IMG/VR virus record: IMGVR_UViG_3300044807_000039
Coordinates: 1 to 64,000 of that record
DNA from: a virus
Lineage: Duplodnaviria > Heunggongvirae > Uroviricota > Caudoviricetes
Direction: 5' to 3' (one strand)
Length of the DNA stretch: 64,000 bases
The translations under genes were made by a program, and so were the position numbers. Position 1 is the first letter of the stretch; every line of letters begins with the position of its first letter. The notes under the pieces were generated by a model. That model was not told the DNA's origin and ran no database searches. It was given only the letters and a program-made list of their open reading frames with translations. Of the stretch, positions 1 through 64,000 are shown one piece after another.

Positions 1-93
1 AATAATAGACTGGGTGGAAAAGCGATTCGGCATGAAGGTCCCAAGCGACTGTGCCGACTCTATTTGTATTAGCTACTATGGGAGTTGTAAGCT

Positions 94-243
94 ATGAGTA
101 CAGGAAAGCTTTACGATAGTTCGGCTTGGCTGTATAAAAGATTTGTTGATGAACGTAAGTCAATGGAAGAGATAGCCAAGGAAGCTGGTTGTTCCAAGAT
201 TACTATCCGTCGTAGACTAAACGATTTTGGAATCAAGCGATGA
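94..243 (+). CDS. small HTH DNA-binding protein (49 aa), stop overlaps next start (ATGA)
   Basis: ORF MSTGKLYDSSAWLYKRFVDERKSMEEIAKEAGCSKITIRRRLNDFGIKR; HTH-like segment; ATGA coupling to 240. Confidence 0.35.
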   Translation: MSTGKLYDSSAWLYKRFVDERKSMEEIAKEAGCSKITIRRRLNDFGIKR

Positions 244-971
244 CCTACGAATATTCAATCATCAGTATTGATGAAACCAGGACTGAAAAGAAGGATAGAA
301 TAAGGAGCGCCCTAAGCTGGCCAGAGGCAAAGATCGATTTTGTCAATGGCAAGGATCCAGGCGAACTGCTTAGGGCTAAAAATAAATGGAGTGCGGTGGA
401 GACACCTGGACCATTCAAAGCAGGTGAGTTTGGTATTTTTTACTCGGTTCTGAACTGTCTTGAGTACGGCGCGGAGAACCATGGTATTCTCTACTTTGAG
501 GACGATGCCATCCCAAATTATAACTTCCAGGTCAGACTAGAACAATACCTGGATGATCTACCGAGGAGAGCTGATATGTTTGCTCTCTGGTCACCGATCA
601 ACCAGGGGTACGATTACGATAACGTTAGTGGATATAATAATGTTGGCGAGCCAATTTATAATCCACATGGCGGCTCCGTGTTTGATTACGGAGACGCCAG
701 TATTTCACGACTCTGGCAAGGGTATGGTAACGTATCCATGTACTTCACCAAGCAGGGAAGCACCAAGCTTCTCCGATATATAAAACAACGAGGTTTCTTT
801 TCTCCGATTGATTGCTTGATCTGTATAGCAACTCATGGGGGGTATCTAAATGGATACAGCCTCAAACCAAAGATTGACCCGTTAATTAATTATGACTGGG
901 ATGCAGAGACCACTATTCATAAATCAAATTGGGGTAGTATAGAAGAACTAACTAAAGGAGAAAATAAATGA
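240..971 (+). CDS. glycosyltransferase (GT25-like, LPS/glycan modifying)
   Basis: 243 aa ORF; general GT-like profile, weak family assignment. Confidence 0.45.
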   Translation: MTYEYSIISIDETRTEKKDRIRSALSWPEAKIDFVNGKDPGELLRAKNKWSAVETPGPFKAGEFGIFYSVLNCLEYGAENHGILYFEDDAIPNYNFQVRLEQYLDDLPRRADMFALWSPINQGYDYDNVSGYNNVGEPIYNPHGGSVFDYGDASISRLWQGYGNVSMYFTKQGSTKLLRYIKQRGFFSPIDCLICIATHGGYLNGYSLKPKIDPLINYDWDAETTIHKSNWGSIEELTKGENK

Positions 972-1657
972 ATGACCGAATGCTTTTGATTGTGCCTAGT
1001 CGCAATAGGCCATCTAATATCAAAAGGCTTTGTGAGGGTTTAATTGCCACCGAAGCAGATCTAGACCTTGCTGTTGGCATTGACAGCGATGATTCCAATA
1101 TTGAAGAATATACCGAGCTTGCTAATAAATATGGTTTTAAATTATATGTTGCCGAAGAACGTAAGAAGTTCGCCGCAACCGTTAATTACATTTCTAAACT
1201 AAACTACGAAAACTACAAATATCTTTCCTGGATGGGAGATGATCACCTTCCGCGTACAAAGAATTGGGATGCAGAATATCGCCGGGACCTCGATGAAATG
1301 AAGGTAGGGGTTGTATATGGAGACGACCTAGTTCAAGGTAAGAACATCGCAACCGAATTGGCCTTTACGTCAAATATCGTTGGGGCTTTGGGATATGCAA
1401 TTCCAGAAGGCTTCGTGCATCTATTCGTAGATAATTACTTTATGATCTTGGGTGAGTCGGTAGATAAGCTTAGGTACCGTGATGATGTTATCGTAGAGCA
1501 CCTGCATTACTCTGTGGGTAATTCTGGTGAAGACCAGACCTACAAGGAAGCTAATTCGCCTGCAAATTGGTCCAACGACCAACGTAGGTTTGAAGAGTAC
1601 AAGATTAATGAACTTCCGGCGGATGCCGAGAAATTGAGGCGACTGTTAAATGTATGA
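968..1657 (+). CDS. glycosyltransferase-like protein
   Basis: 229 aa ORF, N-terminal 'LLIVPSRNRP' GT-A-like start; operon with neighbours. Confidence 0.4.
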   Translation: MNDRMLLIVPSRNRPSNIKRLCEGLIATEADLDLAVGIDSDDSNIEEYTELANKYGFKLYVAEERKKFAATVNYISKLNYENYKYLSWMGDDHLPRTKNWDAEYRRDLDEMKVGVVYGDDLVQGKNIATELAFTSNIVGALGYAIPEGFVHLFVDNYFMILGESVDKLRYRDDVIVEHLHYSVGNSGEDQTYKEANSPANWSNDQRRFEEYKINELPADAEKLRRLLNV

Positions 1658-2270
1658 TTTGGTAGAAGGAGAATACAGATTCTTCGAAGATGGTGAAGTA
1701 CCTTTCTATTCAACCCAGGAATTTCATGATGATAGAGAGGCAGCCCCACATATTGATCAGCATGGAATGCAAAGGGATAGGCTGGTATTGGCAGCTGAAT
1801 TTGTTAAAGAATTTGTGTTGAATAACAATGTAAAAACCGTAACGGATATTTGTTGTGGCGACGGAGGCTTGCTTGAATATCTTAAGCCATTCTTTGAGGA
1901 ACATAATGTAAAGGCTTGGGGTTACGACTTTCAGCCAGCAAACGTTAGGGATGCACAGTATAAGCGCAAGGTTGATGTTACTTTTGCTGATGTCGTTAAT
2001 GACGATATTGAGCTAGGTGAGCTTTCGATTATGACCGAGTGCTTGGAGCATTTCTATAGGCCACACGAGATGGTGCGAAAGGTAGCAGAACAATCAAAGT
2101 ACTTTGTTGCAAGTGGTCCCAATGGAGAAACACCAGAGGCACACTACGGTTTGCATCTATGGGGCTGGTCCGAACCTGCTTACAGAAACCTACTTGAACA
2201 GGCTGGATATAAGATTACGCGACACGAGAATATTAGTATTTTTCAGGTCGTGGCAGGTGTTCATGCTTGA
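1650..2270 (+). CDS. class I SAM-dependent methyltransferase
   Basis: motif I 'VTDICCGDGG' (hhDhGxGxG). Confidence 0.6.
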   Translation: MYDLVEGEYRFFEDGEVPFYSTQEFHDDREAAPHIDQHGMQRDRLVLAAEFVKEFVLNNNVKTVTDICCGDGGLLEYLKPFFEEHNVKAWGYDFQPANVRDAQYKRKVDVTFADVVNDDIELGELSIMTECLEHFYRPHEMVRKVAEQSKYFVASGPNGETPEAHYGLHLWGWSEPAYRNLLEQAGYKITRHENISIFQVVAGVHA

Positions 2271-3163
2271 AGATTCTCATCACGGGTTCAGCTGGATTCG
2301 TAGGAAGTCACTTTGCTAGAAAACTTGCTGAACACGAACTAACCTTGATTGATATCAAGGAGGGTAATGACGCGGGCGAATTCTTTAGGTCGAATGATAC
2401 CCAATATGATTTAGTCATTCATGCCGCTGCTACTGTGGGGGGCAGAATGGTTATTGATCTAGCTCCACATAAATTATTCAATAACTTTAATCTAGACTCC
2501 GAACTGTTCCAATGGTCCTTGAAGACCCAGCCCAAGAAGATTATGTATTTCTCTAGCTCGGCTGCATACCCAATGTCCTTACAGGGTAAAGAAGCTTATA
2601 AGATTGGAAATCCAAAGCCCGTACCAAACTTTTATAAGCTAAGAGAAGAAGATATTGATTTAGACAATGTTGAAAGTCCAGATCCAAGTATCTATGGTTG
2701 GTCCAAGTTGACGGGTGAGCAGCTGGCAAGGTATGCTACTGTCCAAGGCTTGAATATTTATGTGTTCAGGCCCTTCAGTGGTTATTCTGAATCTCAAGAC
2801 TTGGATTATCCTTTCCCTTCGTTTATAGCGAGAGCTAAGCGCAGGGACAATCCATTTGAAATTTGGGGGGACGGAGAGCAGGTTCGTGATTGGATTCACA
2901 TTGATGATATTGTCAATGCGGCTATATATACATTAAATTCATGTGAGCCTGGTATTTGGAATGTATGTTCAGGTAGACCAACATCTTTTAATGAATTTGC
3001 ATCAATCCTCACTAATATGGTTGGCTACAGTCCAAAGTTTGACCACAAGCTAGGCAATCCAGTAGGAGTCTATCACCGTGTCGGCGACCCAACCAAGAGT
3101 CACCAGGTCTATACTCCTAGAATAACCTTAGAGGAAGGTATCGCACGCGCGTTGCGGGTGTAG
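2267..3163 (+). CDS. NAD-dependent nucleoside-diphosphate-sugar epimerase/dehydratase (SDR)
   Basis: N-terminal 'ILITGSAGFVGS' Rossmann GxxGxxG; 'YGWSK' YxxxK catalytic motif. Confidence 0.8.
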   Translation: MKILITGSAGFVGSHFARKLAEHELTLIDIKEGNDAGEFFRSNDTQYDLVIHAAATVGGRMVIDLAPHKLFNNFNLDSELFQWSLKTQPKKIMYFSSSAAYPMSLQGKEAYKIGNPKPVPNFYKLREEDIDLDNVESPDPSIYGWSKLTGEQLARYATVQGLNIYVFRPFSGYSESQDLDYPFPSFIARAKRRDNPFEIWGDGEQVRDWIHIDDIVNAAIYTLNSCEPGIWNVCSGRPTSFNEFASILTNMVGYSPKFDHKLGNPVGVYHRVGDPTKSHQVYTPRITLEEGIARALRV

Positions 3164-3355
3164 GTGATAAAAATGCCAATGTATGAATACAAATGCAGGA
3201 CTTGTGATAACGAGTTTGAGCTTAACCTTAATATTGACGATCGAGATGAATTGGACGTAATTGGTCCATGCACAGGATGTCGTAGTCTTAGGGTTGAAAG
3301 AATAATTGTCTTTAAGGGCTCAGTATGGGCACCAACAGCCGGAGGTTACCGATGA
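3164..3355 (+). CDS. FmdB-family zinc-ribbon protein
   Basis: 'MPMYEYKCRTCDNEF...GPCTGC' CxxC..CxxC. Confidence 0.55.
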   Translation: MIKMPMYEYKCRTCDNEFELNLNIDDRDELDVIGPCTGCRSLRVERIIVFKGSVWAPTAGGYR

Positions 3356-3645
3356 TTAGACGCACGGCATACAAGGGCGATACGACTCGTTGGGCACTCG
3401 ATCCAAATAAGCAGGTGAGTTACGAGTTTCAATTCCAAGGCGGAATTGTAACTCCCGGAATGGAATTAAGAATTAGGGACGATCGAGCAGTGTATAAGTT
3501 TCTTTGCTTGGTGTACGATTCGAAATTAGATAAGACTTGGTTGGAATTGAGCTGCGTCATGGGCTTTCGAGCGAAAACCATTGATAAGGTAACCAAGGTG
3601 ATTGGACTTAAGAAAACTAAAAGAAAAAAGGCGATGGCTGAATGA
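3352..3645 (+). CDS. hypothetical protein
   Basis: ORF, ATGA overlap with upstream stop. Confidence 0.35.
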   Translation: MIRRTAYKGDTTRWALDPNKQVSYEFQFQGGIVTPGMELRIRDDRAVYKFLCLVYDSKLDKTWLELSCVMGFRAKTIDKVTKVIGLKKTKRKKAMAE

Positions 3646-4166
3646 GTACCGAACTAGAAATTCTACGGCACCAGGAGGAACAAGAAAGAATTGTTACCTT
3701 GTACGCCAAGGGTGTAAGGCTAAGTGATATCCAAAAGGAAACGGGTCTCACTAAAAAGGCGGTGGAAGCGCACCTAGCCGAGTATCGTGAATTTGCCAGA
3801 AATGATAAATACATGGTTGCACGTTCACGCGAAGTTGTGCTTACCGTCGATCAACATTTCTCTGAAATTATTAGAGAATATTACGATGCTATTGAAGAGG
3901 CTAATATGGCTGGAGATTTTAAAGCCAGAATGTCGGGTCTCTCTGCTGTAGCAAAAATAGAATCCGATAGAGTTGAATTTCTACGTAAGGCAGGCTTGAT
4001 TGCTGAGTCGCACGTAGGTGACATGGTTGCCGCTGCTGAAGAAAAAACGGCAATTGTTCTTGGTATTCTTAAGCGTATCAATGAAAAATACCCTGATGTA
4101 GCCAGAGAAATATCCGTGGAGCTATCCAAGGTAACCGGGGAGGTTCAGGCTGTACGCGTAATGTAA
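3642..4166 (+). CDS. putative terminase small subunit (HTH)
   Basis: 174 aa, HTH 'VRLSDIQKETGLTKKAVEAHL', directly upstream of large terminase. Confidence 0.45.
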   Translation: MSTELEILRHQEEQERIVTLYAKGVRLSDIQKETGLTKKAVEAHLAEYREFARNDKYMVARSREVVLTVDQHFSEIIREYYDAIEEANMAGDFKARMSGLSAVAKIESDRVEFLRKAGLIAESHVGDMVAAAEEKTAIVLGILKRINEKYPDVAREISVELSKVTGEVQAVRVM

Positions 4167-5953
4167 TGTTGGATTTATCTGATTTTCTGGGGGCTTTAAG
4201 AGAAGACGAAGACATATGGGAAGAACGTCCCGTAGCGCTTCAAGTATTTCTTTACCACAAGGATTATATGGCACTTCCTTCTCTGTCCTCTATTCAGGAA
4301 GAGATTGTAGAGCTAGGTAGTAACATCCTCAAGCCTGAGACATGGGTCGAGTTGTATGGCGAAGAAGAAGGATTACGTATTGCCAATAGAAATTACAAGG
4401 AATTGTTTTTTCTTCTAGGCAAGGGTAGCGGTAAGGACTTCATGTCCGAGGTAATCTGTGCTAGGATTGCCTACCTACTGCTATGCCTAAAAAATCCGGC
4501 GGGGTACTATGGAAAACCTGAAGGTGACTCTATTGACATTGTTAACGTAGCTAAGAACGCTAAGCAGGCCAACAATGTATTCTTCGCAGGTTTTAAAACA
4601 CGTATTAAGTATTGTAAATGGTTCAGGGGAAAATATAAACCTCGTGCAAGTGATATTGAATTCGATAAAAATGTACGAGTGCATAGTCTAAACTCGGAAA
4701 ATGAAGGAACCGAGGGTCTAAATATTATGGTGGCAGTACTCGATGAGCTGGATTCTTTTGATGAAGGAGACACTACCGTCAATGCCGACAAGATGTATAA
4801 GACCCTACGTGCAACCGTATCGTCACGTTTTGACGAAGTGGGTAAGCTGTTGGTTCTTTCCTTTCCAAGGCGTAAGGACGGATTCATTATGCGCAAATAT
4901 AATGAATTCGTGGTGGATAAAATTGTTCGCAAACGCTCGCATGTTTTCGTATTAAATCCAGAACTTCCCCCGGGTAGCGATGGAAACGAGTTCAGAGTAG
5001 AGTGGGAAGAGGATGAAATTATCCTCTACCGTTACGCACGAGTGTGGGCACTTCGTAGACCAACCTGGGAAGTTAACCCTACGAAGACTATTGACAGCTT
5101 TACAATGGACTTCTATGCTGATACGAATGACTCCTTGGGTCGTTTCGCAGCATGTCCACAGGACACCGATGGAATTAGTGATTGGTATAAGGATAAAGCT
5201 AAAATCGATGCAACCTTCAGCGGTGCCAATGGGGTAGCTGATGATGGCTCTATACGTATAGAGCCAGACCCAGACAAGCAATATTTTGTCCACGTAGACC
5301 TAGCGCTAGTGCAAGATAACGCTGCACTAGCGCTAGCGCATGTTGGGGATTTTAAACAATTTAAGATTGCTAACACCATACTTGACCCAGCTCCGCATAT
5401 TGTGGTAGATTTGGTGCGTTACTGGAAGCCAGGAAAAGATCGCCCCTTGGACTTCACGGATATTCGTGAATTTATCATTTCGCTTCGCAGAAAGGGTTTT
5501 AATATTAAGATGGTGACCTTTGACCGTTGGCAATCAGCACAAATTATTCAATCGCTGAATGAAATCGGTATTCCAGCTGAAAAACTTTCGGTTGCAAGGG
5601 ATCATTATAACGAATTTGCTTTAACTATGGGTGAAAATAGATTGGTTGGTCCTGATTCAGAACTCTTGAAGAAGGAGCTAAAGACTATCATTATCAATGA
5701 CAAGGGAAAGGTTGATCACCCAGGACGAACCGGTAATGACCTTGCAGATGCGGTGTGTGGAGCAATTTTTAACGCAGCTAATCTTACTCCAAAGAATGAT
5801 AAGCCAACCGAGGTTGTTACCTATTCTGACATTAAGCGAGAATATAACGAAGATCTTAGAAGGAAATTTGAGAAGAATAATGTAATCCATGCACCACGAA
5901 CCAACATGCCGAAAGAAATAGAAAATTTTCTTGCGGGGATAAGAATACTATAA
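4166..5953 (+). CDS. terL: terminase large subunit
   Basis: 595 aa; Walker A-like 'LGKGSGKD', Walker B 'VAVLDELD', C-terminal nuclease-like region. Confidence 0.85.
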   Translation: MLDLSDFLGALREDEDIWEERPVALQVFLYHKDYMALPSLSSIQEEIVELGSNILKPETWVELYGEEEGLRIANRNYKELFFLLGKGSGKDFMSEVICARIAYLLLCLKNPAGYYGKPEGDSIDIVNVAKNAKQANNVFFAGFKTRIKYCKWFRGKYKPRASDIEFDKNVRVHSLNSENEGTEGLNIMVAVLDELDSFDEGDTTVNADKMYKTLRATVSSRFDEVGKLLVLSFPRRKDGFIMRKYNEFVVDKIVRKRSHVFVLNPELPPGSDGNEFRVEWEEDEIILYRYARVWALRRPTWEVNPTKTIDSFTMDFYADTNDSLGRFAACPQDTDGISDWYKDKAKIDATFSGANGVADDGSIRIEPDPDKQYFVHVDLALVQDNAALALAHVGDFKQFKIANTILDPAPHIVVDLVRYWKPGKDRPLDFTDIREFIISLRRKGFNIKMVTFDRWQSAQIIQSLNEIGIPAEKLSVARDHYNEFALTMGENRLVGPDSELLKKELKTIIINDKGKVDHPGRTGNDLADAVCGAIFNAANLTPKNDKPTEVVTYSDIKREYNEDLRRKFEKNNVIHAPRTNMPKEIENFLAGIRIL

Positions 5954-5961
5954 GGAATAAA

Positions 5962-6426
5962 ATGAACAGAACCGAGAAAGAGCAGATACTAGCTGCTCTA
6001 AAAGAGCGTGACGGGTATCGATGTATGCTGCCTGGTTGCACCAGGCCGTTTACAGAAGACGACAAACCAACAATTGATCACTGGAATCCTTTTAGCATTT
6101 CCCGCGATGGATCTTTAGCAAACCTTAGATTAATGCATTTTACTTGTAATAACCTTAAGGGAAACACAGTACCAAACGCTGATGGTTCTATTACTATTAC
6201 TAGAAGCATTAAGATTCCTAAGCAGAAGCGTCCAGAATTGTGTGACACCTGTATGTCTGGTAGAATCCTACTTGACGGGGAAAACTGCGATGATTGTGGA
6301 TCGGGTCCACAACCAAGGAGATTTCCAACAGCTTACAAGCGCAAGCCTAAGAATTGTTCACACTCTGGTCGTGAGCACTGTTGGTCATGCGTTACAGGAT
6401 TCGTAAGAAGGATTGAAGTTGCTTAA
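5962..6426 (+). CDS. HNH endonuclease
   Basis: 'CMLPGC...DHWNPFS...HFTCNNLKGN' HNH motif. Confidence 0.8.
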   Translation: MNRTEKEQILAALKERDGYRCMLPGCTRPFTEDDKPTIDHWNPFSISRDGSLANLRLMHFTCNNLKGNTVPNADGSITITRSIKIPKQKRPELCDTCMSGRILLDGENCDDCGSGPQPRRFPTAYKRKPKNCSHSGREHCWSCVTGFVRRIEVA

Positions 6427-6787
6427 CAAATGGGAAGAATTGTATCTTGATGCTCTAACAATGGATGATGATTTTAAGCTTGACATCCCAGTTGATCCAT
6501 TGCCGGGGGAATCTTTAGAGGATGCCTCTTTTAGATATTTCAGAGAGCAAGGAATCCTTGTAGGCGATGATGAAGATAATCTCATGGTTAATTTCGCTAG
6601 AGCAAATGAAATAGATCCAAATATTGCGAAGTTTTTCGCGGCGGGGCAGCAAGCAGAGTTTGCTACTGTTATAGATCAACTTGAACTTGATGGTTGGATC
6701 TATTCAAGTGTTGACAGCGAAGGTAGGCTAGTGTACGGTATTACAGAAGAAGGAAAGCGGCACCTTGACAACACCAAGGATAACTAA
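6413..6787 (+). CDS. hypothetical protein
   Basis: 124 aa ORF. Confidence 0.4.
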   Translation: MKLLNKWEELYLDALTMDDDFKLDIPVDPLPGESLEDASFRYFREQGILVGDDEDNLMVNFARANEIDPNIAKFFAAGQQAEFATVIDQLELDGWIYSSVDSEGRLVYGITEEGKRHLDNTKDN

Positions 6788-7276
6788 TTTTGTCTGGAAC
6801 GTTGTTGATCCACCGTGGAACTTCTATAGTATAAGGTACGTGCTAGATGATTACACAGAACACGTGGTTTACATTCCCACAAAAATAATTGAAAAGGAAT
6901 TAGAAACCATGTCGATCGTGGACATCGTGGTAGCTCGTCTTAGAGCAACCTTGGATTGTGTCCCAGTTCATATTGACAGAGTAGGCAAGAAAGAGAAGGA
7001 TGCTACCAACCGAAGCGCAAAGCAAGCTACAAGACGCCCTACTAAAAGTAAATTGGCTTAATTTAACCAGCGTCATGAATAGCTTAGCTTTGGGCTACGC
7101 TTGGGGTCGTTACGACAATATGTATTTTCGACCAAACTTCAAGCAAGCTGAAGAAGATTTGCCCTGGCTGCTTGACAACGTGGTGGAGATCTGTGAAGCT
7201 ATAGAAGTTCTCAAGGATTCCAGACCAGGGAGAAGCAAGTCATGAATCTCGATCACCACAGCGAATAGGAGTCAGC

Positions 7277-7600
7277 ATGTCAATGTCGCAACCACTCGAC
7301 TGGGTGCTCAAATCTTTTTACGAGGGTTGGCACTCTTTGCTTACGGATCTCTATAATGATCTTGAGCGACTAGATGATGAGATCATTATTTCGCAGGTGA
7401 AAGTAAAGTTCGGTGGTCTTCGTTTCTATGCCTATGGTACCAAGCCTGAGGTACAGAATCTTATTCGTAGGGCTGAAGAGCGTGCATCTAAAACATGCGA
7501 GGTCTGCGGCGTCCAGGATTCTACTGTTGCAATTAATAAGCGCTTCTGGAACGTTTGTGCTGGTTGCGAGGAGGAAACGCATGCTACAAAAGATGCTTGA
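7277..7600 (+). CDS. hypothetical zinc-binding protein
   Basis: 'CEVCG...CAGCEEE'. Confidence 0.4.
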   Translation: MSMSQPLDWVLKSFYEGWHSLLTDLYNDLERLDDEIIISQVKVKFGGLRFYAYGTKPEVQNLIRRAEERASKTCEVCGVQDSTVAINKRFWNVCAGCEEETHATKDA

Positions 7601-7660
7601 CAACCTCGCTGAAGTATGCGAAGCTTTGCAGGTACTAAGAAGTCAGCCTAAAGCAAAGGA

Positions 7661-8098
7661 TTGATCATGGACGTACCGGTGATGATCTGTGCAATCTGTC
7701 GGCGCACCTTGGATCTTGCGGAGGAACCTGAAGGTTCACGCTACCAGCATACCTTCCAGGACTCGGTTGGAGAGGATCACGATCCACTACCCATCTTTCC
7801 TGATGCCAACTGGGCTGTACGGTGCGACTTCTGTAACACGGACGCAGCAGCGTACCATGTGCCAGCTAGGGACTTTGCAATGCCCAACCTACCTGGACAC
7901 CGCTCTAGTGGTGCCTGGGCTGCCTGTAGAGAGTGTGGTACGCTAGTGGACACTAACCAGTGGTCTAAGCTAATCAGGCGGGTGGTAGAGAAATATGCTG
8001 AGAGTAAGTCTCCCATGACAATAGAAAGTCAAGCGGCCCTGGCTGCTCTCTATCGAGAGCTCCGCAAAAATATCAGCGGGCCTATGCGAGAGATCTAA
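7661..8098 (+). CDS. hypothetical protein (Cys-containing)
   Basis: 145 aa ORF. Confidence 0.4.
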   Translation: MIMDVPVMICAICRRTLDLAEEPEGSRYQHTFQDSVGEDHDPLPIFPDANWAVRCDFCNTDAAAYHVPARDFAMPNLPGHRSSGAWAACRECGTLVDTNQWSKLIRRVVEKYAESKSPMTIESQAALAALYRELRKNISGPMREI

Positions 8099-8112
8099 CC
8101 AAGGAGGTCTAC

Positions 8113-8322
8113 GTGGCTAAGAAACGGGTAGTGAATAAGCGACCCAATCCAAATGTACATTTCAACCTACTAAGGTTAAATCCCAAAGAAGAGCAGCGAA
8201 TCAAAAAGAATTCTGCCCTCTGGCGTGCCTGTACGTGCGAGATATGTAATAGTGTTTACACTATGGTGGCACGCAAGAAGGATTGTGTTGCATATCACTA
8301 TGGTGAGTACAAGAGTAGATAG
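8113..8322 (+). CDS. hypothetical small protein
   Basis: 69 aa ORF with RBS. Confidence 0.35.
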   Translation: MAKKRVVNKRPNPNVHFNLLRLNPKEEQRIKKNSALWRACTCEICNSVYTMVARKKDCVAYHYGEYKSR

Positions 8323-8339
8323 CGTGTGGCTAAACCGGC

Positions 8340-8369
8340 TTGACAAGCCTAGATCGGTGATGCTAAGCT
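8340..8369 (+). promoter_or_regulatory. sigma70-like promoter TTGACA-N18-TAAGCT upstream of tRNA array 1
   Basis: TTGACA at 8340-8345, -10 TAAGCT 8364-8369. Confidence 0.45.
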
Positions 8370-8380
8370 TTACGAGTAAG

Positions 8381-8450
8381 GTCCTATAGGCCAGTGGTTA
8401 AGCCGCTACCCTCTCAAGGTAGAGACGAGAGTTCAATTCTCTCTAGGACT
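8381..8450 (+). tRNA. tRNA-Glu (anticodon CTC)
   Basis: acceptor GTCCTA/TAGGAC, anticodon loop CTCTCAA, T-arm GAGAG-TTCAATT-CTCTC. Confidence 0.55.
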
Positions 8451-8464
8451 ACGCTTTAAATCAA

Positions 8465-8540
8465 GCCCCGTTGGAGTAGTGGTTATCTCACTGAGCTTTC
8501 ACCTCAGAGAAGGCCGGATCGAAACCGGCACGGGGTACCA
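8465..8540 (+). tRNA. tRNA-Glu (anticodon TTC), CCA encoded
   Basis: acceptor GCCCCGT/ACGGGGT, anticodon stem CTGAG/CTCAG, loop CTTTCAC, T-arm GCCGG-ATCGAAA-CCGGC, CCA follows. Confidence 0.7.
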
Positions 8541-8635
8541 GGAAGATATAGCTTCATCAGCTATCCTACTAGAGTGATGACCTAGTTTGATGGAAGCGCA
8601 GCCTGAAACTACGTGAAAGTGTCTTCCGTTCGTTT

Positions 8636-8704
8636 ATGGGAGCGCAAGGTGCGAAATCTCTCTCCAAAAGAGATTGCTAGGGGGTTCAACTCCCTCCTCC
8701 CATG
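8636..8704 (+). tRNA. tRNA-Trp (anticodon CCA), compact D-arm
   Basis: acceptor ATGGGAG/CTCCCAT, anticodon stem TCTCT/AGAGA loop CTCCAAA, T-arm GGGGG-TTCAACT-CCCTC. Confidence 0.5.
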
Positions 8705-8875
8705 CGTGTTCACCTGACCTCTGTACTATAACCTAGCTTAGTCGTCTGTATTCCAGCTAAGCAACATGGCGAACTACGGCCCTGCGGGGAAGCTATAGGT
8801 CAGCTGGAAAGAATACAGGCCCGGTTCGCCGGGAGGCAATGTGACACAGCGAAAGCTACAGTAGCATTGCCGCTT

Positions 8876-8949
8876 GCCGAGTGGTCCGGACGGTTTGACG
8901 GAGAGAAGCTTATATCTTCTTTGAACAGGTTCAATTCCTGTACTCGGTA
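8876..8949 (+). tRNA. tRNA with anticodon TAT (Ile-AUA decoder?)
   Basis: acceptor GCCGAGT/ACTCGGT, D-stem TCCG/CGGA, anticodon stem AGAAG/CTTCT loop CTTATAT, T-arm ACAGG-TTCAATT-CCTGT. Confidence 0.5.
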
Positions 8950-8950
8950 C

Positions 8951-9181
8951 ATGGAAAAAGCATACAAATTTACTATGGTGCCTGAAGTAACTCAGGAAGT
9001 AGTTCAATATTTCCTTGTCAAAGGTGAAGCAGCCAAGGACATTGAAGAGGTGATCTACGAAGATCCGGACGAATATTTCGGGGAGCTTGACAACGGCAGG
9101 CACCCAGGGTATGTTTTGCAGGAGTGGGAAGAAGTCCTTCCAGATGAAGCCCGCGCCAACGATCCATATACTTTAAGTTGA
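8951..9181 (+). CDS. hypothetical protein
   Basis: ATG immediately after tRNA end; 76 aa. Confidence 0.4.
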   Translation: MEKAYKFTMVPEVTQEVVQYFLVKGEAAKDIEEVIYEDPDEYFGELDNGRHPGYVLQEWEEVLPDEARANDPYTLS

Positions 9182-9194
9182 GGAGGTAAAATAA

Positions 9195-9320
9195 ATGACC
9201 GATCCAATTGAAGAAGTTCCTCCAGTAGAGGAGCCTCCAGTAGAGGGACCACCAATTGTAATTGATGTTCCACCGCGTGAAGATCCACCGTCAGTTCCGC
9301 GACCACGCCCACCGCATTGA
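9195..9320 (+). CDS. proline-rich small protein (41 aa)
   Basis: RBS GAGGAGG; MTDPIEEVPPVEEPPVEGPP... Confidence 0.3.
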   Translation: MTDPIEEVPPVEEPPVEGPPIVIDVPPREDPPSVPRPRPPH

Positions 9321-9327
9321 GGCGATT

Positions 9328-9507
9328 ATGAATATTTATGAACGCCAACCAGGTGATTCGATTTGGATTGTGAAATATAAAATGTCTAATACCAAATTTG
9401 CCTCCAAGCAGGTTTTTGGTAAAGATAAATCGGATGCCCTAGAGCGATTCAGGAGAATTCATAATTACGACGGGAAATACGTCGTTGAATCGATTTCAAA
9501 AAAGTAG
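9328..9507 (+). CDS. small protein, member of paralogous ~60 aa family
   Basis: MNIYERQPGDSIWIVKYK...; shares the aromatic-x-V-x-V-N ... A...A ... V-x-V ... W pattern of the family listed in Findings. Confidence 0.4.
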   Translation: MNIYERQPGDSIWIVKYKMSNTKFASKQVFGKDKSDALERFRRIHNYDGKYVVESISKK

Positions 9508-9510
9508 TGC

Positions 9511-9539
9511 TTGACAGGCTAGATGAAGTACGCTAAAGT
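9511..9539 (+). promoter_or_regulatory. sigma70-like promoter TTGACA-N17-TAAAGT
   Basis: TTGACA 9511-9516, TAAAGT 9534-9539; TSS predicted ~9546. Confidence 0.55.
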
Positions 9540-9546
9540 AGTTCTT

Positions 9547-9624
9547 ACCAGGTTGCGAATGAGCATTCCGCTTTGACCACATGGGGTCATGATTTCCGAT
9601 CAGTGCGAGTCTGATCAACCTGGT
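9547..9624 (+). ncRNA. promoter-proximal tRNA-like structured element (8-bp acceptor-like stem, 6-nt 'anticodon' loop, T-arm GATCAG-TGCGAGT-CTGATC)
   Basis: ACCAGGTT...AACCTGGT terminal stem; internal hairpins; non-canonical loops. Confidence 0.35.
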
Positions 9625-9629
9625 TATAA

Positions 9630-9701
9630 TCCCCCATCTTTCAATTGGTAGGAAGAGTGGCTGTTAACCACTTAATCTAGGTTCGAGTCCTGGTGGGGGA
9701 G
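9630..9701 (+). tRNA. tRNA-Asn (GTT)
   Basis: acceptor TCCCCCA/TGGGGGA, anticodon stem AGTGG/CCACT loop CTGTTAA, T-arm CTAGG-TTCGAGT-CCTGG. Confidence 0.75.
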
Positions 9702-9726
9702 CTTTAAAATATGTTACAATTTAACT

Positions 9727-9948
9727 GTGCAATTGATTCACAGACTTAAGGTTAAAGCAGCAGATCCAAAAGTTTGGAAGAAATTCCATATGTCTGCAAC
9801 AATATTTTGGTTCGTTGCAATTATTCCTACTGTAGTGTTTTGGTCGGAATCGGTATTGTGGATCGGTTTGGTAAGCTGCTATGCTAACATGGTTGGGCAC
9901 TTCGGAGCTTGGCAAGCTAGTAGAGCAGAAGATAGTGAAAATAATTAA
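9727..9948 (+). CDS. small membrane protein (GTG start uncertain)
   Basis: 2 predicted TM helices 'IFWFVAIIPTVVFW...'. Confidence 0.35.
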   Translation: MQLIHRLKVKAADPKVWKKFHMSATIFWFVAIIPTVVFWSESVLWIGLVSCYANMVGHFGAWQASRAEDSENN

Positions 9949-9953
9949 ATTAT

Positions 9954-10042
9954 GGGAGTAAGGCGGATATTTGGTTGGCCGCGTCAGACTGTAAATCTGA
10001 AGTCTTAATTGACCGTTGGGGGTTCGACTCCCTCTGCTCTCA
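9954..10042 (+). tRNA. tRNA-Tyr (GTA), class II long variable arm
   Basis: acceptor GGGAGTA/TGCTCTC (2 G-U), D-stem GCGG/CCGC, anticodon stem TCAGA/TCTGA loop CTGTAAA, 17-nt variable arm, T-arm GGGGG-TTCGACT-CCCTC. Confidence 0.7.
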
Positions 10043-10084
10043 CGGGTGCTAGTTGTAAATCACCGGCAGAAAAACTAGCATTAT

Positions 10085-10156
10085 GGTCCTTTAGCTTAAA
10101 TGGTAGAGCGCAGAGTTGAAGCCTCTGGGGAAACGGTTCGATACCGTTAGGGACCA
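10085..10156 (+). tRNA. tRNA-Phe (GAA)
   Basis: acceptor GGTCCTT/AGGGACC, D GCTT/GAGC, anticodon CAGAG-TTGAAGC-CTCTG, T-arm AACGG-TTCGATA-CCGTT. Confidence 0.8.
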
Positions 10157-10181
10157 CGCTCGCCTTTATGATTCGCGGTCA

Positions 10182-10239
10182 TAGAGGTCACCTCAGAGAT
10201 AAGAGGCTAGTTAGGTCGGTTCGAGTCCGACACCACTAT
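10182..10239 (+). ncRNA. anticodon-arm-less tRNA-like element (acceptor+D-arm+T-arm only)
   Basis: TAGAGGT..ACCACTA acceptor (1 mismatch), D-like CCTC-AGAGATAA-GAGG, 8-nt linker, T-arm GTCGG-TTCGAGT-CCGAC. Confidence 0.35.
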
Positions 10240-10312
10240 TGTGGGTGTAGCGGAAACATGCTAGAGTGAGCTGTACAGCGACGGTAGGCCACCTAAACTG
10301 CTGTACAGACAA

Positions 10313-10384
10313 GGCCGCGTAGTGTACTGGTGCGCACAACAGCCTGTCACGCTGTTAGAGCGGGTTCAATCCCCGTCGTGGTCG
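10313..10384 (+). tRNA. tRNA-Asp (GTC)
   Basis: acceptor GGCCGCG/CGTGGTC (2 G-U), anticodon ACAGC-CTGTCAC-GCTGT, T-arm GCGGG-TTCAATC-CCCGT. Confidence 0.7.
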
Positions 10385-10414
10385 CTTTAATCCTTCAACG
10401 TTTAGGGAGAACCT

Positions 10415-10606
10415 ATGGCGCATGATTTTAGGGTTTATATTGGAAGTAAGCAAAAGGGGCCAGCCTATGAGAGTTTTCGTGTTGCAAATACCTTTGCCGC
10501 AGCAGCGGCACGAATCAATCCACTGGTTTTCGTCTATCAGGTAGTCGAAGGAAAAGAAAATATGCCAATCATGTCCGCAAAGTGGGTAGAAGGCAAGCGA
10601 GTATAA
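10415..10606 (+). CDS. small protein, paralogous family member
   Basis: MAHDFRVYIGSK...WVEGKRV. Confidence 0.4.
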   Translation: MAHDFRVYIGSKQKGPAYESFRVANTFAAAAARINPLVFVYQVVEGKENMPIMSAKWVEGKRV

Positions 10607-10608
10607 CC

Positions 10609-10642
10609 AAGAGCCAGGGTAGAAAATTCTACCCTGGCTCTT
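10609..10642. terminator. perfect 15-bp palindromic hairpin (bidirectional terminator-like) overlapping next -35
   Basis: AAGAGCCAGGGTAGAA..TTCTACCCTGGCTCTT. Confidence 0.5.
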
Positions 10643-10669
10643 GACTGCCAGGATGATCTAAGCTAGTCT
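10641..10669 (+). promoter_or_regulatory. promoter TTGACT-N17-TAGTCT
   Basis: upstream of SPFH gene. Confidence 0.4.
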
Positions 10670-10739
10670 TTAGCTAGAACAAGTTGAGCAGTAACTTATG
10701 CAGTAAATAATGTAACTATCCCCAATCGTAAGGAATAAC

Positions 10740-11630
10740 ATGGGCGCTATTATTTTTCTTGGAATTTTTGCACTGGTCCTGGTGATCGGAATTGCAACGG
10801 CTATGGTTGGACGGGGGGATACTCGAATTGGTGGAATTCTAGCGGCAGTAGTTGCTGCAATCCTATTTGGTATTACTTTCGTTGCTAATAGCGTCACGAA
10901 CGTTGAAGCCCGAACGGTAGGTATCGTTACCGAGTTTGGTAAGGCTACTGGTACTGTTTCTCCTGGTTTCAATTGGGTTGCTCCATGGGCATCCGTTACC
11001 GATTTTCCAACAAGTAACCAGGTTCTCGATCTTGATACAACGGATGAAGATCCGGGCTCAGGTCACAACGTCGCTGTTAAATTTAAGGGCGGTGGCGAAG
11101 GTTGGGTCAATGTTAATATCACCTGGCAGGTCCAGACTGACGATAAGGCCGTGCAGCTTTGGAATAACTGGAAAGACTTTGAGCTTGTAAAGAAGAATGT
11201 GGTCAATCCGCGCGGTCAGGGCATTGTGGCTGAAGTATTTGGTCGGTACGCACCAGAGGACGCTACTGATGGTCAGCGACTCCCAGACTTCAACAAGGAA
11301 GTTATGGATTCATTGAATAAGACACTTGCTTCTAGTGGTATTGTTGTCGAGAACGTTGCTATCAAGAAGGTTGACACGAGCGGGCCGATTCAGGAACGCA
11401 TCAACAACCAGGTAAAGGCTCTGGCAGATCAGAATACATCCAGGATTAAGCAGGACACTGCAAAGATTGATGCTGAAACCAATAAGATTGCACAGCAGCA
11501 ACTCACGCCAGAAGTTCTGGCAAACAAGTGTCTTGATATCGTTAATGCTTGGGATTTTGCCAAGAACGGTCCATTGCCAGCAGCAGGTATTTGTGGTGGT
11601 TCTATTCCGCTCGTCAAGGCTGTAGGTTGA
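10740..11630 (+). CDS. SPFH/band-7 (stomatin/prohibitin-like) membrane protein
   Basis: N-terminal TM helix then ~250 aa SPFH-like domain with C-terminal coiled-coil. Confidence 0.55.
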   Translation: MGAIIFLGIFALVLVIGIATAMVGRGDTRIGGILAAVVAAILFGITFVANSVTNVEARTVGIVTEFGKATGTVSPGFNWVAPWASVTDFPTSNQVLDLDTTDEDPGSGHNVAVKFKGGGEGWVNVNITWQVQTDDKAVQLWNNWKDFELVKKNVVNPRGQGIVAEVFGRYAPEDATDGQRLPDFNKEVMDSLNKTLASSGIVVENVAIKKVDTSGPIQERINNQVKALADQNTSRIKQDTAKIDAETNKIAQQQLTPEVLANKCLDIVNAWDFAKNGPLPAAGICGGSIPLVKAVG

Positions 11631-11697
11631 CACAAAGATTAATGTAGCCTAGAATAGGCTGCATGGGTTAGGCACCTTCCCTTAATTGGTGCATATC

Positions 11698-11769
11698 CCC
11701 TCCGTAGTTCAATCGGTAGAACACTAGACTGTGACTCTAGAAACGTCGGATCGTAACCGACCGGGAGGA
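11698..11769 (+). tRNA. tRNA-His (GTG); no G-1 encoded (position -1 is C)
   Basis: acceptor CCCTCCG/CGGGAGG (one C-A), D GTTC-AATCGGTA-GAAC, anticodon CTAGA-CTGTGAC-TCTAG, T-arm GTCGG-ATCGTAA-CCGAC. Confidence 0.7.
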
Positions 11770-11850
11770 CAAAGCTTATAGCAAAAAACCACAATTCGGG
11801 CTATAAGTGCTTTCGGAACAGTCGGTGGTATTTGTTCGCGGAAAGCAATT

Positions 11851-11937
11851 GGAAGTATCGCATAGAGGCCGATTGCGCAGCTTTGCTAAAGCTGTAGAGT
11901 GTAAAAGCTCTCGTGGGTTCGAATCCCACTACTTCCG
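11851..11937 (+). tRNA. tRNA-Ser (GCT), class II
   Basis: acceptor GGAAGTA/TACTTCC, anticodon CAGCT-TTGCTAA-AGCTG, long variable arm, T-arm GTGGG-TTCGAAT-CCCAC. Confidence 0.75.
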
Positions 11938-11955
11938 CTTCAACTAGGAGGAATT

Positions 11956-12084
11956 ATGACTTGCAAGTATTGCAACAAACCTGCTAGGCTGAGAGTAGAT
12001 CCTTTCTTGAAAGATGTACACAACGAAATAGAATTAGTTTGGCTTTGCGACGACTGTTATCAGAGACGCAAGGACGATATTTAA
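11956..12084 (+). CDS. mini zinc-ribbon protein (42 aa), 'MTC' family
   Basis: RBS AGGAGG; MTCKYCNKPA...LVWLCDDCYQRRKDDI. Confidence 0.4.
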   Translation: MTCKYCNKPARLRVDPFLKDVHNEIELVWLCDDCYQRRKDDI

Positions 12085-12172
12085 ATAGATCTGTCGTGTC
12101 GGACGGCGGTTACCTCCTAGCGGAGTGTGGGTTGGCTTGGTACCAAAGCGCGAACCTTCATCCGGCGCCAAT

Positions 12173-12244
12173 GCCTCCATAGCTTAACTGGCAAAGCACC
12201 GCTCTTGTAAAGCGGAATTCGGGGTTCAAGTCCTCGTGGCGGCT
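12173..12244 (+). tRNA. tRNA-Thr (TGT)
   Basis: acceptor GCCTCCA/TGGCGGC (one mismatch), D GCTT/AAGC, anticodon CCGCT-CTTGTAA-AGCGG, T-arm CGGGG-TTCAAGT-CCTCG. Confidence 0.6.
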
Positions 12245-12310
12245 CTTCAATAAAAACATTAAACCAAGGGGTGCACTCTGTCCATAGAAAGAAATCTTGC
12301 TAAAGAACTA

Positions 12311-12481
12311 ATGGCAGTCATCCAGGCATTACAAAGTAATAAAAAAGGTTCGGCAACAAGAGCTAATAAACTAATTTCTAGGATTAAAATTGCCGGGGCA
12401 AATAATGGTGACGTAATTAAGGATCTAGAAGAAAAGGCTAGGTCTTTCAGGAAGCGTAATCCGAAAAAGGATTGGTGGTAA
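12311..12481 (+). CDS. small hypothetical protein (ends ..KKDWW)
   Basis: 56 aa ORF; paralogous C-terminus with next ORF (..KDKW). Confidence 0.3.
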   Translation: MAVIQALQSNKKGSATRANKLISRIKIAGANNGDVIKDLEEKARSFRKRNPKKDWW

Positions 12482-12669
12482 TGGATAATAAAATCACAGA
12501 AGAATTTCGTACAGTTCGCATGCTATTAAACCAGAAGAAACCTGGTATGAAGCTACGAACTAGAACATTAATTAATAGATTAGATCTAGGTAATTATAAG
12601 CAGGCGAAAATGACCATTCGGCATCTTTGGACCCAATATCAAAAAGATGTACCAAAGGATAAGTGGTAA
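12481..12669 (+). CDS. small hypothetical protein
   Basis: 62 aa. Confidence 0.35.
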   Translation: MDNKITEEFRTVRMLLNQKKPGMKLRTRTLINRLDLGNYKQAKMTIRHLWTQYQKDVPKDKW

Positions 12670-12671
12670 TA

Positions 12672-12854
12672 ATGACAAACGAAGAATTGGATAAGTTGGC
12701 CGCAACCGAGCTTTGCCCGGGGGTGACCTACATGGATCATGCTGACTCTATTGCTAGATTCAACCTTCGTGGTGTAAACTACAACGAGATTCAGCTTGCA
12801 GCCGAAAGATTGCGGGTTCTCGAAGCTCTTGACACCACCGAAGAGCTAGTATAG
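12672..12854 (+). CDS. small hypothetical protein
   Basis: 60 aa. Confidence 0.35.
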   Translation: MTNEELDKLAATELCPGVTYMDHADSIARFNLRGVNYNEIQLAAERLRVLEALDTTEELV

Positions 12855-12886
12855 GCTGATACAACATCCACCAGTTGGAGGAATAA

Positions 12887-13207
12887 ATGCTCGAAGAGGA
12901 AGCTGCTGTTGAATGTGCTAGACTGATCAAAGAATGTATGTTAGAATTCAACAGCAAGACGATTCAACGATATACACTTCTCAACAAATGGAAAAAGAAG
13001 TTTCCGGATCACCAATCATCGATTTATCCAAGATATAATGGTGAACGACCTGTAGAATCCACTGGAACGGTTGCTAGGAAACTTATCAGCAAGGCTTGCC
13101 GGAAGCTAGAGCAAGATGGTATCATTAGTAGACACGAAGGACGTTCCGACAGATACGGTTACATCGTGGTTGAGGACGTTAAAGCTTTGGTCACAATAAT
13201 TACGTAG
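12887..13207 (+). CDS. putative winged-helix DNA-binding regulator
   Basis: 'TVARKLISKACRKLEQDGIISR' wHTH-like. Confidence 0.4.
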   Translation: MLEEEAAVECARLIKECMLEFNSKTIQRYTLLNKWKKKFPDHQSSIYPRYNGERPVESTGTVARKLISKACRKLEQDGIISRHEGRSDRYGYIVVEDVKALVTIIT

Positions 13208-13229
13208 TTCGGTTATACCGGATGAGGGC

Positions 13230-13256
13230 AACGGAAACATCAGGTTCCGTTTTTAC
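13230..13256 (+). terminator. rho-independent terminator
   Basis: AACGGAAAC..GTTCCGTT + TTTTT. Confidence 0.55.
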
Positions 13257-13288
13257 TAGGGTTGGGTGGGCTCCCTAGTTTCAAGATT

Positions 13289-13362
13289 TGCGGGGTGGTG
13301 CAGTCTGGTAGCTCAGCGGGCTCATAATCCGAAGGTCGTAGGTTCGAATCCTACCCCCGCAA
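13289..13362 (+). tRNA. tRNA-Met (CAT), initiator-like sequence but 1:72 paired (T-A)
   Basis: near-identical to E. coli tRNA-fMet body: TGCGGGGTGGTGCAG..GGGCTCATAA..GGTTCGAATCC..CCCCGCA. Confidence 0.8.
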
Positions 13363-13363
13363 C

Positions 13364-13436
13364 GCCTTCTTAGTGATAACGGTAAGCACATTTCCTTGGT
13401 AAGGAAATAGAAAGGGTTCGATTCCCTTAGAAGGCT
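13364..13436 (+). tRNA. tRNA-Thr (GGT)
   Basis: acceptor GCCTTCT/AGAAGGC, anticodon TTTCC-TTGGTAA-GGAAA, T-arm AAGGG-TTCGATT-CCCTT. Confidence 0.7.
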
Positions 13437-13469
13437 CTCCATCAATTAGTAGACAAACAAGGAGTTAAC

Positions 13470-13700
13470 ATGGAAAAGGATTACTCGTTGACAATCGCCA
13501 TTGGTGCAAAGAGCAAGAAGTTTGACTCCACCACCACCGAAAGGGAAGCTATCACGATAGCTAAGATGCTCGTTCCCATTATCAAGATTGTCGCGGTCAT
13601 CAAGCGTTTCAAGCGTAAGTTGCACAGCGATAGGGCCATCATGACCATTAAGCACGTAGAGACAGACAAGGTTGTTTGGTCGAAGGTCGTTAGTTACTAA
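13470..13700 (+). CDS. small protein, possible paralogous family member
   Basis: 76 aa. Confidence 0.4.
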   Translation: MEKDYSLTIAIGAKSKKFDSTTTEREAITIAKMLVPIIKIVAVIKRFKRKLHSDRAIMTIKHVETDKVVWSKVVSY

Positions 13701-13745
13701 TTTCGCAGTAAATAGCTCCTACTTTTCCATCCCGACTACGTTAGG

Positions 13746-14204
13746 ATGCCAATGACAATCTATAAGGGAACCGGCTCAATGTTCGACGCTGGTGCTGATG
13801 GTTTGGTTAACGCAGTCAATTGTGTAGGTGTAATGGGCGGGGGACTGGCGAAAGTTTTCGCTGACAAATGGCCCCGTATGAATGCCGACTACATTACATA
13901 CTGCAACGAGGGGTTGTTGACTCCAGGTAATATTCATTCCTATTTTTCCAACCTGGAATCCCAGGAAGTCATTCTTAACTTCCCAACCAAGGATGACTAT
14001 CGTGACCCTAGCGAGTTGGAATATATCGAAAAGGGTATGCCGAGTCTGATGAATGTGGCAATTACCTTAGGTTTGACCAAGGTTGCCATTCCTGCACTAG
14101 GCTGTGGTCTAGGGGGACTTGATTGGAAAGATGTATACCCAATTATCGAACGCTATATCGAAATGGTGCCCGGCATTGATTGGATTGTCTACGATCCTAA
14201 GTAA
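13746..14204 (+). CDS. macro-domain protein (ADP-ribose/Appr-1''-p processing)
   Basis: 'GLVNAVNCVGVMGGGLAKVF' macro-domain signature, 152 aa. Confidence 0.75.
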   Translation: MPMTIYKGTGSMFDAGADGLVNAVNCVGVMGGGLAKVFADKWPRMNADYITYCNEGLLTPGNIHSYFSNLESQEVILNFPTKDDYRDPSELEYIEKGMPSLMNVAITLGLTKVAIPALGCGLGGLDWKDVYPIIERYIEMVPGIDWIVYDPK

Positions 14205-14261
14205 TTTTCTTCAGTTGATCCTTCATGCTATAATTAAATAGCAAATGAAGGAGGGTTGTAA

Positions 14262-14690
14262 TTGACTGAAGTCATTACAAACTACCGAATTTTGAATGCA
14301 ATTGAAAGCCTTGAGTTTCTGGTTCGCCTGAAGTTCGAGGAATTGCAAACAGATATTCGGGAGGTGAATAGACAAATGGCAGACCTAAATGAAAGCGTTG
14401 AAGGTCTTAAGACAGCAGTTCAGGGTGTAGCCGATCGTGTTGGACAGCTAGTTGGTCCTTTGCAGCAGCAGCTTGCTGAGCTACAGACTGTTCTACAGAC
14501 CGAGCGTGACGCAGCAGTAACACTAGCTACCGCTGAAGATCAGGAAGATGTAGCTCAGAATCAGGCTCTAGCGGATGCTCAGGCGGCAACTGATGCACTT
14601 TTGGCAGAGGTTTCGGCTAAGGCTGATAGTATTGTTGCAGAGACCGCAAAGCTTAATGAGGTTGCAGTAACTCCAACTCCAGGAGTATAA
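14262..14690 (+). CDS. coiled-coil hypothetical protein
   Basis: Ala/Gln/Leu-rich heptads. Confidence 0.4.
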   Translation: MTEVITNYRILNAIESLEFLVRLKFEELQTDIREVNRQMADLNESVEGLKTAVQGVADRVGQLVGPLQQQLAELQTVLQTERDAAVTLATAEDQEDVAQNQALADAQAATDALLAEVSAKADSIVAETAKLNEVAVTPTPGV

Positions 14691-14706
14691 TTTGTATTCC
14701 TTTCGG

Positions 14707-14735
14707 CTCCGTTTAGAAGGTAAAACGGGCACTTT
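14707..14735 (+). terminator. hairpin CCGTTT..AAACGG + T-run
   Basis: after ORF 14262-14690. Confidence 0.4.
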
Positions 14736-14809
14736 GCCTCGTTAGCTCAGTTGGTAGTAGCAGCGTACTTTTAATACGCGGGTCCTCGGTTCGATCCCGA
14801 GACGGGGTA
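14736..14809 (+). tRNA. tRNA-Lys (TTT)
   Basis: acceptor GCCTCGT/ACGGGGT, anticodon GCGTA-CTTTTAA-TACGC, T-arm CTCGG-TTCGATC-CCGAG. Confidence 0.75.
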
Positions 14810-14838
14810 CTTTATAAAAAACTAGCATAGGAGTTACT

Positions 14839-15042
14839 ATGGCTAATAAGCGATTCCAGGTATGGGTCAACGGACATGCAGATCCAAATCGTCAATTTCA
14901 TAATTACGAACGGGCGGTAGGAGATGCAAATGCTCTTATTCGCAAAGCTCGTTCGAGTGTATGGATTCAAATCAGAGATAACGAAGAAAATAAATTCGTT
15001 GCTGAATCCCGTGATGGCAAGCGCATCAAAGGTAAAAAGTAA
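14839..15042 (+). CDS. small protein, paralogous family member
   Basis: MANKRFQVWVNGH... Confidence 0.45.
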   Translation: MANKRFQVWVNGHADPNRQFHNYERAVGDANALIRKARSSVWIQIRDNEENKFVAESRDGKRIKGKK

Positions 15043-15074
15043 AAACCATAAAAACAACTACTCTAAGGATAACT

Positions 15075-15806
15075 ATGCCCAAGTTGAACCAGCTCATTGC
15101 AGCCCGCCCGACCGTTGCGGCTAAGGCCGATCGTAACTTTACCGATCTTCACAAGCTCGTGCAAAAGGTAGAGCCACTTCGTGGTCTGATTAAGACCTAC
15201 GCGCCGGTTGACGACAACGGCCAACAGCTTCCTTCTGAATCTACCAAGGTTCAAGTTAAGGTTGAGGATGTTATCAAGTCGGTTGGCACCGAGCTTACCC
15301 AGCTGTTTGACCTTGTGCTATCCTTGGAGACTGCTAACGCGGTTGCTAAGGCAGACGTCAAGGTTGATGGTACGGTAATTGCAAAGGACGTTCCGGTTAC
15401 CTATCTTCTTTTCCTTGAGAAGAAGTTGGTTGATATTGGCACCTTTGTGGCGAAGCTTCCGGTACTTGACCCGGGACAGAACTGGAACTACGATGAGAAC
15501 GTGGGAAGCTTTGCAGCGGACCCGGTGAAGACCACTCGTAGCAAGGATGTCCCGCGTGCAACCGTTCTGTATGAGGCAACCGACAAGCACCCTGCGCAGA
15601 TCCGCGAGTTCAACGAGAGCGTTTTGGTTGGTATTTGGACCAAGATTGACTTCTCTGGGGCTATCACAGCGGACCGTAAGCGTGCTATCATGGACAAGGT
15701 TGAGAAGTTGAAGCTTGCTGTTAAGTTTGCTCGTGAAGAGGCTAACAGCCAGGAGGCACCAAGCCAGAACATCGGCGAAAAGTTCTTCGGTTTCCTTTTT
15801 AGCTGA
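15075..15806 (+). CDS. hypothetical protein
   Basis: 243 aa ORF with RBS. Confidence 0.5.
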   Translation: MPKLNQLIAARPTVAAKADRNFTDLHKLVQKVEPLRGLIKTYAPVDDNGQQLPSESTKVQVKVEDVIKSVGTELTQLFDLVLSLETANAVAKADVKVDGTVIAKDVPVTYLLFLEKKLVDIGTFVAKLPVLDPGQNWNYDENVGSFAADPVKTTRSKDVPRATVLYEATDKHPAQIREFNESVLVGIWTKIDFSGAITADRKRAIMDKVEKLKLAVKFAREEANSQEAPSQNIGEKFFGFLFS

Positions 15807-15958
15807 TATGATGTGGAAGGCAGCAACTAGCATACATTAGCTAGGGATACCGTAGGTGCTGCCATGCTGGAATGGGTTAAGCCAGCTCCTAATTTTCCGA
15901 TCGAGCGGTCGGAGCTGCGAGAGCAGGAGACTAAGTATTAGTCTTAGTGTTAATCAAT

Positions 15959-16066
15959 GTAGTTGAACAAAAAGGTTGGTTCAGTGGAGGTTCGAATCCT
16001 TCACCGCGCACCACATGCGCGGTTAGCCCAATTGGTAGAGGCATCCAGCTAATAACGTTCGACTGC
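15959..16066 (+). ncRNA. tRNA-mimic module 1: T-arm + 3' acceptor + CCA upstream of 5' acceptor + D-arm, closed acceptor, 10-bp bracketing helix
   Basis: GGAGG-TTCGAAT-CCTTC ACCGCGC A CCA cat GCGCGGT TA GCC..GGC; helix GTAGTTGAAC(15959-68)/GTTCGACTGC(16057-66). Confidence 0.45.
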
Positions 16067-16127
16067 TGAAATCAGCCTTAGATTATCGCTCTAGTTTCAG
16101 AAACTCGCTTGTTTACCAAATCAAATA

Positions 16128-16258
16128 CATACGGACTACACCTGCCAGACGCAAGTTCGAATCTTGCCGGGGCCTCCAAAGCAATAGGGCAAGCGCTCCC
16201 TATTCACATGGCCTCGTAGTTTAGCGGCATAACGGGCACTATTAAAATGATCTGTATG
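16128..16258 (+). ncRNA. tRNA-mimic module 2 (same permuted order), loop hairpin AATAGGG/CCCTATT, 8-bp bracketing helix
   Basis: GCAAG-TTCGAAT-CTTGC CGGGGCC T CCA ..31 nt.. GGCCTCG TA GTT..AAC; helix CATACGGA(16128-35)/TCTGTATG(16251-58). Confidence 0.45.
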
Positions 16259-16331
16259 CTTAAACGCTGTTGGTGAACTACTATTGCAACAAATTACAGC
16301 CTAGGTCGTCGGATATTCGGCCTAGGCGCTT

Positions 16332-16405
16332 GTGCGGATAGTTTAATTGGAAAAACTTTCCCCGGCCTTTTGGGGAAAATACCTGGTTCGAATCCGGTTC
16401 CGTAC
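16332..16405 (+). tRNA. tRNA-like, possible Arg(CCT) with 8-nt anticodon loop / 7-bp stem (non-canonical)
   Basis: acceptor GTGCGGA/TCCGTAC, D GTTT/AAAC, TTTCCCC-GGCCTTTT-GGGGAAA, T-arm CTGG-TTCGAAT-CCGG. Confidence 0.35.
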
Positions 16406-16560
16406 GCGTGTTAGACGATAAAGATCGAGATGCTAAATGGTATTTTTGGAAATTCGTTCATAACCTGCTGATTCATCCGTTCCTAGCTTTTCCTTGGGAG
16501 CCAAAATGGGCACATCGGGCACATGATTGGACAGCTATAAGGTGTCCGGGCGGGGGCTAA

Positions 16561-16791
16561 ATGGCTAGCTTAAAGAAATGTGCAAGCTGTAAGCGCTATA
16601 AGCTTAATGAAGAAGACTTTAACAAAAACAAGAAGAATCCAGACGGCTTTCAATACAATTGCAAGAGCTGTATGAACACCTATGGCGCAGACTATCGAGT
16701 AAAACCGGAAAACAAGAAGACGGCTGCTGAACGCAATAAGGCATGGCAGAAAGAAAATCCTCGTCACCGAGACGGTAGGAAGAAAACTTAG
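16561..16791 (+). CDS. zinc-ribbon small protein
   Basis: 'CASCKRYK...NCKSC'. Confidence 0.45.
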   Translation: MASLKKCASCKRYKLNEEDFNKNKKNPDGFQYNCKSCMNTYGADYRVKPENKKTAAERNKAWQKENPRHRDGRKKT

Positions 16792-16799
16792 GGAGAATA

Positions 16800-17069
16800 G
16801 TGTTTAATTGGCTGAAGCTATTTTTTAAGCCACGTCGTGGTCAAGTCAGGCATCCTACGGCTACCAAGGTTCCACCTGCTAGCAGCTATCCAACTGCTAG
16901 CTATATGACCCAAGGACAGAAAATCATTCCAGGAATGCTACCAAAGATCAGTTCAACCATACCTAAGCCGCCACCAAATGGATTCCTCAAAAGGAAGAAT
17001 GAACGTCCATGGGAACCAGGTGATAAGCGAATTTCAATAAATGAGTGTAACTGCAAATGCAGAAACTAA
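16800..17069 (+). CDS. hypothetical protein
   Basis: 89 aa. Confidence 0.35.
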   Translation: MFNWLKLFFKPRRGQVRHPTATKVPPASSYPTASYMTQGQKIIPGMLPKISSTIPKPPPNGFLKRKNERPWEPGDKRISINECNCKCRN

Positions 17070-17107
17070 AAAGCGTTTAGAAAAATATTAAAGAAGAGGA
17101 TAAATAA

Positions 17108-17377
17108 ATGGCACTGGGTTATTACATCACTAAGCCTCAAGCAGAAGCACTTATGGTTTGGGATGGATCAAATTTATCGGAGATTGAAGGGTTCGTCTAT
17201 CCGGGGGTTACTATTACAGATAACCTAGATGGAACCTTGACTACTGATGCTAGTTTCTCTAATATCATTCGCCTAGGAAATGCATTGACTTTGCTGGGCA
17301 CCGAGATCGATGTTATTAATGGCCATCAAGAAGTCGAAAGTATTGCCCCCATCTCCTACGTTGTAACTGAGGACTGA
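17108..17377 (+). CDS. hypothetical protein
   Basis: 89 aa, RBS AGAGGA. Confidence 0.45.
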   Translation: MALGYYITKPQAEALMVWDGSNLSEIEGFVYPGVTITDNLDGTLTTDASFSNIIRLGNALTLLGTEIDVINGHQEVESIAPISYVVTED

Positions 17378-17384
17378 TAGATTT

Positions 17385-17485
17385 GCGCCTGTAGTTTAAT
17401 CGGTGGACAATACTAGTTGAAAGCCACTCGGTAGAACACTCCCTCGTTTCAGGGAACGGTTCACGTTCGATTCGTGACGGGCGCG
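17385..17485 (+). tRNA. tRNA-like (His-type D-arm) with ~28-nt insertion in D-loop and 6-nt anticodon loop; possible pseudogene
   Basis: acceptor GCGCCTG/CGGGCGC, T-arm TCACG-TTCGATT-CGTGA, TAGTTTAATCGGT[ins]AGAAC, stem TCCCT/AGGGA loop CGTTTC. Confidence 0.35.
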
Positions 17486-17514
17486 CGTTAACTTTGGAGA
17501 GTTGAGTAGATCAA

Positions 17515-17745
17515 ATGGAATATAAGTTTATAGATCAAGAGAATTCAATAGTTGGTACACGTCCTTCTTCTTTAAAGCCAGTAGGCAATACCATTGAAAT
17601 TAACGGGATCGTGTATGTAATTTGGTACTACGCTGGTAAATTTTATAATGAAGAAGGAGATCCCTACATCTGGGTTTCTGTGTCCAATAGACCAGAATCT
17701 AAAATGGAACGTCTTAACAGAAACATTCGTAATGCTTTTGGGTGA
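17515..17745 (+). CDS. hypothetical protein
   Basis: 76 aa. Confidence 0.4.
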   Translation: MEYKFIDQENSIVGTRPSSLKPVGNTIEINGIVYVIWYYAGKFYNEEGDPYIWVSVSNRPESKMERLNRNIRNAFG

Positions 17746-17777
17746 TATCTAATGGAGCGCGCCGCAAGAGGAGATTC

Positions 17778-17945
17778 ATGCGATATAGAGTCTACGTGGA
17801 TAACAGGCACAAGGACACAAAAAACGACAGACAAGAAGCCTTGACTTTAGCCAAAACTCTAGTAAGCTCTAAAAAGAGGGTAGTTGTAGAGGCCACCAGG
17901 GGTAATGTGATTGCCGTCTGGAATGGACTTTTGAAGGAAGTATAG
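17778..17945 (+). CDS. small protein, paralogous family member
   Basis: MRYRVYVDNRH...VIAVWNG. Confidence 0.45.
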   Translation: MRYRVYVDNRHKDTKNDRQEALTLAKTLVSSKKRVVVEATRGNVIAVWNGLLKEV

Positions 17946-18020
17946 TAAGCAGATAGACTTGCGAAAGCTGAAGAAGTAGGTTAGACTAGTACTACGTCAA
18001 GCGGGACGGAAAACCGCAAC

Positions 18021-18093
18021 GGGCCTATAGTATAAATGGATAAAACCTCCGGCTCTTACCCGGAAGATCTCGGATCATACCCGAGTGGGCTCA
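18021..18093 (+). tRNA. tRNA-Lys (CTT)
   Basis: acceptor GGGCCTA/TGGGCTC, anticodon TCCGG-CTCTTAC-CCGGA, T-arm CTCGG-ATCATAC-CCGAG. Confidence 0.65.
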
Positions 18094-26614: not shown

Positions 26615-28622
26615 TGTTACCCTTAGCGGTAATCTGGTCGGACAAGAAATTAAGATGGGGATTGACACAAAGTCCCTCGCTTTCCTTCAAACAATTCTCA
26701 CAGACCTATATTCAGACCCTAAATTGGCCGTTATCCGTGAGTACAGCACCAATGCTTGGGATGCACAGGTTGAAGCTGGAGTCACCAGCCCGATTGAGGT
26801 TACTACTCCAAATAGCCTTTCACCTTATTTTACGGTGAAGGATAGTGGTATTGGTTTGTCGGTAGAGGACATCCGTACGATCTACTCGCAGTACGGTGCT
26901 AGCACCAAGCGCATGACCAATACACAGACTGGTATGCTTGGCCTGGGTTGCAAGTCTGCTCTAACCTATACCAACCAATTTACAATCACAGCGGTTAAGG
27001 ATGGCATTAAGACGGCCGTTATTGTCTCTCGTGATGAGGACAACGTTGGTGCCATGACCGTTGTCGCTTCTACTAAAGTCGATGAGCCGAATGGAGTAAA
27101 GATCAGTGTTCCGATTAATCGTGGCGATCAAAACGAATTTACTAATAAAGCGAAAGAATTCTTTAGTTTTTGGAAGCCGGGTACGGTCCTCCTTAACGGC
27201 AAAGAACCAGAGCTGGTTGAGGGCAATTACATTAGTGAAAAGATTCTAATTCGTAGCAACCTGGATTATAATTCCCGGGGAAAGCATAAACTAGTTATGG
27301 GTAACGTATCCTATAACCTTTCACATGACGAGCTTTATGGAGGCGATAGGTACTCCAATAGCCGTGTAGATATTAATATTACCTATGACAGCGCTATTGT
27401 TTTCTTTGTTGATATGGGAGAAGTAGATTTTACCCCCTCCCGTGAGGAATTGCATTACACTGCTAAAACAAAGTCTCTACTTAGGAAGCTGGTTGAGAAT
27501 TTCAATAATGACCTATCGATTGCAATAATCAAGGACATTCAAGGTCAGCCTACCCATGCCGACGCTGTTGCTAGATTTTTTAGTTGGGATTCACAGGTTA
27601 ATAGCATGCCCGACCCTATTACTTTCCAGGGTGACACCATGCCACTTAACCTCAACTTTGATGAGTTCTATCGAATTTCTAGCTGGTCCAATAACATGCA
27701 TGAGCGGAAAATTAAGCGTGTTAAACTAAAGAGTATTATTTTAGATGACACCGCTTTTATTGTTACTGGCAAACCAACAGATCAGGATATCACTACTGGT
27801 CAAAAAGCAAAACTTCGTGTTTGGGCAAATGATACGCAGGGCGTTTCTAACCCTGAGTTTTACTTTGCGGAGAAGGATGAATACACTCCGTGGACCAATA
27901 GCATCAAGCATGTTAAATGGCAGGTAATTCTTGACACCAAGATCAAGCGTCAGAAAATTGAAAGCCAAAAGAATAAATATTACAGGCTTGGACAATATGG
28001 CCAGGAAGATATCGACGCCGCGAACATTAGTTCTAACAGCACTTTGCTTTGGGCTAACATTGGAGATATCCCCAAGGATCGTATGTATTCGGTTTGGCAA
28101 TGGGCGCACAGGCATGATTGCGAAATTATCATCGTAGCTAAGAATAAGCAAAAGAGTTTTTTTGCTAACTTCCCTGCGGCGAGGGTTTATACTGATTGGG
28201 CACGAGATAAGATCAAAAAGTATAACGATGGTCTCACTGCTGATCAAAAGGAAATCATTGGATTCATGGAGCATCAATCATTTAATTCTATGACCTTCTT
28301 TGATAATCCTCGGGTTGAAGATCCAGAGCTTCGTAGAATTGCCGGGATTGCCAAGCTAATTAGGATAGACGCTTCTATTAATACCAGTGACGTAGCGAAG
28401 CTTAAGCGTGAATTTCACGAATACCGAGCAATGGAAAGATCATTGACCTCGGATCATACCCAATGGGTAATTATGGATCCAACGAATCCGGCTGAAATCG
28501 TTGATAAGTACAAGCTTTTAGGGTATATTGGACGTAACTACCATCACGAACTGCTAGAAGACCTAATCATCTACATCAATGCAGCATACCAAAAGGAGAC
28601 CAATGCAGTATACACTGTTTAA
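26595..28622 (+). CDS. GHKL/HATPase_c-domain protein, rIIA-like
   Basis: Bergerat motifs 'EYSTNAWDA', 'DSGIGLS', 'GMLGLGCKSA'; 675 aa. Confidence 0.5.
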   Translation: MLPTKADVTLSGNLVGQEIKMGIDTKSLAFLQTILTDLYSDPKLAVIREYSTNAWDAQVEAGVTSPIEVTTPNSLSPYFTVKDSGIGLSVEDIRTIYSQYGASTKRMTNTQTGMLGLGCKSALTYTNQFTITAVKDGIKTAVIVSRDEDNVGAMTVVASTKVDEPNGVKISVPINRGDQNEFTNKAKEFFSFWKPGTVLLNGKEPELVEGNYISEKILIRSNLDYNSRGKHKLVMGNVSYNLSHDELYGGDRYSNSRVDINITYDSAIVFFVDMGEVDFTPSREELHYTAKTKSLLRKLVENFNNDLSIAIIKDIQGQPTHADAVARFFSWDSQVNSMPDPITFQGDTMPLNLNFDEFYRISSWSNNMHERKIKRVKLKSIILDDTAFIVTGKPTDQDITTGQKAKLRVWANDTQGVSNPEFYFAEKDEYTPWTNSIKHVKWQVILDTKIKRQKIESQKNKYYRLGQYGQEDIDAANISSNSTLLWANIGDIPKDRMYSVWQWAHRHDCEIIIVAKNKQKSFFANFPAARVYTDWARDKIKKYNDGLTADQKEIIGFMEHQSFNSMTFFDNPRVEDPELRRIAGIAKLIRIDASINTSDVAKLKREFHEYRAMERSLTSDHTQWVIMDPTNPAEIVDKYKLLGYIGRNYHHELLEDLIIYINAAYQKETNAVYTV

Positions 28623-29466
28623 CAATGGTACCGATGCAAACATCACCGTTTTTATTAACGGCGAAATGCTTTCGGCGACCAATCAGCATCCTTCGTGGAC
28701 AAAAATTGTCGCGGGGGCAGTTTCAGGAGATGAATCAATTGCCAAGCTCTTCGATCCGGGAGCAACTGCGGCGGAACATTTCGAAAAGCTTTCGGACCGT
28801 GTAAGTATCGCTGGAGGCCAAATTTATTTCGATGGCGATGCAGTAGATGGCGCTCTGGCAGATCAGATCCTTCGCTTCATTGAAGACGATGTAGAGGACT
28901 GGCAGCCGCTCGTTAATTTCTACGAGAAGGTTATGACCAATTTTGAGGCGCACACTCGTGAGCAGCTTTTCCGCTGGTTGCAGAAGCAGCAAATCACTAT
29001 CACCGAAGATGGTGATTTCCTTGCATATAAGGGTGTTCAGACCATCACCGAAAATGGCGAGACCAAGTACGTTTCGGTTAATCACGGTAAGGCAATTGTA
29101 GACGGAGTGGTACACAACGGTGCAATTCCAAACTACCTTGGCGCTGTTGTCTCTATGCCTCGCAGCGAGGTTCAGCACGATCCAGGCGTTGGTTGCGCAA
29201 GCGGTCTTCATGCTGGTACCTGGAAATATGCTTCTGGCTGGGCGCGGGGTGCTACACTTCGTGTGAAGATCAATCCAAGGAACGTTGTTTCGGTTCCTAC
29301 CGATTGTGATTTTGCGAAGCTTCGTGTTTCCGAATACGAGGTTGTAGACGTCACCGAGCAGGAAAACCTTGAAGCTGTGTACCAAACTCATGGTGACCGT
29401 GCCTATGACTCCTACCATGAGGATGAGGACACCTGGGGCGATAATGAATGGGACGACGAAGACTGA
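28606..29466 (+). CDS. hypothetical protein with acidic C-terminus (rIIB-like?)
   Basis: follows rIIA-like gene; C-term DEDTWGDNEWDDED. Confidence 0.3.
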   Translation, partial: QYTLFNNGTDANITVFINGEMLSATNQHPSWTKIVAGAVSGDESIAKLFDPGATAAEHFEKLSDRVSIAGGQIYFDGDAVDGALADQILRFIEDDVEDWQPLVNFYEKVMTNFEAHTREQLFRWLQKQQITITEDGDFLAYKGVQTITENGETKYVSVNHGKAIVDGVVHNGAIPNYLGAVVSMPRSEVQHDPGVGCASGLHAGTWKYASGWARGATLRVKINPRNVVSVPTDCDFAKLRVSEYEVVDVTEQENLEAVYQTHGDRAYDSYHEDEDTWGDNEWDDED

Positions 29467-29485
29467 TCTAAGAAGCTAGACGTGA

Positions 29486-29514
29486 AGGGGCTCTGCTTAA
29501 TAGCGGCCCCTTTG
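29486..29514 (+). terminator. rho-independent terminator
   Basis: GGGGC..GCCCC + TTTG. Confidence 0.55.
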
Positions 29515-29527
29515 CTATAATATTTAT

Positions 29528-30040
29528 ATGGAAAATAAAAGAGTTCCCAAGCCGGGGGATATGGGATTTAGCACTATTGATGGAATGCTAGGTTTCTGGA
29601 TAGGACTAGGACAATTTCTTAATGGTGACGCTAGTAAATGGACGCATGTATTTATTGTCCTGGAGGATAATAAGGTCATGGAGGCAATGCCGAAAGGCGC
29701 ACAGATTGTCTCTATTGATGATTATAATAGTAAGGCAATATTTATTGACTGGGGTCTTACCGATAAAGAGCGCAAGGACGTTGTCGATGCCGCCATTCGA
29801 TTAGAGGGCACACCGTATAATTTCTTAGATTATCTGGCACTTGCTTTGGCAAGGTTTAAAATTAGACCCAAGTGGCTGGTAAAGTATATTAAAAATAGCG
29901 ACAAGTTGATCTGCTCCGCACTAGCGGATATGGTATACAATCGTGCTGGTGTACAGCTGTTCACCGATGGTAGGCTGTGGCACGACGTTACGCCTGGTGA
30001 TCTACTGAACAGGTACCTAGAGCGAGATTGGTTCGAGTAA
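29528..30040 (+). CDS. hypothetical protein (possible Cys/His peptidase fold)
   Basis: 'LICSALADMVY'..'LWHDV'. Confidence 0.3.
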   Translation: MENKRVPKPGDMGFSTIDGMLGFWIGLGQFLNGDASKWTHVFIVLEDNKVMEAMPKGAQIVSIDDYNSKAIFIDWGLTDKERKDVVDAAIRLEGTPYNFLDYLALALARFKIRPKWLVKYIKNSDKLICSALADMVYNRAGVQLFTDGRLWHDVTPGDLLNRYLERDWFE

Positions 30041-30108
30041 GGTCTTGACAAACGGCTGGTGGTCGCACTAGGCTTGCTAGCATCAGCCAACAAGCCCTGG
30101 AGGACATC

Positions 30109-30480
30109 ATGCCAGCTATCATCAGGAACGTTACGGAAGCCGAGCGCGACGCTCTGTTCGCTCGGTACGCCCAGGTCAAGCCTGCATTTGATGCCCTCAA
30201 GGACGAGATGGACCAGCTTAAGCAGCAATTGAAGCCGTACTTTGCGGAGCGCGGGGAAAAGATCACCTCGACAGATGGCATTACCTTGCGAATGGATGGT
30301 CGAACCATGCTGAACCAGGAAAAGTTCTTGGTGCGGGTAGGGGCTAGAATCTTTGCAACGGTATCCAAGCGCGTCGCGGTTGCCGCTTTGATTAAGGCAG
30401 CAGTCATCAAGGGTAAGATCAAGCAGGTAGATGTTGACGCTTGCATGGAGCCTACCGAGAACTGGTTTAAGATTCTTTAA
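30109..30480 (+). CDS. hypothetical protein
   Basis: 123 aa. Confidence 0.45.
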   Translation: MPAIIRNVTEAERDALFARYAQVKPAFDALKDEMDQLKQQLKPYFAERGEKITSTDGITLRMDGRTMLNQEKFLVRVGARIFATVSKRVAVAALIKAAVIKGKIKQVDVDACMEPTENWFKIL

Positions 30481-30488
30481 GGAGAGGC

Positions 30489-30746
30489 ATGAGTGAACAT
30501 TCCGAGCAATTTATTGACATAATGATAAGAGCCCTTGGTGATTCAGGTAAAGAGGCTGCAAAGTGCCATATTATTGCGCAGATCAAGGCTTACCAGGATA
30601 TCTTTCCAGATGACCGAGGGCTTACAATTCGCTCAATTCACGGTCGGACCTCAATTTCCTTGGCCACCGTGGGCGTACTTGTTACCGAGCTAGCTAACGA
30701 CAATATGCTAGTCGAATTTCCGGTTGGTCATTACAAGGCTACGTGA
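30489..30746 (+). CDS. hypothetical protein
   Basis: 85 aa. Confidence 0.45.
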   Translation: MSEHSEQFIDIMIRALGDSGKEAAKCHIIAQIKAYQDIFPDDRGLTIRSIHGRTSISLATVGVLVTELANDNMLVEFPVGHYKAT

Positions 30747-30866
30747 GTATGCTAAAATAGAGTAAGTTGTCGAAAGGAGGCTTGCTCTACATGGATCTAT
30801 TCCTTTATATTCTTGCGGCAATTGCTTTGGTCGCACTGATTCTTTATTTTCTAAGAAGGGCTTAAA

Positions 30867-31241
30867 GTGGAAATGTTTGTGCTAAGTGATGGCTTTAGTA
30901 TTAAGGTGCACGACGAAGGTCGTTGTATTGGCGAAGTCTGTCCTATTCACCGACCTACCGACCATCACATGCGCGAATGGCCAATGGTTTACCGTGGAGA
31001 TCGGGGCATATTCGAAAGATTGTGCCCCGATCATGGTACCGGTCATCCAGATCCAGACGACCAAGTTGCTCTGAAATTTATTCTAGGTGAGTCTGATGGA
31101 ATTCATGGATGCGATGGTTGCTGCAATCCTGAGGGGAAAGAAGCTTTCTTTGCTTCCCTCGAAGCTAATGAAGAGCTTGCGCCCAAGGTCAAACCTACCT
31201 ATACTTACGTAGACTTTGACACAGAGCTACCGACCCTGTAG
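30867..31241 (+). CDS. Cys/His-rich hypothetical protein
   Basis: 124 aa. Confidence 0.45.
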   Translation: MEMFVLSDGFSIKVHDEGRCIGEVCPIHRPTDHHMREWPMVYRGDRGIFERLCPDHGTGHPDPDDQVALKFILGESDGIHGCDGCCNPEGKEAFFASLEANEELAPKVKPTYTYVDFDTELPTL

Positions 31242-31259
31242 AATTGTTTTCAATGGGAG

Positions 31260-31478
31260 GTGAATCCATTGACTACAGCACAAGGTGCCCCAAACAAGCA
31301 GCACGCAGTTCTCAAGTCTGGTATTAAAGTTAAGCCAGGCAAAAAGCAGACATCTGTACCGAAGAAGGCTCCAAACGAGAAGCCTCCTACAACCGGAAAG
31401 CCAAGCACTAATAAGCCTTCCGATCCAGGAAAAACTCCAAGTAAGCCAGCGGTAAAACCAGTAAAGAAAAAGAAATAA
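31260..31478 (+). CDS. Lys/Pro-rich basic small protein (start uncertain)
   Basis: 72 aa. Confidence 0.3.
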   Translation: MNPLTTAQGAPNKQHAVLKSGIKVKPGKKQTSVPKKAPNEKPPTTGKPSTNKPSDPGKTPSKPAVKPVKKKK

Positions 31479-31515
31479 ATTGTTGCTAGGAGTTCTCCGG
31501 AACTTCCTAGCCTTT

Positions 31516-31584
31516 GGGGCAAGCGTAGGATGTGTCATAGAGTCTCATAAGCTCTAATGTTAGGGTTCAAATCCCTTTGCCCCA
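31516..31584 (+). tRNA. tRNA with CAT anticodon (elongator Met or Ile2), reduced D-arm
   Basis: acceptor GGGGCAA/TTGCCCC, anticodon AGAGT-CTCATAA-GCTCT, T-arm AGGG-TTCAAAT-CCCT. Confidence 0.5.
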
Positions 31585-31595
31585 ACGTTAATTAA

Positions 31596-31679
31596 GCTCT
31601 AGTGGCCGGAATGGCAGACGCGCTGCACTCAAAATGCAGTATCCGAAAGGGTGTGTGGGTTCGACTCCCACCTAGAGTA
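31596..31679 (+). tRNA. tRNA-Leu (CAA), class II
   Basis: acceptor GCTCTAG/CTAGAGT, anticodon CTGCA-CTCAAAA-TGCAG, long variable arm, T-arm GTGGG-TTCGACT-CCCAC. Confidence 0.75.
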
Positions 31680-31686
31680 CGTGAAA

Positions 31687-32082
31687 ATGATGACCAAGGC
31701 TGCAACATGGCGCGCTGGTTGTGGTTGCTGGGATTGTTGCGGGGGTAGAACAAGAAAGCAACAGAGAAGGTTAGAAGAAAAGCAATGGCGAACCGAATAC
31801 AATAAGGAAGAAGCTTTGACAACAAATTACGTAGAAGAAGTTTATGCCAAGCTAACTAAGGAGCTTCCAGAGCTGGACTATGATCTTGGAATGCTGTATG
31901 CTTTGCTTGTGTTCGTTAAAGGTAAGGATGTCACGCTAGAGGATGTACATGACGCTTGGTCTATTTGGCGAAATGAGACCAATCAGACCCACAAGTCACT
32001 CATTCCTTTTGATGAGCTTACCGAGGAAGTGCAGCTGCTTGACGAAAAGTATGCGGCTGGAATTCGGGCAGCAGCGGAGTAA
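31687..32082 (+). CDS. hypothetical protein
   Basis: 131 aa. Confidence 0.45.
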   Translation: MMTKAATWRAGCGCWDCCGGRTRKQQRRLEEKQWRTEYNKEEALTTNYVEEVYAKLTKELPELDYDLGMLYALLVFVKGKDVTLEDVHDAWSIWRNETNQTHKSLIPFDELTEEVQLLDEKYAAGIRAAAE

Positions 32083-32084
32083 GG

Positions 32085-32228
32085 ATGGCTGGTTTAAAAT
32101 GTCGCTGTGGACACTACTGGACAAACCATAACGAAAAAGATCCAAAAAATAGAAAGATTAAAAACAAGGTTTGGTGTGTAGTCTGTCCACGAAGCTGTTC
32201 GGATAGAGATAGTATAAAGAAAAAATAG
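32085..32228 (+). CDS. mini zinc-ribbon protein (47 aa)
   Basis: MAGLKCRCGHYW...VWCVVCPRSC. Confidence 0.4.
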   Translation: MAGLKCRCGHYWTNHNEKDPKNRKIKNKVWCVVCPRSCSDRDSIKKK

Positions 32229-32359
32229 GTCTTTACGAAGGTGTGCAATGCGTGCTAAGCTACTAGGGCGAGCTACAAAGTGGGGTTATCGCACTCCATA
32301 CCGTAACAACAAGAAGCGCATGCGTAACATCGAAAAGAAACAGTGGCGAAAGGATTACA

Positions 32360-32524
32360 ATGTCTCTTGAGCGTTGCAGCTGTAAGCATATGTGGATGGC
32401 TCACCAACGAATCAATCCTCTACTCAAAAGGCTAAAGCCAACGCACGTTTGGTGTCCTCAATGTAGGAAACCGTGTGACGATAAGGATGTTCCTAAGAGT
32501 CTCCGAAAGTCCTTGATTTACTAG
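32360..32524 (+). CDS. mini zinc-ribbon protein (54 aa), paralog of 32085
   Basis: MSLERCSCKHMW...VWCPQCRKPC. Confidence 0.4.
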   Translation: MSLERCSCKHMWMAHQRINPLLKRLKPTHVWCPQCRKPCDDKDVPKSLRKSLIY

Positions 32525-32715
32525 AATTGCTTTAGGGTGGTTACAAGGTGACTTCCTCATAAAGGAACCTTCCGTCCCCGGCGTATGTGGCTTAAGTCCC
32601 CGGCGTGACAAAACAGTGCGGGCTAAATTAAATTTGCTGATCTTGCATACTTTGAAGCAATAAGTAGCGTTTGACCATCGGAGTGGGAGCTACGTTTTAG
32701 GTGTTCCGCAGCTTT

Positions 32716-32791
32716 GGGAGCGTGCGCTATCTGGCACGGCGGCCAAACTTAAAATTTGGTGTTTTTGCGGGTTCGATCCCCGTCGCTCCTA
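32716..32791 (+). tRNA. class-I tRNA with anticodon TAA (Leu UUA codon), 7-nt variable loop, discriminator A
   Basis: acceptor GGGAGCG/CGCTCCT, D CGCT/GGCG, anticodon CCAAA-CTTAAAA-TTTGG, T-arm GCGGG-TTCGATC-CCCGT. Confidence 0.6.
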
Positions 32792-32806
32792 CGTTATATT
32801 TAATAA

Positions 32807-32877
32807 GCCCTTTTGGCCGATCGGTTAGGCGCTACTCTGCAAAAGTAGAGAAGTCGGTTCGATTCCGACAAGGGGCT
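32807..32877 (+). tRNA. tRNA-Cys (GCA)
   Basis: acceptor GCCCTTT/AAGGGGC, anticodon CTACT-CTGCAAA-AGTAG, T-arm GTCGG-TTCGATT-CCGAC. Confidence 0.75.
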
Positions 32878-32909
32878 CTTTCATTCAACCAGTAAAGCGG
32901 GAGTAGCTT

Positions 32910-33122
32910 ATGACCAACAGTGAATGGGCGTACGGTTCGGGAAGAAGAGGCACTCCCAAACCTCCTATGGGATCGGGAAAAAAGATGGGCAAGTGTCCAG
33001 AATGCAAACAGGACGTAGAAATTTATATCGATAGTTCCATTGCTCAACATAAGGTTTTTAAGCTTGATAAAAAGGGCAAGAAAACCTCTGCTTGGAGCTA
33101 TTGTCCGCGAAAGAAGAAGTAG
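32910..33122 (+). CDS. zinc-ribbon small protein
   Basis: 'CPECKQ...YCPRKKK'. Confidence 0.45.
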   Translation: MTNSEWAYGSGRRGTPKPPMGSGKKMGKCPECKQDVEIYIDSSIAQHKVFKLDKKGKKTSAWSYCPRKKK

Positions 33123-33124
33123 CC

Positions 33125-33460
33125 ATGCAATATCAGCTGACCGTAGGCGATGCACCGACCAACACCGAGGGCGATAGATTATATACCTACAAGATCATTT
33201 TGGGTGAGGAACTAGCCAAGCTTAAGCCAGTAATTCAAAGGCGATGGATTAGGTCAAAAATTGAGGCAGAGTACGGTGCACCAATAAAGAATCCCAACCA
33301 GAAGCGCTACTTCTATGAAACATATTTTGCTAAAACAGAGTGCGTAGGAAAGACTCCGGATAATCTTCCCGTTTGGGAAATTGTTCTAGTTCGGCCATTC
33401 TTAGGGAATCAATCCGCCAACCCAGATCCATTCGTACTTCCCAAGATACCCTATTTTTAG
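33125..33460 (+). CDS. hypothetical protein
   Basis: 111 aa. Confidence 0.45.
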   Translation: MQYQLTVGDAPTNTEGDRLYTYKIILGEELAKLKPVIQRRWIRSKIEAEYGAPIKNPNQKRYFYETYFAKTECVGKTPDNLPVWEIVLVRPFLGNQSANPDPFVLPKIPYF

Positions 33461-33468
33461 GAGTAATA

Positions 33469-33996
33469 ATGCTTTTCCCCTACAGAAACCCCCGATATTT
33501 TTCTAGACGCACCCAACGACGCTTCTGGTCTTTCCGCACCATCTTCAAGTGGAATAGGGAACGTAGGATCTATGGTGTTAGCGAATTTGATTGTTTTAGC
33601 TTCGATTCCTATTTGACCTATGTTTTAGCTAATGGCCTTCACGAATTGAAGAAATCAAAACATGGCGTACCGATGGCCTTCGTTGAAGGGGCAGATCTTA
33701 CAGAAAAAGATGTCGCAGCTTGGAACAAGGTTCTTGGACAGGCTTGCGAGGACGCTGCTTGGCTGGTAAGCTACCAGGACAGGAGCAGCGAGATTTACGA
33801 CGAACACATGGGAGACGTTGAACATTCGTTTGAAAAGATCCCCGGTCGTACATCTTCTAGAATGATTAGTACGGCTACCGATGAACAAGCTCAGGCTTGG
33901 CTTGAGGCAGAACGCGAGCTTGAGCATGAGCAGGATAGGCGTAAGAATCGACTGCTGGAATTTGTTAAGGAGCACTACTTTTCATTATGGGATTAA
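33469..33996 (+). CDS. hypothetical protein
   Basis: 175 aa. Confidence 0.4.
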   Translation: MLFPYRNPRYFSRRTQRRFWSFRTIFKWNRERRIYGVSEFDCFSFDSYLTYVLANGLHELKKSKHGVPMAFVEGADLTEKDVAAWNKVLGQACEDAAWLVSYQDRSSEIYDEHMGDVEHSFEKIPGRTSSRMISTATDEQAQAWLEAERELEHEQDRRKNRLLEFVKEHYFSLWD

Positions 33997-34125
33997 AAGA
34001 ACGCCTTGCCAAACGTAGGTATGAAAAAGCTAGAGATGACGCCTTGGTTCGTGCTAGCAACGGCGAACATCTTCCACGCAAGGAACGAGAAGAGCTAGAC
34101 CTTCCCGATTGGACCGGCTAAGGGG

Positions 34126-34154
34126 TTGACAAGCCTCTAGCGATGTAGTAAAGT
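34126..34154 (+). promoter_or_regulatory. consensus promoter TTGACA-N17-TAAAGT
   Basis: TTGACA 34126-31, TAAAGT 34149-54. Confidence 0.55.
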
Positions 34155-34160
34155 AGTACT

Positions 34161-34300
34161 TGTAAGGCAAGAACGCGGTACGTGCCAGAATGATCGGCGG
34201 GCAAGATAATAACCGGGTACTATGGCATGAAGGTCTGTATGCTAATGCGTGCGACCCATGTACGTATTCAAGTAGGTAAGAATCCTACCCCGCGTTCGCC
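34161..34300 (+). ncRNA. candidate structured ncRNA: long terminal stem with bulge closing a domain containing T-arm-like hairpin GTAGG-TAAGAAT-CCTAC
   Basis: TGTAAGGCAAGAACGCGG pairs CCGCGTTCGCCTTACA; transcript start set by promoter; no ORF. Confidence 0.35.
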
Positions 34301-34539
34301 TTACATTTAAATATGGGGGATAAGTGTTAAAGGTTGCACGCTGCTTTTGCAAGGCAGAAGATACGGATCGTTACCGTAATTCTCCACGCGGCGAGTAGTA
34401 ACTGGACCTTAGGAATAGATACTACTTGCTAGCTATAAAATTACAGACCCGTTGTGCCTCTGCAAGTACGTTTGCGCGCGTTGGAAGATCCGGCCGGTAA
34501 TTCCAAACCTTTGGGCGGTAGGTGGTCAACCGCTTTTAA

Positions 34540-34613
34540 CTGCCCGTAGGAAAATTTGGTAATCCGCTTCCCTTGGGAGGAAGAGACTGTCAGTTCAAAT
34601 CTGACCGGGCAGA
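34540..34613 (+). tRNA. tRNA-Pro (TGG)
   Basis: acceptor CTGCCCG/CGGGCAG, anticodon CTTCC-CTTGGGA-GGAAG, T-arm GTCAG-TTCAAAT-CTGAC. Confidence 0.8.
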
Positions 34614-34634
34614 CGTAAAAGTGAAGGATATGCA

Positions 34635-35069
34635 TTGGGATATACAGGACAACAAAAAAGAGATTATCAAAACGCATGGATGCAAGAACGTAGATCGGCT
34701 TGGATAATAAGTCAGGGCGGTAAATGTATTGATTGTAGTTCGACAGAAAATTTAGAGATTGACCATGTAGACCCCAAAACAAAAGAGTTTCAACCGACCT
34801 CTCTTTGGTCTAGAAGAAAAGAAATTAGAGATCTAGAGCTAGCCAAATGTGTTGTTAGATGCCATGACTGTCATTTGTTAAAAACAATTAAAGGGCAAGA
34901 GACTTCAAAGTTCAAAGAAGATCATCACCTCTCCTATTTAACTCAGGATCTCGTAGATGAGATTCGTAATGAATACAGTACGACCAAAATATCAATAAGG
35001 GCATTAGCTTTGAAATTTAATTCAAAGCGCTCTACAATTCATGATATAATAAAATTTAAAAGTTGGTAG
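34635..35069 (+). CDS. HNH endonuclease
   Basis: 'CIDCSS..EIDHVDP...CHDCH' HNH motif; inside tRNA array. Confidence 0.75.
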   Translation: MGYTGQQKRDYQNAWMQERRSAWIISQGGKCIDCSSTENLEIDHVDPKTKEFQPTSLWSRRKEIRDLELAKCVVRCHDCHLLKTIKGQETSKFKEDHHLSYLTQDLVDEIRNEYSTTKISIRALALKFNSKRSTIHDIIKFKSW

Positions 35070-35117
35070 ACGTATTCGGAATTAAGTCCTAGCGCTGGGC
35101 ATCCGATATGCATCTAT

Positions 35118-35189
35118 GGGGTATAAATGTTGTTGGTGGCATGGCAGACTTCCACTCTGCACGGACGAGTTCGAGCCTCGTATACCTCA
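35118..35189 (+). tRNA. tRNA-Gly (TCC)
   Basis: acceptor GGGGTAT/ATACCTC, anticodon GCAGA-CTTCCAC-TCTGC, T-arm ACGAG-TTCGAGC-CTCGT. Confidence 0.75.
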
Positions 35190-35338
35190 CGCCTAGGGAT
35201 TAAGGCTGTCTTAGGACCTTAATTTAAATAATCTACAGATGCCCGAAAGCTAAAAATGTTCGCTAGAGTACACAAAGCTAGTAATCCTTGGCACGTAGTG
35301 CCTCTACCATGGTGTATCGGAGTGGTGAACCGATGTAA

Positions 35339-35409
35339 TTCGGTATAGTGTAACGGTAGCACGAGAGTTTCTGAAGCTCTTTGTTTTGGTTCGAATCCAG
35401 ATATCGAAG
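35339..35409 (+). tRNA. tRNA-Gln (CTG)
   Basis: acceptor TTCGGTA/TATCGAA, D GTGT/GCAC, anticodon AGAGT-TTCTGAA-GCTCT, T-arm TTTGG-TTCGAAT-CCAGA. Confidence 0.7.
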
Positions 35410-35434
35410 CAGGTTCGATTTGCAAGGAGAGAAT

Positions 35435-35557
35435 ATGACTTGCCCACATAAGGAAACCGAAGTGATCCGAAGTAAAGGCAAGTTGTATATAGTTTGCAAA
35501 GCATGTAAGCAGACGCTAGGAAGATTCCCAGAGCCTAGAAAACCTCCAGGCAATTAA
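35435..35557 (+). CDS. mini zinc-ribbon protein (40 aa), 'MTC' family
   Basis: MTCPHKETEV...IVCKACKQ. Confidence 0.4.
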   Translation: MTCPHKETEVIRSKGKLYIVCKACKQTLGRFPEPRKPPGN

Positions 35558-35630
35558 TATCCCGTGGGTTGTTGGCATCCCATTCTGACTTTGATTCAGA
35601 GCCACGCTGGTCCGATTCCAGCCGGGATAG
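35558..35630 (+). tRNA. tRNA-Gln (TTG)
   Basis: acceptor TATCCCG/CGGGATA, anticodon TCTGA-CTTTGAT-TCAGA, T-arm GCTGG-TCCGATT-CCAGC. Confidence 0.7.
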
Positions 35631-35663
35631 CAATCAGCTTAATTATGCTATAATACAACTACT

Positions 35664-36251
35664 ATGACCGAATATAGAATTTGGCCAACAACGGATGGTC
35701 CAGCAGGTTCTTTTACTGATGGACAACCAGTAAGCCAAGGAACCGAATTTATCGTAACTGCCAATGGTTGGGTTACCAAGATCTGGTATTGGCGAGCAAC
35801 CTCAGCAATGGGTACCACTCCTCCCCAAGGCCAGATTTTCCTTGTAACCAGTGCTTCTACTGGTACGCCAATAGACTCCCCAAAAACCTTTCCAGCTCCA
35901 ACGGGGCTAGGCTGGCAGTCGGTTACCCTAGATACTCCTATTGCAGTAATTCCAGGAGAAGCCTACAGGGCTGTAATTTACCATCCAAATGGGGAATATA
36001 CTGCTACACCAGGTAATAACTACTGGAATGCTGGTGGGCCTGGAGAATTTGGTATAGTAAATGGTATTCTAACAGCTCGCGCAGCGGCCGATAGTAATGG
36101 AGGACAAAGTACATTTAAATATGGCAGTGGTATTCAATATCCTGATTCGTCCTTTAACTCCGGTAACTACTGGGTAGATCTTAGTGTAAGCAATGTAGTG
36201 CCTGTTACTGGACCCACTAACCCCGGAGCATTTCTAGAGTTTCTTCGATAA
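35664..36251 (+). CDS. putative minor tail protein
   Basis: Gly/Thr/Pro-rich, 'NYWVDLS' motif. Confidence 0.35.
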   Translation: MTEYRIWPTTDGPAGSFTDGQPVSQGTEFIVTANGWVTKIWYWRATSAMGTTPPQGQIFLVTSASTGTPIDSPKTFPAPTGLGWQSVTLDTPIAVIPGEAYRAVIYHPNGEYTATPGNNYWNAGGPGEFGIVNGILTARAAADSNGGQSTFKYGSGIQYPDSSFNSGNYWVDLSVSNVVPVTGPTNPGAFLEFLR

Positions 36252-36300
36252 TTTTGTTACCTATATGCAATTGTGTTATACTTGCCGTAGGTGAAATGAA

Positions 36301-37110
36301 TTGAGCGAAATACTAGAAAATAAATACGAAATCTTTTTACGCAATACGGATATCGACCTACTGGCTGAAATTGCAGCCGGGGGTAGTTCGGGAGGTCTCG
36401 ATAACTATTATACTAAAACCCAAGCTAATGCAATTACTAATGCGTTAGCTGCCAGAGTAACTACTCTTGAGAGTTCGGGCGGGACAGACCTAACAAATTA
36501 TTTTACAAAGAATGAGGTCAACTCCGCTCTTGCAACCAAGCAGGCTATCAATGCAGACCTAACCGCAATCCTAGCTCTTTCACCTACTAATAATGATGTA
36601 ATCCAGCGTAAGGCCAATACGTGGACCAATAGGACCATGACTCAGGTCAAGCAGGATATGTCACTGGATAATGTAAACAACACCAGCGATGCCAACAAGC
36701 CTATTTCTACACTCACCCAAGCCGCCCTGGATCTTAAGGCAGCATTAACCGTAACCGACTCTCTAGATGGTCGTCTCGATGCGCTAGAAGCTTCTGGAGT
36801 CACCAACCTTACCTTCGCCACCACAACCAACGTAGATGCAGCAACCGGAAAGCATTTTAGATTAACCCTTACCGGCAATACTACACTTGCAAACCCAACT
36901 AATCTTGTGAATGGACAAAGAATTGTATTCGAGCTTATTCAGGATGGAACTGGTTCGCGTACTGTTGCTTTAGGAAGTAAATTCGCATTTGGTACAGATA
37001 TTGCCGGATACACTGCTTCAACCGAAGCAAGTAAGCGAGATTTTGTCGGTGCGATTTATAATTCAACTACCGATAAATTATATATAATCGCAGTAGCTAA
37101 GGGATACTAA
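36301..37110 (+). CDS. tail fibre-like protein
   Basis: repeats 'NYYTKTQANAI'/'NYFTKNEVNSAL', T/S/N-rich. Confidence 0.5.
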   Translation: MSEILENKYEIFLRNTDIDLLAEIAAGGSSGGLDNYYTKTQANAITNALAARVTTLESSGGTDLTNYFTKNEVNSALATKQAINADLTAILALSPTNNDVIQRKANTWTNRTMTQVKQDMSLDNVNNTSDANKPISTLTQAALDLKAALTVTDSLDGRLDALEASGVTNLTFATTTNVDAATGKHFRLTLTGNTTLANPTNLVNGQRIVFELIQDGTGSRTVALGSKFAFGTDIAGYTASTEASKRDFVGAIYNSTTDKLYIIAVAKGY

Positions 37111-37123
37111 AGTAGCTACAACC

Positions 37124-37168
37124 AAAGCCCAATCGACATTTATATTTAATTAATAGTCGATTGGGCTT
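37124..37168 (+). terminator. 13-bp stem terminator
   Basis: AAAGCCCAATCGAC..GTCGATTGGGCTT. Confidence 0.55.
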
Positions 37169-37448
37169 AGTACTATCCAATAGTTGTTAGGAAGATCGGC
37201 TTGTGCTAAGCTTCTTGTATGCAGGCTAACATTTCTGAAGAACTTATGGACGTAGCAAAAATACACACGCTCGATATAGCTATAGCTGGTCAGAAACTCG
37301 ATCAACTAGCTCTCGCCAAGGGTGGAGAGACATGTGCTTATACCGCACGGCAACGAGTTAAAAGGCTCGAATATGATGGATTACCAACAATAGAAGCTAT
37401 CCGTGATGTATTCCGGTTGGTTGCAAATGACAAACTTTAGGTTGAGAA

Positions 37449-38000
37449 ATGGATAAAATTAAAAACCTCGTAACAATAAGACACGGATCACATCTGTATA
37501 ATTTAGCTCGTCCAAATTCAGATCTTGATCTCTATACGGTATACACCTTTCTTAATAGACGCTATAGGCCAAAGAAACAGGTCGTGCAGGAAATTGAGGG
37601 TGAAACAGATAGCGTCAAAATTAGCGATGTTAAATTCACCGAGCAAATACACAAGGGAGTTCCACAAGCCCTGGAAGCTCTGTTTGCTGAAAAAGAATTT
37701 TGGTTAGACGCTGATCCCAACTGGGAAGATTTACGCTTGCATTATCGCGATCAAATCAATATTTATACGGTGCTGGATACCTACAAGCGTACAATTCGTA
37801 ATTTTTTTGAGCTAGATGACATTAAAAAGAACAGGCATGGTTTTAGATTACTACTTAATGCAGACAGCATGATCCAGGACGGCTATTTTAATCCAACGCT
37901 CTCCGATGATATGACTGCCGAGATTACAAAATGGGCAAACCAATCGTATGAAAAGCGATTAGAAACCTATCATGACCTACTATGGAGAGTGTTCCGATGA
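37449..38000 (+). CDS. nucleotidyltransferase-fold protein
   Basis: 'GSHLYNLARPNSDLDLY' NTase motif (GS..D.D). Confidence 0.5.
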   Translation: MDKIKNLVTIRHGSHLYNLARPNSDLDLYTVYTFLNRRYRPKKQVVQEIEGETDSVKISDVKFTEQIHKGVPQALEALFAEKEFWLDADPNWEDLRLHYRDQINIYTVLDTYKRTIRNFFELDDIKKNRHGFRLLLNADSMIQDGYFNPTLSDDMTAEITKWANQSYEKRLETYHDLLWRVFR

Positions 38001-39076
38001 AAATAGATCGTGTTTTTGACACAAAGAAATTAGATAAATATATAACCGAAGGATATATTTCCGCGCGCAGGCATCCCCATCTTCCGTTGACCATTTACAA
38101 TTACACTCCTAAAACTCAGTGGGAGAGGAAATGGGATGAGGTTACTAAGCGGTGTCGCGGACTTATTGTAGATTGGCGCGGGGAGGTTGTAGGAAACTGC
38201 TTAACTAAGTTCTTTAATTACAACGAACCCAATGCAGAAGACGTAAGGACTGACGGACCAGTACAGGTTACCGATAAGCTTGACGGTAGCTATTTAGCCG
38301 TTTGTATTTATGAAGGTAACATTGTCACTGCAACTCGTGGTAGCTTTGAAAGTGATCAAGCAAAAGTAGCAGCCCAAATAATTCGTTCTACTACCGAATA
38401 CCAGGATGCATTACGATTCCTGTGCGCAGGTCATAGCACTGCAATCTTTGAGGTTATCTATCCAGAAAACCGTATTGTTTTAGATTACGGCCCAATGCGA
38501 GATATCGTTCTTATTGGTACAATTGCAAACTTTGAACTAGCTGACGGTAAGCAATTATGGACTCCAGCAATAGGATTGAATTGGCCGGGGCAGATTGTAG
38601 AGCATTTTGACTGCAATAGCTTTACCGAAGCAATGGCAATGCCACCCAGAGACAACGCAGAAGGTATTGTAATCTATTTTGAAAATACCGGTGATCGTTT
38701 GAAGATGAAGCAAGATCGCTACATAGAGTTACACAAGCTTATCTTTGATCTTACTCCTAAGCGTATCTGGGAACGTCGTAGCGATGGCGAAAGCCTGTGT
38801 GGTATCCTTCAAGGTCTACCGGATGAGTTCCGAGATGCGGTAGAATTGTTCGACGCAGAGCTATCGTTGCAGGTAGAGCAAGTTCTACAAGAAGTTGACG
38901 CAGCGATGGCTAGAGTGTATGCTAGGCTTCCTGATCCATACACCCGTAAGGATTTTGCGATGGCTGTGCGTAACGAACGTTACTCACACTTGATGTTTCA
39001 AGCACTTGACGAAGATCATGCAGGGCTGCTAGAGTCTGCATGGAAGCTAGTTAAGCCAACCAAAGACTCACTATAA
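37997..39076 (+). CDS. ATP-dependent RNA ligase (Rnl-family)
   Basis: motif I 'DKLDGS' (KxDG), motif IV 'EGIVIY', motif V 'LKMKQD'; adjacent to Pnkp. Confidence 0.6.
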   Translation: MKIDRVFDTKKLDKYITEGYISARRHPHLPLTIYNYTPKTQWERKWDEVTKRCRGLIVDWRGEVVGNCLTKFFNYNEPNAEDVRTDGPVQVTDKLDGSYLAVCIYEGNIVTATRGSFESDQAKVAAQIIRSTTEYQDALRFLCAGHSTAIFEVIYPENRIVLDYGPMRDIVLIGTIANFELADGKQLWTPAIGLNWPGQIVEHFDCNSFTEAMAMPPRDNAEGIVIYFENTGDRLKMKQDRYIELHKLIFDLTPKRIWERRSDGESLCGILQGLPDEFRDAVELFDAELSLQVEQVLQEVDAAMARVYARLPDPYTRKDFAMAVRNERYSHLMFQALDEDHAGLLESAWKLVKPTKDSL

Positions 39077-39085
39077 GGAGCGCTC

Positions 39086-40009
39086 ATGCCCCCTAAGCTT
39101 ACTATTTATCGCGGCCTGCCTGCCTCCGGAAAATCCACCCTTGCTAAGAAGAAGGTTCAGGAGCTTCTGGAGCAGGGCATCAAGGCCATTAACATAGATC
39201 GGGATATCTTTCGGCTGGTTAACGGCTTCGGGATCGAGCCCACTGGTGAATTTGAAAATGTGATTACCGCTGCACAGCGTGCGATCATGAAGCAAGGATT
39301 CCTTAAGGGTTGGCACGTCATTGAGAGTTCCACCAACCTGCGCGTAAGCTACATTAAGGAAATGATCGAGGTTGCAGAGTTTTATGGGGTAGAGGTCGAG
39401 ATCATCGATGTCAATGTCCCTATTGAAACCTGCATCGTTCGAGACGTGACGCGTGCAAACCAGGGTGGTCACTATGTAGGTGAGGAGGCAATTCGAGGAA
39501 TTGCTAAGCGATTCATGCCAAAGGGCAAGTTTCCGGCCGTTCCGAAAGCCAATCCACCTATCGAGGCAGAACCGTATATTCCTGACATCACCCTGCCGAC
39601 TGCCATTATTGTAGATATTGACGGAACTGTTGCGGAAATGGAAGGCCGTAGTCCTTACGACTACACCTTGGTTTCTACTGACAAGCCGAAGCAGTGGGTA
39701 ATTGATCGCGTTCGAGAAGCTAATATGCTTGGGCACAAGATCATCTTCATGTCTGGTCGAGAGGCTACGTGCGTGGAGGACACCCATGCATGGATCACCA
39801 AGTACATTAGTATCGAGCATTTTGAGCTGTACATGCGCGCAGCAGGTGACACTAAGCGAATGGACGCGATTGTCAAGATCGAGCTTTTCGATAAGTACCT
39901 GCGCAGCTTCTACAACGTTCTGTACTGCATTGATGATCGTACGCAGGTTATCAACGCATACCGAGCAATGGGGTTGAACGTTATGGACGTTGCAGGTAAC
40001 CCTTTCTAG
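39086..40009 (+). CDS. pnkp: polynucleotide 5'-kinase/3'-phosphatase (T4 Pnk-like)
   Basis: P-loop 'GLPASGKST'; HAD 'VDIDGTVA', 'GRSPYD', 'IDDRTQV' matching T4 Pnk. Confidence 0.85.
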   Translation: MPPKLTIYRGLPASGKSTLAKKKVQELLEQGIKAINIDRDIFRLVNGFGIEPTGEFENVITAAQRAIMKQGFLKGWHVIESSTNLRVSYIKEMIEVAEFYGVEVEIIDVNVPIETCIVRDVTRANQGGHYVGEEAIRGIAKRFMPKGKFPAVPKANPPIEAEPYIPDITLPTAIIVDIDGTVAEMEGRSPYDYTLVSTDKPKQWVIDRVREANMLGHKIIFMSGREATCVEDTHAWITKYISIEHFELYMRAAGDTKRMDAIVKIELFDKYLRSFYNVLYCIDDRTQVINAYRAMGLNVMDVAGNPF

Positions 40010-40023
40010 GGCTATAATAAGCT

Positions 40024-40053
40024 ATACGGGGCTGCTTAATTGCAGCCCCGTAT
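40024..40053 (+). terminator. perfect 12-bp hairpin terminator
   Basis: ATACGGGGCTGC-TTAATT-GCAGCCCCGTAT. Confidence 0.6.
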
Positions 40054-40059
40054 ACTTAT

Positions 40060-40335
40060 GTGGAGGAAAAATTGATTCCTGAAAATATAATTAGAGCAAT
40101 GCGCATGCAGAAAGCAATATCCGGCAAGAGCTTTGAAAAAGACGGCTTGCATTTTACTATTGACTTCAAAGTAATAGAATCCACGTTTCCTGTCTTTATG
40201 AATGAAATGGTTCAGCAGTCCCTTGGGGAAGTTGATCGCTCTCTGTATGACGAAGGTTACATTGCGTACACAGTACTAAAAGATGGTAGACTTCAATGGA
40301 AGCCAACGCGGAAACTTCAAACACGCATGCTATAA
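40060..40335 (+). CDS. hypothetical protein
   Basis: 91 aa. Confidence 0.4.
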   Translation: MEEKLIPENIIRAMRMQKAISGKSFEKDGLHFTIDFKVIESTFPVFMNEMVQQSLGEVDRSLYDEGYIAYTVLKDGRLQWKPTRKLQTRML

Positions 40336-40532
40336 TGGCAGCATGGAAAGTTTTGAGTTCAATGTAAAAATGAAAGTTACGCTCCCAGCTTTTAACGCAA
40401 GCGACGCCGAAGAAGCTGTGCGAGATGCTCTAGAGGATATTGATGCTCTTGGGGCCACCGTTACTGACTTGATAGTTGACCTTGAACCCGGGGAGGGCTA
40501 AGATCATTCTAGATAATAAAATAGGAGGCACC

Positions 40533-40712
40533 ATGCTAGTAAAAGAAGAAGTAGTAGAGCTTGTAACTCCAGGTTTATGTGACCGTTGCGGAGTGCGAGC
40601 CTTATATATTGCTAGCAAAGGAGTGCTAACGTTAATGTTTTGTGGACATCATGGCGACAAGCTTAAGCAGGCTCTTGCCAGTAGTGGGTTCAAGATTGAC
40701 GAGCTAAGTTAG
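40533..40712 (+). CDS. small zinc-binding protein
   Basis: RBS AGGAGG; 'CDRCG...CGHH'. Confidence 0.4.
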   Translation: MLVKEEVVELVTPGLCDRCGVRALYIASKGVLTLMFCGHHGDKLKQALASSGFKIDELS

Positions 40713-40722
40713 TTGATGAGCC

Positions 40723-41073
40723 ATGGACGTATTTGCTGTAGTCCTATTCACCGGAATTCTACTGTTCGCCGTCTTCCTTGCTACGGAGCGAAACAAGCAG
40801 CGCGCAAAACCATTTAAAAGGAAAGAGCTATTCATGCCAGAACCGATTGAAGAAGAAATTAATGACATCGCGGAGGACTTCTACGGAGACAAGAGTTCGC
40901 ATCTAGAGTTTCTTCTGGGTATTGCTTTGATCAGTGTTTTAGATACATTAGACAATCCAGACGAATACGATGACGACTCCTATAAAAACGTCTATGCCGA
41001 CGCAGATGAGTGGGCGGCTATGTTCCGTCTAAAATACAGTAAGGAAATTGTAGATCGTGGCGTCCCTTCTTAA
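40723..41073 (+). CDS. TM + acidic hypothetical protein
   Basis: 116 aa. Confidence 0.4.
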   Translation: MDVFAVVLFTGILLFAVFLATERNKQRAKPFKRKELFMPEPIEEEINDIAEDFYGDKSSHLEFLLGIALISVLDTLDNPDEYDDDSYKNVYADADEWAAMFRLKYSKEIVDRGVPS

Positions 41074-41500
41074 AACTAAAAGAATCCTGGTCACCGGTTC
41101 AAGAGACTGGGAAGACTATAACACTGTAGCTAGGCAGCTAGCAATAGCATTTGCCGATGCTTGGGAGAAGGGCTACGCAAAAGTAATTGTGGTCCACGGT
41201 GATTGTCCATCCGGCGCGGATGCCATGGCACAGGAATTTGTCAACAAGGTGCAAGGAGCTATCCATAGCCTACAAATTAAAGCTGAGCGCCATCCTGCCA
41301 AGTGGTACGAGCATGACGAGAATTGCCACCACCAGCCTTCTAAGAGCTGTCCAGCGGCGGGACCAAGGCGAAACAAGCAGATGGTAGACCTTGGAGCAGA
41401 TATTTGCCTGGCATTCATCAAGAACTATAGCAAAGGTGCTACCGGGTGTGCTAAGCTGGCAGCAAAGTCCAACATCGAGGTTAAATACGAACGGGAGTAG
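41057..41500 (+). CDS. SLOG/DUF2493-like (DprA-like Rossmann) protein
   Basis: 'ILVTGSRDW..VVHGDCPSGADAMAQEF'. Confidence 0.4.
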   Translation: MASLLKTKRILVTGSRDWEDYNTVARQLAIAFADAWEKGYAKVIVVHGDCPSGADAMAQEFVNKVQGAIHSLQIKAERHPAKWYEHDENCHHQPSKSCPAAGPRRNKQMVDLGADICLAFIKNYSKGATGCAKLAAKSNIEVKYERE

Positions 41501-41502
41501 CC

Positions 41503-41688
41503 ATGCAACTCCAGGATATATTTCAAAGGGTAGTCCGAGCGAACAGAGTGCAGGACGTCAAGGGTAAATGTATTATCTGCACCAAGCCGTTTTCGGACTG
41601 CCCGCACACCCTGAACGCAGTACAGTCGTTCATAGCGTTGTACGACATTTACAGTAAGGTATCGATTGTGACCGACTACAAGGATTAA
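41503..41688 (+). CDS. small zinc-binding protein
   Basis: 'CIICTKPFSDCPHT'. Confidence 0.4.
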   Translation: MQLQDIFQRVVRANRVQDVKGKCIICTKPFSDCPHTLNAVQSFIALYDIYSKVSIVTDYKD

Positions 41689-41689
41689 T

Positions 41690-42403
41690 ATGCATAAAAT
41701 ACCACTTTTGTTTAAACGAGAAGGCAAATATGCTATTCCCGAGATTAATCCCCCGGCTGCTTGGGTACTTGAAGAAGTAACCATTGCTCACCGTAAATAT
41801 GATGGCACCGCAATGATGTTTGACGGATATAATTGGTGGGTCCGCAGGCAGGTTGGACCAGATAAAACATCACCTCCTGGTTTTGTTGAGGTCGAACATG
41901 ATCCCAATACTAATAAAATCTTTGGCTGGGATCCTGTAAGCATCTCTGGTTTCTTTGAATTTTGGAAAGAGGCTTTAGCTCAACGTCCTTTGGATTGCGA
42001 CATCTTAGATTTGCGCAACAGCGTATATGAACCAGGAACCTATGAGCTATTAGGTCCAAAGATCAACGGGAACCCTGAGAAGCTTAAGAACCATAGGTTG
42101 ATGCCGCATAATAGGGCACAGCAGCTAGGAGATATTCAATTCCTAGAATTGGATCTTGTGCAAAGCGTAGAACAGGCGTACGATGATCTTAGGAAGGTTC
42201 TCGCCTATCTCCCTATAGAGGGAATTGTTTTTAAGGATCAGAAGCAGGAAAAGATGGCTAAGCTTCGCCGCAAGGACTTTAACTTTGAGAAAGAGGAACT
42301 AAATGCGAGGGTTCAAGAATCCCGTGAACGCGAAAGAGGCTTCCTGTCCGACGTGTTTAAGCGGGAAGGTAATGACTGGCAGACACCAGGAGTTCAACGC
42401 TAG
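41690..42403 (+). CDS. minimal ATP-dependent ligase-like nucleotidyltransferase (KxDG)
   Basis: motif I 'RKYDGT', motif IV 'EGIVFK', motif V 'KMAKLRRK'. Confidence 0.45.
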   Translation: MHKIPLLFKREGKYAIPEINPPAAWVLEEVTIAHRKYDGTAMMFDGYNWWVRRQVGPDKTSPPGFVEVEHDPNTNKIFGWDPVSISGFFEFWKEALAQRPLDCDILDLRNSVYEPGTYELLGPKINGNPEKLKNHRLMPHNRAQQLGDIQFLELDLVQSVEQAYDDLRKVLAYLPIEGIVFKDQKQEKMAKLRRKDFNFEKEELNARVQESRERERGFLSDVFKREGNDWQTPGVQR

Positions 42404-42453
42404 AAATGCGAAGGGCATACAGGTTTGCCCCGATTGTGTAATAAAGGAATTGT

Positions 42454-42831
42454 ATGCCGAAGCCCAAGCCAGAACCCAAATGGAAAGTGGAATTTCTCAA
42501 GAACCCAAAGGACCTGATAGTTTATAGCTTTGGCCACCTAATGCAATGTATCAGCAGACGCTATAAAGAAACATTTGATATTTATGCGCGGGTGGATGGT
42601 GAATGGATCTATTGCTACCACAATGAGTTAATATTGCATTGTCGTTGCGGCAGAGATTATAATGGCTTTAGATTCAGGGCTAGTTTTATGGACAATCCCA
42701 GGACGCTAGAAGATCAGCTAACATGGTTAAAGCTACCAGTATTGTGTATGGTCTGCTATTACCAGGGTGAAATTCTTAAAGGAAACTGGGCTCCAGCCGA
42801 AGTTCATAAAGAATTAGGGTTAGAAAAGTAA
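42454..42831 (+). CDS. hypothetical Cys-rich protein
   Basis: 125 aa. Confidence 0.4.
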   Translation: MPKPKPEPKWKVEFLKNPKDLIVYSFGHLMQCISRRYKETFDIYARVDGEWIYCYHNELILHCRCGRDYNGFRFRASFMDNPRTLEDQLTWLKLPVLCMVCYYQGEILKGNWAPAEVHKELGLEK

Positions 42832-43042
42832 TTATGTTATAATCTCTTGTATAGGAGGTTATGACACATGGCAAATGAAACAGCAGCACAGCGTTTTGTT
42901 AGAGACTGGGATAGTATGCTAGACGATCGTAAGACTCGCGGACTAGACAACCAGTCCCTAGAGCGTGTTCGTCGTGAGTACGTTGCCCCAGATGGCTCAA
43001 CTCCAGCTGACGACGACAACGTGCACTAATCGTAAAACTTAT

Positions 43043-43069
43043 AGCAGCCCCTCACTCCGAGGGGCTGCT
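43043..43069 (+). terminator. hairpin terminator
   Basis: AGCAGCCCCTC..GAGGGGCTGCT. Confidence 0.5.
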
Positions 43070-43097
43070 TACGTACCTAAAAGAAAGAAGTGCTAAA

Positions 43098-43313
43098 ATG
43101 GGTATCACCCTAGAACAAGCAGAAAAGATCGTCGAAACGCATGATAACCTTTTCTGGGATGGATGGGATCTTGTAGTTGTTAATCCAAAGATTAATGGCT
43201 ACGCCAAGGTCTCCGGCATCTTTCACCAGGGGCAGTGGTGCGTGAGAAAGGTAATTAAGATTAATGCAAATGGACTCTACGGTCTTCCACAGCGATACAA
43301 GATCGCTGCTTGA
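43098..43313 (+). CDS. hypothetical protein
   Basis: 71 aa. Confidence 0.4.
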   Translation: MGITLEQAEKIVETHDNLFWDGWDLVVVNPKINGYAKVSGIFHQGQWCVRKVIKINANGLYGLPQRYKIAA

Positions 43314-43614
43314 ACAGATAGGGATCGACCCGCGCGATTTTGAGTGGCAACACCTTGCGGCTTGTACTGGATATCCAACTAATCTCTTTTTCGAGGATTA
43401 TGAAAAGGACCCAGTACAAGCCCAACAAGTTGACCAGCTTTGCATTAGTTGTCCGGTCGCGCGAGAATGCTTTAAATTAGGAGTGGACACCAAATCAACC
43501 GGGGTATTCGGAGGGTTCTATCTTAGCAACGGTGAGCCTGCCAAAACAAGAAATTCACATAAAACTCAAGAAGTGGCAATGAGATTGGCATCAAAGGTAT
43601 TTGGTAATGACTAG
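43264..43614 (+). CDS. WhiB-like Fe-S transcription factor
   Basis: 'AACTGYPTNLFF...CISCPVARECFKLG' WhiB Cys pattern (C..CPV...C). Confidence 0.65.
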   Translation: MQMDSTVFHSDTRSLLEQIGIDPRDFEWQHLAACTGYPTNLFFEDYEKDPVQAQQVDQLCISCPVARECFKLGVDTKSTGVFGGFYLSNGEPAKTRNSHKTQEVAMRLASKVFGND

Positions 43615-43870
43615 TTATTGTGCCATAGCCAAGCATATATTGTCTTCTAATCCTCCACCTTATCGTACATTCCTATGTCACGTTGTAGAATTGGACGAAT
43701 ATCCCGGAGTAGTGTTCTTGCGGATGTATGCACAGAATTTAGCAGAACATAGCGATAATCAAATTGCGGGTATCACCGAATGGCTAAATAAGGTATTGCG
43801 GTTGCTTAACGAACATCCACTAGTAGTTGCTCCTTACACTCATCTAATAACGGAGGAGAACCCGCGATGA
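43601..43870 (+). CDS. hypothetical protein
   Basis: 89 aa. Confidence 0.4.
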   Translation: MVMTSYCAIAKHILSSNPPPYRTFLCHVVELDEYPGVVFLRMYAQNLAEHSDNQIAGITEWLNKVLRLLNEHPLVVAPYTHLITEENPR

Positions 43871-44026
43871 AATTAGCGTACGTCCCGGAAGCTGGAGTAC
43901 TGGGCATTATTCAAAATATTACACGCTATGGGGCAGATGCAACTTGGTTTGTAGATGGTATTCGCTACCATTCTTACCTTGAGGTTGATGAATACACCCT
44001 ATTCAGCGATTTTAAGGAAGGAATAG

Positions 44027-44281
44027 ATGACTGACGAAAGTGCTAGATTGCGATGCCAAAGTTGCGATTTACCAAAACAAAGCCTTGAGCGTGTTGAATC
44101 TAGGATTGCTACCGCCTGGAAGCTTAATCTTTGTCGAGAATGTCAAAAGGATCGTTTCGAACCAAGATTCCTTATCATTCTTGCTATTAGACAATTTGGC
44201 TTAAGTCCGAAGATTTCTGAATATATTAAAAAGCGTCGCTATGTAGGCGAAGATATACGCGCTGTTGAAATCTTACAGTAA
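44027..44281 (+). CDS. zinc-binding small protein
   Basis: 'CQSCD...CRECQKD'. Confidence 0.45.
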   Translation: MTDESARLRCQSCDLPKQSLERVESRIATAWKLNLCRECQKDRFEPRFLIILAIRQFGLSPKISEYIKKRRYVGEDIRAVEILQ

Positions 44282-44322
44282 CTCGCTTTGACTCGTAACC
44301 CATTTTAATATAAAATGGACAT

Positions 44323-44745
44323 ATGACGATAAGAATGAAAGTAGGGTTCAACAGGTTCGCTGAACATATTAATCGCTACTTTCAGGAAGCGATCGAGGTA
44401 ATTCTGGTATTTGCCATGCTTGTTTTTGGTATTATTACCTTGTTGCCTATGCAGCTTCTTCCTGGAGCAACATCCGTATACGTGTCGAACCTGGCCAAAG
44501 TACCCTTTGGTCTACTTCTTGTCGTCCCCAGCAGTATTATCCTTTGGTTGCGCACAAGGCATAACATACACGATTACGTCTTTCTATTTAAAAAGCATCG
44601 ACAGCAGTGCTTGTTTTATATGACCATAGGTTGGTTGTACCTGACGGTACTTCGTGTTACGATTTCATACTTCCCACCATTTTATGTATTGTATTTCTGC
44701 CTAGGGCTCATTACCTACCTTTGTTACGTGAGGTTGAGTAAATGA
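44323..44745 (+). CDS. integral membrane protein (3-4 TM)
   Basis: hydrophobic segments. Confidence 0.45.
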   Translation: MTIRMKVGFNRFAEHINRYFQEAIEVILVFAMLVFGIITLLPMQLLPGATSVYVSNLAKVPFGLLLVVPSSIILWLRTRHNIHDYVFLFKKHRQQCLFYMTIGWLYLTVLRVTISYFPPFYVLYFCLGLITYLCYVRLSK

Positions 44746-45083
44746 GCGGTTGGCAGGACGTAATAGTAGCCTTGGTTTCTGCGTTAACTGGTGGTGGATT
44801 CATTAAGTTTATGGAGAGCTGGTTAAGTCGAAATAAACAAAGATCCGAGCAGGATAAGCAATTCAGGGATGAGCTACGTGGAGAGGCCGAAGGTCTCCGT
44901 AAGCAATTAGAATCCATTAAGCTTGAGCTATCCAATACCGAGAAGGAATTGGATGAGTTTAAAGAAAAGTATTGGAAGGTTTATACCGAATACCAGCAAT
45001 TTAAGCTACAGGTATATGGTATCCTCCTAGCCAATGGCATCAAACCGGCTGATGTAATGCCTTCAGATTCAAAGGGGGTATGA
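44742..45083 (+). CDS. N-terminal TM + coiled-coil protein (holin-like?)
   Basis: TM 'VIVALVSALTGGGFI' then charged coiled coil. Confidence 0.4.
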   Translation: MSGWQDVIVALVSALTGGGFIKFMESWLSRNKQRSEQDKQFRDELRGEAEGLRKQLESIKLELSNTEKELDEFKEKYWKVYTEYQQFKLQVYGILLANGIKPADVMPSDSKGV

Positions 45084-45495
45084 TGCATCAGCATATTTTT
45101 ACGGCGGGAGCAGTCAGAAGCAATCAAACCTTTAGATATTGCACCGTAAAAGGATGTACGCTGATGCTCGCCTATTACAAAGATAATAAAAGGGCCGAGG
45201 AAAGAATAAATAACGACACAGTCTTTTATGAAGAGTTAGCAAGGAAATATAATGTTGGATGAAGAGTCATTAAATCATGTGGTAGAGTACTTCCTGTTGC
45301 GTAATATCAAATGGAAGTTCAAGGAAGGCCCGACACGTATTCCAACCCGGGCTGAATTAAAAATACTACTTGACGATTGCATCCAAACTGTGCAAGAATC
45401 AGAAGTGAGCATAAGCGTAGAAATTGGTAGCGTGCTGGTTAAACGAACAGACGACCATATAGATATCTACGTGCATGCGGGAGAGCTAAGGGACT

Positions 45496-45723
45496 ATGAG
45501 CGAGACATTTCCGTGTAAATGCGGTGCCACCTGGACAGGTTATCTACGAGCGCACTGCGCAGCAAAGGGTTGCCATAAAACCTTTGGTGGTGTAACATCG
45601 TTTGACGCGCACCGCCAAGGTGATAGGTGTGCAACTCCTGAAAGTCTAGGACTGCACGACAATGGCAATGGCGTATGGAGCGCTAATTATATAAGGGAAC
45701 CATCCGATGTACATCAGTCTTGA
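45496..45723 (+). CDS. zinc-binding small protein
   Basis: 'CKCGATW...HCAAKGCHK'. Confidence 0.4.
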   Translation: MSETFPCKCGATWTGYLRAHCAAKGCHKTFGGVTSFDAHRQGDRCATPESLGLHDNGNGVWSANYIREPSDVHQS

Positions 45724-46003
45724 AATGGATGAGGTTTTTGATGTAGGATGGTTTCCAGATCGGGATCGGGAACAGTATTGGCCCGATGAGGAAAAACTTA
45801 AATTAAGGGGCTTGCCCCGTTGTAAAGTTCGTGCTAAAGTAGCCAGAACCCGACGAAGGAGCAACCATGGATGAGCTGATTGTTACCTATTTTAGCGTTG
45901 CACCTGCCGACTTTGATGCTATGCTGGCAGCGATCAACGAACCACCCCGGGAAATGCCCAAGCTGCGACAGCTCTTTGAGCAGCCTTCACCTTTTAAGGA
46001 GCA

Positions 46004-46186
46004 GTGATGTACGATCAGGAGTACAATAGAAAAGCGTACATGGAACGTATCCAGGCATTGCGCTTTTCGGGTGCTGCTGGTCCACACAAGAGCTTGGAAC
46101 GTTACCCGCTTTACCTCGATGAGGATGACGAACAGGATTTTGAGCTGTTTGACTGGCTGGGGGATCCAGATGGTGACCCAAAGTAG
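46004..46186 (+). CDS. hypothetical acidic small protein
   Basis: 60 aa. Confidence 0.4.
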   Translation: MMYDQEYNRKAYMERIQALRFSGAAGPHKSLERYPLYLDEDDEQDFELFDWLGDPDGDPK

Positions 46187-46188
46187 TT

Positions 46189-46217
46189 GTTGACAGGCTA
46201 GCTTCCAAGGTATAGAG
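46189..46217 (+). promoter_or_regulatory. consensus promoter TTGACA-N17-TAGAGT
   Basis: TTGACA 46189-94, TAGAGT 46212-17. Confidence 0.6.
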
Positions 46218-46254
46218 TTACACCTAACAGCAAACGAACAACACGGAGGATCAC

Positions 46255-47274
46255 ATGCCTGCTAACATCGAAACCGTAGAAGAAATGGCCGCTTTCGCTT
46301 CCCGTCGAGTTCCCGCTTGGCACGGACTTGGCACGGTAGCCAACGTCGATTCGCTGACCTGCATGGAAATCCTCGAACTTGCGCACATGAGTAACTGGAA
46401 TGTGCGCTTGCAGAGTGTTCCGAAGAGCACCCCAGATCTGACGTTTGACAAGGAAAGCTTCTACGTTGTCCGCGATAACCCGTTTATCGAGGGACAGAAG
46501 GATGTTCTTGGGACGGTTTCGGAGCGTTACAACGTGTTCAGCAATGAAAACACCTTTGGCTTTGGCGATGCACTGGTTAACGCCGGTACCGCTCGCAAGG
46601 AAAAGATGTCCTGGGAGACCGCTGGCTCTATTGATGGTGGACGTAAGATCTTTGGTTCGCTCGCCCTTGAGCGTGAGATCTCTATTGATATGAACGGTGC
46701 AAACGACACCGTAAAGATGTTCCTGCTTGTGGTAACCTCACACGATGGTAGCTCCAAGCTTACTGTTCTGGTCACTCCGGTTCGGGTTGTTTGCCAGAAC
46801 ACGCTTAATTTTGCACTTAAAGGCGCAGACCAGCAGTTCAAAATCAAGCACACTGCTTCGATGGAGGACAAGGTTCAGGAAGCTCGTGACACGCTCAACC
46901 TGACTGAAAAGTACATTGAGGTATTTGAAAAGACCGCAACGGACCTCTTCCAGACCAAGGTCACCAACCAGCAGTTCTTTGAAATTGTCAAGGGAATTCA
47001 CGGCGACACGCCAGAAGACAACGTTAAGGGTCGTACGACTCGTTGGCAGAAGAAGATTGACGAAGCGATGGAGCTGTGGAAGGATAGCACCCAAGCGAAC
47101 ATTGCTGGAACTGCCTGGGGTGCCGTGAACGCACTTACCGAGCAGGAGCAATGGAAGCGTGGAATTCGTAAGGGCAACACCGAGAATTACCTTTCGGCGG
47201 GTAGCGGTCTAGATGACGTTGCCAACGGAGCCAGGAATTCCATTTTGAAGAAGGTTCAGCTGATCATGGCCTAA
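46255..47274 (+). CDS. hypothetical protein (DUF932-like?), strong promoter and terminator
   Basis: 339 aa, RBS GGAGGA, flanked by consensus promoter and terminator. Confidence 0.5.
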   Translation: MPANIETVEEMAAFASRRVPAWHGLGTVANVDSLTCMEILELAHMSNWNVRLQSVPKSTPDLTFDKESFYVVRDNPFIEGQKDVLGTVSERYNVFSNENTFGFGDALVNAGTARKEKMSWETAGSIDGGRKIFGSLALEREISIDMNGANDTVKMFLLVVTSHDGSSKLTVLVTPVRVVCQNTLNFALKGADQQFKIKHTASMEDKVQEARDTLNLTEKYIEVFEKTATDLFQTKVTNQQFFEIVKGIHGDTPEDNVKGRTTRWQKKIDEAMELWKDSTQANIAGTAWGAVNALTEQEQWKRGIRKGNTENYLSAGSGLDDVANGARNSILKKVQLIMA

Positions 47275-47289
47275 CCTGCACTGCCAGTA

Positions 47290-47320
47290 GGGGCACCTCT
47301 TCGGAGGTGCCCCTTAGTTT
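47290..47320 (+). terminator. rho-independent terminator
   Basis: GGGGCACCTC-TTCG-GAGGTGCCCC + TTAGTTT. Confidence 0.65.
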
Positions 47321-47526
47321 CATCCTTTTAAAGGGAGCCACATGCGAATTAAGAACAACGCCGGTTTCGTTTTCATTTGGCCGGAAGGTAGTAGAATTGT
47401 AGAGGTTTTCCATTCTTTGGTGAGTTATCCCGATCTGCCCTTTGAGGTAGTAGATATGGAAAATCTCCCCCATTCAGATTCAAATCTTCGACAACTTGCC
47501 AATAGCACCCGAGAGTACGCGAGCCT

Positions 47527-47994
47527 ATGAGTAAGAACGGATATAAAATTGATGTCAGCTGGTCGCAGCTATATAGGTATTCAATGCTACATGGATTGGA
47601 ATATTGTAGGTTGTGTTTTTCTAACGAAAACTTGACCTTTGATCATATCATTCCCCGAGCCTTTAATGGCACAAATACTATTGATAACATCACTATCCTT
47701 TGTGCGAGCTGTAATAATGCCAAGGGAACCAATTATATGTCAAACCTAACGTCCTTGGCTAAGGTTAGCCCCATGGGCTGGACAAAAAAGCCAATGCAGT
47801 ATTTGACGTTAGGAGATTTTATACTTGCTGGAACCGTTGTAAATATGAAAACCTACGTTGCTACACGTAAATTAGCCATCGAGTGTGAAGGTGCACCTTG
47901 GCCTAATCGTGCTGGTGGAAAAGGAATAGATACTAGTCTACCGTATTGCTGGGTTTTCGTGGGCGCTCATTCAAGGGAATTAGTCAATGCATAG
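47527..47994 (+). CDS. HNH endonuclease
   Basis: 'CRLC...DHIIP...LCASCNNAKG'. Confidence 0.75.
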   Translation: MSKNGYKIDVSWSQLYRYSMLHGLEYCRLCFSNENLTFDHIIPRAFNGTNTIDNITILCASCNNAKGTNYMSNLTSLAKVSPMGWTKKPMQYLTLGDFILAGTVVNMKTYVATRKLAIECEGAPWPNRAGGKGIDTSLPYCWVFVGAHSRELVNA

Positions 47995-48003
47995 TCAAAA
48001 GAA

Positions 48004-48408
48004 TTGGAAGTATCTATGAAGTCTCGCAAATGGCTTATTGATCAAGGTCTGGCCAAGCCAACACGTGGTCGTTTGTCCGGGGCAGCGAAGCAGGCTTTAG
48101 CTAAGGCTATTGCTGAAGGCATGCAGTTCGACGACATGCAGGGTATTGAGCCCACAAATGTAATTACAGCAGCTGTCAGGAAGCCCGCTAAGCGGCATGC
48201 CCCGGTAATCGTTGTAACAAAACCTCAAAGGACCCAAAAGTTAATTTGGGGTTTGGACAAGGGTAAAAAGCTGGGGATGCAGGATCTCTCTATTGCTTTT
48301 AGTAGCTGTGATGGTTGTGGAAAACCAATTCAGTACTGCACCCACGATGAGCCTAAGCTGCCAAATTGGTTGACTAGCAAAGTATATTGGGAGAAACCAA
48401 ATGGCTGA
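48004..48408 (+). CDS. Lsr2-like DNA-binding protein (N-terminal Lsr2 C-domain-like motif)
   Basis: 'SRKWLIDQGLAKPTRGRLSGAAKQALAKAI' resembles Lsr2 DNA-binding 'RxWAxxxG...RGRI' motif. Confidence 0.45.
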   Translation: MEVSMKSRKWLIDQGLAKPTRGRLSGAAKQALAKAIAEGMQFDDMQGIEPTNVITAAVRKPAKRHAPVIVVTKPQRTQKLIWGLDKGKKLGMQDLSIAFSSCDGCGKPIQYCTHDEPKLPNWLTSKVYWEKPNG

Positions 48409-49040
48409 TAAATTCAGATTTGTCACCTTGACCAAGGAGGGCAAGCGCGAGGAACACGAATTTACTGATAGATACAAGGCGTACATTGAGCGCAGTCAAT
48501 GCAATTCTAAATGTGGACATAACCAGAAATATAAATTCGTTGGTCCGGTTAAAACAATAAAGGGATAGGAGTTGATCTAATGATTGACATATTTTTTTCC
48601 TATACCAAGGACACTATAAGTCTTGTAATTTGTACGGTTCCATGGTATATCGCGTACCCAGCTACAATCGTTAACGGTCTATGTAATCTTACTCGTGGTC
48701 GTTTTTGTTACCTGCACCTGTGGATGTTCACGTTGGCCGCGAATCATAGCACTCCAGTCATTGAATTACCAGTGTCAGATGAGCAAGCAGAGCTAACTAT
48801 GAGTAACCTAAGCTGGCCTAGAAGGAGTAGCTAAAAGGGTATTACCGTGGGTATCTACTCAAATCGTACATACGCTGCGTAGTCACACATAATCGCTTAG
48901 TACGGATAGTGACGGCAGTCAAGCCCAAAACACCTCATCGTGACCTACATCACTCTGTTGGACCATTGCAATCTCACTGTCTGTTGCCGTAGGTTGAAGT
49001 CAAGCCCGGAAGGGGAGAGCAACTAGAACGGAGCAAGACA

Positions 49041-49535
49041 ATGGAACCTACAGTTGACCTATCCATCAACAGCGCTACTGGCAACCACAGGATCGTAATC
49101 GTGTTAGGTGAGGAGAGGACCCCACTAGGACTGTCGGCAGCTGCAAAGCTGGCTGCTGACATCTCTACAGTCATCTCCTTCGCAATGAAGTACGCCACCG
49201 CTCCAGACAAGGAAGATGAGGAGATCACCGAGCCTGCCAGGCTTTCATCCGTACCAGATCGAGATCTTGACATGGATGCAGACTTGGGTACGGACGAGCA
49301 TGACGAGCCAATCCCAGCTAAGGTAGTTTGGCATCGACGGGAGGCGGGGTCTGGCCAATACGTAGCAGATCTTCCCGGAAGGCGCAAGGCTTTGGCCTAC
49401 CAGGAGCCTAATTCCAAGGGGTGGAATGTCAAGGTTGGTAACAAGAAGCTCAACAGGCAGCCGCTCCGGACCAAAGCCGACGCATACGAGCAGGTCACCA
49501 TCTACCTCAACGACCCTAGCAAGGTATCGGTCTAG
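49041..49535 (+). CDS. hypothetical acidic protein
   Basis: 164 aa. Confidence 0.45.
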   Translation: MEPTVDLSINSATGNHRIVIVLGEERTPLGLSAAAKLAADISTVISFAMKYATAPDKEDEEITEPARLSSVPDRDLDMDADLGTDEHDEPIPAKVVWHRREAGSGQYVADLPGRRKALAYQEPNSKGWNVKVGNKKLNRQPLRTKADAYEQVTIYLNDPSKVSV

Positions 49536-49571
49536 ACAAAGGCGTCGATGGTCTAGACAGAACGTACATAA

Positions 49572-49603
49572 GGGTGGTACCTTCGGGTACCACCCTTTGT
49601 TCT
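49572..49603 (+). terminator. rho-independent terminator
   Basis: GGGTGGTACC-TTCG-GGTACCACCC + TTTGTT. Confidence 0.65.
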
Positions 49604-50329
49604 TGTCTATGAAAGGATTAGCATGCAGAATTGTCAACAAGAAGTTGTTTGTGATGGAAACGTGCATCTGATGCCAGAAGATGACGGCTTCGATCACGTA
49701 GAAAGCATGCATTGCATGTGCTCTCCGACCCTTGGGCTAATTCCAAATAAATTGGAAATGCCAAGGGATATCAAGACCTCGATGTGGTTCGTACACCATG
49801 GTCTTGATGGTAGTTTCTTCAAGAATCTCCCCGAATAGCCCTTGTGAGCCCCTCCCCGGGTCGAGTAGAATATCCGTATAGCCTTAACCGAAGGAGAGTA
49901 TTATGTTGATTAAGACCGCGTATGCTCCTTCGGGAGAGACCTTTAAGTTTGATCATTTCTTCCGTGCTATTGGAAGACCGGTCTACAGGGATCAAGCAGG
50001 GACCAAGCTCGTTGGCTACGTCCATTCAGTTGAGTTCAACGACGATCTAACCGTGGCATATATTAAGGTGCGTGAGGTATGACCGACAAAGCCTATCCAA
50101 TCCCTCTAATAGTGGGCATGTTCAAGGCTATTGAGACTGACCCTAGACTGGATGACGACTATGAGGGCGAGCAGCTTGAGCGTGTGGCCGTGTACATCTC
50201 CTGGGTCGTCGTGCGGCACCTTAAGCCTGATTTCGAGGAGCTACAGCGCCACTGGAGGTTCCTCACTCCAACAGTTCGAAGACGGTATCGAGATGATGCC
50301 AGAGCCCTAATCAATTATATGGAGTCCGA

Positions 50330-50833
50330 ATGATCTTTGTACCTGACCCAGAAGACCTAATTGAAATAACCATTCGTGGTCGTCGCCGTAAGCTGCTAGT
50401 CGATTATACCGAGGAGCTTGATAGCGAAGATCTGTTTAAGAAAGTCGTCAGGAAGCCCCGCACGCGCACCTTTACAACCTCTATTACCAGCCCGGATGAA
50501 GATGACGGCGACCCTTTTATTGTAATAAAGGTGCTTGAGCAGGCTAAAGACCGTGAGCTCGCCAAGATAGACAGGCAGATACAGGAGCTTAGGACTAGAC
50601 GCAATAAGCTTGTTGGAGTAAGCTACTACAAGCTAGATGCTGGTGTTTATCCGGATGTCTATTACCGAGCGAAAGATGGTGTCAGGTTGCAGATGTTCAT
50701 TGATGACGTTTGGAAAGACTCCCAGTACAAGACAGCGGAAGACTTCGAAAGGACGTACTACACTTCATATAGCACTGTTACTTTTGCTGATCTCCCGGAG
50801 ACAATTAAAAAACACGAGCGTGATTGCGAGTGA
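50330..50833 (+). CDS. hypothetical protein
   Basis: 167 aa. Confidence 0.45.
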   Translation: MIFVPDPEDLIEITIRGRRRKLLVDYTEELDSEDLFKKVVRKPRTRTFTTSITSPDEDDGDPFIVIKVLEQAKDRELAKIDRQIQELRTRRNKLVGVSYYKLDAGVYPDVYYRAKDGVRLQMFIDDVWKDSQYKTAEDFERTYYTSYSTVTFADLPETIKKHERDCE

Positions 50834-50880
50834 ACTAAATTCAAAAAATATCTATATATACTACCGCCTAAGGAGCGATT

Positions 50881-51336
50881 ATGCAGGGGACAGCAAAAAA
50901 CCTAGTCTATGTACCGCTGATTGCCGCAGCTATTCTATTTGCACAGGGTTGCGATGCTATGACCGACACATCTGCTCAGGATGCTCAGCAAATGGGTTTC
51001 TGCTCTAACGCAGCTGGTGATCGTGTATCTGATGACGATTGCGGCGACTACGACGACCAAGGAATTGCTCTTGCTCCTGCACACCCGGGCTACTACTACA
51101 TGTGGATGCCCATGAATAGCCCTTACAACGTTCCACCTATGGGGCAGCGTTATCCGTCAACCATTGGTAGCAGAACAGTTCCCAAGGGAACTCCGATTGC
51201 AAAAGGAATTCCTGCTACCGGTGGTTCTCCTAGCGCAATTCAGCGCGGGGGATTTGGAATTAAGTCCGGTACTACTGGTGGTTCTGCTAAAGGCGCAACC
51301 GGCGGTAGTGTTGGCGGAAAGTCAGCGGGGAGCTAA
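50881..51336 (+). CDS. secreted lipoprotein, Gly-rich C-terminus
   Basis: signal peptide + lipobox 'FAQGC'. Confidence 0.5.
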   Translation: MQGTAKNLVYVPLIAAAILFAQGCDAMTDTSAQDAQQMGFCSNAAGDRVSDDDCGDYDDQGIALAPAHPGYYYMWMPMNSPYNVPPMGQRYPSTIGSRTVPKGTPIAKGIPATGGSPSAIQRGGFGIKSGTTGGSAKGATGGSVGGKSAGS

Positions 51337-51364
51337 TGGGATTTATAAATAGAGATTCTGGAAT

Positions 51365-51514
51365 GACCTGTGGGCGATGTTCTAAACTGACAGGAAATAA
51401 TCATCAAGGCCATTATTGGTCCTATTGCAAGGTCACCAAGAGCCTTCGGAAGTTTCACTTTTGTTGTCCGGATGACTGTGAACTTGAAGAACTAAAGCCG
51501 GACGAGAAATAAAT
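51365..51514 (+). CDS. mini zinc-ribbon protein (49 aa), 'MTC' family
   Basis: MTCGRCSKLT...FCCPDDC. Confidence 0.4.
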
Positions 51515-51531
51515 ATAATCAAAGGAATCTA

Positions 51532-51888
51532 GTGAACAAGTTTGAAACAAAAGATAGCGGAGAACGTGAGGAGTACGCTAGTGGTATGCGTCGGGATACT
51601 CAGGATGGGAAACCAAACTTCGGCTTGACGCAGCCACTAGCTGTACCCTACGATGAGCAGATGCTTACTCGCTTTGCAGCATTGATGACCCGGGGAGCCG
51701 AGAAGTATGGAATTCGCAACTGGGAAATTGCAAATAGCGAAGAAGAATTAGAAAGATTCAAGGGTAGCGCATTCAGACACTTCCAGCAATGGTATTGCGG
51801 GGAAACGGATGAAGATCACGCAGCTGCTATTTGGTTTAATGTCATGTGTGCTGAGTTTGTTAAGGGTAGGCTTGCTGGTCTGTGGTAG
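51532..51888 (+). CDS. hypothetical protein
   Basis: 118 aa. Confidence 0.45.
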   Translation: MNKFETKDSGEREEYASGMRRDTQDGKPNFGLTQPLAVPYDEQMLTRFAALMTRGAEKYGIRNWEIANSEEELERFKGSAFRHFQQWYCGETDEDHAAAIWFNVMCAEFVKGRLAGLW

Positions 51889-52108
51889 GTCTTGTGCTAA
51901 TTTTATTGGTCTGCTAGGCTACCTCTACTACCAAGGAGGCAGCCATGGAAAATCCACGTCTGAGTTGGCTAGACCAGCAACGTTTGATTGCAGAGCGCGA
52001 TCTATACAGGAAGTTGCTTGAGGAAACCCAAAAAGAGTACGAGGACTTCAAAAAGCTGCACCAATATTGTTCACCCGATTTGCCTGACCTAGACAACATG
52101 GAGTTTTA

Positions 52109-52552
52109 ATGGCTATTCTTTTATTGGTGATCATTGGGGTGCTAGCTTACGGTGTCCCCGCCACAATTATTACTCGTGCATATTATATGCAAGTAACAAA
52201 AACTATTAAAAAGCGTGCATATGACTTCGCTAAACGCAATTCAGAATACTCAAGTAATGTCGATTCTTATTACTTGACTATGGTGCGCGTCATGCGTTTT
52301 TGGTTGGTCATCAAATGCTTGCTCTGCTTTATTTTTTGGCCAATTGCCGGTACCGGAATGTTTATTACTCGGGGTAAAACCAAGGAGGAAAAGCTTGAGG
52401 AGCTTAGGCAGGCCATGCGTGAACTTTTGCTCAAGGATATTAAATATTGGAAAAATCAAGCAAAGCTTCCTGGCATGGGAGAAATCGCAGCGATGAATAT
52501 TGACATCCTCAACCAGCAGATCTTGTCCTTATCAAGGGTAGACAATGACTAA
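52109..52552 (+). CDS. membrane protein
   Basis: TM helices. Confidence 0.4.
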   Translation: MAILLLVIIGVLAYGVPATIITRAYYMQVTKTIKKRAYDFAKRNSEYSSNVDSYYLTMVRVMRFWLVIKCLLCFIFWPIAGTGMFITRGKTKEEKLEELRQAMRELLLKDIKYWKNQAKLPGMGEIAAMNIDILNQQILSLSRVDND

Positions 52553-52895
52553 AGAATATAATCCTCCTCCACCCCGCTCGGACCTTCGTTGGTTGGGTGT
52601 TGACCTGGATGGCACGCTAGCCGAACCAATATGGACTCCAGATAATCCCACGAGTGAAATTGGTAATCCGCTTCCTAATAACGTTGCAAAACTTAAAAGG
52701 GCGGTTGCTAAAGGATTCAAGGTGGTTATTCATACTTCTCGCCCATGGACTGATTACGAGCATATTGAGTATTGGCTACGCTTCCATGAAATTCCTTTCA
52801 AGGAAATCCAGTGCGGGAAGCCACTTTATTACCGTTATATCGATGATAGAGGTTTTCATGCCGATGAAAATAATAATAGTTCCGAGTGGGTGTAG
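52545..52895 (+). CDS. small HAD-family phosphatase
   Basis: 'LGVDLDGTLA' DxDGT motif. Confidence 0.55.
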   Translation: MTKEYNPPPPRSDLRWLGVDLDGTLAEPIWTPDNPTSEIGNPLPNNVAKLKRAVAKGFKVVIHTSRPWTDYEHIEYWLRFHEIPFKEIQCGKPLYYRYIDDRGFHADENNNSSEWV

Positions 52896-53218
52896 ATACT
52901 GCGGCTTAGAAAAGCGATTGCATTATCGTTGCTGGACTGATGCCGCCGGTTGGCATCAATATACTGAACCAACCTCCCAACAAATTAAAGCTAGAATGCT
53001 AGAACGGAGAAACAGTGGCCAATGAAACTAAGTGGAAGACTACCTTTATTCCACATGGCAAGCGCCCGGTATCCTTTAGCTATTCTGGCAAGGATGCCGA
53101 GAGTCAAGCAAGGAAGACCTTTGATTATAATCGAAAGCAGGTCGGTGAGTCTAAGCTGGAGCGAACAGGCCCTAGAGGTGGATGGGTGATGATAAATCAC
53201 ATTTTCAAAATCAAGTAG

Positions 53219-53247
53219 TTGACTGCCCTTGACAGGGCTGTTACGCT
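53219..53247 (+). promoter_or_regulatory. promoter TTGACT-N17-TACGCT (second TTGACA 53229)
   Basis: tandem -35-like hexamers. Confidence 0.35.
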
Positions 53248-53917
53248 AGGCTCATGCCATTCATATATCAGAAGCCAGTGAGCGAGCGGGTGACCTTCAT
53301 TCATCGGGTCACCTGGTTCGACACTGTCCTATGGATGCTATGGCGTACTATCCTATTCATACTAGCTTGCATAGGGTGGGTGCTCAAGCGTGCGTGGATA
53401 GTCCTGTGTTGGCTGTACGAGCTGCTACGCTATCGTAGACTCACCAGAAGCTACAAGGACTACGACGGAGACCTGTGATGCTCAATAGCCTAGAGGCCAG
53501 GATCTTTCACGAGGTTTTGCTAGTGCACCTAGCAAGACAGCATGACGAGCTGGGGAGGTGCATTGAGTGTACCTGTGACTTCAAAATAGAAGTTGAATTC
53601 ATGAGCTACCGGGAGCACCTGGCAGTGGTGCTAGCAGCCTGGATGAAAGCTAATGTATGCTAGAATTCAAATATGCTTCAGATATTAATTAATGCAGTCC
53701 TGTTATTGATTGAGCTTGGTATTTGCGCTGCCGCCATAGTATGGCGGGTAAAGGGTAAGCGTCCCGTCCTCAATGCTATTTTAGCAATAGTGGCAATGCT
53801 TGCCTTCTTTATCACTGTCGGTGCAATTACCATGCCCGAATGTCATCTTGTTGGCATTAGCATAGTATGTCCAGGATAATTTTGCGATTATAAATCTCCA
53901 GGTGTACACTATAAAAG

Positions 53918-54346
53918 ATGGCTAAGCACCGAGCACCACGTAAATTAAGTTTTACGGCAATCGCCCTGCCGCTCTTTCTTGCTATCTTGGCAGTACTAAG
54001 CATACTTAACTTCTCGCAAATTCGCCAGGGTGGACTAGATCATGCCATTCCTCCCTCAAATAGTGTACCTGCACAACCATCCTCCACGCCGAGTCCTACT
54101 GGTGTGTCCGTACCTAGTTCTACCAATGAGGATGTGGCCACTACAGCTCCCAAAAATGCCGGGATGCAGAATCCCCCGGCTGGAAATAACAGTGGTGTGA
54201 AGCCAATTGCACCCCCAAAAACTACAATTGCTCCTCCCTTGCCATTGCCTACCGTAGAAACTAAACCTCTGTTAAGCTTGGACAACGGAGTAGAGCTGAA
54301 TATTCCATTATTAAACCTGGGTATTACTCTAGCTCCCTTAAAATAG
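53918..54346 (+). CDS. membrane-anchored Pro-rich protein
   Basis: N-terminal TM, PT-rich. Confidence 0.4.
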   Translation: MAKHRAPRKLSFTAIALPLFLAILAVLSILNFSQIRQGGLDHAIPPSNSVPAQPSSTPSPTGVSVPSSTNEDVATTAPKNAGMQNPPAGNNSGVKPIAPPKTTIAPPLPLPTVETKPLLSLDNGVELNIPLLNLGITLAPLK

Positions 54347-54357
54347 AAAGGCAGTTC

Positions 54358-55011
54358 GTGGAACATGTAAAGTTTGATTCTATCCCTCGTCTTTATAGAA
54401 AGGCAGTTTATACCGAAAAGATTGACGGCATGAACGCCGCATTGGTAATTCAAGAATTCGATAAAGATCTTGCCGACCCAGACATGTTCCCTGTTATAAC
54501 CAGCAAGGGATCTTTTTTAATGGGCGTACAGTCTCGCACAATGACTCTTGGATCAGGCAATGATCTCAGTGGCCTATGGAAGTGGGCATTTGAAAATTCC
54601 GGACCGTTGGCCTTAACTTTAGGAGTAGGTAGGCATTATGGAGAATGGTGGGGCCAAGGAATTCAAAGAGGCTACCACCAGAAGCGCAAGTACTTCTCTC
54701 TATTTAATACCAAGCGCTGGACCTCCGAAAACACCAAAATGGTTGACGGGTTGCAGGTTGTTCCTGTACTCTACGATGGAATTCACAGCGACCAGCAGGT
54801 TTACTACACTCTTGAGCGCTTGCGCGTTGAAGGGTCGATAGCTGCAAAAATGGTTGACGACAGAAACCTTGACTTCCGGGCGGAAGGACTGGTAATCTGG
54901 CACACAACGTTGCAGCAGTACGCTAAGGTCACCCTAGATGGTGATGGCCACAAGGGCGCTGCAAAACCAAGCATTACCGAATTCAATAAGCTTTTCGGTA
55001 TCAATGTCTAG
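54358..55011 (+). CDS. minimal ligase-like nucleotidyltransferase (KxDG)
   Basis: motif I 'EKIDGMNA', motif IV 'EGLVIWH', 'KVTLDGDGHK'. Confidence 0.45.
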   Translation: MEHVKFDSIPRLYRKAVYTEKIDGMNAALVIQEFDKDLADPDMFPVITSKGSFLMGVQSRTMTLGSGNDLSGLWKWAFENSGPLALTLGVGRHYGEWWGQGIQRGYHQKRKYFSLFNTKRWTSENTKMVDGLQVVPVLYDGIHSDQQVYYTLERLRVEGSIAAKMVDDRNLDFRAEGLVIWHTTLQQYAKVTLDGDGHKGAAKPSITEFNKLFGINV

Positions 55012-55024
55012 CAAAGGATTAAAA

Positions 55025-55435
55025 ATGGAACAGATCAAGCTTAAGTCCGAGGTTAAGGATCCTTTCGTCAAAGCTCTCACCAGCGGTGAATATCCTCAGG
55101 GTCGACTCCAGCTTCGCACAAACGATGGCCGCTATTGCTGCATTGGTGTGCTCACCGATCTTGCCGCTAAGGCTGGTGTGGTGGTGTGGGACGATAATTT
55201 GGAGTGCGGCTCTGCCAGGTTCAGGTTTGGAATTATCGGCGAAAACGGATATAAGGAAACCTGCGTTATGCCCAAGGCAGTTGCCGAATGGGCATTCGAA
55301 AAGGCTCCCGATGCGCGTGGCGATGTCCCTTTTATTGATGAAAATGGGGTCCAGGTCGACACTATGATGGCCATGAATGACACGCAGGATGCAGGCTTTG
55401 TAGAGATTGCAGCCAAGGTAGAGAAGTATCTCTAA
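55025..55435 (+). CDS. hypothetical protein
   Basis: 136 aa. Confidence 0.45.
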   Translation: MEQIKLKSEVKDPFVKALTSGEYPQGRLQLRTNDGRYCCIGVLTDLAAKAGVVVWDDNLECGSARFRFGIIGENGYKETCVMPKAVAEWAFEKAPDARGDVPFIDENGVQVDTMMAMNDTQDAGFVEIAAKVEKYL

Positions 55436-55676
55436 TGGTTAATCAGGAAATCATGCTTACCATGCAGGACATGGCTTTGGGTTTACAAAACCAAATTGAT
55501 AAGCAAGGTAGGCCCATGACACCACAGGAAGTTGCAGCGGTAGCCATGGCATTTGCATTACAGCAGTCGGCGCTTTGGCTACGTGAAACCCTTGGTAAGT
55601 CGGCAGATGAAAGATTAGACCAGTCCATTTTGCTACTAAGGCATCACGAGTCTTTGTTGAATATGTAGGAGCGTTA

Positions 55677-56724
<1,048 letters not shown>

Positions 56725-56752
56725 CAAGTCGCTAGGTAACAATTAACAGCGA

Positions 56753-56787
56753 AAGGGAGATCCTAACCGGTCTCCCTTTCCTTATTT
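56753..56787 (+). terminator. rho-independent terminator
   Basis: GGGAGA..TCTCCC + TTTCCTTATTT. Confidence 0.55.
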
Positions 56788-57120
56788 GGGAGGTAGGTAT
56801 GTGCTTCTTGAAGCGTAATAAAGATAAAAAGCCTAAGCGTGTCAGAGTAGTGCTACATGACGGTAAGAAGCTCACTCCGCAGCAGGAAGCGCGGCGGAAG
56901 AAGGCACTTCGTGATCTTGGAAACCAGCAAACCCTTAAAGAATTTGGTGGCAAATGAGCAAGACACCTGATAAGGTGCAATGCGACAAGTGCAAGGATAA
57001 GTTTGGGAGCATGAAGCTCTTTCTAGAGCATCCTTGCGCCAAGAAGGGTCTTCATCCCCATGCTATTAAAATTCCTTCACAGCGATGACTATGCGAGCGC
57101 AAATCATCCGGTCACAGACC

Positions 57121-57150
57121 TTGACGAACTGGTTCGGACTGGGATAGAGT
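57121..57150 (+). promoter_or_regulatory. promoter TTGACG-N18-TAGAGT
   Basis: TTGACG 57121-26, TAGAGT 57145-50. Confidence 0.45.
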
Positions 57151-57183
57151 ACTAGTGTACCGAGCACCAAAGAGGGAGTCAAA

Positions 57184-57477
57184 ATGGCATTGTTTCGCGG
57201 ACCTGATGCAAAGCATGCACAGGATTATGTTGCAAAAAAGGGTGGACAACCAGACAAGCCTAAAGTAACAAAGAAGGTAGTTAAGGTGGCTAGCGCCAAG
57301 GCCAAGGTGGGTGCTAAGGTAGCAGTCAGCAAGGTTCGTAAAACCGCTATAAATCAGCTGAAGAAAAAGAATCTTGCTGCTAATAATGAAGATCGTTGCA
57401 TCCGCCCTGGCTGTAAGTATAAGCCTTGGAAAGGGTCGCACGTTGGTTTTTGTTATGATTGCGAACGTAAATACTAA
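57184..57477 (+). CDS. basic K/A-rich protein with C-terminal zinc motif
   Basis: histone-like KKVVKVASAKAKVGAK; 'CIRPGC..CYDCERK'. Confidence 0.45.
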   Translation: MALFRGPDAKHAQDYVAKKGGQPDKPKVTKKVVKVASAKAKVGAKVAVSKVRKTAINQLKKKNLAANNEDRCIRPGCKYKPWKGSHVGFCYDCERKY

Positions 57478-57519
57478 TTTAATATAACCAACAATAACTA
57501 AACTACAAGAGGAGTTAAT

Positions 57520-57885
57520 ATGGGTTGGGGAAGCGGCACAGGCCGGAATAAGCGTACCGGCAAAGAACGCGCCAAGGCTGGCCTGCAAATGGCCAAGAAG
57601 CTGACTATCAGTATTCCTTCTGGCAAGATTTCGAATATGAAGAAGGTTGAAGCTCTTAAGGGCGTTTATAAGACTCGTATTCGCAAAGGTCAGTGTCCGT
57701 GGTGTAGTAAAACCATGAATAAGCCAGGATACATGCACACCAAGTGTGCCAAGGAGATGTGCGAGTCGGAAGCCGATCAGTACATCGTCAACACCGATGT
57801 CGACAACAATCCCGTTGAACCTTATACTTCCGATGGCCGTAAAAAGATCAACATCCGTTGGGATGAGCCTGGATTTAAATGGTAG
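57520..57885 (+). CDS. zinc-binding hypothetical protein
   Basis: 'CPWCSK...CAKEMCE'. Confidence 0.45.
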   Translation: MGWGSGTGRNKRTGKERAKAGLQMAKKLTISIPSGKISNMKKVEALKGVYKTRIRKGQCPWCSKTMNKPGYMHTKCAKEMCESEADQYIVNTDVDNNPVEPYTSDGRKKINIRWDEPGFKW

Positions 57886-58049
57886 GCAAAAGAGTTGTTA
57901 ACTCTCCTCCGTCACCCTATTTCCCGGCAAAGAGTCGTAGAAGCAGGAAGACCACAGATATCCAATGTGATATCTGTGGGCAGTACTACACCAAAGAAAC
58001 AGCCATTAAAGAATGCTACGAATGGCACATAGGAAATAGATAGGATAAC

Positions 58050-64000: not shown

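What the first reader, a model, noticed from the sequence alone, without database searches (positions are those of the whole stretch)
15959..16258. Two tandem tRNA-mimic modules with reversed half order (T-arm/3'-acceptor/CCA before 5'-acceptor/D-arm)
Module 1: GGAGG-TTCGAAT-CCTTC, then ACCGCGC-A-CCA, then a 3-nt loop (CAT), then the perfectly complementary 5' strand GCGCGGT followed by TA and a canonical D-arm. Module 2: GCAAG-TTCGAAT-CTTGC, CGGGGCC-T-CCA, a 31-nt loop that itself folds (AATAGGG/CCCTATT), then GGCCTCG-TA-D-arm. In both, a long-range helix (10 bp and 8 bp) brackets the unit exactly where an anticodon stem would sit. The result is an acceptor stem closed by a loop and an open 'anticodon' helix leading out to flanking RNA. 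Two independent copies with compensatory acceptor pairing argue against chance. Three readings are possible: (a) Y-RNA-type tRNA mimics, given the phage encodes Rsr/Ro60; (b) circularly permuted tRNA genes; (c) acceptor pieces of a two-piece permuted tmRNA-like RNA.
Basis: partly seen in the sequence, partly recalled or inferred. Interest (0 to 1): 0.85.

Follow-up and report, generated by a model that had tools for sequence, protein, structure and literature searches.

The report
Double tRNA-mimic RNA beside DUF7873 gene
The two reversed-order tRNA look-alikes are real and belong to a roughly 430-base structured RNA that sits directly after an uncharacterised gene (DUF7873) in hundreds of bacterial and phage genomes, an RNA-protein pair absent from Rfam 15 and from the papers I could search.

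Summary
Window 15986-16042 (M1) and 16151-16233 (M2) are permuted tRNA-like domains, in the order T arm, 7-bp acceptor, D arm, each set on a long stem.

They are not chance and not decayed tRNAs. The same pair lies directly downstream of a DUF7873 gene (window 15075-15806) in about 150 of 160 homologous loci from Actinomycetota, Chloroflexota, Armatimonadota, Deinococcales and many phages. Helices covary, and the 15:48 tertiary pair covaries perfectly in M2. A covariance model built without the window finds the window's M2 at 89 bits (E 3e-20).

The link to Rsr is not supported. The Rsr-binding motif is absent, Rfam YrlA scores 25.6 bits against a cut-off of 69, and the family follows DUF7873 rather than rsr. 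The phage's likely true Yrl RNAs lie at 22060-22670.

The permuted-decoding-tRNA and two-piece-tmRNA readings are rejected.

The acceptor "loops" look like fused pre-tRNA trailers and leaders: module-specific N73, conserved C74, G+1, frequent U-1. I infer RNase P cleavage that exposes CCA ends, as shown experimentally for M. smegmatis YrlA, and an RNP formed with DUF7873. The function is unknown.

The parts
15075..15806 (+). DUF7873 protein gene (243 aa), the conserved partner gene directly upstream of the RNA.
   Evidence: Pfam PF25283, E 2.6e-94. There are 5318 homologues at E<=1e-20 and 2626 clusters at 50% identity, all single-domain proteins of about 245 aa. The RNA follows it in about 150 of 160 loci.
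15897..15926 (+). Two 5' leader hairpins. H1 is 15897-15912 with loop GAGC. H2 is 15915-15926 with loop GAGA.
   Evidence: Hairpins with a (U)UGAGC loop and stems of different sequence stand at the same place in NiceHouse, Racecar, Phendrix, L006 and other loci. This rests on inspection only. No covariation statistics were run.
15959..15979 (+). M1 stem, 5' strands. Outer helix 15959-15968, inner helix 15974-15979 (the anticodon-stem position).
   Evidence: They pair with 16057-16066 and 16045-16050. The inner helix is 65% paired across 41 loci, with an uncertain register. The 10-bp outer helix lies in an insertion not seen in the closest relatives.
15986..16042 (+). M1 tRNA-like domain. T arm 15986-16002. 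Acceptor 3' strand plus ACCA 16003-16013. Loop CAT. Acceptor 5' strand 16017-16023. U8 A9. D arm 16026-16042.
   Evidence: Rfam YrlA aligns over 15960-16068 at 25.6 bits. Across 41 loci the structure is 90.9% paired against 42-53% when slid. The 15:48 pair is A:U or G:C in 108 of 118. The M2 model scores it 47.8 bits.
16045..16066 (+). M1 stem, 3' strands. Inner 16045-16050, outer 16057-16066.
   Evidence: Complementary to 15974-79 and 15959-68.
16080..16094 (+). Conserved linker motif AGAUUAUCGCUCUAG.
   Evidence: Conserved in A1. YGCUCYR-type motif found in 86 of 118 loci. It is probably an asymmetric internal loop between helices formed with the 5' leader, judged by inspection. It is not a stop codon: bacteria have CCAG or CCAA here.
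16111..16146 (+). M2 stem, 5' strands. P2o 16111-16119. Conserved loop AAUCAAAU 16119-16126. P1o 16128-16135. Inner helix 16143-16146.
   Evidence: Across 42 loci P1o (9 pairs) is 87% paired and P2o (6-7 pairs) 84% paired. Every pair shows compensatory changes.
16151..16233 (+). M2 tRNA-like domain. T arm 16151-16167. Acceptor 3' strand plus UCCA 16168-16178. A 31-nt loop with hairpin 16183-16204. Acceptor 5' strand 16210-16216. U8 A9. D arm 16219-16233.
   Evidence: Model R1, built from 39 other loci, gives 89.4 bits and E 2.8e-20 over 16118-16266. The 15:48 pair is A:U in 99 and G:C in 19 of 118, with no mismatch. The D stem is 96% paired.
16235..16278 (+). M2 stem, 3' strands. Inner 16235-16238. 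P1o 16251-16258. Conserved loop CUUAAACG 16259-16266. P2o 16270-16278.
   Evidence: UUAAAYG is present in 95 of 118 loci.
16299..16327 (+). Terminal hairpin with loop CGGAUAU, which ends the RNA 4 nt before the next tRNA gene.
   Evidence: The same loop sits on stems of different sequence in NiceHouse, Racecar, Phendrix, L006 and Planobispora. The motif SGGAUA is found in only 26 of 118 loci, so it is specific to a subgroup.

Best explanation
The two modules are the two tRNA-like domains of one structured RNA of about 430 nt (window about 15897-16327). It is encoded immediately after the DUF7873 gene and probably transcribed with it and with the flanking tRNA genes.

Shown:
- Each domain is a circularly permuted copy of the upper part of a tRNA: T arm, 7-bp acceptor stem, D arm, and the elbow contacts.
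- Each sits on a long multi-tier stem that carries conserved internal loops.
- The gene-plus-RNA cassette is conserved across several bacterial phyla and many phage lineages.

Inferred:
- The sequence that closes each acceptor stem is not a structural loop. It is a fused pre-tRNA 3' trailer and 5' leader.
- Host RNase P cuts before G+1. The few remaining bases are then trimmed back to the encoded CCA, or CA is added after C74.
- The RNA therefore ends up as three base-paired pieces, each tRNA-like domain carrying a free CCA end. This was shown experimentally for M. smegmatis YrlA.
- The conserved internal loops (AUUAUCGC; AAUCRAY opposite UUAAAYG) are the likely docking sites for DUF7873. That would make an RNP analogous to Rsr with YrlA.
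- In that RNP the tRNA-like domains present the protein to, or compete for, tRNA-recognising machinery: RNase P, CCA-adding enzyme, synthetases, EF-Tu or the ribosome.

The biological role is not known. Its position inside phage tRNA arrays suggests a role in tRNA or translation upkeep.
For: Synteny:
- blastn of the region hits only unannotated DNA right after DUF7873 homologues in Rhodococcus, Arthrobacter and Gordonia phages.
- The same two modules are there, and also in a Planobispora chromosome, a cyanophage and a Klebsiella jumbo phage.
- Of 160 DUF7873 loci, 114 have exactly two strict modules within 1.2 kb downstream on the same strand and 30 have one. Only 12 hits occur anywhere else.
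- An M2 covariance model finds a full-length match in 78 of 80 bacterial loci at 75-125 bits and in about 70 of 80 viral contigs at 57 bits or more.
- Built without the window, that model scores the window's M2 at 89.4 bits, E 2.8e-20.
- No other neighbouring gene is conserved.

Structure:
- M2 is 86.7% paired against 38-47% in slid controls, and 36 of 37 pairs carry compensatory changes.
- M1 is 90.9% paired against 42-53%.
- The tertiary 15:48 pair covaries, A:U or G:C in 118 of 118 M2.

Processing signals, from 118 non-redundant loci:
- N73 is A in 86% of M1, and U (69%) or G (28%) in M2.
- C74 is present in 84% of M1 and 97% of M2.
- G+1 is present in 90% of both.
- U-1 is present in 42% of M1 and 64% of M2.
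- Loop length ranges from 4 to 76 nt.
- NCCA is encoded in 37% of M1 and 31% of M2.
- The window's own tRNA genes show the same C74 (24 of 24) but encode CCA in only 1 of 24. Both modules encode it.

Precedent: M. smegmatis YrlA is cut by RNase P in vivo and in vitro and receives CCA (PMC4201824).
Against: - No transcript or processing data exist for this RNA. Cleavage, CCA ends and DUF7873 binding are all inferred.
- DUF7873 is near-neutral (pI about 6.2-7).
- DUF7873 has no recognisable RNA-binding fold and no structural relative.
- Genetic linkage could instead reflect a cis role of the RNA for the DUF7873 mRNA.
- The lower stem of M1 could not be resolved into one covariation-supported model.
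- The 7-bp acceptor and the T stem were search criteria, so their perfect pairing in my sets holds by construction.
- In one locus (L139) the RNA lies on the opposite strand from the gene.
Confidence: 0.6

Rival explanations
1. They are ordinary YrlA-type Y RNAs that work with the phage's Rsr/Ro60. Rsr binds the stem and the tRNA-like domain acts as the effector or gate module.
For: - The architecture is identical to YrlA, and a sub-threshold Rfam YrlA hit covers M1 (25.6 bits, E 0.0045 in an 800-nt search).
- rsr lies on the same strand 6.7 kb downstream.
- In one bacterium (L023) the cassette sits directly upstream of rsr.
- The M2 model also scores the Rsr-proximal modules at 24-46 bits, so the two RNA kinds are related in design.
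Against: - No GNCGAAN0-1G motif in 15800-16340. The motif is found upstream of only 14% of M1 and 8% of M2, whereas three copies lie just upstream of rsr.
- M2 gets no YrlA hit.
- No Rfam family reaches its cut-off in 20 diverse loci.
- An rsr homologue lies within the flanks of only 1 of 160 loci.
- The Klebsiella, Serratia, Rhizobium, Pseudanabaena and Ralstonia phages and most Vibrio phages that carry DUF7873 have no Rsr hit. The 327 Mycobacterium and Streptomyces phages with Rsr have no DUF7873.
- The phage has separate Yrl candidates at 22340-22670.
Confidence: 0.12
2. The RNA acts in cis. The tRNA-like domains are processing punctuation that lets RNase P cut the polycistronic transcript. 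The DUF7873 mRNA is left with a tRNA-like, CCA-type 3' end that resists exonucleases, in the manner of the MALAT1-mascRNA arrangement or a viral 3' TLS.
For: - The RNA starts 60-150 nt after the stop codon, always on the same strand apart from the one exception.
- No promoter-like or terminator-like site lies between gene and RNA in the window.
- After an RNase P cut the mRNA would end in the M1 T arm and acceptor strand.
Against: - One tRNA-like element would suffice for this role.
- Instead two distinct domains with different, conserved discriminators are kept across phyla, together with conserved internal loops and, in a subgroup, a terminal hairpin.
- The more conserved domain (M2) is the one farther from the mRNA.
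Confidence: 0.13
3. After processing, the domains are aminoacylated. M1 would be charged by LeuRS. The RNP would then act as an amino-acid donor or as a ribosome-directed device, a tmRNA-like or transferase-like role without decoding.
For: - The discriminator is module-specific and conserved across phyla. Its best-known role is synthetase identity (my knowledge).
- M1 combines A73, A15:U48 and a class-II-type D arm with a 3-bp stem and 11 nt between the strands (84 of 118).
- In many phages that D arm reads UGGCGGAAUUGGCAGACGC, as in bacterial tRNA-Leu. The E. coli LeuRS identity set is recalled from memory and was not checked here.
- Encoded CCA is enriched relative to the phage's tRNA genes.
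Against: - No aminoacylation data.
- M2 does not match any single identity set.
- There is no tag frame and no G3:U70 pair.
- Conserved N73 and C74 can also be explained by RNase P and 3'-end processing.
- DUF7873 shows no similarity to known aminoacyl-tRNA-using enzymes.
Confidence: 0.1
4. They are circularly permuted tRNA genes, or the acceptor pieces of a two-piece tmRNA, or decayed tRNA fragments or adjacent-tRNA artefacts.
For: - The half order matches both permuted tRNA genes and permuted tmRNA genes.
- NCCA is encoded.
- The related phage Moab has a tmRNA, while none is called in this window.
Against: - No anticodon loop. The stems continue into covarying helices.
- ARAGORN calls nothing here.
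- No tmRNA family appears at E<=10 in 15700-16500.
- In the window, 3:70 is G-C in M1 and C-G in M2, and G:U occurs in only 5 and 9 of 118.
- The D arm is canonical.
- The candidate stop in the linker is CAG or CAA in bacteria, and peptides ending at the UAA of UUAAACG are not conserved and lie in a covarying helix strand.
- Decay or chance is excluded by conservation and covariation in about 150 loci.
- The two acceptor strands of each module are complementary 7 of 7, which neighbouring tRNA genes would not require.
Confidence: 0.02

Closest known systems
YrlA (bacterial Y RNA-like RNA; Rfam RF02553; Chen et al. 2014, PMC4201824), especially M. smegmatis YrlA/YrlB
   Same: - Permuted tRNA-like domain in the order T arm, acceptor stem, D arm, with tRNA tertiary pairs including A15:U48/G15:C48, set on a long stem formed by the flanks.
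- In M. smegmatis a 7-bp acceptor is cut by RNase P and completed to CCA, giving base-paired halves.
- In M. smegmatis two RNAs are made from one precursor, one with a full tRNA-like domain and one with a T arm.
- Also found in actinophages.
   Different: - No GNCGAAN0-1G motif, and well below the Rfam cut-off.
- Not linked to rsr but to DUF7873.
- Two complete tRNA-like domains in one RNA, with different conserved discriminators.
- Its own conserved motifs (AUUAUCGCUCYAR, AAUCRAY, UUAAAYG).
- N73-C74 is conserved, where many YrlA have a stable tetraloop.
Two-piece (circularly permuted) tmRNA
   Same: - Gene order: T arm, 3' acceptor strand, ACCA, intervening segment, 5' acceptor strand.
- The intervening segment is excised to give two base-paired pieces with a free CCA end.
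   Different: - No tag reading frame and no pseudoknot set.
- No G3:U70 pair.
- A canonical D arm.
- No SmpB connection.
- No ARAGORN or Rfam hit.
Circularly permuted tRNA genes (Cyanidioschyzon merolae type; from my knowledge)
   Same: The 3' half is encoded before the 5' half, with the acceptor strands joined by a short linker.
   Different: Those genes keep an anticodon arm, and their ends fall in a loop and are joined through a circular intermediate. Here the 'anticodon' position opens into further conserved helices and flanking RNA, so no decoding tRNA can result.
tRNA-like 3' elements processed by RNase P (mascRNA/MALAT1) and viral TLS (from my knowledge)
   Same: A tRNA mimic is used to recruit tRNA enzymes to a non-tRNA transcript.
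   Different: Those are not permuted, are single domains, and have no dedicated protein gene.

Membership tests
YrlA / bacterial Y RNA (RF02553) | tRNA-like domain with T arm, acceptor-like stem-loop and D arm in that order, on a stem formed by the RNA's flanks | tested here: met
   The Rfam YrlA alignment covers model positions 1-114 on 15960-16068. Helices and the 15:48 pair are supported by covariation.
YrlA / bacterial Y RNA (RF02553) | Score at or above the Rfam gathering cut-off (69 bits) | tested here: not met
   M1 scores 25.6 bits and M2 is not hit. No hit in 20 related loci at the gathering threshold. The Rsr-proximal candidates also stay below the cut-off at 29-34 bits, so this test is weak for phage RNAs.
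YrlA / bacterial Y RNA (RF02553) | GNCGAAN0-1G motif near the 5' end, the proposed Rsr contact (PMC4201824) | tested here: not met
   None in window 15800-16340. The motif lies upstream of M1 in 17 of 118 loci and of M2 in 9 of 118, against 7 and 3 expected by shuffling. Three copies lie at 22077, 22238 and 22338 upstream of rsr.
YrlA / bacterial Y RNA (RF02553) | Encoded within about 4 kb of the Ro60 (rsr) gene on the same strand (PMC4201824) | tested here: not met
   Same strand, but 6.7 kb upstream of rsr. An rsr homologue lies within the flanks of 1 of 160 family loci. No TROVE gene lies within 10 kb in L006, L007 or L008.
YrlA / bacterial Y RNA (RF02553) | Bound by Rsr/Ro60 | not testable with these tools
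   Needs an Rsr immunoprecipitation.
Two-piece (permuted) tmRNA | Detected by ARAGORN or by the Rfam tmRNA models | tested here: not met
   ARAGORN finds no tmRNA in the window. No tmRNA family appears at E<=10 in 15700-16500.
Two-piece (permuted) tmRNA | G3:U70 in the acceptor stem and a degenerate D arm | tested here: not met
   Window M1 has G3-C70 and M2 has C3-G70. G:U occurs at 3:70 in 5 of 118 M1 and 9 of 118 M2. The D stems are 96-97% paired.
Two-piece (permuted) tmRNA | Tag reading frame with a conserved C-terminus and stop codon | tested here: not met
   The UAG or UAA after GCUC in actinophages is CAG or CAA in bacteria and in phage Pam2. Frames ending at the UAA of UUAAACG encode unrelated peptides and lie in a covarying helix strand.
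Circularly permuted tRNA gene | Complete cloverleaf after re-joining, including an anticodon stem and a 7-nt loop | tested here: not met
   The flanks of each domain pair with each other in two or three further tiers instead of ending in a loop. ARAGORN calls nothing.
DUF7873-associated double tRNA-like RNA (family defined here) | Lies directly downstream of a DUF7873 gene on the same strand | tested here: met
   The gene ends at 15806 and the RNA spans 15897-16327.
DUF7873-associated double tRNA-like RNA (family defined here) | Matches a covariance model of the M2 unit built from other loci only | tested here: met
   R1 gives 89.4 bits, E 2.8e-20, full length on 16118-16266. This falls within the 57-125 bit range of family members.
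DUF7873-associated double tRNA-like RNA (family defined here) | Family motifs: linker YGCUCYR, AAUCRAY 5' of M2, UUAAAYG 3' of M2; N73 is A in M1 and U or G in M2; C74 | tested here: met
   In the window: AUCGCUCUAG within 16080-94, AAUCAAAU at 16119-26, CUUAAACG at 16259-66, and A73/C74 and U73/C74.

The most novel reading that the evidence does not exclude
DUF7873 and this RNA form a previously unrecognised, widespread ribonucleoprotein. RNase P cuts its RNA into three base-paired pieces that display two genuine tRNA acceptor ends. At least one end would be charged: M1, which looks like tRNA-Leu (A73, A15:U48, class-II-type D arm). That would make it an anticodon-less, protein-partnered aminoacyl carrier that acts on the ribosome or in non-ribosomal amino-acid transfer. 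Large phages would carry it together with their tRNA sets.
Probability: 0.12. Interest if true: 0.95.

Novelty: new variant of a known kind. Interest (0 to 1): 0.8.

Why it matters
- The finding points to a conserved cassette of one protein gene plus one RNA. The protein family has 2,626 clusters at 50% identity. It occurs in several bacterial phyla and in many phages, including cultured SEA-PHAGES isolates. The cassette is unannotated in GenBank records, absent from Rfam 15, and not found in the literature I could search.
- It extends the YrlA idea of a tRNA mimic on a protein-binding stem to a second protein partner that has no Ro60.
- It shows that the RNase P and CCA processing seen once, in M. 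smegmatis, may be the rule for a whole class.
- It gives a directly testable system in organisms that can be grown.
- It explains the 400-500 nt "empty" gaps after this gene in actinophage annotations.
- It warns that the Rsr-proximal RNAs and the DUF7873-proximal RNAs of one phage should not be merged.

Tried and rejected
Searches that found nothing:
- Megablast of 15000-17500 against phages: no match.
- Rsr as a single query against IMG/VR: no relatives.
- Exact M1 string in IMG/VR: none.
- The source contig is found only once, in Logan SRR24887402, 132 kb.
- One relative's contig had no DNA available.

Weak or uninformative tests:
- Folding energy of 15940-16280 is not unusual (z -1.33), so thermodynamics alone would not have flagged the region.
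- A longest-run comparison of cis against trans flanks does not discriminate, because related GC-rich sequences pair across loci.
- MAFFT plus RNAalifold could not resolve M1's lower stem.

DUF7873 searches:
- No PDB sequence hit.
- No PHROG, PADLOC or NCBIfam family.
- The afdb50 library was unavailable.
- A profile search shows only single-domain proteins, with no informative fusions.
- No paper mentions DUF7873. Other literature searches found nothing on this RNA.
- The Annual Review on Ro60 and Y RNAs (PMC10870794) was not held.

Ideas rejected:
- Tag peptide or tmRNA (see the membership test).
- A conserved third gene in the cassette.

Full report
**1. The observation**

- M1 has a T arm at 15986-16002.
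- It is followed directly by ACCGCGC, A, CCA, then CAT, then the perfectly complementary GCGCGGT, then UA, then a D arm at 16026-42.
- M2 has the same order at 16151-16233. Its 31-nt acceptor 'loop' contains a 7-bp hairpin.
- A whole-window scan for this architecture (T loop, 7/7 acceptor, U8, GG in the D loop) returns only these two complete hits. It also returns a partial one at 22377.
- ARAGORN ordinary tRNAs and nothing at this locus.

One correction is needed. The 10-bp and 8-bp helices are not at the anticodon-stem position. Shorter inner helices sit there (15974-79/16045-50 and 16143-46/16235-38). The longer helices lie one tier further out. M2 has a third tier (16111-19/16270-78).

Folding energy alone is unremarkable (z -1.33).

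**2. The surroundings**

- The window comes from a 132-kb actinophage-like contig with about 30 tRNA genes.
- rsr/Ro60 is at 22958-24559 (TROVE plus vWA_Ro60). Its closest relatives, at 55% identity, are in Streptomyces phages.
- The gene immediately upstream of the modules (15075-15806) is a DUF7873 protein (E 2.6e-94).

**3. The decisive lead**

A sensitive blastn of 15900-16330 hit only unannotated DNA directly after the DUF7873 homologues of Rhodococcus phage NiceHouse, Arthrobacter phages Racecar, Mimi and Talia1610, and Gordonia phages Phendrix and GodonK (annotations).
- These phages carry the same two modules, with different but complementary acceptor strands.
- They share a linker motif (AGAUUAUCGCUCUAR), the sequence CUUAAAYG after M2, and a terminal hairpin with loop CGGAUAU.
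- The same arrangement follows DUF7873 in a second metagenomic phage and in the chromosome of Planobispora longispora.
- It also follows DUF7873 in a Pseudanabaena cyanophage and a Klebsiella jumbo phage. One module is seen in Vibrio and Rhizobium phages.

**4. Scale of the association**

I fetched 80 bacterial and 80 IMG/VR loci that encode DUF7873.
- A strict pattern scan finds exactly two modules within 1.2 kb downstream on the same strand in 114 loci. It finds one in 30, three in 1 and none in 15.
- Only 12 hits occur anywhere else in these loci on either strand.
- I built a covariance model of the M2 unit from 39 loci, leaving the window out.
- That model finds one full-length match after the gene in 78 of 80 bacterial loci, at 75-125 bits.
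- It finds one in about 70 of 80 viral contigs at 57 bits or more.
- It scores the window's M2 at 89.4 bits, E 2.8e-20.
- No other neighbouring gene is conserved.
- The protein family is large: 5318 homologues and 2626 clusters at 50% identity, all single-domain.

**5. Structure**

- M2, 42 loci: 86.7% of cells pair against 38-47% in slid controls, and 36 of 37 pairs carry double changes.
- The two outer helices were not part of my search criteria. They are 84-87% paired, with compensatory changes at every pair.
- Between those helices lies a conserved internal loop, AAUCRAY opposite UUAAAYG.
- M1, 41 loci: 90.9% paired against 42-53% slid.
- The tertiary Levitt pair covaries. In M2, 15:48 is A:U in 99 and G:C in 19 of 118 loci, with no mismatch. 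In M1 it is A:U or G:C in 108 of 118. A14 is nearly invariant.
- These are therefore real L-shaped tRNA mimics.
- The lower stem of M1 and the role of the AUUAUCGC motif could only be sketched by eye. It looks like an asymmetric loop between leader-linker helices.

**6. What the acceptor 'loops' look like**

In 118 non-redundant loci:
- N73 is A in 86% of M1. In M2 it is U in 69% and G in 28%.
- C74 is present in 84% of M1 and 97% of M2.
- G+1 is present in 90% of both.
- U-1 is present in 42% of M1 and 64% of M2.
- The rest of the loop is free in sequence and length (4-76 nt).
- NCCA is fully encoded in 37% of M1 and 31% of M2.

The window's 24 Rfam-called tRNA genes all have C74 but encode CCA only once. 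Both modules encode it. A loop that merely closed a stem would be expected to be a stable tetraloop. The rsr-proximal modules have exactly that (GCAA in the window, UUCG in L023).

I therefore read the loop as a fused 3' trailer and 5' leader. I infer RNase P cleavage before G+1 and a CCA end. This is what Chen et al. showed for M. smegmatis YrlA: a 7-bp acceptor, an RNase P cut in vivo and in vitro, CA added, and both halves recovered with Rsr (PMC4201824). It remains inference here.

**7. Relation to YrlA and Rsr**

- The topology is that of YrlA. The Rfam model aligns to M1 end to end, but at 25.6 bits against a cut-off of 69. M2 is not hit.
- No Rfam family reaches its threshold in 20 diverse family loci.
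- The proposed Rsr-contact motif GNCGAAN0-1G is absent from 15800-16340 and rare in the family. Three copies lie at 22077-22345, just upstream of rsr.
- Two further permuted modules also lie there. One is at 22377-22413. The other lies within 22567-22666, which scores 29.4 bits with YrlA.
- Streptomyces phage Moab has homologues of these rsr-proximal modules, and no DUF7873 homologue was found in any Streptomyces phage.
- Among 160 DUF7873 loci, an rsr homologue lies within the flank of only one.
- The phage groups that carry DUF7873 largely lack Rsr, and the reverse also holds.

So the RNA is YrlA-like in design, but its genetic partner is DUF7873.

**8. Rejected readings**

- Decoding permuted tRNAs: there is no anticodon loop.
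- Two-piece tmRNA: no ARAGORN or Rfam hit, no G3:U70 and a canonical D arm.
- The apparent conserved stop codon in the linker becomes CAG or CAA in bacteria. Frames ending at the UAA of UUAAACG are unconserved and lie in a covarying strand.

**9. DUF7873**

- The model is confident (pLDDT 90).
- It has no structural or sequence relative in PDB, BFVD, PHROGs, PADLOC or NCBIfam.
- Its pI is near neutral, with 15 conserved K/R columns.
- That it binds the RNA is inferred only from the exclusive gene-RNA linkage.

**10. Verdict**

It is a member of a widespread double tRNA-mimic RNA family that is missing from database annotation, Rfam 15 and the searchable literature, and that is coupled to an uncharacterised protein.
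- Most likely mechanism, confidence 0.6 overall: an RNP whose RNA is processed like a pre-tRNA at two places.
- Higher confidence for the family and its structure. Lower confidence for processing and protein binding.
- Rivals: Rsr-bound Y RNA (0.12), cis-acting 3' UTR or processing element (0.13), aminoacylated carrier (0.10), and tmRNA, permuted tRNA or artefact (0.02).

Noticed in passing
window 22060-22670: A cluster of likely true Yrl (Y RNA-like) RNAs lies directly upstream of rsr. It holds three GNCGAAN0-1G motifs (22077, 22238, 22338), a T arm plus 7-bp closed acceptor with G3:U70, A73 and loop ACUCAA (22377-22413), and a YrlA-like domain with a GCAA-closed 5-bp acceptor (Rfam YrlA 29.4 bits over 22567-22666). 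Streptomyces phage Moab has homologues at L001 9890-10008 and 11258-11312.
   Followed up: partly
window 16332-16407: A tRNA gene with a non-standard anticodon loop. ARAGORN reports 'tRNA-???' with the 4-base anticodon cctt in an 8-nt loop, and Rfam tRNA scores 41.1 bits. NiceHouse has tRNA-Lys(ttt) at the corresponding place. It may be a frameshift-type or defective tRNA.
   Followed up: no
window, all 24 Rfam-called tRNA genes: Every tRNA gene has C at position 74, but only one (ending 8537) encodes the full CCA. The phage therefore relies on CCA addition for its tRNAs, while both M1 and M2 encode NCCA.
   Followed up: partly
L023 2700-4715 (Spongiactinospora sp. TRM90649): DUF7873, M1, M2, a third tRNA-like module with a UUCG-closed acceptor preceded by GGGUCGAAU, and then an rsr homologue all lie on one strand. 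It is the only locus of the 160 where the two systems are adjacent.
   Followed up: partly
L139 3956-4079: The M2-type RNA (99.5 bits) lies on the strand opposite to the DUF7873 gene, an exception to the same-strand rule.
   Followed up: no
window 15951-16072: In this phage M1's lower stem resembles M2's design: AAUCAAU before the 10-bp helix and UGAAAU after it. The region lies in an insertion that the closest relatives lack, so it may be a partial duplication or conversion between the two modules.
   Followed up: no
window 10740-11630, 13746-14204, 37982-39076: Band-7/SPFH, Macro-domain and Rnl1-type RNA ligase genes lie in the same tRNA-rich region. Related contigs also carry Thg1-like and metallophosphatase genes (L006), which suggests a broad tRNA or RNA-repair gene set.
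   Followed up: no
window 31515-31585: The tRNA-Met call sits exactly at the Rfam cut-off (29.0 bits), so it is a borderline tRNA.
   Followed up: no

What the first reader, a model, noticed from the sequence alone, without database searches (positions are those of the whole stretch)
34126..34535. Promoter-driven structured RNA upstream of tRNA-Pro with long terminal stem and T-arm-like hairpin
A consensus promoter (34126-34154) starts a transcript whose 5' end (GTACTTGTAAGGCAAGAACGCGG) pairs with CCGCGTTCGCCTTACA about 110 nt downstream. This forms a bulged terminal stem closing a domain that contains GTAGG-TAAGAAT-CCTAC and palindromic GTACGT elements. A second T-arm-like hairpin TACGG-ATCGTTA-CCGTA and a terminator hairpin precede tRNA-Pro. 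No ORF is present. The overall architecture (terminal stem plus internal modules) is Y-RNA-like, or a riboregulator or processing signal for the downstream tRNAs.
Basis: seen in the sequence. Interest (0 to 1): 0.55.

Follow-up and report, generated by a model that had tools for sequence, protein, structure and literature searches.

The report
tRNA-like small RNA in phage tRNA array
The flagged region holds a real, conserved, non-coding structured RNA that sits in a "tRNA slot" of a tRNA-rich phage genome and looks like a tRNA without an anticodon. It belongs to no catalogued RNA family, its function is unknown, and the evidence does not make it a Y RNA.

Summary
The promoter (34126-34154) and the bulged 8+8 bp terminal stem enclosing a 111-nt domain with the GTAGG/TAAGAAT/CCTAC hairpin are real (element 34161-34305; MFE z = -4.7). 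Its "second T-arm-like hairpin" is that tRNA's T arm. The "terminator" is doubtful.

The window is a phage-like genome with 30 tRNAs, an Rsr/Ro60 gene and RNA-repair genes. In its closest relatives (RNA ligase 68-74% identical) the same promoter drives tRNA-Ala through a 10-50 nt leader with no element. A likely homologous ~120-128-nt RNA lies elsewhere in five distinct relatives, directly after tRNA-Pro or after an HNH gene inserted there. Loop and linker blocks are shared (AAUGAU, AAGAUAAUAA, GGU[U/A]AGAAUCC), and every helix has compensatory changes.

The architecture is tRNA-like but has no anticodon. No Rfam family matches at E<=10.

The Y-RNA idea is not supported as membership. The copy lacks the GNCGAA motif and lies 9.6 kb from rsr, and a canonical YrlA-like array sits directly upstream of rsr.

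Best reading: a tRNA-derived, tRNA-like small RNA cut out of the tRNA transcript, with an unknown partner. Homology between the window copy and its relatives is probable, not proven.

The parts
34126..34154 (+). Sigma-70-type promoter: -35 TTGACA at 34126-34131 and -10 TAAAGT at 34149-34154. The predicted start is near 34160-34162, at the first base of the closing stem.
   Evidence: 10/12 match. (extended motif: 5 sites against 0.12 expected). (the same promoter precedes tRNA-Ala in L002, L005/6, L008, L009 and L229).
34161..34305 (+). The structured tRNA-like RNA element (145 nt). It has a closing stem, a D-like hairpin, an A-rich linker, a long variable arm and a T-like arm.
   Evidence: MFE -59.9, z -4.7. 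(covariance-model hits to five relatives). (89.7% of cells paired, against 30-43% when partners are slid). No Rfam match.
34161..34178 (+). 5' strand of the closing stem. The outer helix is UGUAAGGC (34161-34168), the bulge is AA (34169-34170) and the inner helix is GAACGCGG (34171-34178). The outer strand resembles the short tRNA-Ala leader of relatives (ACUCAG[U/C]AAGGCAAU).
   Evidence: Leader comparison.
34183..34199 (+). D-arm-like hairpin: a 6-bp stem with one bulged A and a 4-nt loop AUGA (34190-34193). The loop is conserved in relatives and the stem covaries.
   Evidence: (helix 2: 5 of 7 pairs changed on both sides).
34203..34212 (+). Conserved single-stranded A-rich block AAGAUAAUAA. 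It is identical in L004. The variants are AAGAGAAUAA, AAGAUAACAA and AAGAGAAAAC.
34215..34269 (+). Long variable arm, a 55-nt irregular hairpin. Its sequence is not conserved but its pairing is. It includes a shared GUAC motif near the base.
   Evidence: (helices 3-5: 17 of 21 pairs changed on both sides). (covariation among the relatives alone).
34272..34288 (+). T-arm-like hairpin GUAGG-UAAGAAU-CCUAC. Relatives have GCGG-UUAGAAU-CCGU, one base away from the canonical GGUUCGAAUCC.
   Evidence: (helix 6).
34290..34305 (+). 3' strand of the closing stem, CCGCGUUC-GCCUUACA.
It starts 9 nt after the element.
   Evidence: ARAGORN. (Rfam tRNA 37.6 bits, E 3e-6).
34481..34506 (+). Conserved hairpin UUGGAAGAUCCGGCCGGUAAUUCCAA in the tRNA-Ala/tRNA-Pro spacer.
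   Evidence: compensatory changes in L002, L006 and L008.
34515..34537 (+). Its status is doubtful.
   Evidence: Not called. Seen in the fold. Not conserved in that form.
34540..34614 (+). tRNA-Pro(UGG).
   Evidence: 62.9 bits.

Best explanation
The element is a gene for a tRNA-derived, tRNA-like small RNA that occupies a 'tRNA slot' in the phage's tRNA array.

In the window it is the first product of a transcript that starts at the conserved promoter and continues into tRNA-Ala and tRNA-Pro. RNase P cleavage at the 5' end of tRNA-Ala would release it as a ~150-nt RNA whose 5' and 3' ends are locked in a 16-bp bulged helix.

It folds as follows:
- an acceptor-like closing stem stacked on a near-canonical T arm;
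- 'UA' at the position of nucleotides 8-9;
- a D-like hairpin with a 6-bp stem and a 4-nt loop;
- an A-rich single-stranded block where the anticodon arm would be;
- an oversized variable arm.

With no anticodon it cannot decode. It most likely acts in trans as a tRNA mimic that binds a tRNA-recognising protein through its conserved loops. That partner could be a phage RNA-repair or quality-control factor or a host factor.

Shown here: the promoter and its conservation, the fold, the probable homologues with covarying helices, the tRNA-slot position, the lack of an anticodon and the absence from Rfam. Inferred: transcription, processing by tRNA enzymes, stability and the trans-acting mimic role.
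For: - Fold stability: z = -4.7.
- Homologues: a single-sequence covariance model of the window element finds L004:4-128 (20 bits, E about 1e-3) and L002:5578-5702 (18 bits) as its top non-self hits. With filters off it finds the syntenic spots in L006 and L008. A joint model finds six distinct members at 74-115 bits and nothing else in about 725 kb.
- Shared blocks occur in the same order: GUA, AAUGAU, AAGAUAAUAA, GUAC, GGU[U/A]AGAAUCC, CAUYYAA.
- Structure counts: 89.7% of cells are paired, against 30-43% for slid partners. 26 pairs changed on both sides, against 3-9.
- Covariation is also seen within the relatives alone.
- tRNA-slot position: the element begins 2 nt after the tRNA-Pro 3' end in L002 and L092. 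In the window it ends 9 nt before tRNA-Ala.
- It was retained in the window after relocation, although its neighbours in the relatives (44-aa and 126-aa ORFs) have no homologue in the window.
- ARAGORN at lowered threshold with introns allowed draws four of five relatives as full-length 7/5 cloverleaves in one register.
- The joint model's next-best hits include a class II tRNA-Ser (L170:9330-9418).
- Context is rich in tRNA and RNA-repair functions: 30 tRNAs, Rsr, an RlaP-like protein, Rnl1 and PNKP.
Against: - Homology of the window copy to the relatives is only moderately supported. The reciprocal model built from the relatives scores it 8.4 bits (E 1.8, rank 9 in the window). Sequence-only global alignment gives z of about 2 for the two best relatives (L002, L004), about 1.5 for two others, and none for L008 (z -0.24).
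- There are only six distinct sequences, in effect two clades. The alignment used for pair counts was fitted to the model's structure.
- The relatives' own folds are not unusually stable (z +0.2 to -1.2).
- Standard tRNA detectors reject the element.
- The window's outer stem strand looks derived from the ancestral tRNA-Ala leader, so part of the long stem is lineage-specific.
- One related lineage (L009/L010) lacks the element in the region seen.
- There is no expression or binding data of any kind.
Confidence: 0.45

Rival explanations
1. It is a non-canonical second-class Y RNA. The phage Rsr (22958-24559) binds the terminal bulged helix or the A-rich block, and the tRNA-like part recruits an effector, as Yrn1/YrlA tether Rsr to PNPase.
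For: - Rsr is encoded in the window and in relatives that carry the element.
- The architecture, a 5'/3' closing stem plus D-like and T-like arms in tRNA order, recalls what PMC4201824 describes for D. radiodurans Yrn1.
- In L008 and L092 the conserved block reads GGCCGAAGAUAAC, which contains GNCGAAG. It shares 10 nt with Y-like module 1 of the window (GAGCCGAAGAUAG at 22077) and resembles GAGUCGAAGAUAU in L229.
- Bacteria commonly have two or more Y RNAs, some of which escaped bioinformatic detection.
Against: - There is no Rfam YrlA or Y_RNA hit at E<=10.
- The GNCGAAN0-1G motif is absent from the window copy and from 3 of 5 relatives. Where it is present it is internal, not near the 5' end.
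- The element lies 9.6 kb from rsr, against the published limit of 4 kb.
- A YrlA-like array with the motif sits next to rsr here and in relatives.
- The closing stem is only 6 bp in relatives.
Confidence: 0.15
2. It is a cis-acting processing or stability element of the polycistronic tRNA/mRNA transcript. In this view a tRNA-like 't-element' is cut by RNase P or RNase Z to separate tRNAs from neighbouring mRNAs. In the window, a 5'-terminal helix would also protect the primary transcript. It would have no trans function.
For: - In relatives it lies exactly between tRNA-Pro (or the HNH gene) and the Shine-Dalgarno sequence of a small ORF.
- In the window the extended 16-bp helix starts at the predicted transcription start.
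- The stacked acceptor and T arm form the shape that tRNA-processing enzymes recognise.
- Plant mitochondrial t-elements are a precedent (PMC1920247, listed).
Against: - The conserved loop and linker sequences (AAUGAU, AAGAUAAUAA) are not needed for recognition of shape by RNase P or RNase Z.
- The window copy is followed by a tRNA that already supplies an RNase P site.
- Four other lineages manage the same promoter-to-tRNA-Ala junction with unrelated 10-50 nt leaders.
Confidence: 0.2
3. It is a decaying tRNA pseudogene, possibly a former class II tRNA. It would be a non-functional relic whose long stem in the window arose by chance.
For: - It has a tRNA-like frame without an anticodon.
- Standard detectors do not recognise it.
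- It is absent from the L009 lineage.
- These genomes carry other odd tRNA-like pieces.
Against: - Compensatory changes occur in every helix while the loops stay constant.
- It survived a relocation that lost its neighbours.
- The closing helix was rebuilt and lengthened in the new context.
- The leader sequences around it diverge completely over the same evolutionary distance.
Confidence: 0.1
4. It is a small mobile inverted-repeat element (MITE-like) or a DNA-level signal, such as an internal promoter or a homing site, and not an RNA.
For: - It has 16-nt terminal inverted repeats.
- It sits at a different place in the window than in relatives.
- A weak promoter-like match, GTGCCA-17-GATAAT, lies at 34182-34210.
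- An HNH gene lies next to it in L006 and L008.
Against: - There is a single copy per genome.
- There are no target-site duplications.
- Relatives have only 6-bp ends.
- Internal hairpins covary, which selection at the DNA level does not predict.
- The -10-like GATAAT is not kept in L008/L092 (GATAAC) or L002 (GAGAAA).
Confidence: 0.04

Closest known systems
Bacterial and phage Y RNAs (YrlA, Rfam RF02553; D. radiodurans Yrn1), the partners of Rsr/Ro60
   Same: Both are non-coding RNAs of about 100-150 nt with their 5' and 3' ends in a stem and an internal tRNA-like module. Both are found in genomes that encode Rsr and RNA-repair enzymes. YrlA-like genes are known in actinophages (PMC4201824).
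   Different: The element gives no covariance-model match. The window copy lacks the GNCGAAN0-1G motif. Its arms are in tRNA order with open ends, not YrlA's permuted order with a closed acceptor hairpin. It lies 9.6 kb from rsr. The genome already has a canonical array next to rsr.
Class II tRNAs and tRNA-Sec-type tRNAs
   Same: The element has an acceptor-like stem stacked on a T arm with G53, U54, U55, R57, A58 and C61. It has UA at positions 8-9 and a long extra arm between the 'anticodon' region and the T arm. It occupies a slot in a tandem tRNA array.
   Different: There is no 7-nt anticodon loop, U33 is not conserved, and the putative anticodon varies (AAU, AAC, AAA). The T loop has A in place of C56, and the D loop has no GG. 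The extra arm is 45-55 nt. ARAGORN (default settings) and Rfam tRNA and tRNA-Sec models reject it.
Phage T4 stable RNAs C and D ('species 1 and 2') in the T4 tRNA gene cluster (cited from my own knowledge, not retrieved here)
   Same: They are small stable RNAs of about 120-140 nt, encoded among phage tRNA genes, co-transcribed and matured with them, partly tRNA-like, and still of unknown function.
   Different: The phage lineage and host are unrelated. Any resemblance is one of kind, not of homology.
Plant mitochondrial t-elements and other tRNA-like processing signals (PMC1920247)
   Same: They are tRNA-like folds placed between genes in polycistronic transcripts, where tRNA-processing enzymes can define RNA ends.
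   Different: Those elements are defined by mapped cleavage sites. Here no ends are mapped, and the conserved loop sequences go beyond what mimicry of shape requires.

Membership tests
YrlA / bacterial Y RNA (RF02553; criteria of Chen et al. 2014, PMC4201824) | Matches the YrlA covariance model | tested here: not met
   No YrlA or Y_RNA hit at E<=10 on 33900-34700 or on relative L004:1-140. By contrast 22567-22666 scores 29.4 bits.
YrlA / bacterial Y RNA | GNCGAAN0-1G motif near the 5' end (the proposed Rsr contact) | tested here: not met
   Absent from the window element and from L002, L004 and L006. GCCGAAG is present in L008 and L092, but about 30 nt from the 5' end.
YrlA / bacterial Y RNA | Encoded within about 4 kb of rsr on the same strand | tested here: not met
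   It is on the same strand, but the element starts 9.6 kb after the end of rsr (24559 to 34161).
YrlA / bacterial Y RNA | tRNA-like module ordered T arm, closed acceptor hairpin, D arm | tested here: not met
   The order here is D-like arm, long arm, T-like arm, with the ends open.
YrlA / bacterial Y RNA | Binds Rsr and depends on it for accumulation | not testable with these tools
   This needs a pull-down or gel-shift assay with the phage Rsr.
tRNA (RF00005) | Detected by tRNA models | tested here: not met
   ARAGORN with default settings and Rfam find none at E<=10. Only lowered thresholds with introns allowed give calls, and their anticodons are inconsistent.
tRNA (RF00005) | 7-bp acceptor stem stacked on a 5-bp T stem, with a T loop U54-N-N-R57-A58 | tested here: inconclusive
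   Relatives can be drawn as 7/5 with one U.U and one G.A pair and the loop UUAGAAU. The window has 16 bp, one unpaired C, a 5-bp T stem and the loop UAAGAAU.
tRNA (RF00005) | 7-nt anticodon loop with U33 and a conserved anticodon | tested here: not met
   The block is AAGA[U/G]AA[U/C/A]A[A/C]. The U33 position varies and the 'anticodon' would be AAU, AAC or AAA.
tmRNA | tRNA-Ala-like ends (G3:U70) and a tag reading frame; detected by ARAGORN | tested here: not met
   ARAGORN -m finds none even at 60-70% thresholds. There is no G3:U70 and no conserved ORF.
MITE / small mobile inverted-repeat element | Multiple dispersed copies with terminal inverted repeats and target-site duplications | tested here: not met
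   There is one copy per genome and no flanking duplication.
Intrinsic terminator (the hairpin at 34515-34537) | GC-rich stem followed by a run of at least 5 T in 8 | tested here: not met
   The consensus scan does not report it. It has only 4 T, and tRNA-Pro starts 6 nt after the stem.

The most novel reading that the evidence does not exclude
The element defines a new class of phage-encoded tRNA mimic that works with the phage's RNA quality-control and repair set (Rsr, Y-like RNAs, an RlaP-like protein, a Thg1-like protein (relatives), Rnl1, PNKP). It could be a second, non-canonical Rsr partner that uses the AAGAUAA/GCCGAAGAUA block. Or it could be a decoy for a host tRNA-targeting defence or tRNA-binding enzyme.
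Probability: 0.18. Interest if true: 0.75.

Novelty: new variant of a known kind. Interest (0 to 1): 0.5.

Why it matters
tRNA-rich phages are now read as carrying their own translation and RNA-repair toolkits to resist host tRNA-targeting defences. Non-decoding tRNA-like RNAs embedded in their tRNA arrays are almost unstudied, apart from the decades-old unexplained T4 RNAs C and D and the YrlA family.

This element adds an uncatalogued, structurally conserved tRNA mimic in a clade that also carries Rsr, a multi-module Y-RNA array and healing-and-sealing enzymes. It gives a concrete RNA, with a concrete candidate protein (the phage Rsr), for a binding test.

If it proves to be only a processing signal or a relic, the finding is of local interest only.

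Tried and rejected
- **Rfam.** All 4227 models were run at the gathering threshold on the window, and at E<=10 on 33900-34700 and on L004:1-140. Only the two tRNAs matched.
- **Cultured phages.** blastn 'distant' of the region and of a relative's element against 50,697 phage records found only tRNA or chance hits.
- **IMG/VR protein searches.** Scans with the flanking 175-aa protein and with Rsr found no relatives.
- **Exact and degenerate DNA patterns.**
  - One search found 0 hits.
  - One search found 80 hits in IMG/VR, all noise by model R2.
  - One search found 6 IMG/VR hits and one search found 50 GTDB genome hits, about the number I estimated for chance. None passed model R3.
- **Metagenome scan with an RNA ligase alignment.** It added two close loci: L092, and L093, which repeats L002.
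- **MAFFT alignment of the window copy with relatives.** It misaligned the 3' half twice, so model-based alignments were used instead.
- **The reciprocal model from relatives only (R2).** It does not significantly detect the window copy (8.4 bits). I kept this as a caveat.
- **A disrupted tRNA or tmRNA.** ARAGORN with introns and lowered thresholds gives only poor, mutually inconsistent calls in the window.
- **A small ORF.** The 29-aa frame 34190-34279 is not conserved: L006 and L008 have AAUUGAU in place of the AUG, and the downstream frames differ.
- **A -10 promoter element in AAGATAATAA.** The critical final T is lost in L008, L092 and L002.
- **A riboswitch for the downstream ORF.** The downstream gene differs: a 44-aa membrane ORF in most relatives, another ORF in L004, and tRNA-Ala in the window.

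Full report
**What the window is.** All genes run on the + strand. ARAGORN finds 30 tRNA genes between 8.3 and 35.7 kb. Pfam identifies:
- an Rsr/Ro60 protein (TROVE + vWA, 22958-24559);
- a T4 Rnl1-type RNA ligase (37982-39076);
- a polynucleotide kinase-phosphatase (39086-40009);
- an RlaP-like nucleotidyltransferase (37449-38000).

No cultured phage is close at the DNA level. By Rsr protein the nearest named phages are the ~130-kb, tRNA-rich Streptomyces cluster BE phages such as Moab, at 49-57% identity. The source contig is about 132 kb. The window is therefore a tRNA-rich, RNA-repair-equipped, actinophage-like genome.

**Checking the observation.** The sigma-70-like site TTGACA-17-TAAAGT is at 34126-34154. 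It is part of a longer motif, GGTTGACA-N17-TAnAGTAGTA. That motif occurs without mismatch only here and at 22032, and five times with up to 3 mismatches against 0.12 expected.

The stretch 34155-34314 folds with an MFE of -59.9 kcal/mol, z = -4.70, and none of 200 shuffles folds as well. Its parts are:
- a closing helix of 8 + 8 bp with an AA bulge (34161-34178 with 34290-34305);
- a small hairpin with loop AUGA;
- a 13-nt unpaired linker;
- a 55-nt irregular hairpin;
- the hairpin GUAGG-UAAGAAU-CCUAC, one base from the closing stem.

There is no meaningful ORF.

Two parts of the description are wrong. The 'terminator' (34515-34537) is not called by the scan, has only four U, and abuts tRNA-Pro.

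**Relatives.** The flanking 175-aa protein is unique. The RNA ligase, however, has homologues at 68-74% identity on large contigs. I fetched the DNA around them.

In four distinct lineages in those loci, and a fifth reached through Rsr (below), the same promoter sits in front of tRNA-Ala. The leaders are only about 10-50 nt long and unrelated to each other: L002, L005/6, L008 and L229, and L009. So the 145-nt element is not at this position in any relative.

The short leader of L005/6 and L229 (ACUCAG[U/C]AAGGCAAU) matches the window's first bases (ACUUGUAAGGCAA). This suggests the outer 5' strand of the window's long stem is recycled leader sequence.

**Homologues elsewhere.** A covariance model built from the window element alone (R1) gave L004:4-128 (20 bits, E about 1e-3) and L002:5578-5702 (18 bits) as its best non-self hits. 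With filters off it also found L006:5274-5401 and L008:2834-2952 (about 10 bits) at the syntenic place.

These are ~120-128-nt non-coding stretches. They lie directly after tRNA-Pro with a 2-nt spacer in L002 and L092. In L006 and L008 they lie after an HNH endonuclease gene inserted behind tRNA-Pro, and in most relatives they precede a 44-aa ORF. The window's HNH gene (34635-35069) is 61-65% identical to that HNH. The 44-aa and 126-aa neighbours have no homologue in the window.

The shared blocks, in the same order, are:
- GUA after the closing stem;
- a hairpin with loop AAUGAU;
- unpaired AAGAUAAUAA, 10 of 10 identical in L004;
- GUAC at the base of a long variable hairpin;
- GGU[U/A]AGAAUCC in a T-like arm;
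- the closing strand followed by CAUYYAA.

A joint model (R3) finds six distinct members at 74-115 bits and nothing else significant in about 725 kb. It finds nothing in 56 pattern-selected loci from IMG/VR and GTDB genomes.

**Structure support.** On the six-sequence alignment, 89.7% of cells form standard pairs, against 30-43% when partners are slid. 26 of 37 pairs have changes on both sides, against 3-9 in the slid controls, and no shuffle out of 500 reaches the observed values. Covariation in the variable arm is already visible among the four relatives alone.

The caveats are real:
- the alignment was fitted to the model;
- there are effectively two clades;
- the model built from the relatives alone scores the window copy at only 8.4 bits;
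- sequence-only alignment gives z of about 2 for the two best relatives (L002, L004), about 1.5 for two others, and none for L008 (z -0.24);
- the relatives' folds are not unusually stable, as is also typical of tRNAs.

I put homology of the window copy at roughly 85%.

**What it resembles.** The frame is tRNA-like:
- an acceptor-like stem followed by UA at positions 8-9;
- a D-like hairpin;
- a T arm one substitution from the canonical GGUUCGAAUCC;
- T-stem and closing-stem strands adjacent;
- a long extra arm, as in class II tRNAs.

ARAGORN with introns allowed and a 70% threshold draws four of five relatives as full-length 7/5 cloverleaves in one register. The joint model's weak next-best hits include a tRNA-Ser.

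It is not a decoding tRNA. The would-be anticodon region is the A-rich block, in which the U33 position and the 'anticodon' both vary (AAU, AAC, AAA). Standard detectors reject it. It is not a tmRNA either.

**The Y-RNA question.** However, the published criteria (PMC4201824) are not met, as set out in the membership table.

The genome also has an obvious Y-RNA locus. A twin of the promoter at 22034 drives 22066-22680, immediately upstream of rsr. That stretch has GNCGAAN0-1G motifs at 22077, 22238 and 22338 (0.29 expected). It has two T-arm-plus-closed-acceptor modules. It gives a sub-threshold Rfam YrlA match (29.4 bits, E 3e-4 locally) at 22567-22666. Related arrays are found in Moab and in L228-L230.

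One lead stays open. In L008 and L092 the conserved block reads GGCCGAAGAUAAC, which contains GNCGAAG, and it shares 10 nt with Y-like module 1. The block could therefore be a degenerate version of the same protein-binding motif. I give the Y-RNA reading about 0.15.

**Mechanism, as far as it can be argued.** Transcription from 34126-34154 would start at the first base of the closing stem. RNase P at the 5' end of tRNA-Ala (34315) would free a ~150-nt RNA with both ends in a 16-bp helix. In relatives the same RNA would be freed by 3' processing of tRNA-Pro.

The element kept its loops and all its helices while moving to a new context and losing its former neighbours. That argues for a function of the RNA itself, not regulation of a particular downstream gene. 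It also argues against a relic.

The most likely role is a non-decoding tRNA mimic that binds a tRNA-recognising protein. A pure processing or stability role is the main alternative (0.2).

**Verdict.** The element is a genuine structured RNA of an uncatalogued family. It is a new variant within the known kind 'tRNA-like small RNAs of phages', not a demonstrated Y RNA. It is of moderate interest, and it offers a clear experimental handle: Rsr binding, RNase P processing and expression.

Noticed in passing
window 22034-22680 (+), upstream of rsr (22958-24559): A promoter at 22034 (a twin of the one at 34126) drives an approximately 600-nt non-coding array of four Y-RNA-like modules. GNCGAAN0-1G motifs lie at 22077, 22238 and 22338, and a near-motif lies at 22560. 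T-arm plus closed acceptor hairpins lie at 22377-22413 and 22594-22620. Rfam YrlA scores 29.4 bits (below the gathering score of 69) at 22567-22666. Related arrays occur in L228-L230 and in Streptomyces phage Moab.
   Followed up: partly
window 22465-22548 (+): An unannotated class II tRNA-Ser(UGA)-like gene lies inside the Y-RNA array. It has a perfect 7-bp acceptor stem, a 7-nt anticodon loop and an odd T arm. ARAGORN calls it only at an 80% threshold, and Rfam does not call it. It is conserved in L229 and L230.
   Followed up: partly
window 34481-34506 (+): The tRNA-Ala/tRNA-Pro spacer contains a conserved hairpin, UUGGAAGAUCCGGCCGGUAAUUCCAA, with compensatory changes in L002, L006 and L008. 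A second, less conserved hairpin follows it.
   Followed up: partly
L002:7172-7250 and L006:6776-6855; window slot 35411-35557: Relatives carry another unrecognised tRNA-like module between tRNA-Gln(CUG) and tRNA-Gln(UUG). Its T arm, GUAGG-UUCAAAU-CCUAC, has the same stem as the T-like arm of the window element. In the window this slot appears to hold a small ORF instead (read by eye from the sequence; not checked with the ORF listing or translate).
   Followed up: no
window 16332-16407 (+): ARAGORN reports a tRNA with an 8-nt anticodon loop and a four-base anticodon (cctt). Rfam tRNA scores it 41.1 bits. It may be a frameshift-suppressor-type tRNA.
   Followed up: no
window 34635-35069 (+): An HNH-like endonuclease ORF with no Pfam hit lies directly after tRNA-Pro. 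It is 61-65% identical to the ORFs that separate tRNA-Pro from the element in L006 and L008. L002 and L092 lack it, which suggests a mobile insertion.
   Followed up: partly
window 37449-40009 (+); L228-L230 about 12600-13500: The window has an RNA-repair set of an RlaP-like nucleotidyltransferase, Rnl1-type ligase and PNKP. Relatives additionally show a Thg1-like (tRNA 5'-end repair) gene downstream of rsr. The window ORF 25922-26614 is probably its counterpart, but this was not checked.
   Followed up: no
window 9511, 11627, 22034, 34126, 46190 (+): There is a family of strong sigma-70-like promoters, (G)TTGACA-N17-TAnA(G/A)T. Most sit directly in front of tRNA or non-coding RNA units.
   Followed up: partly
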